A DNA stretch of 32,000 nt, taken from Candidatus Saccharimonadota bacterium. GTDB taxonomy: Bacteria; Pseudomonadota; Alphaproteobacteria; CAJXXZ01; 1604HC. Location: assembly GCF_008189525.1 (NCBI RefSeq), contig NZ_CP043314.1, positions 1 to 32,000 on the forward strand. The letters are read 5' to 3'. The notes below the pieces were generated by a model. The model made no database searches. It had not been told where the DNA came from and saw only the letters and a list, made by a program, of their open reading frames with translations. The translations under genes were made by a program, and so were the position numbers. Numbering within the stretch: position 1 is the stretch's first letter; every line of letters starts with the position of its first letter. This document shows positions 1 to 32,000 of this stretch, one piece after another.

Positions 1-69
1 CATAAATAAGTTTTATTTATAAATAATCTTGAATGTTAATTATTATGTTAGACAAAAAAGGATAACAAA

Positions 70-1491
70 GTGATATCTACAAACAAAATTGATGAATTTT
101 TAATAGATTTTTCATTGCTAAAAGAAGTACCGATTGATTTCTGCAAGAAAAATAGAGTTTTGCCAGTTAGCATAGAAGATAAAAATTTAAAATTAATTTG
201 TAACAAAGAAAGTGATCTTCATGTTTTCGAAGAGATAAAACAATATATAGATTTCAATCAGGTAAAAAAAGTAAATGTAAGTGAAGTTGATATGGATCAT
301 TACATGGAAATGATTTACCCACAGAAATTAGAATCCATAGAAAGACTTTTTTCTTCAAAAGAGGTTGATGGAGAGATTTTGGTTGATTCTGTTATCGTAG
401 AAGCTATAAAAAGTAATGCATCAGACATACATATAATACCCAAGGAAGGGTTCTTTTATATAAAGTACAGAATAGATGGGGTTCTTTATAGTAGATATAG
501 TTTCTCTAAGGAAAAATGGAATACAGTTTGCATAAGAATTAAAGTTATGTCTGAGTTGGATATATCTGAAACAAGGATTTCACAAGATGGAAGTTTTGAA
601 AGAGAGTTTTGTAATAAAAAATTAGATTTTAGGGTTTCTTGTCATCCTGTTATGTTTGGAGAGAGCATAGTTATACGAATTCTAAATGGTAGTGAGCAGT
701 TCTTTTTGGGATCTATAGATTATTCAGAGAAAAATAAACAAAATATGGAGAAATTTATAGATATACCAGATGGATTAATAATATTCACTGGTCCAACTGG
801 TTCTGGGAAAACCACTTCTTTGTACAGTATTCTTTCATCAATAAATCATGAATCAAATAATATAATAACTTTAGAAGATCCTATAGAATTTAAAATACCT
901 TTTGCTAGACAAACAGATATCAACAAATACCCCAAAATGGATTATATAAATGGGATAAAATCAATTCTAAGACAAGATCCAGATGTGATATTGATAGGTG
1001 AGATTAGAGATGAGAAAACAGCCAATATGGCAATAAGAGCAGCAATGACAGGGCATAAAGTTTTTACAACATTGCACACTACAAACATAGCTGGGGTTGT
1101 AGATAGGTTAATGGAGTTCAACATAGATAAAACTTTGATATTCCAATATTTAAAAGGGATTGTTGCACAAAGGCTAGTTAGGAAGTTGTGTTCATGTAAA
1201 ACAGAGGTTAAGAACTGTTATTCTGGGCAGCTTAGAAAGCATATTGATTGTGATTACTTTTTTAAATCTAATGGATGTGAAAAATGTGAAGGTATTGGAT
1301 TTAGTGGAAGAACTGTAGTTGCTGAGAGTGTTTTTTTGAAACCAAATGATATGCAAGAATTTGTGAATAATAAAACTTTGAAGAAAGAGATTTTTGAAAG
1401 TATGTGTGTGGATGGCATTCATAAGGTGAAAAACGGAATTACAAGTTATGAAGAGCTGAAGAGATGCATAGATATGAGCGAATATGAATAA
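70..1491 (+). CDS. GspE/PilB-family type II secretion / type IV pilus assembly ATPase
   Basis: 473-aa ORF with a GTG start and AAGGA 7 nt upstream. N-terminal T2SSE_N-like region, Walker A GPTGSGKTT, Asp box ITLEDPIEF, Walker B DPDVILIGEIRD, His box TGHKVFTTLHT, C-terminal tetracysteine cluster (CSCK...CEKCEG). I cannot separate T2SS GspE from T4P PilB by eye. Confidence 0.9.
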   Translation: MISTNKIDEFLIDFSLLKEVPIDFCKKNRVLPVSIEDKNLKLICNKESDLHVFEEIKQYIDFNQVKKVNVSEVDMDHYMEMIYPQKLESIERLFSSKEVDGEILVDSVIVEAIKSNASDIHIIPKEGFFYIKYRIDGVLYSRYSFSKEKWNTVCIRIKVMSELDISETRISQDGSFEREFCNKKLDFRVSCHPVMFGESIVIRILNGSEQFFLGSIDYSEKNKQNMEKFIDIPDGLIIFTGPTGSGKTTSLYSILSSINHESNNIITLEDPIEFKIPFARQTDINKYPKMDYINGIKSILRQDPDVILIGEIRDEKTANMAIRAAMTGHKVFTTLHTTNIAGVVDRLMEFNIDKTLIFQYLKGIVAQRLVRKLCSCKTEVKNCYSGQLRKHIDCDYFFKSNGCEKCEGIGFSGRTVVAESVFLKPNDMQEFVNNKTLKKEIFESMCVDGIHKVKNGITSYEELKRCIDMSEYE

Positions 1492-1740
1492 AGTACAAGT
1501 GAAAAATACTATGTGAACTGGTTTTATTGAATAAATAGTTGTGTTGAAATGATTTGAAGATAAATCACAGAATTAATAAACACTACTCTATTTTCATTGT
1601 TAGTTTCTTTGCTTGCCAGTTTTATAAAGAAGATCAGAGCCTTAATGATTAGGGAATATTTCTTGGCATATTGGTATATTTTTATCGAGATTATGTTTTA
1701 GTTTAGTTTTAAGATTAAATTTTTGGGAGATCTGCAAAGT

Positions 1741-2916
1741 ATGATGTTTAAGTATGTATATATTTTTAATAACCAGAAAACACTTGGTTATATTGATGCT
1801 AAAAATAAAGCAGAAGTTTTCGATTTTTTAAGTTCAAAACAAACAAATGGAAATAATATAGACTTGGTATGTGTAAAAAGAAGTTATATTGCTTTTATAA
1901 ATAAATTTTTATTTAGGAAGATGTTTAAGTACAAGGATATGTACATAATGTTTGGATTTTTGCATAAATTTTTATCGAAAGGACTTAGTCTTGATAAGTC
2001 ACTAAAATGTATATCTGAATGCAAAATAAAAATGAGTAGCTTTTGTTTAGATGTATATGAAATTATAAAGAATGGAAAGTCATTTTCTCATTGTTTTAAA
2101 AGTAAATCAGAACATTTTCCCAGAAATGCATTATATCCACTGCTTTTAATAGATAAAGTAGGTGACCTAGATTTATACTGTCAAAATTTATCTGACTATT
2201 ATAAAAATATTTCAGAAAAGAAAGAAAAAATAAATAAAGCTATGAGATATCCATTGGGCTTATTAAGCTTCTTTGTATTTATTTTTGTATTTTTGGTTAA
2301 ATTTTTTATTCCTAGCATAGTGGATATATTTAATGACATGAGTCTGGAAATCCCTATGTTTCTAAATTGTATTCATTGTATAGGGAATAATTTAGGGTCT
2401 ATTGGTTTAGTTCTCTTAGTGATTATGACCTTGTTATATTATTTTAATTACAAATTGGATTACATAATTGACCGACTTCCTATAGTTGGCGCTTATAGGA
2501 GATATAGAGATTTTTCTTTCTTTTACAAATCTATAAGCTTGTTTATTAACAATGGAGTTCACTTAACTGATGCTATCAAAAATACTGGGAATGTTTTTAG
2601 TAATAAGAAAATGGTTGAAAAAATAAACAGCATAACAAGCAGTTTGCTAAGTGGGTATAGTTTACATAAATCTTTCGAGAGAGCTGACTTAGATTACATG
2701 GATGTAATAATGATAGATCTTTATGAAAAATCTGGAGATATAAAGTTAGGTTTTGAGTTTTTAGCTAAGGCGAATGAGGATAATATGATTGAAATTATAG
2801 ATTTGATTAAAGATTATGCACAACCTTTAGTTCTTATCTTCACTGGTGTTTTGCTTGGCCTAATAGCTTATGTAGTTCTTTCTCCAATACAATATATAAT
2901 TTCTGATTTGAAATGA
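1741..2916 (+). CDS. GspF/PilC-family inner-membrane platform protein
   Basis: ORF track starts at TTG 1723. I prefer ATG 1741, preceded by GGGAGA (1725-1730). Duplicated T2SSF-like architecture with hydrophobic segments (LGLLSFFVFIFVFLVKFFIP, LGSIGLVLLVIMTLLYYF, PLVLIFTGVLLGLIAYVVL). Lies directly downstream of the ATPase, as in pilB-pilC or gspE-gspF. Confidence 0.85.
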   Translation: MMFKYVYIFNNQKTLGYIDAKNKAEVFDFLSSKQTNGNNIDLVCVKRSYIAFINKFLFRKMFKYKDMYIMFGFLHKFLSKGLSLDKSLKCISECKIKMSSFCLDVYEIIKNGKSFSHCFKSKSEHFPRNALYPLLLIDKVGDLDLYCQNLSDYYKNISEKKEKINKAMRYPLGLLSFFVFIFVFLVKFFIPSIVDIFNDMSLEIPMFLNCIHCIGNNLGSIGLVLLVIMTLLYYFNYKLDYIIDRLPIVGAYRRYRDFSFFYKSISLFINNGVHLTDAIKNTGNVFSNKKMVEKINSITSSLLSGYSLHKSFERADLDYMDVIMIDLYEKSGDIKLGFEFLAKANEDNMIEIIDLIKDYAQPLVLIFTGVLLGLIAYVVLSPIQYIISDLK

Positions 2917-3051
2917 TTTTATATTTAGAGAGCTAATCTCAGCTATGATGTGATTTTATATAATATTTGTTTTTATGTTTAAGGTTTATAGAAATATTTT
3001 ATATTTTAGTTTATTTGGATTTTTATTTTGTCTGAAATTTATGGGAGTTTT

Positions 3052-3936
3052 ATGATCTTAAGCAGTAAAGTTATGTGTTTAAAAACACAAGTTGGAAATA
3101 ATTTTTATAATAGTAACTTAGAGAAAATTAGTGACTCTAAATATGATATATGTCTAATAGATGAAACATTAAGTTACATGAAAATAGAAAGAATTCCTCA
3201 AGGTTTTAATTTTCTAGATAGAATTAAGTGGATACTAAACCTAGAGAAGAAGTTATTTCTAAACAAGAGCTTTAAAAGAATATTTTATAATAAAGAATTA
3301 TGTGTATGGATCTATTCCAATATTAAGGTTAATAAGAAAATCAAATGGTCAGTAGTAGAAAAAGTCGAATTGCTAAAGAAATTATGTAGAAATGTAAATA
3401 TAAGCGAAGTTTGGGTAATACGTGAAGGAGATAGGAACGTTTGCGTTAGCTTATTAAAAGGGAAAATTGTATTTTTTAAAGTCATGGACTCAAATGTTGG
3501 TGCAGAAGTCGCTGAGATATCTGATTACATGTCCGATAAATATAGCTTTAAGCCATATATAAGAACCTTTGGTGATGATGTAGAAATAAATAGTGATTAC
3601 TCTTATTCTAATTCTGAAGTGGAAGTAAAAACTAAGCTTTCTATAGGAATGTTAGCTTTTTCTTACTTAAAAAGTTTTAAAATGGATTTCTACTGCTATG
3701 TAACTAATAGTATAGCTTTGAGTTTGTTGATTTTGTTTAGTAGCTATATATCCATTAATAACAAGATATTAAAGAAGGACATATTAATTAATCAAAAACA
3801 GATATTAGATTTGAATAATAAGCTTTCTAATATTCCTAATGTTAATCATATTAAGCAATTAATGTCTTTTAAAAGTAATGTATTTAGTTTCACACAGAAA
3901 CATAACAAGTTATCTGATAAGAATGTTTCTTTCTGA
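3052..3936 (+). CDS. Hypothetical bitopic membrane protein, possibly a GspL-like or PilM-PilN-like assembly component
   Basis: ORF track starts at TTG 3028. ATG 3052 is preceded by GGGAG (3043-3047). About 210 aa of cytoplasmic region, one TM segment (approx. aa 222-243, YCYVTNSIALSLLILFSSYISI), then a ~60-aa coiled-coil-like tail (KILKKDILINQKQILDLNNKLSN). The function is inferred only from architecture and position after the platform gene. Confidence 0.55.
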   Translation: MILSSKVMCLKTQVGNNFYNSNLEKISDSKYDICLIDETLSYMKIERIPQGFNFLDRIKWILNLEKKLFLNKSFKRIFYNKELCVWIYSNIKVNKKIKWSVVEKVELLKKLCRNVNISEVWVIREGDRNVCVSLLKGKIVFFKVMDSNVGAEVAEISDYMSDKYSFKPYIRTFGDDVEINSDYSYSNSEVEVKTKLSIGMLAFSYLKSFKMDFYCYVTNSIALSLLILFSSYISINNKILKKDILINQKQILDLNNKLSNIPNVNHIKQLMSFKSNVFSFTQKHNKLSDKNVSF

Positions 3937-4101
3937 AGTTAAAAAAGTTATAAATGCACATAAATACTATAATATATACATTATACATCTATGTACCATG
4001 GACATGCTTAGATTTGAGAATACAGCATATAATAAAATAATTATTGTATGGAGGCGGTGTATAATGAGTTACTTAGCAATTTTATTGTAAAAATCTGTTG
4101 T

Positions 4102-5325
4102 TTATATGTTCCATGATTTATAGGCCAGATATACTTTAGATAGATATTCCAGCAAAGCATCTTTGCTAGGTTCTTCTTGAGAATAGTAAAATGATTTTAG
4201 ATTTTCTATTAACTCCCCTAATTTAGGTCCTGGATTAATTTTTGTTATATCCATGATTTGCTTACCAGATAAAGGAAATGGATACTTACGCCATTTTTCT
4301 AGGAAATCAAAATTATTTAAATTGCTTTTTAATATTATACCATCCCAAAATAATTCATCTGTAGATTCATGTAGCCATCGTATGTGGTTATATTTATTTT
4401 CTAGAACTAGATCTTTTAATGTAATTACATTTTTATACTGCTTGTTGGAAAGTTTCATTTTTGTGAAATCTCCGTAAAAACAGGATAATCTACATATTTC
4501 ACTGGTTTTCCTATTTTTCTGTTTTTCACTAATATTTAATTTATTTAATATTTCTAGATTTGGTTTTGGGAAATCACAATAATCCCAAATTCTAATTTCA
4601 TCTATTAATTTTACAGTTTCTAAAAATTTATTAGAGCTCAGTATCTTCAAAAGTTCACTAGTGCATCTTTCTCTAGATATTTTGATTAGGTTTTCTATTT
4701 GTTTTTTACATTCACTAAATGATAAGTTATCATATTGCTCTCCATAAAATGACGAAAACCTGAAAAATCTCAATATACGAAGATAATCCTCTTGGATTCT
4801 TTGGGCAGGATTGCCAATGAACTTTATAGTTCTGGATTTTATATCTTTTAACCCATTTACAAAGTCAAATATGTTTCCGTTTTTATCTAAGTACAGTGCA
4901 TTTATTGTAAGATCTCTTCTTTCAGCATCTTCTTTCCATGATTTGGAAAATCTTACATCAGCATATCTTCCATATGATTTCACATCCACTCTTAGTGTGG
5001 TTACTTCATAAGAAAATCCATTTTTCACGCATGTTACAGTGCCATGTTGTAATCCAGTTGGAATGACTTGGAACTTATTTTCTCTTGCTTTTTTAATTAC
5101 TTCTTCAGGGGTTAGTTCTGTCGCTATATCTATATCTCCAATTTGTATTCCAAGCAAGTGGTTTCTTACAGCTCCACCCACAACCATAGCTGGCTCTAGC
5201 GCAGAAAGTAGATTTTGCAAGTTGTGCTCTTGTAACCATAAGGCACTACTTTTTGACGCTATTTTGTAATTTTCGAATAAGTCGCTTTCTTTTGAAATAT
5301 CTTCTTTTCCATTCATTGATAACAT
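4102..5325 (-). CDS. cca: CCA-adding tRNA nucleotidyltransferase (poly(A) polymerase/CCA family)
   Basis: 407 aa. N-terminal nucleotidyltransferase motif GGAVRNHLLG...DIDIAT, RRDLTINALY, and head-neck-body length typical of class II CCA enzymes. Consistent with the tRNA-Cys gene in this window lacking an encoded CCA. Confidence 0.85.
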   Translation of the reverse strand: MLSMNGKEDISKESDLFENYKIASKSSALWLQEHNLQNLLSALEPAMVVGGAVRNHLLGIQIGDIDIATELTPEEVIKKARENKFQVIPTGLQHGTVTCVKNGFSYEVTTLRVDVKSYGRYADVRFSKSWKEDAERRDLTINALYLDKNGNIFDFVNGLKDIKSRTIKFIGNPAQRIQEDYLRILRFFRFSSFYGEQYDNLSFSECKKQIENLIKISRERCTSELLKILSSNKFLETVKLIDEIRIWDYCDFPKPNLEILNKLNISEKQKNRKTSEICRLSCFYGDFTKMKLSNKQYKNVITLKDLVLENKYNHIRWLHESTDELFWDGIILKSNLNNFDFLEKWRKYPFPLSGKQIMDITKINPGPKLGELIENLKSFYYSQEEPSKDALLEYLSKVYLAYKSWNI

Positions 5326-5459
5326 TATACAATTTTCCTATTTTTTAGCTTTATATTTTTATTAGATTCTCATTTACTCTAAGATTCCTATTTTAGAATA
5401 ATGATATGTTTTAAACTTAAATACATTTTAAGTATTTTTGTTAAGTTTATTATATTTTA

Positions 5460-6245
5460 TTATTTATCTTTATACTGAATCAAATCCAGAAAATTCCTAG
5501 TAGTTATGTCTGCAAAAAAATCTTTATCTACATTTCTTAATTCTGCTAGGAATTCTCCAACGTGCCTTACAAACGCAGGTTCGTTTTTCTTTCCTCTATG
5601 AGGTTCTGGAGCAAGAAAAGGAGCATCAGTTTCTATAAGAATTCTTTCATTTGGAATGAATTTTGCTACATCTAAAATATTTTTAGATACATTTTTAAAT
5701 GTAATTATCCCAGAAAATGATACATACCAACCAAGATCTAATATTTTCTTTGCGAATTCCATTGTTCCCGTGAAGCAGTGAGCTATTCCCACTACATCTG
5801 GATATTTCTTGATTATGTCTAATGTATCTTGCTCTGCATCTCTCATATGAAGAACTATAGGCTTATTATATTTTTTGGCGAACTCTAAATGCATTTCAAA
5901 AGATTTTTTCTGTTCTTTAGGTGTGTTCTGAAAATCTTTGAAATAATCTATGCCTGTTTCTCCTATAGCTACGACATTTGGTTTTTCTATCCAAGTTTGC
6001 AAATAGTTTTCAATAACATCTATTTGCTTTACTTCTTTATCAAGTGGATGCACCCCTACAGAGGCGAATATTTTAGAGTTGTAGTCTGTGTAGTCGTATA
6101 TCTTGTCTAATGTATTTGAAGAAGTGCTGATTGTCATAGCGCAACCTACTTCATTCAGATGCATGTTATTTATTTTTTCTTTTACGTTTCCAAACATTGG
6201 CTCATAATCTAAGTGACAGTGCGAATCAGTCCATTTTCCATTCAT
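5460..6245 (-). CDS. tatD: TatD-family metal-dependent hydrolase/DNase
   Basis: 261 aa. N-terminal DSHCHLD, internal GETGIDY, HCFTG and ETDAPFL motifs typical of TatD/YcfH. Confidence 0.9.
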   Translation of the reverse strand: MNGKWTDSHCHLDYEPMFGNVKEKINNMHLNEVGCAMTISTSSNTLDKIYDYTDYNSKIFASVGVHPLDKEVKQIDVIENYLQTWIEKPNVVAIGETGIDYFKDFQNTPKEQKKSFEMHLEFAKKYNKPIVLHMRDAEQDTLDIIKKYPDVVGIAHCFTGTMEFAKKILDLGWYVSFSGIITFKNVSKNILDVAKFIPNERILIETDAPFLAPEPHRGKKNEPAFVRHVGEFLAELRNVDKDFFADITTRNFLDLIQYKDK

Positions 6246-6274
6246 TTACTTACTCTCCTTATTAACCATATTCA

Positions 6275-6547
6275 TTATGATTTATCTTCTTCGTGTATCC
6301 TTAGGATTGGTATGTATTTAGAATTCCAGCTTTGTTTTATTTTGTTCATAATCTGTTTGTTGCTAGTTTCTATAATGTCTTTTGATTCTTCATTTATAAA
6401 ATTACAATAAATATCTGCATATTTTAAATCTTTGCTCATTTTTACTCTGGTAACTGTGCAAATACTGCCAAACATTTTCCAGATAATCTCTCGTATTGCG
6501 TCAAGAAAATGTTCTGATGCTCTAATATTTCTTTTGTAAGGTTTCAC
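6275..6547 (-). CDS. rbfA: Ribosome-binding factor A (short form)
   Basis: 90 aa, GTG start. VTRVKMSKDLKYADIYCNF matches the conserved RbfA core (V.V..DL..A.VY). Sits 30 nt upstream of tatD on the same strand. Shorter than typical RbfA (~120 aa). Confidence 0.7.
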   Translation of the reverse strand: MKPYKRNIRASEHFLDAIREIIWKMFGSICTVTRVKMSKDLKYADIYCNFINEESKDIIETSNKQIMNKIKQSWNSKYIPILRIHEEDKS

Positions 6548-6737
6548 AAAAGATTTATACTACAAAAATGCACTAACCACAAAATAATAATATACAAATG
6601 GTAATAAATCTTCACTTTATGACTCATATGTCGTTGATGATTGGTTGTATTTTAATGCAGAAAAGTGCAATTCTTAGTCATTTTTTTGACTTTGTATGTA
6701 AAAAAAGTTCATTTTATTATATTATTAACGTTAGATT

Positions 6738-7586
6738 ATGAAATTATTAAATAACTTGTTAAATAAGTTTTACTTTTTATCTAGATTGTTAAGTAAGAAT
6801 ATAGCAGATTTTTATTTTAAGAACTCTATTGATTCTATAAATAATGATAAAAGTATTGTCAAAAGAACAGCTGCCTCTTTTAGTAGTTTAATTTTATGTT
6901 GCATGGTTTTTTGTTCATCTGTTTCTAAAGCTGAATTATATGAAGATCTAAAAGGCAGTCATACTTTAATTGGACTTACATTCGCAGGAACTTCTAATCC
7001 TAAATATGGATTTAAAACCAAAGACATGGGATACAGTGATTTAGAAAAATATACTGAGAGAAATAATCCATTTTATGGTGCATTGTCGTTGAATATAGTT
7101 AAGGTTTATAGGAATATTTTTTCTTTATCTAACTGTTTCGAAATAGGATTAATGAAAAACAGAATGATTTTAGCATTAGAAGGTGACAAAATAGAGATAA
7201 AACACAAAAACTTCTTTGGATCATTTTTAATTTCTGCAGGATTAAGTGTGGTAGATAAAATGGAAATGTATCTTTCTACAGGATTAAATTTATGTAGATT
7301 TTCAAATAAGGCTTGGTTGAATGGGAAAGAGTACGAATTTTCAGGGAAAAATTTGTTGCTACCTCACTTAGTGTTTAGATCTGGTATTAGGCTAATGGTT
7401 CACAAAAGAGTTACCATGGATCTGTTTTACATTTTCTCTACATCACTGGAAAAAGAAATAAGGGTTAGAACTATAGCTAATGAAGATATACCTGCATTCA
7501 AATCTAATGATGATTTTAATAAAAAGAATTTTAAGCTTAAATCTAAATTTGGTATGATAGGAATTACAGCAAACTATAAAATATAG
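6738..7586 (+). CDS. Putative outer-membrane beta-barrel / surface protein
   Basis: 282 aa. Signal-peptide-like segment AASFSSLILCCMVFCSSVSKA|E lies at aa ~45-65, so the real start may be downstream or non-canonical. The rest alternates hydrophobic and polar residues in strand-like runs. No family is recognised with certainty. Confidence 0.5.
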   Translation: MKLLNNLLNKFYFLSRLLSKNIADFYFKNSIDSINNDKSIVKRTAASFSSLILCCMVFCSSVSKAELYEDLKGSHTLIGLTFAGTSNPKYGFKTKDMGYSDLEKYTERNNPFYGALSLNIVKVYRNIFSLSNCFEIGLMKNRMILALEGDKIEIKHKNFFGSFLISAGLSVVDKMEMYLSTGLNLCRFSNKAWLNGKEYEFSGKNLLLPHLVFRSGIRLMVHKRVTMDLFYIFSTSLEKEIRVRTIANEDIPAFKSNDDFNKKNFKLKSKFGMIGITANYKI

Positions 7587-7667
7587 CTATTATTCAAGAG
7601 ATCTTAATTTATGTTAAGACCTTTAAATATGCTATTTTAAACTTCGAAATATGATATTCTATCAGAA

Positions 7668-9476
7668 ATGATTTCTTTATCCTTGAGATTTGCTTTGTCT
7701 ATTATTATTGCTTTTTTGTTTTCTAGTAATCTTAATAATGATTATTGGCTTGTAAGTTTATTTAGTTTCTTTAAAAGCTTTTTCCATATACAATTCATTT
7801 TTATTCCTTTTGCATTTAGAAATGCCCTTTCTATAGTTTTATTTTTCTCTAATAGTGTTTTGCTAAATAATTTCGGAATTGGGAAAGGTATGTTTGGAGA
7901 AATAAACTCTAGATACATCCCTACTTATGCTGCCTTTATACCATATGGAATTCTGATTGTGTTTTTATTGTATAAGAAGATTAAACAGAGGAATCTAAAA
8001 ACTTTATCTAACAAACCAAAAAACAAGAAGCCTGCTAATAGCTCTAATAATCAGGACATCCCTGCTAAAAAATTAAATGTTCATGAAAAAGTATCTGGTA
8101 ACGAAAAGTCTAATAAATTTAATATGCCATCAATATCATTTTTGTCTTCTATAAGAAATAAAACTGCTGAAACTATTTCTAAAGATGTGCTTGCTAGGGT
8201 TTTGAAAGAATTTAAAGTTGAAGGTCGTTTATTAGATAAACATACTGGGCCGGTAGTTACAGTTTTTGAGTTTGAGCCAGCGCCGGGAGTAAAAGCCTCT
8301 AGGATAATTAATTTAGCATATGATATTGCTAGATCTACAGAATCTCTGTCTGCAAGGATAGCCCCTATTCCTGGAAAAAATTTGTTAGGTATTGAGCTGG
8401 CGAATAAAGTTAGAAATATGGTTACTTTGAAAGAAGTTTTAGCTTCTAATAATTTTATGAATACTTCTGCGAGTCTTCCTTTGGCATTAGGTTGTGATAT
8501 AGCTGGAAGAGCAGTTGTAGTTGATCTGGTTCAAATGCCACATCTTTTGGTTTCTGGAACTACTGGATCTGGTAAATCTGTTTCTATGCATAGCATGATG
8601 CTTTCACTTTTATATTCTAAAACGCCAGATGAATGTAAGTTTATACTTATAGACCCAAAGATGCTTGAGCTTTCTATTTATAATGATATTCCTCATTTGT
8701 TGAGCCCGGTAGTTACAGATCCTAAGGAAGCTATACAGGTTTTGAAATGGGTTGTTCAGGAAATGGAAAGAAGATACAAATTGCTGTCCAAGGCTGAGGT
8801 AAGAAATGTACATTCGTATAACCAGAAAGCAAAACAAAACAAAGAAACTGAGATTCCATTTTTAGTAGTAGTAGTAGATGAGTTTGCTGACTTAATGCTT
8901 ACTGCAGGTAAAGAAGTAGAGATTTCTGTACAAAGATTAGCTCAAATGGCTAGAGCATCTGGTATACACATAATAATGGCAACCCAGAGGCCTTCTGTTG
9001 ATGTGGTTACTGGAACTATGAAATCTAACTTCCCTACAAGAATAACATTCCAGTTAGCTTCTTCTACTGATAGCAGAACTATTATGGGATACAATAGTGG
9101 TGCAGAACAACTTTTAGGAAAGGGAGATATGCTTTATCTTTCTCCTGGTCAGCCTACTATAAGAATGCAAGGCCCATTTGTGTCTGATGATGAGGTACAG
9201 AAAATTATTGGGCATTTGAAAGCAAGCGGTAAACCTGAGTATATAAAATTGCATGTAATAGAAGATCTTTCTAATCTAGATAACGGAAATAGTGAGGATT
9301 TGACATATAAGATGGCTCTACGAATAGTGCTAGAAGAGAAAAAAGTTTCTATAAGCTATCTACAGCGTAGGTTGAGTATAGGATATAATAAATCAGCGAA
9401 AATAGTGGAAGAAATGGAAAAGCAAGGAATAGTTAGTACACCTGATAGAACAGGTAAAAGAGAGGTTTTAAAGTAA
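7668..9476 (+). CDS. ftsK: DNA translocase FtsK
   Basis: 602 aa. N-terminal TM segments and a short K/N-rich linker, Walker A GTTGSGKS, Walker B VVVVDEFADL, MATQRPS motif. C-terminal gamma winged-helix region (ISYLQRRLSIGYNKSAKIVEEMEKQGIVS). Confidence 0.95.
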   Translation: MISLSLRFALSIIIAFLFSSNLNNDYWLVSLFSFFKSFFHIQFIFIPFAFRNALSIVLFFSNSVLLNNFGIGKGMFGEINSRYIPTYAAFIPYGILIVFLLYKKIKQRNLKTLSNKPKNKKPANSSNNQDIPAKKLNVHEKVSGNEKSNKFNMPSISFLSSIRNKTAETISKDVLARVLKEFKVEGRLLDKHTGPVVTVFEFEPAPGVKASRIINLAYDIARSTESLSARIAPIPGKNLLGIELANKVRNMVTLKEVLASNNFMNTSASLPLALGCDIAGRAVVVDLVQMPHLLVSGTTGSGKSVSMHSMMLSLLYSKTPDECKFILIDPKMLELSIYNDIPHLLSPVVTDPKEAIQVLKWVVQEMERRYKLLSKAEVRNVHSYNQKAKQNKETEIPFLVVVVDEFADLMLTAGKEVEISVQRLAQMARASGIHIIMATQRPSVDVVTGTMKSNFPTRITFQLASSTDSRTIMGYNSGAEQLLGKGDMLYLSPGQPTIRMQGPFVSDDEVQKIIGHLKASGKPEYIKLHVIEDLSNLDNGNSEDLTYKMALRIVLEEKKVSISYLQRRLSIGYNKSAKIVEEMEKQGIVSTPDRTGKREVLK

Positions 9477-9594
9477 GGCAATAAGCGTTAAATAAACGAC
9501 TTATGCTGAGGGGGAGTTAGATTATGAAAGTTTTATTAGATAAGAAATTAGTTTTATATTAACTATGCCTAGAAAATATTGTGCTATTATGGCA

Positions 9595-10857
9595 TCAGAT
9601 AATTATTTCTCCTTCGAATGATATTTCTGCAGGTCCTTTTTGCCATATTTTGTTAGAATCTCTGCTCATTTCTATCTTGCCCAGCTTAGTATGAAAGATT
9701 AATTTTTTATATTCATCTTTTGTGTTTGTCCTACTACATTCTGTATTCGTATTTCTTTCCACTTTACATTTAAGATCCGACGCTTTTTCTGTTAGTTGTA
9801 CTGGGTTTTGTAAAGTCCATAAAACAAAGGCTGCAGCTGCAGTTCCAGAGCCACATGCCATAGTTGGGCCTACCCCCCTTTCATATGGCATTATGTTCCA
9901 ATTGTCTGAGTTTATGTCTAATTTATTATCTTTTGTAATAATATTCGATTCAGTCGTTGAGGTTTCTTTATTTTTTGTTTTCTGTTTTTTATCTACTGAT
10001 TTATCATTAGGCCAGATCCAGATTATGTTGAACATACTGGTTAGGTGTTTGAATATATTGATATCGTGATCCCATTTTGCCTCTCGATTATTTATTACTA
10101 CTATATGATTATTTCCAGTATTTACAGTAAAAACATGAAAAGCATCTAATGCAGAAATTTCCTCTAAACCTATTTCGCATGTATTAAAGAATTCAGATTT
10201 GCTTGTATCCTTTGTGTTTATTTTCTTTTTCAGAGCAATGTTTTTATTTTGTGGAATGCATGGATTTTTCTGTTTAGAGTTATCAATCTCAGAGATTTCT
10301 TCTGCAAAAAATTCACATGGCATTGAATATGTTATTTCTCCTCCTGTATATATTGCTTTTACTAATCCAGAATCTGTATATAAACTTAACTCTAAATTGG
10401 CATTACTTATGTCATTATTTACGAGTTTGTTTGTGTTATAAGTTTTATTGTCTTTGCAGATTAGATTATTGGACAAAATGTTGTCGAAAATATACAAAGC
10501 TACAGCTCTGATTCCATTTCCACAGAATGCTGCGTGTGATCCATCAGAATTCCAGAATTTTACTATGTAATTAGTTTGTGGGTTACATAATTCTGAAATA
10601 TTATTACCATGTTTGTTTCCTATACTTCTTTCATGAATAGACTCTGCATATATAACTTGATCACATCCTATGCCTAGTTTTCTATCTGCAATATGTATTA
10701 TGTTCTCCTGTGCAAACATTGCAAAGCAATGTTCCCTTCCTGAAAACATTTCTTTTCCGATTCCTGAGAAGAAAATGACGAAATCATTTCCTAATCCGTG
10801 AGCTTTTATAAATCTTGATTTATTTTGTAATTTTTTGTCTTCATTCTCACGGCACAT
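9595..10857 (-). CDS. dapF: Diaminopimelate epimerase, unusually long (420 aa)
   Basis: HGLGNDFVIF near the N-terminus. Both catalytic Cys motifs are present (FCGNG, Cys112; ERGVGPTMACGSGTAAAA, Cys335). About 140 extra residues occur as K/N/T-rich insertions relative to the ~275-aa canonical enzyme. Confidence 0.85.
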   Translation of the reverse strand: MCRENEDKKLQNKSRFIKAHGLGNDFVIFFSGIGKEMFSGREHCFAMFAQENIIHIADRKLGIGCDQVIYAESIHERSIGNKHGNNISELCNPQTNYIVKFWNSDGSHAAFCGNGIRAVALYIFDNILSNNLICKDNKTYNTNKLVNNDISNANLELSLYTDSGLVKAIYTGGEITYSMPCEFFAEEISEIDNSKQKNPCIPQNKNIALKKKINTKDTSKSEFFNTCEIGLEEISALDAFHVFTVNTGNNHIVVINNREAKWDHDINIFKHLTSMFNIIWIWPNDKSVDKKQKTKNKETSTTESNIITKDNKLDINSDNWNIMPYERGVGPTMACGSGTAAAAFVLWTLQNPVQLTEKASDLKCKVERNTNTECSRTNTKDEYKKLIFHTKLGKIEMSRDSNKIWQKGPAEISFEGEIII

Positions 10858-10992
10858 ATTAATGAATAGAATGCTATCTTAATTTTTTCTTGTAAAGCTT
10901 TTATTTGTATTATGTTTAATTTCATAGCAGAAATATTTTTTACTGTTATAGTGACAAGATAAGTAGAAAGATGCCGCAAGTACTGTTTGTAT

Positions 10993-11685
10993 CTAATTTT
11001 TATTATTATGTTCATTCCAAAGCGTCAGAGCAGAGATTGCAGCAGTTTCTGCTCTTAAAACATTTTCATGTATTTTTACAAAATTCACATTATATTGCAT
11101 AAAGAGGTCTATTTCTTTATCAGACCATCCTCCTTCAGGGCCTATTAGAATAGGATTAATATTGAATTCATTTTTAACTACATTGTTTATATAGTTATTA
11201 TTTTCTAAGAAACATCTATCAAAAGCATGACAGACATTGGGATTTGTGTGTAATTCTAAAAATGATTGCAAAGTTGTTAGTTTGTTTATTTTAGGTACTA
11301 AATTATTTCTACTTTGTTCACATGCTTCTATTGCTATTTTGTTTAGTCTGGGTAGATCATCGAAATAATGATTTGTTCTATCAGTTTTGAGAATAAATAC
11401 TTCCCTAGCTCCAAGCTCTGTAGCTTTTTCTATTGCCATTTCTATTTTATTTTTTCTTATAGATGCTATTCCTAAAATTGGCTTTGTGGTTTTATTTGCA
11501 TTGTTCAGTTCTTCAGTTACATTAATATTCGGAAATTCTATTTCAGCAACCCAAGATTTTCCATTATAAAAAACTTCCAATTTGTCTGTGTTTTTCTTTC
11601 TCATTACATTTTTCAGATAATGTATTTGATCTAGCTTTAGATGAACCTTTCCTGGCTTGCATCCCTCTATATATAATCTAATCAT
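10993..11685 (-). CDS. rsmE: 16S rRNA (uracil1498-N3)-methyltransferase RsmE
   Basis: 230 aa. N-terminal PUA-like MIRLYIE..., C-terminal SPOUT motif IGPEGGWSDKE and RAETAAI. Confidence 0.85.
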   Translation of the reverse strand: MIRLYIEGCKPGKVHLKLDQIHYLKNVMRKKNTDKLEVFYNGKSWVAEIEFPNINVTEELNNANKTTKPILGIASIRKNKIEMAIEKATELGAREVFILKTDRTNHYFDDLPRLNKIAIEACEQSRNNLVPKINKLTTLQSFLELHTNPNVCHAFDRCFLENNNYINNVVKNEFNINPILIGPEGGWSDKEIDLFMQYNVNFVKIHENVLRAETAAISALTLWNEHNNKN

Positions 11686-11759
11686 AATTGTTCCCCTTTC
11701 TCATATGCTTTTACACTAATAGCGTTTCATGTTTAAATGCAGATTTACTTTTTAATTCT

Positions 11760-12302
11760 TTAGATCCTCTTGCATGAAGCTGATTCTTGAGACGCATCTA
11801 TTATCAGAGATGAGCTTCCTCTAATATTTCGATCATCATTTATTCCTTCTATATCAAAGGGTATATTTTCAAACAATATTGGAGTTTCTTGGTTTGATAT
11901 ATTTGCACTGCTCATACAAAAAGGCACGCCAACTTTCTCTATTACATTTTGGAAAATTTTATTTTCAGGAATTCTTATCCCTATCTTTCCTGTATATTCG
12001 CTTTTTGAGTGGAAACCTGCTTTTTTGTTAGACTTCACTATTAAAGTAAAGGGTCCTGGGAAAATTCTATAGGCTAATTCTAAAATTTTCTTATCTATGT
12101 CAAAAATACTTAGCATTGCTTTAGTTATATGTAATGTGATTGGTTTGTTTATATTTCTTTCTTTTAAGTAGAAAATACGATCTATAGAATCTTGGCAGTC
12201 ATATCTACACCCTATTCCATATACAGTTTCAGTGGGCAATATAACAGCCTCACCCTTTTCTATTAATTTAGATACTTCGTGTATATTTTTACTTTTAGGC
12301 AT
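11760..12302 (-). CDS. tsaC: L-threonylcarbamoyladenylate synthase, YrdC/TsaC type
   Basis: 180 aa. YrdC-domain motifs PTETVYGIGC, KERNINKP, PGPFTLIV, SSANISN. Confidence 0.85.
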   Translation of the reverse strand: MPKSKNIHEVSKLIEKGEAVILPTETVYGIGCRYDCQDSIDRIFYLKERNINKPITLHITKAMLSIFDIDKKILELAYRIFPGPFTLIVKSNKKAGFHSKSEYTGKIGIRIPENKIFQNVIEKVGVPFCMSSANISNQETPILFENIPFDIEGINDDRNIRGSSSLIIDASQESASCKRI

Positions 12303-12316
12303 GATTCGAGATTATA

Positions 12317-13762
12317 TTACTTATTTTCTTTATTAAACATATCTAGAGCTTTGTTTCTTAAATCAGTGTTGCTAGTATCGTTTGCTTGTGAGTTATTTTG
12401 CGTGTTATTACTTACTACTTTGCTTTCTTGATCTATTTGGTATGCCTTGTTATTTGTGGTGTGTTTTTCATCTTTCAATTGGCTTAGCGATTGTTTTTCA
12501 GATTTTTCAGATCTATTCGAGTTATTCACGAAAGCCTGTGAATCTTTTGTCTTAGTTTGGGTCTTCTTGCTGTTACCAAAATCATGAGAGTTTACAGGCT
12601 GATCGTTCTCGCTAAAATTTTGTTCATTCTTACTAGAACTAAGGTTATTCTGACAATCATTTTGAGTAGTGCTATCTTCTGGAAATACTTTTAAGCAAAG
12701 TGCTGCTTTTAATATATACATATCTAATAACTCTGCTGGGTAAGGACTTTTATTTAAGTCTACACAGCTTTGGGCTAACATGAATCCTATTGTTATGGAC
12801 TTTTTGTCTGCCTTTTTTTTTCTTATAAAGGTAAGAATTTGGGATATAAAATTTAATGGATCAGCTCCATTCTCTAAAATCTTATCTATAGTGTTTTTTA
12901 TTCCTTCTAGATTATAGTCTAGTATCATTTGAACCATATTCTCTACCTGATCAGAGGATGCAAGTCCAAGCATTTGATCTAGGTTTTCTGATTTGATTTT
13001 GTTTTCAAAAACTATAGCAGCTTGCTCAAGTATAGATAAAGCTTGCCTCATTGATCCTTTGGACGAAAATACGATTTTGTTTACAGCATCATCTTCTATA
13101 TAATATCCTTGTTTGTCACTTACATTTTTAATATGCTCTGAGATTTTATTTTTGTTTATGCTTTCTAAATTTATTTTGAAGCATCTAGAAACTAAAGTTT
13201 TTGGTAATTTTTCTATTTCTGTAGTTGCAAGAACAAATTGTGCATATTCTTTAGGCTCTTCCAATGTTTTAAGTAACGCACTTATAGCGCTTCTAGAAAG
13301 CATGTGAACTTCATCTATGATATATGTCCTTTTTTTCGCTTTTACTGGTCTATATATATAACCTTCTAGTAATTGTCTTATGTCATCTACGCTTGTTTTG
13401 CTAGCTCCATCTAACTCTAATACATCAGGATGTGATCCATTTATTAGATCTTTGCATCCTGTGCATTGACCACAGAGATCATTTTCTTCCACATTTATTG
13501 TATTTGGACTTGCTTCATTTTCTGAATTTGATTTTGTGATTTTGTCTTTTATATTTTCACAACAATTCCATTGCGCTATGAGTCTTGCCAGTGTTGTTTT
13601 ACCTGTTCCTGCTGGGCCATTTAATAGACAAACAGATCCTATTATATTTTTCTTTAACCCTTCATGTAGAAGTTTAACTGCCATCTCCTGACCAACTACT
13701 TCTGAAAATTTTCTGGGTCTCATTTTATTTGGCAAGCTACACATAACTTCATGATCCGACAA
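12317..13762 (-). CDS. dnaX: DNA polymerase III subunit tau/gamma
   Basis: 481 aa (TTG 13762; alternative ATG 13744). FSEVVGQE, Walker A GPAGTGKTT, zinc module C..C split by a ~25-aa insertion before CGQCTGC, IIDEVHMLS, SRC sensor motif. The C-terminal ~110 aa are N/Q/S/K-rich low complexity. Confidence 0.9.
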   Translation of the reverse strand: MSDHEVMCSLPNKMRPRKFSEVVGQEMAVKLLHEGLKKNIIGSVCLLNGPAGTGKTTLARLIAQWNCCENIKDKITKSNSENEASPNTINVEENDLCGQCTGCKDLINGSHPDVLELDGASKTSVDDIRQLLEGYIYRPVKAKKRTYIIDEVHMLSRSAISALLKTLEEPKEYAQFVLATTEIEKLPKTLVSRCFKINLESINKNKISEHIKNVSDKQGYYIEDDAVNKIVFSSKGSMRQALSILEQAAIVFENKIKSENLDQMLGLASSDQVENMVQMILDYNLEGIKNTIDKILENGADPLNFISQILTFIRKKKADKKSITIGFMLAQSCVDLNKSPYPAELLDMYILKAALCLKVFPEDSTTQNDCQNNLSSSKNEQNFSENDQPVNSHDFGNSKKTQTKTKDSQAFVNNSNRSEKSEKQSLSQLKDEKHTTNNKAYQIDQESKVVSNNTQNNSQANDTSNTDLRNKALDMFNKENK

Positions 13763-13821
13763 AAAATAATAAAATTCAATAAAGTTAGAATATCTACTGA
13801 TAGTGTTGATTATAAGGATTC

Positions 13822-15972
13822 CTAGTAAAAGCTTTGTGGGTCTACGTCAATTATAATTTGTATATTTCTAGGCAGTTTCGATTTTATAGAATCAATCCAT
13901 AATTTGACTTGTTTTTGTACGAATTGCCCTTTTTTGTACTTGATCAAGAAAGACCATCTGTATTGATTTTTATATTTTGTTAGCTGTGTTGGAGCTGGCC
14001 CTAGTATTTCTGCAGATATTTTAGGTTTTTTTATAGAATGTACAAACTTTTCTATACTTGCCTCTGACGAAGATCCAAAAACGATTCTAATCATTCTAGA
14101 AAATGGAGGAAGATCATGATTTTGTCTCATTTCCATTTCTTCTTTTACCCAAATATCTGTTTTATTTTCAGCTATAGATTTAAGTAAAATGCTTTCATCA
14201 TCTTGTGTTTGTATGATGACTTTCCCTTTTTTATCTGCTCTCCCACACCTGCCTTTTACCTGAGTGATTGTCTGATACATTCTTTCTGTATGTCGTATGT
14301 CTCCAGTGTGCATTCCTACATCTCCTTGGACTATTCCAACTAAAGTTAAGTTAGGAAAATGGCATCCTTGGGCAAGTATTTGTGTTCCTATTATTATATC
14401 TATCTTCCCGCTAAGTATATTTTTAATAGCTACATCTACTTCGTTTGATTCATCACTGCTGAGCATTTGTATATTTTTGTCTGGGAACATATTTTGCATT
14501 TCTTGATGTATTTTCTGTATAGCTATTCCATACATTTTCCAATTAGCCTCTTCTTTGCAAGATGGGCATATTTTCTGTAGTTTTTCTTTCTTAGCGCAAT
14601 AAGTGCAATGTGTGTAAAAGTTTTTGTGACAAACGACTCCTGTGCTGCATTCTGAGCATAACAATCTGTAATTGCAGTATTCACATATTACAAAAGGAGC
14701 GAACCCTCTTTTGTTCAGGAAAAGCATTACTTGCTCTTTCTTTTCTAAAGTTTTCTCGATATTAGTTTTCAGCTTTTGAGACATCCAAGTTTTAGTTTTT
14801 ACTATTTCTATATCTAATTCATGTTTTATTTGTCTGGTTAATTTTATATGCTTATAAATTTTGTTTTGTACATTCCAAACTGTTTCTAGTGATGGTGTTG
14901 CTGAAACTAATACTATTGGACAGTTTTCTTTCTTTGCTTTTAGAATGGCTAAATCTTTTGCATTGTAGCGAGGTCCATTTTCTTGTTTATAGGTATTAGA
15001 ATGCTCTTCATCTACTATAATTAATCCTAGATTTTTGAAAGGTATCCATATTGCAGATCTTACTCCTATTAAAACTCCATACTCTTCTTCACAGGCCCAT
15101 TTCCATACAGAATCTTTGGATTTGTTGTGCCAAACATAAGGAGAATATCCAAATGAGTTAATGAATCTTTGCTTGATCTGCTTTGCAAGGGCAATCTCTG
15201 GAAGTATAATCAGAACTTGCTTATTTTGTTTCAAAACTTTTTTTACTAATTCGAAATATACATCTGTCTTTCCAGAACCTGTTTGGCCTTCTAAGAGCAC
15301 AGGATTAAATCCATTTAACTTAGAAAGCTCTGCTACACAGCTCTTTTGATCCTCTGAGAACTCGAAAGGGTTTTGTTTTTTCTGTAAGATTGGGAATTTT
15401 ATAGATGAGATATGATTTTCTTTTAGTAATTTTTTTATTTTTATAAGATTTAATTCAGTGTCTGATATTGTGAATTTGTAAGTTTGTTTTGGGTTTATAT
15501 TTTCCATATTAGTTTCTATATCAATAGTTGCTTTGTTTGAATTTTGACTTGAAGTTTTTGAAGTTTGTGTATTTAAGATCTCATTTATATTTTCTAAATC
15601 ATGACTCGAGCAGAAATATCCTGGCTTTTCCGAAAAAGATCCTAATACCATTTTTAATACAAGTGATTTAGATATAAGAGTATAATTTGATACTAGATCA
15701 ATCCACTCCATTGAACTTTCAGTTATTTTATAAGGAAGAACAGTTTTGATATTCTTTATCTCTATATTTTTAAGTGATGTTTGTGTGTTTCTGGATGGTG
15801 AATTCCAAACAACACCAATAGATTCCTTGCTTCCTGCCTCTACCTTTACTAAAGTGCCAGGCTCTATATTTCCTTCTGTTTTATATGTGTACAGATTATC
15901 TGCGCTCCAGGAATAGGTCAAAAGAACATCAACTGTATTCATGCTTTTTATAATATCTATTTTATTTGTCAT
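13822..15972 (-). CDS. priA: Primosomal replication restart helicase PriA
   Basis: 716 aa. Walker A GQTGSGKT, DEEH box, and a cysteine-rich zinc insertion (CEYCNYRLLCSECS...CHKN...CTYC...CPSC) in the second RecA lobe. Confidence 0.95.
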   Translation of the reverse strand: MTNKIDIIKSMNTVDVLLTYSWSADNLYTYKTEGNIEPGTLVKVEAGSKESIGVVWNSPSRNTQTSLKNIEIKNIKTVLPYKITESSMEWIDLVSNYTLISKSLVLKMVLGSFSEKPGYFCSSHDLENINEILNTQTSKTSSQNSNKATIDIETNMENINPKQTYKFTISDTELNLIKIKKLLKENHISSIKFPILQKKQNPFEFSEDQKSCVAELSKLNGFNPVLLEGQTGSGKTDVYFELVKKVLKQNKQVLIILPEIALAKQIKQRFINSFGYSPYVWHNKSKDSVWKWACEEEYGVLIGVRSAIWIPFKNLGLIIVDEEHSNTYKQENGPRYNAKDLAILKAKKENCPIVLVSATPSLETVWNVQNKIYKHIKLTRQIKHELDIEIVKTKTWMSQKLKTNIEKTLEKKEQVMLFLNKRGFAPFVICEYCNYRLLCSECSTGVVCHKNFYTHCTYCAKKEKLQKICPSCKEEANWKMYGIAIQKIHQEMQNMFPDKNIQMLSSDESNEVDVAIKNILSGKIDIIIGTQILAQGCHFPNLTLVGIVQGDVGMHTGDIRHTERMYQTITQVKGRCGRADKKGKVIIQTQDDESILLKSIAENKTDIWVKEEMEMRQNHDLPPFSRMIRIVFGSSSEASIEKFVHSIKKPKISAEILGPAPTQLTKYKNQYRWSFLIKYKKGQFVQKQVKLWIDSIKSKLPRNIQIIIDVDPQSFY

Positions 15973-16005
15973 GTTTGTTTATTGATTCCACATTGTATAG
16001 ATGCA

Positions 16006-16653
16006 TTATATAGACTTTGGCTTGCCTACAAAGAGTTTGTCAGTTTTTTGTCCATTCATAGTTTGATATTGTATTACAACATGATCGTAAGATGTTTTTA
16101 TGACTTTTATGTCAGGTATTTTATCGTTTTTAGCGTACCAAATTCCATTTATGCAAATTAACCAATCATCTTCGTTATCAAGTATGCAGCTTAGGTTTAG
16201 AGTGGTTTCAGTTTGTGCTTCTTCTTCATTAGTTTTGATTATTTTGCTTAATATTAGATCTATTTTTAATTCTACTTTTTTATTCAATTTTTGCATTTCA
16301 ACTATCTTTACGCAGCCGAATGGAATTTCTTTTATCCTATTTATTTTTCCTTCGTCAATTTCTAAGAAAATTGTGTATATTAGTATATTTTCGTACGATT
16401 CTTTCTGAATTCTTTTTACTTCTATGTCATTTTGCATGAACCATTTGCTTATTGATCTATCTTGTTTTATTGCAAACTTAGACCAAGAATCTTGATTAGA
16501 TGCTATGAAGTTAAATTCTTTTTCTAGATTTCTTTGTACAAGCTGTTTGTTCTTGTTGTCAGATTTATAAGAATGGTTTTTCTTGAATAATAAGAAAGTG
16601 TAAAAGGCTAAAAACAAATTGACTGAAGCAAAAATTAAATGATCGAATTTCAT
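16006..16653 (-). CDS. Hypothetical membrane-anchored protein (N-terminal TM, ~190-aa extracytoplasmic part)
   Basis: 215 aa. TM anchor LIFASVNLFLAFYTFLLF. Lies directly upstream of priA on the same strand. No confident family; the C-terminal pattern is discussed in findings. Confidence 0.6.
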   Translation of the reverse strand: MKFDHLIFASVNLFLAFYTFLLFKKNHSYKSDNKNKQLVQRNLEKEFNFIASNQDSWSKFAIKQDRSISKWFMQNDIEVKRIQKESYENILIYTIFLEIDEGKINRIKEIPFGCVKIVEMQKLNKKVELKIDLILSKIIKTNEEEAQTETTLNLSCILDNEDDWLICINGIWYAKNDKIPDIKVIKTSYDHVVIQYQTMNGQKTDKLFVGKPKSI

Positions 16654-16744
16654 AATCCCTAATTATACTATTATTTTAGAATAGATCAGAGATCTGTATG
16701 TTTAATTTACATATTTTCTTATTTTCTTTGAGAGCTTTGACATC

Positions 16745-16802
16745 TATCACTCTGATAGTCATCATTCTGATATCTGCCTGTTTGACATCTATCATTCTGA
16801 TA
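16745..16802. repeat. Three operator-like dyads TATCA-N3-TGATA
   Basis: TATCActcTGATA at 16745-16757, cATCAttcTGATA at 16760-16772 and TATCAttcTGATA at 16790-16802. They are embedded in a ~22-nt direct repeat TTTGACATCTATCAYTCTGATA (16737-16758 and 16781-16802). Located in the divergent spacer between the hypothetical/priA block and rnpB. Confidence 0.5.
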
Positions 16803-16844
16803 TCAAGATGTGTTTAGGTTGTTTAGTGATTTGTGATTTAGGTA

Positions 16845-16873
16845 TTGTGGAATTATGAATTAACAAATAAAAT
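16845..16873 (+). promoter_or_regulatory. Candidate sigma70-type promoter of rnpB
   Basis: TTGTGG (16845-16850), 17-nt spacer, TAAAAT (16868-16873), with the -10 box ending 6 nt before the predicted mature 5' end. Hexamer matches are cheap in AT-rich DNA, so confidence is low. Confidence 0.3.
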
Positions 16874-16879
16874 TCAAGT

Positions 16880-17281
16880 GGAAATCAATCTGTCGCTGTG
16901 ATTTTTCTTGTTTACATATTTGTATTTATTGCTTGTATTGTGAATCTAAGAAAATAGCAGAGGAAAGTCCGGGCTCCATGAAGGAAGAGTACCTGTTAAC
17001 AACAGGCGAGCGTAAGCTTAGGGAAAGTGCCACAGAAAATTACCGCCAATAATTAGAGTTATTTAAGTTTCTTGAATGATTTGTTTTTTGGTAAGGGTGA
17101 AAAGGTGCGGTAAGAGCGCACCTCTGATTTTGGCAACAAGGCAGGAAAAGGTAAACCCTACTCGGAGCAAACTCGAACAGAAAATACCTTCATTTAATTT
17201 TCGGGTTGAGTGCTTCAGTGCGTTAGTGATATCGCATGTAGATAAATGACAGTTAATACAGAATCCGGCTTATAGATTTCC
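16880..17281 (+). ncRNA. rnpB: RNase P RNA, bacterial type A
   Basis: Universal core GAGGAAAGTCCGGGCTCC, GGGAAAGTGCCACAGAAA, GGTAAGGGTGAAAAGGTGCGGTAAGAGCGCACC, GGTAAACCC, ACAGAATCCGGCTTAT. P1 pairs GGAAATC (16880) with GATTTCC (17275-17281); P2 pairs CTGTC with GACAG. Peripheral helices (P3, P12 region) are AT-rich. Confidence 0.9.
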
Positions 17282-17450
17282 AAACTTTAGTTTATTTTAG
17301 TGATTTATTAATTTAGTAAGCTAATCATAGGCATGTCTAAATATTTTCTTGTAAATTGATTTTATGGATTTAATTTTGCTTAATAGTTTTAATGCTTTAT
17401 GCAAATTTTTATTTGTTATATGATCTTCATTCATTGATTATGTTATCTGT

Positions 17451-17475
17451 AGTGCAAATCGTGCACTAATTTTTA
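17451..17475 (+). terminator. Candidate intrinsic terminator downstream of rnpB
   Basis: AGTGCA-aatcg-TGCACT, a 6-bp stem with a 5-nt loop (17451-17467), followed by AATTTTTA. The stem is short. Confidence 0.3.
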
Positions 17476-17614
17476 TACGTATTAAATTTGCTTTAATTAT
17501 TTAAAAACAGTTGATACAAAAGTATTTATGTAATATTTTTTAATAGGGTTCGCTATATAGGTAATCAATCTCTAAGGACAATAGACAGAACGGGAGCTGT
17601 CACTAGAAAGTTCC

Positions 17615-18517
17615 GTGGAACTTTTTATACGGTGCCCACCTTTACAAAAAAGCCATTCGAGGCTTATTATTTATGCAGTGGACCTAAGTTATAAAACCAC
17701 AAAAGAAATGGGTTCTAATCTTACTTGGATTAGAACTGGTGGGGAAGTAGAAGTTTTTAGACCTGATTCAATTTTAGAGCTAAAAAGCTTTGTAAAGTCA
17801 GGTGTAGATTATTTCCCTTTAGGAATGGGGTCTAATACTATTATAAAAGACACAAACTTAGATAAAGTAATCTTAAAACTAGACAATTTATATAAAGAAA
17901 TAGAATTAGAATATCCTTATATTATTGTTGGATCTGGTGTTCCAAATTTTACTGTTTCTAGGTTTTGCATACAGAACTTCTTAGGTGGTCTGGAATTCTT
18001 ACATACCATACCAGGATCTATAGGTGGTGGAGTTTTCATGAATGCAGGGGCTTATGGATCTTGTTTTTCAGATAATTTGGAATGGGTAGAAGTCATGGAT
18101 ATTTTTGGATCTGTCTCTAAGTTATACAAAAAAGAAATTAAATTCTCTTATAGAAAATGTCATGTCCCTAAGACTTTTATATTTTTGCGGGCTTGTTTTA
18201 AAGTGTTTAAGGATGAAAAAATCAAAGAGAAAGTGGATGGATATGTGGTGAGTAGAAATTTAACTCAGCCTAGGTTCCTTACTTTAGGTAGTACTTTTAA
18301 AAACCCAGAAGGCAAGAAAGCTTGGGAATTGATAGACCAAGCGGGGTGTAGGGGTTTTGCGATAGGAGGAGCTAAGATGTCAGAAAAACACTGTAATTTT
18401 ATAGTCAACACAGGAGGTGCGACTTCTGGTGATATAGTAAAATTAATCAATTCTGTGCAGAGTTTTGTGTTTAGTAAAACAGGAATTTTACTGGATAGAG
18501 AGATAGTTTTACTTTAA
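17615..18517 (+). CDS. murB: UDP-N-acetylenolpyruvoylglucosamine reductase MurB
   Basis: Motifs LTWIRTGGE, GMGSN, IPGSIGGGVFMNAGAYG, GSTFKNP, SEKHCNFIVN. The start is uncertain. GTG 17615 gives 300 aa but sits in a hairpin loop. ATG 17708 gives 269 aa, starting 3 residues before the conserved NLTW..GG block. Confidence 0.9.
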   Translation: MELFIRCPPLQKSHSRLIIYAVDLSYKTTKEMGSNLTWIRTGGEVEVFRPDSILELKSFVKSGVDYFPLGMGSNTIIKDTNLDKVILKLDNLYKEIELEYPYIIVGSGVPNFTVSRFCIQNFLGGLEFLHTIPGSIGGGVFMNAGAYGSCFSDNLEWVEVMDIFGSVSKLYKKEIKFSYRKCHVPKTFIFLRACFKVFKDEKIKEKVDGYVVSRNLTQPRFLTLGSTFKNPEGKKAWELIDQAGCRGFAIGGAKMSEKHCNFIVNTGGATSGDIVKLINSVQSFVFSKTGILLDREIVLL

Positions 18518-18556
18518 CCTTATTTATATTTTCTTATTTTTATTGTATAAGTATTT

Positions 18557-19555
18557 ATGCACAATTTAGTCATACTTAGCGGAGGTTGGGAAGAAAAAGA
18601 AGCATCCATAGGGTTGAAAAATCTTTTTTACCCTGCTTTGAAAGATAAATACTCCGTATTCGTTATAGATCCAGCTGATTATATATCTGAAGAAGAAGCA
18701 AACAGATGTTTCGAAATAAAGAGATTTGATGAAAATGGTAGAATATTCTCTGAAGCGGAAAATTGCATACGTTCAGAGATATTAAAAATAAACCCAGTTT
18801 TGGTTGTTAATCTGATGCCAGGATTATGGGGAGAAGATGGTAGAGCACAAATGTTGCTAAATAACATAGGAGTACAATATACAGGCCCTTCTGCTTGTGA
18901 TGCTTATATTACATTTGACAAATATAAAACTATACAAATAGTTAAGAAGCTAGGAGTGAAATGTCCAGAAAGTCATATGATGAACCTGGAAGAATATAAA
19001 AAAGTAGATTTATACCCACATATAGTTAAAAATCCTAAATCTGGATCATCGAATCAAGTTTATTACGTTGATAGTGAAAGTGCAAAACAAGAAGTTGTCG
19101 ATGGCTGGTCTGCAGATTTCGTTGTCGAAAATGTTCTTCCTGGATTAGAATATGCTTTTGCAGTTTTGAGTGGGAGTGTTATAGGTGGAATAGAAATTAA
19201 GCATGAAAAACCTATATATTCAAAAGAATGTAAACAAACTGGAAATGGTGTTAGCTTTAGAGATGCTACTGAGGTTCTCAAGGATGATGTTCTGGAGAAA
19301 GTAAAGGATTATTGCTCTAAAATCTATATTGAGCTAAATATGTCTGGAATTTGTAGAATAGATTTTAAGATAGAATATGATTGTGTATATTTTTTGGAAG
19401 TAAATAGTATACCAGGGAATACATTGGTTCCTAGAATTTTTAATTATGCTGATTTAGATTTAGAAAATATGGTGAATATGCACATAAATAATGCAAACAC
19501 ACCTGCTCTTAGTAAGTGTGAGTCTGCAGATAGTGAGAAAAGAAGAATTATTTAA
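18557..19555 (+). CDS. ddl: D-alanine--D-alanine ligase
   Basis: 332 aa, ATP-grasp. ILSGGWEEKEASIGL N-terminus, GEDG motif, EVNSIPG near the C-terminus. Immediately follows murB, as in many dcw clusters. Confidence 0.9.
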   Translation: MHNLVILSGGWEEKEASIGLKNLFYPALKDKYSVFVIDPADYISEEEANRCFEIKRFDENGRIFSEAENCIRSEILKINPVLVVNLMPGLWGEDGRAQMLLNNIGVQYTGPSACDAYITFDKYKTIQIVKKLGVKCPESHMMNLEEYKKVDLYPHIVKNPKSGSSNQVYYVDSESAKQEVVDGWSADFVVENVLPGLEYAFAVLSGSVIGGIEIKHEKPIYSKECKQTGNGVSFRDATEVLKDDVLEKVKDYCSKIYIELNMSGICRIDFKIEYDCVYFLEVNSIPGNTLVPRIFNYADLDLENMVNMHINNANTPALSKCESADSEKRRII

Positions 19556-19716
19556 GATTTTATTTAGTTGCAATATTTTAAATAATTCTAATTTATTTTA
19601 AGCGCTGATTTCAGCTGTCTGTTAATTTCTTGTAAATAGATTCGATTAATGTTTCTATCGGAGCTTGTTTTGTTTTTGTTATGTTGTAGTTTATATTTTT
19701 TAGTTTGTTTTAATTA

Positions 19717-21096
19717 CTAATTTCCAGAAAAATGTATTGAGTATATTTTCTTTTTTATAAATGTAATTAATAGAAAAAAGATATGTACGTACGCACTAAT
19801 GAGACTGCATAAAATTATTTGAGATCCAGAGCTATGGAAAAACATCAATAGAGCTAGGTAAGAAAAGCATTGAACTATTGATGTATACATAGGTACTTTA
19901 TTCATTTGCAAAGAGAAAAACACTGCTGCAAATATTTTCACTAAAGAATAAGCTGGAACCATAAGAATATACAATTTCAGGTATTGAGAAATTTGTATTA
20001 TAGAATCCAGGTTATTTTTGTTGCTAGAATAAATAGAATATGAGATCTGATAGCTAAAATTTGTTACAAATACAATCACTAGTGTAGAAATTATTAGTGA
20101 AAAAATAATAGATTGTTTAAGTATTTTTCTTGCCTTTTTATATTCTGAGCTTTTTATATGAGCAGATAAGTAAGATATAAGTGTTGTTCCTATAGAGCTG
20201 CCTATTAAGCTTATTGGGACTTGTGACATTTTTTCAGCGTTAGACATTTGCGTTATGATTTTCGGAGCTAAGAAACTAGACACAAAAATAGAGATTAGTG
20301 TAGTTATCTGCATGCTACTAGAGGATAGCAATATATGGGAAAATTTCTTCATTAAGATCTTGTTATCTAAAGAGAATTGATGATTGTTTTTTATTTTCCT
20401 TACATCTTTCGGAATGTTGAAGTATATCCAAATTGTTTGCAGAGAAACTCCAAATAAAATTCCAAACCCTAGGAATATTAACTTGTTAAATTTCATTCCA
20501 ATCAGAATTAGAGACATTGCTCCTATGTTTATGAAAGAGGATGAAATAGAAGAGGCTGCAAATTTCTTTTTGTAATTTAGATAGCTAGACCAAGAGCTAT
20601 TAATAGATATCAATGTTATGGCTGGGAAAATTATTTTCATAAATTTAGATGCCCATTCTTTTGTTTCATATGTTAGCCCAGGAGCTATACAAGAAATTAT
20701 ATTTTTAGAAAATATAATTACAATTATGCTTATGAATGTCATTGTGAATAGAATTTTGTAGCAGAACTGTTGCAAGAATTTACTTTGCTTCTCTTCAGGC
20801 ATTTGTGAAAGAACAGGTATTAATATATTGTTCATAGCTCCTTCAGATATTACTTTCCTAAAAAAAGATGGTATTTTTGAAGCTATATAGTATGCATCAG
20901 TTATATGCCCTATTCCTGCCCAATGAGTTATAAGAATATCTCTTAAAAGTCCAAGCACCCTAGACAGCATGGTTGTGCTAGCTATTATTAGATTGTTTGC
21001 TGTAAATGAACTAGGCATGAGATTCCTCAAGCTAGAGTTGTAAGCTACGGTAATTGCATGTCTTATTTTTGTATACATTTTATTTCTAACCCTCAT
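19717..21096 (-). CDS. murJ: Lipid II flippase MurJ (MviN)
   Basis: 459 aa polytopic membrane protein. N-terminal MLSRVLGLLRDILITHWAG is the MurJ signature. The start may be an internal Met (M7 or M27). Confidence 0.85.
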   Translation of the reverse strand: MRVRNKMYTKIRHAITVAYNSSLRNLMPSSFTANNLIIASTTMLSRVLGLLRDILITHWAGIGHITDAYYIASKIPSFFRKVISEGAMNNILIPVLSQMPEEKQSKFLQQFCYKILFTMTFISIIVIIFSKNIISCIAPGLTYETKEWASKFMKIIFPAITLISINSSWSSYLNYKKKFAASSISSSFINIGAMSLILIGMKFNKLIFLGFGILFGVSLQTIWIYFNIPKDVRKIKNNHQFSLDNKILMKKFSHILLSSSSMQITTLISIFVSSFLAPKIITQMSNAEKMSQVPISLIGSSIGTTLISYLSAHIKSSEYKKARKILKQSIIFSLIISTLVIVFVTNFSYQISYSIYSSNKNNLDSIIQISQYLKLYILMVPAYSLVKIFAAVFFSLQMNKVPMYTSIVQCFSYLALLMFFHSSGSQIILCSLISAYVHIFFLLITFIKKKIYSIHFSGN

Positions 21097-21328
21097 TTTG
21101 AATTTACTATATAGAACTTAATAGTCAAATATTTATTAAAAATTAACTAAGATAATATAATATATGTTGTCTAAATCTTGCTAAATAACTCACTCCTAAC
21201 AATTGATATAATGCTTACAATTTATTTAAACTAAAGCATATCAAAGTGCCATAAATCAGATTTTCTTATAGAATTTATTCATTATATTTATTTCTTTTTA
21301 TATGGTAGATGAGTATAAGAAAAAATAA

Positions 21329-21357
21329 TTGACTTTTGAAATCTTTGAGTACATTAT
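21329..21357 (+). promoter_or_regulatory. Candidate sigma70-type promoter of the peroxiredoxin gene
   Basis: TTGACT (21329-21334), 17-nt spacer, CATTAT (21352-21357), just upstream of the GGAGGA SD at 21367-21372. This implies a very short leader. Confidence 0.3.
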
Positions 21358-21379
21358 CACTTAGATGGAGGAATTTTAT

Positions 21380-21901
21380 ATGAAAGGCTTGGGAGAAAGG
21401 TTTCCTGATTTTATTTTAGATGCTGTAACGGGTTCAAAGGGAGAAGTCAAAAAGATAAACTCAAAGTCCTATCCAGATCATTGGTTAGTGGTTTTCTTTT
21501 GGCCATTTGATTTTACTTTCGTATGTCCTACTGAAATTTCAGAATTTTCTGACAAAGAAGGAGAGTTCACAAAAAGAAATACTAAAGTTCTTGGAGTAAG
21601 TGCTGATTCTGCTTGGTCTCATTCTACCTGGAAGAATATAGATCCGAATATGGGAAAGATAACCTTCCCAATGCTTTCAGATTTCAATAAGACATTAAGT
21701 TCTGATCTGGGAATATTAAATGTAGATGGAGCTCCAGAAAGAGCAACTTACATAGTAGACAGAGATATGATTATAAGAAATGTAGTTGTTTACGATAGAA
21801 ATGTGGGCAGAAATGTAGATGAAACTATTAGAGTTTTGGATGCTTTGCAAAATGGTAACTTATGTCCTGTCAATTGGAAAAAAGGTGACTCTACCTTGTA
21901 A
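21380..21901 (+). CDS. Typical 2-Cys peroxiredoxin (AhpC/Tsa family)
   Basis: ORF track starts at 21365. ATG 21380 lies 7 nt after a perfect GGAGGA. Peroxidatic Cys motif FFWPFDFTFVCPTE, resolving Cys in LCPVNW. Confidence 0.9.
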   Translation: MKGLGERFPDFILDAVTGSKGEVKKINSKSYPDHWLVVFFWPFDFTFVCPTEISEFSDKEGEFTKRNTKVLGVSADSAWSHSTWKNIDPNMGKITFPMLSDFNKTLSSDLGILNVDGAPERATYIVDRDMIIRNVVVYDRNVGRNVDETIRVLDALQNGNLCPVNWKKGDSTL

Positions 21902-22103
21902 ATTTTTTACAAATCGAGATTTGGTTAGTTAATTTTTGTTTGTTTTGTTTGTTTTATGATTTGATTGTACGCGGTAATTAAAATCATATAGTTTAGTTTC
22001 TGTAGTATGCTTTTAGTATATTTATATATTGCTTTTGCCTGATACATCAGAGTTATATCTGCTTATATTATTAATAACCCTATTTATTTAATGACTTGAT
22101 ATA

Positions 22104-22901
22104 TTACTCATTTCTTAAAATATCATTTATCTTTGATTTATCTTGTACAGAATCAAATGTTTTCGCAACAATATTACAGCTTATGTATACTTGGCCAGAT
22201 TTATAAAATCCTGGGACTATAAGGCTTAATTCTGGAATTTTATCTAAAATCTCCCCTTCTCTGTTTAGAAGTTTAGTGGAATTGGTTATTTTTACACCAG
22301 AAGCGATTATACATCCGTATGGTACTTTGGCTCCCTCTGAAATTAAGCATTGAGCACCTACAAACACATTATCATCTATTATGACTGGATTTGAGTTTGA
22401 AGGCTCTAAAACACCAGCAATTACTGTGTTGGAAGATATATGGCACTTTGATCCTATGTATGCACAAGAACCAACTGTAACTCCGCTATCTATCATTGTT
22501 TTTTGTCCTATCTGGGCTCCAATATTTATAAATGAATTCGACATGACAACAACATCATCAGATATGTTTACACCTCTCCTGATCCAGCATCCAGCAACCA
22601 ATCTATATGTCTTATTAAGCAAAGTTTCATTATTCATGGTTTCTGTTAGGAAAGGTATTTTATCAGACCATTTAATTACATTTTGTATTTCGAACATGCT
22701 TTTTTCTAGCTTGAAAAGCTTGTTTAATTCTAGCATCGCTTTTTTATCAACAAACCAGCTGTTCTTAGCTGATTTATGATCTTTATGTACAGCTTTTCTT
22801 TCCCCTGATTCAAATTGATTTAGAATTTCAGATATTTCTTTTTGTAGATTATTTTTAGAATTACTATTGATCACTGTTTTGTTGTTAAGTTCTGTATTCA
22901 T
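22104..22901 (-). CDS. dapD: 2,3,4,5-tetrahydropyridine-2,6-dicarboxylate N-succinyltransferase
   Basis: 265 aa. C-terminal left-handed beta-helix hexapeptide repeats (IGAQIG..IDSGVTVGSCAYIGSKCHISSNTVIAG...IDDNVFVGAQCLISEGAKV) with a DapD-like N-terminal domain. Confidence 0.88.
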   Translation of the reverse strand: MNTELNNKTVINSNSKNNLQKEISEILNQFESGERKAVHKDHKSAKNSWFVDKKAMLELNKLFKLEKSMFEIQNVIKWSDKIPFLTETMNNETLLNKTYRLVAGCWIRRGVNISDDVVVMSNSFINIGAQIGQKTMIDSGVTVGSCAYIGSKCHISSNTVIAGVLEPSNSNPVIIDDNVFVGAQCLISEGAKVPYGCIIASGVKITNSTKLLNREGEILDKIPELSLIVPGFYKSGQVYISCNIVAKTFDSVQDKSKINDILRNE

Positions 22902-23091
22902 GTATTTATCATAATGCTTTTATGAGAATAAAGCTTATAGAAGACTGAAAATAAAATCATTCGTATTGTTTTGTTATGCAGTCATGTAGTTTGTTTATAA
23001 TTTAATGCTTGGTTTTGTATATTTAATATTTTATTAAGATTTATTTCGTAATTTGTTTGAATTCGAAGAAATGAAAATTAAGGAATAAGAA

Positions 23092-24426
23092 ATGGAAAAA
23101 ATGGAAAATAGAAAAAGTAATAGCATAAGTAATTCAAAAATCTTATCTGGAGTGCAAAGTAGTAACATTTTTGCAGAATTTATAACTCCAAAATTATTTA
23201 TGAGAATGTTACCTTGGATTGATCTAGAAACAGGTATTTTTAGGATAAACAGAGTTTATAAAAACAAATCTTATGCTTCTGATATGGATTTGGAATCTAT
23301 TTCTAAAATTCCTATTTTTAATGGTTTAGCTCAAGAAAAAATCAACTTTTTGAAAGAGAATTGTGTAGTAAAAGATTGTTCATTGGGAGATGAAATTATT
23401 GATGACAAGAAATCACTTTATGTAATTCTAAGTGGAGAATATCAACTAAACACACTTAATCAAAATAATAGAAAAGTTGTAGTTGCTAATTTGGCTTCTG
23501 GTAAGTTCTTCAAAAAGAAAAATTCTTGTTCTCATTCTGTGATGTTAAAAACTTTTATGCCTGGGAAATTAATGATTGTTCCTGAAGAAGTTGTTAATAA
23601 AATCTTTGATGCATCTCATAAAGATAATTATTTGGAGAAGCCTATATCTTGTAAGTACGATTATGAGACTGGAGAGCAAGTTTGTTCTTTGATTTCTTCA
23701 TACGAAGGGGAGCCTGAAATTCCTAGAGGATTCACAAAATACTCAGAGAATCCTAAGGAAATAGAGTTAGATGTTATACAGGCAGTGACAGGATTACATA
23801 CCAGAGTTCACGAGCTGTACAATAATCCTAATCCTCAATTGGAATCTCAGTTAAGGATTGTAATTGCGAACATATTGGAAAGAGAAGAATGGGAGATTTT
23901 TAATAACTCTAATCATGGTTTAATAAATCAAGTTTCTATGGATAGGATAATGACTACAAGGACAGGTCCAGCTACACCAGAAGATCTAGATGATTTGTTA
24001 GCTTTATTATGGAAAGAGCCTTCTGTTATAGTTGCTCATCCTAAAGCAATCGCTTCTTTTGGAAGGGAATGTACGAAACGAGGAGTTCCTCCTGTAGTAG
24101 AAGAAGTTTTTGGTTCTAAAGTTATAACATGGAGAGGTGTTCCAATAATTCCATGTGATAAGATGCCTATAAAAACAAACGGATTAGGTTACAAAACTAC
24201 AAGCATGATGGCCATAAGGCTTGGTTATGAAAAGCAGGGAGTAGTAGGATTGCATAAGAAAGAAGTTTCTTATGGTGGGGTGCCTAGTTTAAGTGTAAAG
24301 AAAATGGGCATAGATGAAAACTCAGTGATGAATTATTTGGTAAGCAAATATTACAATGTCGTAGCTTTGGTTGATGATTCAATGGCAATGCTTACAAATA
24401 TAGAAATAGGTCATTACCATGACTGA
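23092..24426 (+). CDS. Family 2 (2B-type) encapsulin nanocompartment shell protein with inserted cNMP-binding-like domain
   Basis: 444 aa, AAGGA SD. aa ~68-172 resemble a CRP/PKA-type cNMP-binding fold (IPIFNGL..., DEIIDD..SLYVILSGEY, VVANLASGKFF). The protein has no C-terminal helix-turn-helix. aa ~175-444 instead carry capsid-like blocks I recognise from Family 2 encapsulins (TRTGPATPEDLDDLLALLW, ITWRGVPIIPCDKMP, MNYLVSKYYNVVALVDDSMAMLTNIEI). Overlaps a cysteine desulfurase gene by 8 nt. Confidence 0.8.
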   Translation: MEKMENRKSNSISNSKILSGVQSSNIFAEFITPKLFMRMLPWIDLETGIFRINRVYKNKSYASDMDLESISKIPIFNGLAQEKINFLKENCVVKDCSLGDEIIDDKKSLYVILSGEYQLNTLNQNNRKVVVANLASGKFFKKKNSCSHSVMLKTFMPGKLMIVPEEVVNKIFDASHKDNYLEKPISCKYDYETGEQVCSLISSYEGEPEIPRGFTKYSENPKEIELDVIQAVTGLHTRVHELYNNPNPQLESQLRIVIANILEREEWEIFNNSNHGLINQVSMDRIMTTRTGPATPEDLDDLLALLWKEPSVIVAHPKAIASFGRECTKRGVPPVVEEVFGSKVITWRGVPIIPCDKMPIKTNGLGYKTTSMMAIRLGYEKQGVVGLHKKEVSYGGVPSLSVKKMGIDENSVMNYLVSKYYNVVALVDDSMAMLTNIEIGHYHD

Positions 24427-26071
24427 ACTAAGCTTTAAGTTTAGTAAAGTAAAATCTATTGTAGAGTCAGAAAAAGAAAATGCGAAAGTTGTAAAAGTCT
24501 CTGTGAAAGAGACTGCTAGAGAGAATTTTGATATTAGAGCTGATTTTAGAAATCTAAATAATAATTTAAATAATGAATCTGATGTAGAAAGTGCAGTCAA
24601 TGAGTCTAATACAGATATTATGAAGAATACTAAAAATAGCAAATTGAACGAATCTAATTACATATCTACAAAATCTAGTTTAATGAAGAATAAAATTCAG
24701 TCTGACAGTTGTGTGGAGTTTTGTAACTCATATGCTTATGGTTCTAATTTTATAAACAATAATAACCTTCATAATTCTTTTGATAGGAGTGATCAGCATG
24801 GTCACGAAAGTGATCAGCATGGCTATAGAAGTATTAATCATGGTAAAAGCTCAGTATCAAAAAAAACTCATTACGATTTCTTTGGTAGAAGCGTAAGAAA
24901 TGATTTTCCGATACTTTCTAGAGTAGTAAATGGGAACAAAATAGTTTGGTTAGATAATGCTGCTACAACTCAGAAGCCTGCAAAAGTAATAGAATCTTTA
25001 GTGCATTATTATTCTGTTCATAACTCTAATGTTCATAGAGGTGTTCATACTCTTTCTCAAGAAGCATCGCAACTTTTTGATGAATCCAGGGAAGTAGTTA
25101 GGAATTTCATAAACGCAGAGAAATCTGATGACATAATTTTTACTAAAGGAGCTACAGAAGGGTTTAATTTAATATCGAATGCATACCTTTTGCCTAGCTT
25201 GAATCCTGGAGATGAAATTATTATAAGTAATTTAGAGCATCACTCTAATATACTTCCTTGGAAAGTTGTCGCAGAAAAAACTGGAGCTGTTTTGAAAGTA
25301 GTTAAGATGGATCAAAGTGCTAATTTCTTGATTGAAGATTACGAAAGATTGTTGAGCAGTCGTACTAAGTTAGTTTCTGTTACTCAAGTCTCTAATGCAG
25401 TAGGGACTTCTGTGCCTATTAGAGATGTTGTGGAGATGGCTCACAGAGTTGGTGCTAAAGTGGTTGTTGATGGAGCTCAATCTATTTCTCATATGCCTGT
25501 TGATATGCAGGATTTAGGGTGTGATTTTTTTGTTTTCTCTGGACATAAAATGTTCGCTCCTACTGGAACTGGAGTGGTTTTTGCTAAGCATGGTTTGCTA
25601 GGAAATCCATACCAAGTTGGAGGAGGTATGATAAGAAATGTTACATACAATGAAGTGGAATATGCTAATTCTCCGTTTAGATACGAAGCTGGCACTCCTA
25701 ATTTAGCAGATATAGAAGGTCTAAAAGCAGCAATAAATTATTTAGAGGGAATTGGTATGGAAAATGTCTATGATTACGAGCATGGGTTGATGGAGTATGC
25801 AATGCAGAAAATATTACAAGTGCAAAAAATCAGACTTGTAGGTGATCCTGACAGCAGGATTGGAATCATACCATTTGTAATGAATGGATTAGAAAATGAC
25901 TATGTAGGAAAAATGCTAGACAAAAAAGGTGTGGCTGTAAGAACTGGACATCATTGCGCGCAGCCAGCTATGAATTCGCTTGGATTCTCTGGAACAGTGA
26001 GAGCATCTCTTGCCTTGTATAATACTCATGAAGATATAGATAAAATGGTTTCGATTCTCTCATCTCTTTGA
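24419..26071 (+). CDS. SufS/CsdA-type (group II) cysteine desulfurase with ~155-aa disordered N-terminal extension (putative encapsulin cargo)
   Basis: 550 aa. The catalytic domain starts near RNDFPILSRVVNGNKIVWLDNAATTQKP. NVHRGVH, PLP lysine in FSGHKM (AAA 25547-25549), catalytic Cys in RTGHHCAQP (TGC 25955-25957). aa 1-155 are K/N/S/E-rich with no fold I recognise. The ATG lies inside the shell gene's last codons (ATGACTGA). Confidence 0.9.
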   Translation: MTELSFKFSKVKSIVESEKENAKVVKVSVKETARENFDIRADFRNLNNNLNNESDVESAVNESNTDIMKNTKNSKLNESNYISTKSSLMKNKIQSDSCVEFCNSYAYGSNFINNNNLHNSFDRSDQHGHESDQHGYRSINHGKSSVSKKTHYDFFGRSVRNDFPILSRVVNGNKIVWLDNAATTQKPAKVIESLVHYYSVHNSNVHRGVHTLSQEASQLFDESREVVRNFINAEKSDDIIFTKGATEGFNLISNAYLLPSLNPGDEIIISNLEHHSNILPWKVVAEKTGAVLKVVKMDQSANFLIEDYERLLSSRTKLVSVTQVSNAVGTSVPIRDVVEMAHRVGAKVVVDGAQSISHMPVDMQDLGCDFFVFSGHKMFAPTGTGVVFAKHGLLGNPYQVGGGMIRNVTYNEVEYANSPFRYEAGTPNLADIEGLKAAINYLEGIGMENVYDYEHGLMEYAMQKILQVQKIRLVGDPDSRIGIIPFVMNGLENDYVGKMLDKKGVAVRTGHHCAQPAMNSLGFSGTVRASLALYNTHEDIDKMVSILSSL

Positions 26072-26093
26072 TTCGATTCTCTCACCTATTTGA
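26051..26093 (+). repeat. Tandem 21-nt duplication spanning the desulfurase stop codon
   Basis: TCGATTCTCTCATCTCTTTGA (26051-26071, encoding SILSSL plus stop) recurs as TCGATTCTCTCACCTATTTGA (26073-26093). Period 22 nt, 2 mismatches. Confidence 0.8.
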
Positions 26094-26153
26094 CTATTCT
26101 GTTTGTTTTTTATATCTTGCATGGTTTCTATTTTTTAGCATATGTTCTCTAAA

Positions 26154-26181
26154 TTGACTTTTAGGATCATGCTGATATCAT
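26154..26181 (+). promoter_or_regulatory. Candidate sigma70-type promoter of tRNA-Cys
   Basis: TTGACT (26154-26159), 16-nt spacer, TATCAT (26176-26181), with the -10 box ending 9 nt before the tRNA 5' end. Confidence 0.4.
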
Positions 26182-26190
26182 ATATCTTGT

Positions 26191-26262
26191 GGCCGAGTGG
26201 CAGAATGGCTTATGCAGAGGACTGCAAATCCTTTTATATCGGTTCGATTCCGGTCTCGGCCT
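26191..26262 (+). tRNA. tRNA-Cys (anticodon GCA)
   Basis: 72 nt. Acceptor stem GGCCGAG/CTCGGCC, anticodon arm GAGGA-CTGCAAA-TCCTT, T arm ATCGG-TTCGATT-CCGGT. Discriminator U73, the known CysRS identity element. No encoded CCA (followed by CAC). Confidence 0.95.
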
Positions 26263-26870
26263 CACAAATTTATTTAAACGCTTGTTTGAATGATTTCCTA
26301 AGTTATTTGAAATGCATTAATAAAATATATTAAAGAAATTTTAAACCGTATCTAAATCTTGTCTAATTCTTAATCATGAAATAATCTAATTATTTTGTTT
26401 GAAATGATTTGGAAGTATAGAAGTAACCTGATAACAAATTTAAAAAATGTACAATGAAAATATAGATAAGCTGCAAATACAGGGATCTGCTGAGATTGTT
26501 ATTGAAATGACTGTGTTTAAGATTTTGTTAAAATTTCCTTTCCTGACATGAAATTTATTTCACAATATTAGTTTTGGGTTATAAATTGTGTTTAAAGTTT
26601 TCTTTGTTTTTAAGTATTTTTATAAAATATTTTGAAAAGATAATTTGTGATTTTTATCTTGCCAATGATTTGCTTTTTTAAGCTGTAATTGTGTTTAGTA
26701 AATTTCTTCACATAAATATGCTTTGTTCTTTATGTTTTGTCCTTTTGAGTGCTTAGATTTCTCAAAAATGAATGTTTTTGTTTAGAAAATATTTATTTCT
26801 ACAAAAGAAGTAATAAAGCATTTTGAATTGTAATTGATTTTGATAATATGTTTAGAAGAGTTTTTCAAAG

Positions 26871-26976
26871 TGTTGGCGATGTCCTACTCTCGCGTAAACT
26901 ACCATCGGCGCAAAAGACTTTAACGGCCGAGTTCGGAATGGGATCGGGTGTTCTTTCTTTGCTATAGTCACCAACA
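26871..26976 (-). rRNA. rrf: 5S rRNA, orphan and short (~106 nt)
   Basis: Reverse complement reads TGTTGGTGACTATAGC...CACCCGATCCCATTCCGAACTCGG...GCGCCGATGGTAGT-TTACG-CGAGAGTAGGACATCGCCAACA. Helix I pairs TGTTGGTG with CGCCAACA. Loop C and loop E consensus blocks are present. Ends are +/-3 nt. No 23S rRNA is adjacent. Confidence 0.85.
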
Positions 26977-27223
26977 AAGGAATTGTATATTACAAAAATT
27001 ATTTTGTCTATACCCTTTTTAATAAATTTACAAATAATTTACAAAGAATGCTTATTTTTTATTTAAAGTATTGTTTTTAATTCTTCAAAACACTTTATTT
27101 AATATGATTTTTGATTACATACTGTTTCAGATAAAGTCTTTTTATATCAGGTTCACATTCTTTAACCACATTCTTTTAGTAAGTTTGGGCGCTTTATGAA
27201 AAAACATAGTATAATTTTGTGTC

Positions 27224-27490
27224 ATGTATCAAGTATTTCTTAAGAATGCACACAGTGTCATATTTTTACTGTTTTCAGTTTTTATTTTATCTACATTTTT
27301 TATATTCGTTTTTAAATATCAAAAATATACATTTCTGGTTCATATATCAGGATTATGTTGGTTTGTTTTTTGGTTCTTTGCTTTTTACAAATTAAATATT
27401 TTTCTATTTTTTATTACTTTATACACTAGCGCTATTTCTTCTAGGCTTTTGATAAAGTATGTCTTAAATAAGCAGAATTCAGAATTATGA
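27224..27490 (+). CDS. Doubtful small hydrophobic ORF (88 aa)
   Basis: F/L/I-rich translation of T-rich DNA. No SD, no recognisable family. May be spurious. Confidence 0.2.
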   Translation: MYQVFLKNAHSVIFLLFSVFILSTFFIFVFKYQKYTFLVHISGLCWFVFWFFAFYKLNIFLFFITLYTSAISSRLLIKYVLNKQNSEL

Positions 27491-27572
27491 ATAAAATCTC
27501 ATTATATGCATGTACACACTAAATTATCATACGAAGATTTAGAATTTTATTTATTTTGAATATGTTTTGAAT

Positions 27573-27866
27573 TTACGTTTTTTGGTTTATTTTTATATAT
27601 TTAACAGCTACAAATCCTAGATAGAAATTTATTGGCTCTATAAGCTCTTGGGATTTATACTGGAATGAGATTAGATTTTGGTTTTTCTCAACTCTAAGGA
27701 ATAAAGTTTTGGTTTTTAAGCAATAATGATATGGAAGCAAATCTTGCTCTTTAGATATATTGCTCCAATTTTTCCTTAAACTGGATATTACAGGATCATT
27801 TCCATACATAGGATCCAAAACTTTTGCTAAACTAGACCCCAAAGTTTTTGTAAAATATTTTCTCAT
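27573..27866 (-). CDS. DUF721 / DciA-like protein (candidate replicative helicase loader)
   Basis: 97 aa. The pattern L..L...W..I........H..P..L....L.L.V.......EL......LI..IN..LG...V..I (SLRKNWSNIS...PYHYCLKTKTLFLRVEKNQNLISFQYKSQELIEPINFYLGFVAVKYIKI) matches my recollection of DUF721. Resemblance by eye only. Confidence 0.45.
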   Translation of the reverse strand: MRKYFTKTLGSSLAKVLDPMYGNDPVISSLRKNWSNISKEQDLLPYHYCLKTKTLFLRVEKNQNLISFQYKSQELIEPINFYLGFVAVKYIKINQKT

Positions 27867-28041
27867 AATTTGATTTTTTCACTTTCGCTATAATTTACAT
27901 GTAACACATATATTATGATTTGTCTTTTGGTTTAGAATGACTTTGATCAGAAATAATTGAAGAAATAATACTTTTATGATAAATTTCTAGTCTAGTGATA
28001 AATAAAATGTATAAACAAATTGTTAATGAAATGAACGTAAG

Positions 28042-28914
28042 GTGGTGAACGAAGTGAACAAAAAATTATATGATGGTTCTACTAAAGATGATTTACAATC
28101 TGAAACACAACAAAAAACTTTCGAAGGAATTCTAAAAGGTAAAAAAGGTGTTGTTATGGGAGTTGCAAACAAAATGTCTATAGCTTACGGAGCTTTGAAT
28201 TGTTTGCTTGATCAGGGAGCTGAAGTTGGTTTTAGTTATCATCCTTTGGCAGCAAAAAGAGCAGAAAAAATACAAAGTGAATCTGGATCTTCATTTGCTA
28301 TAGAGTGTGATGTGGAAGATCCTAAAAATATAGAAAGATTTTTCCAGCAAGTTGAAGCTCAATTTGGAAAAATAGATTTTTTGGTTCATTCAATAGCTTT
28401 TGCAAATACAGAAGATATTAATGGAAACTATTATGACGTCCCTAAGGACGGTTTTCTGAAAGCCATGAATATATCTTGCTTTTCATTTACTAGCGCAGCT
28501 AAATATGCTTCAAAAATAATGAATGAAAATGGTTCTATGGTTACTATGTCTTATTACGGAGCTGAAAAATATATTCCAAATTACAATGTTATGGGTGTTG
28601 CAAAAGGTGCTCTAGAAACAAGTGTTAGGTATTTAGCTAATGACCTAGGTGTAGAAAAGTCAATCAAAGTTAACTGTATTTCAGCTGGACCTATTAGAAC
28701 TTTAGCTGCATCTGCTATAAGTGATTTTAAGAAATTACTTGATTGGCATGAGAATAACTCCCCTATACGAAGAAATACCACAATTACAGAAGTAGGTAAT
28801 AATGTTGTATTCCTAGCTAGTGATTTGTCTTCTGGAGTTACTGGGCAAGTAATCTATGTGGATAGTGGATATCACACTATAGGTGTAAAAGGTAAAGACT
28901 CAGATTCTATATAA
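28042..28914 (+). CDS. fabI: Enoyl-[acyl-carrier-protein] reductase (NADH) FabI
   Basis: 290 aa. LKGKKGVVMGVANKMSIAYG dinucleotide-binding motif, Y-x6-K catalytic pair region (SYYGAEKYIPNYNVMGVAKGALE), ISAGPIRTLAAS. The start may be GTG 28054, 8 nt after AAGGTGG. Confidence 0.9.
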   Translation: MVNEVNKKLYDGSTKDDLQSETQQKTFEGILKGKKGVVMGVANKMSIAYGALNCLLDQGAEVGFSYHPLAAKRAEKIQSESGSSFAIECDVEDPKNIERFFQQVEAQFGKIDFLVHSIAFANTEDINGNYYDVPKDGFLKAMNISCFSFTSAAKYASKIMNENGSMVTMSYYGAEKYIPNYNVMGVAKGALETSVRYLANDLGVEKSIKVNCISAGPIRTLAASAISDFKKLLDWHENNSPIRRNTTITEVGNNVVFLASDLSSGVTGQVIYVDSGYHTIGVKGKDSDSI

Positions 28915-29219
28915 ATTAAGATATTAGATATAAAGATATAAATGTGAGAATCTACTGTACATATCTGTACGCTAAAAGGTTCTACTAAAATCTACTAAAT
29001 GAATTTCACATAGAGATATACGATCAGAAATTTATATATTAAATGTACAAACCACCTTACAATTCCTTGAAAGTTTTTTATATATAGAAATATTTTCGTT
29101 ATATCTTTGAAAGTTAATGATATTTTTTATTAAACCATCTTGCCTAATTTAGATCATGATTTTAGAATCGGGTTATTCTGGGTTTCGAATTTATTTTATA
29201 TATAATTTATTTTATATAT

Positions 29220-30860
29220 TTATTTATTAGAGTCAGATCTCTTTAGCCCAGCTTCTACAAGCTTTCTAAATAAAGGATGAGGGTTTGTCATACTGCTTTG
29301 GAATTCAGGATGGAATTGTACTCCTACAAAGAATGGATGTTCTTTAATAGCAACACCTTCTAATAGAGATTTGTCAGGTGACCAAGCTCCTAGCTCAAAA
29401 ATAGCTTCTAAGTTCTTTTTATAAAAGGAGTGATTCACTTCGTATCTATGCCTATGTCTTTCTGAAATTAGTCCTTGATCATAAATATCTTTTAGCACTC
29501 CTGTAAGTGTGCATGGATATGAACCTAACCTCATGGTTCCACCTTTTTGTGATTCAGTCCATTCATCAATCAGACCTACTGCAGGGTTTTTAGATTTTAC
29601 GAACTCAGAAGAATTTGTATCTATATTACAAATATTCTGTAAAGCTTCTACTATCATAAGTTGCATTCCTAAACATATTCCCAAGCAAGGAATATTGTTT
29701 TCTCTGGCAAATTTAAGTGCTGATATTTTTTCTTTAGTTCCTCTTGCTCCAAATCCTCCTGGCACTATACAAGCATCAAAATCTTTCAATCCAGAGTAGT
29801 TTGAAACTTCAGATGTATCTATTGCCTCTAGTGTGAATTTTGTTCTATGGAATAGCGCAGCATGCTTTACAGCTTCAGTAACAGAGAAATAAGAATCTTT
29901 TATATTTTGATATTTAGTAATTATGGCAATTTTTAATTCTTTTTCTCTAATTGGTTCTTTCCTAACTACTTCTAAAATTTCACCTATAGAAGATGCATTT
30001 TGATTCTTTTGGAAAAAGTCACATATCTGAGCATCTAAACCATCTTCATGATATTGATTTACTACTTCATACAGAGATTTCTGAGTCCAAGCTCCGAAAA
30101 TATTAGATTCATCTACGTTAGCAAACATGGAAATCTTCTTTTTCCAATCACTGTTCGTATTTCTTTCTGATCTACAAATAATCATGTCAGGTTGTATTCC
30201 TGATCTTTGCAGCTCTCTAACAGAGTGTTGTACAGGCTTTGTCTTTAGTTCATTTGCGCTTTCTATATAAGGCATTAGCGCTAGGTGTATAAAAAGTGAA
30301 TTTCTATCATTTTTTTGCCCTTTTTGGTTTTGTAATCCTGCTTGTTTTTTTATTGCCTCTAGAAACGGAAGGCCTTCTATGTCCCCTACTGTTCCTCCTA
30401 TTTCACAAATCAGAAAATCTGTACCTTCAGGAATGTTTGAATTTATTATTTCAGATATTTTTTCAGTTATATGAGGAATTATTTGTACTGTCTTTCCTAA
30501 ATAGTCCCCTCTTCTTTCAGCGGTTATGACTTCAGAGAAAATTCTTCCAGATGTTATGTAATCATGCTTGTTGCACTTTACGTTTGCAAATCTTTCATAA
30601 TTACCTATATCCATATCAGTTTCTGTTCCATCTTCTGTTACAAAAACTTCTCCATGCTGTTCAGGACTTAAAGTTCCTGCATCTACATTTAAGTAAGGTT
30701 CTAATTTTCTAAGACAAACATTATATCCTCTGGATTTTAACAATAGTGCTATTGAAGAAGCTGTGATTCCTTTTCCTAATGAGGACATCACACCTCCTGT
30801 TATAAATATTGTGCTTACTTTGGATTGATTCTTTTTATTATTCTTATTTAGTTCTGTCAT
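29220..30860 (-). CDS. pyrG: CTP synthase
   Basis: 546 aa. FITGGVMSSLGKGITASS N-terminus, EIGGTVGDIE, glutamine amidotransferase motif GICLGMQ and HRHRYEVN, FVGVQFHPEF. Confidence 0.97.
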   Translation of the reverse strand: MTELNKNNKKNQSKVSTIFITGGVMSSLGKGITASSIALLLKSRGYNVCLRKLEPYLNVDAGTLSPEQHGEVFVTEDGTETDMDIGNYERFANVKCNKHDYITSGRIFSEVITAERRGDYLGKTVQIIPHITEKISEIINSNIPEGTDFLICEIGGTVGDIEGLPFLEAIKKQAGLQNQKGQKNDRNSLFIHLALMPYIESANELKTKPVQHSVRELQRSGIQPDMIICRSERNTNSDWKKKISMFANVDESNIFGAWTQKSLYEVVNQYHEDGLDAQICDFFQKNQNASSIGEILEVVRKEPIREKELKIAIITKYQNIKDSYFSVTEAVKHAALFHRTKFTLEAIDTSEVSNYSGLKDFDACIVPGGFGARGTKEKISALKFARENNIPCLGICLGMQLMIVEALQNICNIDTNSSEFVKSKNPAVGLIDEWTESQKGGTMRLGSYPCTLTGVLKDIYDQGLISERHRHRYEVNHSFYKKNLEAIFELGAWSPDKSLLEGVAIKEHPFFVGVQFHPEFQSSMTNPHPLFRKLVEAGLKRSDSNK

Positions 30861-30862
30861 GT

Positions 30863-31531
30863 TTACGCCTTCTTATTTATATTAGATTTCCTGGTTATAT
30901 TAGAATTATATTTCTTGTTTGGGCCTAAGGGCTTTAAGCTTACATTTCTTGTAGATTTTGCTAAATTATTCCTTTTTACAGGGTTTGTTCTAATTGACTT
31001 AGAGTTAGGAAGTTTATAGCTTATATTATTTTGGTTTCTTAGGTTTTTTGAATTTTCTGTTTCTGTAGGATTATTTAATTTGATAGTTTTTTGTTCATTG
31101 TTAATAGTGTTTCTATTTTTATTAATACCATCATCAATTAATGTGCCTTGATTATTAGGAGTATTTCCATCATAAGCTCCATTAATAGATTTCTGATCAT
31201 TATGGATTGGATTAGATGAGCTATCTGTATTCTTTTGTGCATTTTGTACATTAGATAGATTTCTAAGCTCAGATATATTCTGCTTGCTTTCTCTTTTTAC
31301 AAGAATTCCTGTGTATAAACAGAAAAAAACAAACATTGTAGCAAAGAAATAAGTAGCTTTTTCTGCTGGGTTTAATTTGTATCTTTTTTTTGGTCCTATG
31401 TTTTGCCCTATTCTTTCTTCTGGGTTTTGCAGAAAAATAACTAAAGACATTAAAATTACTGCCAAAAGGCTAAAAAACCATGAAATATATAACATAAGAT
31501 TTATTCTATTGAAAATTTTCTTCTTTATCAA
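30863..31531 (-). CDS. secG: Preprotein translocase subunit SecG with long low-complexity C-terminal tail
   Basis: Two TM segments with the SecG-like pattern (LLAVILMSLVIFLQNPEE..G and KATYFFATMFVFFCLYTGILV). Ends 2 nt before the pyrG start, matching the common secG-pyrG order. aa ~80-222 are N/K/S-rich. The start is possibly M13. Confidence 0.55.
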   Translation of the reverse strand: MIKKKIFNRINLMLYISWFFSLLAVILMSLVIFLQNPEERIGQNIGPKKRYKLNPAEKATYFFATMFVFFCLYTGILVKRESKQNISELRNLSNVQNAQKNTDSSSNPIHNDQKSINGAYDGNTPNNQGTLIDDGINKNRNTINNEQKTIKLNNPTETENSKNLRNQNNISYKLPNSKSIRTNPVKRNNLAKSTRNVSLKPLGPNKKYNSNITRKSNINKKA

Positions 31532-31622
31532 TCGAAATTGACTTCTTAATTTAATGAATTACAAATTGAGTTTAGAAAAGTTTTCCTGGAAACTTCATTG
31601 ATTATGAATTAGAATAATAAGC

Positions 31623-32000
31623 ATGTGTATATTTTGCGTGTTTTGGTTCTTACCATTTCTAACTAATGCTAATTTATTTGTTTTCTTTGCTCTTGCTGGG
31701 TTGTTTGTAATTTCTTTATTTAAGCCAAAGGTTTTGCCTATTTTCGTCGGCGCTACGTTATTTACCTTTTTGTTTAAAATAACATATGCTAATCCCTATT
31801 CTTTGCTAGTTACAATTCCTGTAATTGCTTTATTTCATAAGAATATGAAAAAAATATATTATAAGATGTTTGTAGAAAAAACTTGCTCAAGTACAAGTAA
31901 CGTATTCTTTTCTTCATCTATTGTGTTTGTGATAGCAATGTTCGTAGGCCATGGATTGTTCTACTTTATTCCAGTCAACCCTTACATTAAATTCTTGATA
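31623..32000 (+). CDS. Partial ORF (5' part) of a polytopic membrane protein, runs off the window
   Basis: Not in the supplied track. My own translation from ATG 31623 stays open for 126 codons to the window end, which is notable in AT-rich DNA. It encodes several hydrophobic segments (FVFFALAGLFVISLF, VLPIFVGATLFTFLF, SIVFVIAMFVGHGLFYFI). Family unknown. Confidence 0.4.
   Translation, partial: MCIFCVFWFLPFLTNANLFVFFALAGLFVISLFKPKVLPIFVGATLFTFLFKITYANPYSLLVTIPVIALFHKNMKKIYYKMFVEKTCSSTSNVFFSSSIVFVIAMFVGHGLFYFIPVNPYIKFLI

What the first reader, a model, noticed from the sequence alone, without database searches (positions are those of the whole stretch)
23092..26071. Encapsulin nanocompartment operon: cNMP-domain (2B-type) shell gene overlapping a SufS-type cysteine desulfurase cargo gene, in a streamlined AT-rich genome
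Seen in sequence: the 444-aa protein has a CRP-like cNMP-binding region (aa ~68-172). It lacks any DNA-binding HTH. The remaining ~270 aa carry capsid-like blocks (TRTGPATPEDLDDLLALLW, WRGVPIIPCDKMP, NYLVSKYYNVVALVDDSMAMLTNIEI). Its stop overlaps the start of the next gene (ATGACTGA, 8-nt overlap), which suggests translational coupling. That next gene is a complete group-II cysteine desulfurase (PLP Lys in SGHKM, Cys in RTGHHCAQP) preceded by ~155 aa of low-complexity sequence. Established knowledge: Family 2 encapsulins (S. elongatus SrpI, Nichols et al. 2021; classification by Andreas and Giessen 2021) package cysteine desulfurases through a disordered N-terminal domain. As I recall, desulfurase cargo is typical of the cNMP-less 2A shells. 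The cNMP-bearing 2B shells studied so far are mainly actinobacterial systems with terpene cyclase or polyprenyl transferase cargo, often with two shell paralogs; this should be verified. Inference: this locus has a 2B-type shell with desulfurase cargo and only one shell gene. None of the sulfur-starvation neighbours (rhodanese, cysE, sulfate transport) are present; the neighbours are dapD, a peroxiredoxin and tRNA-Cys. A reduced housekeeping genome keeping a nanocompartment implies strong selection, perhaps for sequestered persulfide or sulfur chemistry or Fe-S supply inside a host. This combination looks uncharacterised.
Basis: partly seen in the sequence, partly recalled or inferred. Interest (0 to 1): 0.88.

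Follow-up and report, generated by a model that had tools for sequence, protein, structure and literature searches.

The report
Encapsulin-desulfurase operon in a tiny endosymbiont
This is a real two-gene operon for a virus-capsid-like protein shell and the sulfur-releasing enzyme it probably encloses; the type has been catalogued since 2021, and the one unusual point is that a protist endosymbiont with a 616-kb genome has kept it.

Summary
Window 23092-24426 encodes a Family 2B encapsulin shell: N-arm, a cNMP-fold insertion and an HK97 core. Its stop overlaps by 8 nt the start of a SufS-type cysteine desulfurase (24419-26071) with a ~155-aa, largely disordered N-terminal extension. The window is from Candidatus Nesciobacter abundans, a 616-kb Holosporaceae endosymbiont of diplonemids.

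The novelty claim does not hold. Andreas & Giessen 2021 catalogued 199 Family 2B operons with desulfurase cargo, about 9% of 2B systems. In my survey of the 80 nearest shells in named genomes, 48 have this same layout of one shell followed by a desulfurase.

Some points may be new. The pair is kept in all five diplonemid-symbiont genomes found (about 0.62 Mb each). The shell core is as conserved as housekeeping genes or more so. The cNMP pocket and the cargo-loading motifs have eroded. The usual sulfur-relay neighbours are absent. I found no paper reporting an encapsulin in these symbionts, and no experimental study of any 2B-desulfurase system.

The likely role, sequestering sulfur taken from imported cysteine, is inferred from characterised 2A systems. 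Verdict: a new member of a known kind, of moderate interest.

The parts
22994..23023 (+). Weak sigma-70-like promoter match upstream of the shell gene, in the 190-nt gap between dapD and the shell gene.
   Evidence: 9 of 12 matches. The region has fewer such matches than its shuffles (11 against a mean of 17), so this is only a candidate.
23092..24426 (+). Family 2B encapsulin shell gene (444 aa plus stop).
   Evidence: PF19307 E=8e-88. NCBIfam encap_f2b is the best hit at 363.6 bits, full length. SrpI 6x8m E=8e-72. The family profile matches the solved 2B shells over full length, E=1e-147 to 2e-154. Foldseek top hit is 9bhu. The protein is 100% identical to a Ca. Nesciobacter abundans protein.
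23092..23286 (+). N-extension and N-arm (aa 1-65), with the conserved motif ITP..f..mLPW..le.GifRiNR.
   Evidence: P33, P41, G48, R51, N53 and R54 are invariant across 16 shells; all but R51 and R54 (90% or more) are also invariant across 73 shells. This stretch aligns to the SrpI N-arm.
23287..23646 (+). cNMP-binding-fold insertion (aa 66-185) with an eroded ligand-binding cassette.
   Evidence: PF00027 scores only 17.9 bits. The modelled beta-barrel has pLDDT 62-87. Foldseek hits PKG/PKA cNMP-binding domains at about 1e-7. 'GEYFGE' of typical 2B shells is 'GKFFKKKNSCS' here, with a 4-aa deletion, and His stands at the position of CAP R82 / S. griseus W176. This is the fastest-evolving part of the shell (31-34% identity to Cytomitobacter).
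23647..23739 (+). Linker (aa 186-216) modelled with low confidence, between the insertion and the E-loop.
   Evidence: pLDDT <50 for aa 186-216. A disordered linker at this place is described for Family 2B (PMC8346489).
23740..24423 (+). HK97-fold shell core (aa 217-444).
   Evidence: pLDDT about 90. Identity is 68-70% to Cytomitobacter and 87-89% within Cytomitobacter. Foldseek matches 2A and 2B shells, then phage HK97 capsids.
24419..24426 (+). 8-nt overlap ATGACTGA between the shell stop and the cargo start; translational coupling is likely.
   Evidence: The same ATG-at-minus-8 arrangement is found in L006, L007, L004 and L090. The ATG arises from the conserved C-terminal His-Asp codons (CAT GAY).
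24419..24883 (+). Cargo N-terminal extension (aa 1-155), the putative cargo-loading domain.
   Evidence: Composition is 15% S, 15% N and 10% K, with GC 0.284. The model shows low-confidence helices at aa 2-50, then pLDDT <50 for aa 50-146. The known motifs were not detected. There is no similarity to the Cytomitobacter N-terminal domains.
24884..26071 (+). SufS-type (class V aminotransferase) cysteine desulfurase domain plus stop. PLP-Lys K377 is at 25547-25549 and catalytic Cys C513 at 25955-25957.
   Evidence: PF00266 E=7e-135. TIGR01979 sufS scores 517 bits against a 475 cut-off, and f2_encap_cargo1 621 bits. K377, H511, H512 and C513 are invariant. The domain is modelled with pLDDT >90 over most of its length.

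Best explanation
This is a functional Family 2B encapsulin operon of the cysteine-desulfurase cargo class in the obligate diplonemid endosymbiont Ca. Nesciobacter abundans.

Shown here:
- The first gene encodes an HK97-fold shell protein with a cNMP-fold insertion; in the solved S. griseus 2B shell this insertion sits on the outside.
- The second gene, with an overlapping start, encodes a SufS-type PLP desulfurase with intact catalytic Lys and Cys behind a long, mostly disordered N-terminal extension.
- The pair is conserved in five symbiont genomes of about 0.62 Mb, and the shell core is under strong constraint.

Inferred from characterised Family 2A systems (SrpI; Acinetobacter) and the S. 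griseus 2B shell:
- The shell protein self-assembles into an icosahedral shell, and a few desulfurase dimers are tethered inside by the N-terminal extension.
- Host-derived L-cysteine enters through the pores and is converted to alanine. The sulfur stays inside as persulfide, polysulfide or elemental sulfur.
- The result would be a buffered, non-toxic sulfur pool for Fe-S cluster and thio-cofactor synthesis.

The cNMP-fold domain has lost the residues needed to bind cyclic nucleotides, so it is probably structural or binds something else.
For: Family assignment:
- PF19307 at 8e-88, and encap_f2b and f2_encap_cargo1 as the best NCBIfam hits.
- SrpI at 8e-72.
- Full-length profile match to three solved 2B shells.
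- AF2 model with Foldseek top hit 9bhu at 6e-38.

Cargo: it passes the SufS cut-off and the catalytic residues are invariant. The extension at aa 50-146 is modelled as disordered.

Conservation:
- The shell-then-desulfurase pair is present in C. indipagum, C. primus and two further ~620-kb genomes.
- The overlapping start is conserved in several of them and in outgroups.
- Nesciobacter against C. indipagum: shell 55% identical, cargo catalytic domain 54%, compared with MurB 51%, MurJ 39%, Prx 56% and FtsK 61%.
- The HK97 core is 87-89% identical within Cytomitobacter, against 60% for MurB.
- The symbiont shells form one clade.

Operon type: 48 of 80 nearest loci in named genomes have the same arrangement, and 199 such operons have been published.

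Sulfur link: a relative (L090) has a rhodanese, TusA and DsrE next to the pair.

Mechanism by analogy: N-terminal-domain-dependent loading and activation of the desulfurase (PMC8049743), and storage of elemental sulfur (PMC10836720).

Physiological context: the symbionts make no amino acids, and Fe-S synthesis is among their most complete pathways (10.1101/719211).
Against: - Both curated NCBIfam cut-offs are missed (363.6 < 400 and 621 < 800 bits), probably because the lineage evolves fast.
- The two published loading motifs (LARLANEFFS, AASPYYFLDG) were not detected: an HMM of motif 1 scored no better than shuffles, and I saw no motif-2 match by eye.
- The Nesciobacter N-terminal domain has no significant similarity even to those of Cytomitobacter.
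- One of the two SrpI residues near the cargo density (F262) is Lys here and E, A or P in Cytomitobacter.
- The only solved single-component 2B shell (S. griseus) has 60 x 25 A two-fold pores. Such pores would not keep reductants out as the 2A sulfur-storage model requires. The pore state of 2B-desulfurase shells is unknown.
- No sulfur acceptor genes lie nearby.
- TEM of more than 850 symbiont cells reported no capsid-like particles, although the search was for GTA particles and the authors note limited resolution.
- Assembly, loading and sulfur storage are all untested.
Confidence: 0.78

Rival explanations
1. The shell and enzyme have become uncoupled. The desulfurase now works free in the cytosol as the symbiont's housekeeping SufS, and its N-terminal extension is AT-drift low-complexity sequence. 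The shell would then be empty or hold something else.
For: The known loading motifs were not detected. N-terminal domain length ranges from 68 to 161 aa, with no similarity between the two genera. The F262-equivalent shell residue is not conserved. The catalytic domain passes the generic SufS cut-off. Fe-S synthesis is retained in these genomes, and no other desulfurase was seen in the ~52 kb examined.
Against: An empty shell would not be expected to keep an HK97 core 87-89% identical within a fast-evolving genus. All five genomes keep an N-terminal extension despite strong deletion pressure, and three Cytomitobacter N-terminal domains share a significant conserved N-terminal island (0 of 500 shuffles). 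Gene order is conserved in all five, and the overlapping start in three plus outgroups. Disordered loading domains are known to diverge quickly (PMC8049743).
Confidence: 0.13
2. The 444-aa protein is a leftover prophage or gene-transfer-agent capsid, and the desulfurase is an unrelated neighbour.
For: The fold is HK97-like, with phage capsids among the Foldseek hits. GTA capsid and portal genes have been reported in these same symbionts (PMC9254644).
Against: The encapsulin models score 318-364 bits, against 12.9 bits for the best phage capsid model. Phage capsids match only at about 1e-8 with ~10% identity, against 6e-38 for a 2B shell. No portal, protease or terminase gene lies in the window or its flanks. 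The desulfurase adjacency is conserved across phyla.
Confidence: 0.01
3. The protein is a CRP/FNR-type cyclic-nucleotide-responsive regulator, as homologues are often annotated.
For: Sources name homologues 'cyclic nucleotide-binding domain-containing protein' or 'CRP-like cAMP-binding protein'. PDB entries for 2B shells still carry the name 'Crp/Fnr family transcriptional regulator'.
Against: There is no HTH domain, and the C-terminal 250 aa are an HK97 shell core. The binding cassette is eroded. EshA, the founding example of this annotation, was re-assigned as a shell protein that does not bind cAMP (PMC11550324).
Confidence: 0.01

Closest known systems
Family 2B encapsulin operons with cysteine desulfurase cargo (catalogued by Andreas & Giessen 2021; 199 operons in 9 phyla; none characterised experimentally that I could find).
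   Same: The shell has the same N-arm, cNMP-fold insertion and HK97 core. A single shell gene is followed directly by a SufS-type desulfurase with an N-terminal extension. This arrangement is seen in 48 of 80 nearest loci, and some relatives have the same 8-nt overlap.
   Different: The host is an obligate endosymbiont with a 616-kb genome. The shell is about 35 aa shorter than usual (444 against 479-485 aa) and its cNMP cassette is eroded. The cargo N-terminal domain lacks the usual motifs. No rhodanese, TusA, DsrE or serine acetyltransferase gene lies nearby (compare L090). Scores fall below the NCBIfam cut-offs.
SrpI / CyD of Synechococcus elongatus PCC 7942 (Family 2A; PDB 6X8M, 6X8T; Nichols et al. 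2021).
   Same: The HK97 core is homologous (E=8e-72). The cargo class and the principle of loading through the N-terminal domain are the same. Y273, next to the cargo density, is conserved as Y415.
   Different: SrpI has no cNMP-fold insertion. The SrpI operon is plasmid-borne, induced by sulfur starvation and surrounded by sulfur genes. The CyD N-terminal domain is 225 aa and carries the LARLANEFFS and AASPYYFLDG motifs, which were not detected here. F262 corresponds to K404 here.
Acinetobacter baumannii Family 2A desulfurase encapsulin (PDB 8T6R; Benisch et al. 2024), which stores crystalline elemental sulfur.
   Same: The shell core is homologous (E=9e-72) and the cargo is a SufS-type desulfurase. 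It is the source of the proposed sulfur-sequestration mechanism.
   Different: It is a 2A shell with closed two-fold pores and a 6 A five-fold pore that keeps reductants out. Whether a 2B shell can do the same is unknown.
Streptomyces griseus Sg Enc / EshA (Family 2B; PDB 9BHU) and the S. lydicus two-component 2B shell (9BJE, 9BIX).
   Same: The full-length architecture, including the cNMP-fold insertion, is the same. The insertion is not a cAMP sensor in Sg Enc, and cannot plausibly be one here.
   Different: Their cargo is a terpene cyclase (2-MIB synthase for Sg Enc), and the S. lydicus system has two shell paralogues. W176 of Sg Enc is His here and Ser in most 2B-desulfurase shells.

Membership tests
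Family 2 encapsulin shell (Pfam PF19307, SrpI-like) | HK97-fold shell core that matches PF19307 above its gathering score. | tested here: met
   294.1 bits against a 22.8 cut-off. SrpI E=8e-72. AF2 model with Foldseek hits to 9bhu, 8t6r and 6x8m at E<=1e-30.
Family 2 encapsulin shell (Pfam PF19307, SrpI-like) | Extended N-arm with the conserved TPR...LPW...G.YR.NR segment. | tested here: met
   P33, P41, G48 and N53 are invariant in 73 shells, with R51 and R54 at 90% or more. The segment aligns to SrpI residues 30-56.
Family 2 encapsulin shell (Pfam PF19307, SrpI-like) | Self-assembly into a closed icosahedral shell. | not testable with these tools
   This needs expression followed by SEC and EM. 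TEM of the symbionts reported no capsid-like particles, but it targeted GTA particles at limited resolution.
Family 2B encapsulin | cNMP-binding-fold domain inserted between the N-arm and the E-loop; this feature defines 2B in Andreas & Giessen 2021. | tested here: met
   The sequence signal is weak (PF00027 17.9 bits < 27.5), but the fold is present: a modelled beta-barrel, Foldseek hits to cNMP-binding domains, and full-length profile alignment to 9bhu, 9bje and 9bix.
Family 2B encapsulin | Score above the NCBIfam NF041163 (encap_f2b) equivalog cut-off. | tested here: not met
   363.6 bits against a 400 cut-off. It is still the best-scoring family and the alignment runs end to end (aa 16-441 to profile 8-450). 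NCBI does give this name to the C. primus orthologue.
Family 2B encapsulin | A conserved Trp replaces the cAMP-binding Arg in the pocket (W176 of Sg Enc; Andreas et al. 2024). | tested here: not met
   The residue is His here, and the FGE motif is also lost. Most 2B-desulfurase relatives have Ser at this column, so the Trp rule does not hold for this subclade.
Family 2B encapsulin | Ca2+-binding acidic subdomain within the insertion. | not tested
   The text available to me does not give the coordinating residues, so I could not map them.
Family 2B encapsulin | Disordered linker between the insertion and the E-loop. | tested here: met
   pLDDT <50 for aa 186-216. The linker is about 30 aa here, against about 60 aa described for the family.
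Family 2 encapsulin cysteine desulfurase cargo | SufS-type class V aminotransferase domain with a PLP-Lys and a catalytic Cys. | tested here: met
   PF00266 at 7e-135. TIGR01979 at 517 bits against a 475 cut-off. K377 and C513 are invariant.
Family 2 encapsulin cysteine desulfurase cargo | Long disordered N-terminal extension that housekeeping SufS lacks. | tested here: met
   About 155 aa precede the catalytic domain, and aa 50-146 have pLDDT <50.
Family 2 encapsulin cysteine desulfurase cargo | Conserved loading-domain motifs LARLANEFFS and AASPYYFLDG (Nichols et al. 2021). | tested here: not met
   An HMM of motif 1 built from 15 free-living cargos gives no hit above shuffles in any symbiont N-terminal domain. 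No YYFL-type motif shows in the alignment. These motifs were defined on 2A cargos.
Family 2 encapsulin cysteine desulfurase cargo | Score above the NCBIfam NF041166 (f2_encap_cargo1) cut-off. | tested here: not met
   621.4 bits against an 800 cut-off. It is the best-scoring family, and the alignment starts at aa 49.
Family 2 encapsulin cysteine desulfurase cargo | Encoded next to the shell gene on the same strand. | tested here: met
   8-nt overlap. The adjacency is conserved in five symbiont genomes and in 53 of 80 surveyed loci.
Family 2 encapsulin cysteine desulfurase cargo | Physical encapsulation that depends on the N-terminal domain. | not testable with these tools
   This needs co-expression and co-purification with and without aa 1-155.

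The most novel reading that the evidence does not exclude
In these ~0.6-Mb endosymbionts the encapsulated SufS may be the main or only cysteine desulfurase. A nanocompartment would then sit at the entry point of essential Fe-S and thio-cofactor sulfur supply in a near-minimal cell. Loading may rely on a re-invented, lineage-specific signal, and the cNMP-fold domain may be decaying because it can be dispensed with. These would be among the smallest genomes known to keep an encapsulin, a natural 'minimal' 2B-desulfurase system, and a possible explanation for capsid-type genes in symbionts where only GTA capsids have been considered.
Probability: 0.15. Interest if true: 0.65.

Novelty: new member of a known kind. 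Interest (0 to 1): 0.38.

Why it matters
For encapsulin biology, the 2B-desulfurase class has been catalogued but I found no experimental study of any member. Its pore state and the role of its cNMP-fold domain are open questions. These symbiont versions are compact, natural variants: shorter shells, a decayed ligand pocket, and loading domains as short as ~70 aa. They could help define what the system minimally needs.

For symbiosis biology, keeping a two-gene nanocompartment through reduction to ~0.62 Mb, with the shell core as conserved as housekeeping genes or more so, suggests that handling cysteine-derived sulfur matters inside the host cytosol. The group that searched these same symbionts for GTA capsids mentioned encapsulins only as an analogy, so the operon seems to have gone unnoticed in that literature.

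As a genomic arrangement it is ordinary.

Tried and rejected
1. I thought 'KETARENFDI' in Nesciobacter and 'KINKILDSFDF' in Cytomitobacter were remnants of the LxxLANEFF loading motif. An HMM test against 500 shuffles per sequence gave no support, so I dropped the idea.

2. I tested whether the Nesciobacter and Cytomitobacter N-terminal domains are homologous. They show no significant similarity (83-424 of 500 shuffles reach the observed score). Only the Cytomitobacter domains resemble each other.

3. I considered a functional link between the desulfurase and the downstream tRNA-Cys. It is not conserved: the other genomes have tRNA-Asn, tRNA-Arg or nothing there.

4. dN/dS estimates: dS is saturated (>1 in nearly all pairs), so the ratios are only indicative. 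I relied on amino-acid identity against neighbouring housekeeping genes instead.

5. I tried to learn whether the genome has another desulfurase or suf/isc genes.
   - The genome paper and its supplement give no gene list.
   - Review and follow-up papers say nothing on this.
   - Extending 10 kb past both window ends found none.
   - The whole genome could not be searched with these tools.

It therefore says nothing about other Holosporales such as Gromoviella.

7. The cluster look-up gave no organism names for the nearest outgroup proteins P0007-P0009, so the donor lineage is unresolved. The NJ tree has no support values and long branches.

8. The Andreas & Giessen supplements held as text do not mention these symbionts. 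They may list accession numbers only.

Full report
**1. What is in the sequence**

Two same-strand ORFs occupy 23092-24426 (444 aa) and 24419-26071 (550 aa). The stop of the first overlaps the start of the second by 8 nt, ATGACTGA. The window is AT-rich, with GC about 0.30. The only tRNA in it is tRNA-Cys at 26191-26263.

The 444-aa protein is 100% identical to a 'hypothetical protein' of Candidatus Nesciobacter abundans, on a 616-kb contig. This organism is a Holosporaceae endosymbiont of the diplonemid Diplonema japonicum and was recently renamed Ca. Ignotibacter abundans (PMC11909080). These symbionts lack glycolysis, the TCA cycle, oxidative phosphorylation and amino-acid synthesis. Fe-S cluster synthesis is among their most complete pathways (10.1101/719211).

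**2. The shell**

Sequence evidence:
- Pfam places aa 192-440 in SrpI-like PF19307 (E=8e-88). The cNMP_binding hit is sub-threshold at 17.9 bits.
- The best NCBIfam model is encap_f2b, aligned end to end at 363.6 bits, below its 400 cut-off. encap_f2a follows at 317.7 bits, and the best phage capsid model scores 12.9 bits.
- The closest solved proteins are SrpI (8e-72), the Acinetobacter 2A shell and three Streptomyces 2B shells.
- A profile of 73 homologues aligns over full length to the three 2B structures, E=1e-147 to 2e-154.

Structure evidence:
- The AF2 model has mean pLDDT 78, with about 90 in the HK97 core, 62-87 in the insertion, and <50 in the linker at aa 186-216.
- Its best Foldseek hit is the S. 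griseus 2B shell 9bhu (6e-38). Then come 2A shells, then phage HK97 capsids at about 1e-8. The insertion alone matches PKG/PKA cNMP-binding domains.
- No HTH domain is present.

**3. The cNMP-fold insertion is decaying**

- Typical 2B-desulfurase shells read GEYFGE...SDVTVRT in the phosphate-binding cassette. Nesciobacter reads GKFFKKKNSCS, has a 4-residue deletion, then HSVMLKT. Cytomitobacter reads GKFFGG.
- The column of CAP R82 / Sg Enc W176 is His here.
- The insertion is only 31-34% identical between the two symbiont genera, against 68-70% for the HK97 core.
- The characterised S. griseus 2B shell does not bind cAMP (PMC11550324).

From this I infer that the insertion here is not a cyclic-nucleotide sensor.

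**4. The cargo**

- aa 176-542 are Aminotran_5 (7e-135). The protein passes the SufS subfamily cut-off, and its top NCBIfam hit is the encapsulin cargo desulfurase model (621 bits, below the 800 cut-off).
- The PLP-Lys (K377) and the catalytic Cys (C513) are invariant.
- The first ~155 aa are rich in S, N and K. The model shows low-confidence helices at aa 2-50, followed by about 100 residues with pLDDT <50. This matches the disordered loading domains of Family 2 cargos.
- The published motifs LARLANEFFS and AASPYYFLDG (PMC8049743) are clear in free-living cargos but were not detected here: the motif-1 HMM found nothing above shuffles, and I saw no motif-2 match by eye.
- The Nesciobacter N-terminal domain resembles no other. 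Three Cytomitobacter domains share a significant island in their first ~25 residues.
- Of the two SrpI residues next to the cargo density, Y273 is invariant (Y415 here). F262 is Lys here and E, A or P in Cytomitobacter.

Loading is therefore inferred from architecture, not shown.

**5. Conservation**

- The shell-then-desulfurase pair is present in C. indipagum, in C. primus (two assemblies) and in two further ~620-kb circular-looking contigs.
- The ATG-at-minus-8 overlap recurs in two of these and in the outgroups L004 and L090. It arises from the conserved C-terminal His-Asp codons.
- Flanking genes differ between genomes, and the tRNA-Cys neighbour is not conserved.
- Nesciobacter against C. 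indipagum: shell 55% identical, cargo catalytic domain 54%, FtsK 61%, Prx 56%, MurB 51%, MurJ 39%.
- Within Cytomitobacter the HK97 core is 87-89% identical, against 60% for MurB. dS is saturated, so dN/dS values are only indicative.
- In a distance tree the symbiont shells form one clade on a long branch, apart from the Methylobacterium and Acetobacter 2B shells. The tree has no support values.

The operon was most likely present in the common ancestor of the two genera and has been kept by selection.

**6. How unusual is the arrangement?**

It is not unusual.
- Andreas & Giessen 2021 list 1281 Family 2A and 199 Family 2B operons with desulfurase cargo, the 2B ones in 9 phyla.
- Andreas et al. 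2024 put desulfurase cargo at ~9% of 2B systems.
- My scan of species-representative genomes kept the 80 best shell matches. Of these, 48 have one 2B shell with a desulfurase directly downstream, 4 have two shells plus a desulfurase, and 1 has the desulfurase upstream. Of the 27 without a desulfurase, 11 are contigs cut soon after the shell; 14 of the 27 have two shell genes, nearly all in actinobacteria.
- Carriers of the single-shell type include Bacteroidales, Prevotella, Planctomycetota, Chlorobiaceae, Methylobacterium, Acetobacter, Sporomusa and Streptomyces.
- One relative (L090) has a rhodanese-MBL fusion, TusA and DsrE beside the pair, which fits a role in sulfur trafficking. No such genes lie in the window or within 10 kb beyond each end.

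**7. Literature on the symbionts**

- No paper in the library links an encapsulin to Nesciobacter or Cytomitobacter.
- George et al. 2022 searched these genomes for GTA capsids, imaged more than 850 symbiont cells without seeing particles, and mentioned encapsulins only as an analogy.
- Database annotation has partly caught up. [quoted passage not shown]

**8. Mechanism**

Shown: the domain architectures, intact catalytic residues, conserved pairing and constraint.

Inferred from 2A systems: the shell assembles; the N-terminal domain tethers the desulfurase inside; encapsulation activates the enzyme about sevenfold in SrpI; and sulfur is stored as S0, shielded from reductants.

The main caveat is that the solved single-component 2B shell (S. 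griseus) has very large two-fold pores, and the pore state of 2B-desulfurase shells is unknown. Storage of 'elemental sulfur' may therefore not carry over. A sequestered persulfide or polysulfide pool, or simply a stabilised enzyme, are alternatives.

Whether this is the symbiont's only desulfurase could not be tested.

**9. Verdict**

The claimed novelty of the combination is not supported. This is a new member of a known, experimentally unstudied operon class, in an unusual and apparently unreported host context. Interest is moderate.

Noticed in passing
window 26871-26975 (- strand): A 5S rRNA gene (Rfam 78 bits) stands alone. No 23S or 16S rRNA was detected anywhere in the 32-kb window, so the 5S gene appears unlinked from the 23S gene, which is unusual for bacteria.
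   Followed up: no
window 26072-28041: About 1.9 kb downstream of the cargo gene is largely non-coding and very AT-rich (GC 0.26). It holds only tRNA-Cys, the 5S rRNA and two small ORFs (27224-27490 +, 27573-27866 -) with no family hits. It may be decayed gene remnants.
   Followed up: partly
window 16877-17288 (+): RNase P RNA, class A, full-length match at 252 bits.
   Followed up: no
L004 806-2215 (protein P0008): This outgroup 2B shell has a near-canonical cNMP phosphate-binding cassette (FGEIAAL...SRQATVTA, with the Arg present), unlike most 2B shells. It could be a 2B shell that really binds a cyclic nucleotide.
   Followed up: no
alignments A1 and A3, column of Sg Enc W176: The published statement that essentially all 2B insertions carry Trp at the CAP-R82 position does not hold for the desulfurase-associated subclade, where the consensus is Ser.
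   Followed up: partly
L090 5885-10947 and L091: A relative (P0011, GC 0.39, 464-kb contig) has the 2B shell and desulfurase, again with an 8-nt overlap, divergently flanked by a rhodanese-metallo-beta-lactamase fusion, TusA and a DsrE-like protein. These are candidate sulfur acceptors for this class.
   Followed up: partly
L002 9301-11040 compared with L003 9397-11040: The same C. primus cargo gene is called with different starts in two assemblies (579 and 547 aa). The longer call runs back into the shell gene and is probably wrong.
   Followed up: partly
window 24419-26071: The 550-aa cargo protein did not come back as a self-hit in the homology search (best hit 56% identity), although the gene is called in the public record. 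This looks like a gap in the protein index or a candidate-filter artefact.
   Followed up: partly
window 9595-10857 (- strand): The DapF-like ORF is 420 aa, against a 270-position DapF model, and matches it in two separate stretches. It may carry an insertion, an extension or a fusion.
   Followed up: no
window 3028-3936 (+), 6738-7586 (+), 16006-16653 (-), 30863-31531 (-): Three ORFs of 215-302 aa have no Pfam or NCBIfam match; a fourth of 222 aa (30863-31531) has no Pfam match and was not scanned against NCBIfam. They may be lineage-specific or fast-evolving proteins.
   Followed up: no
L001 (C. indipagum), around the operon: Several leucine-rich-repeat proteins flank the encapsulin operon in C. 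indipagum but not in Nesciobacter. This agrees with the LRR expansion reported for that species.
   Followed up: no
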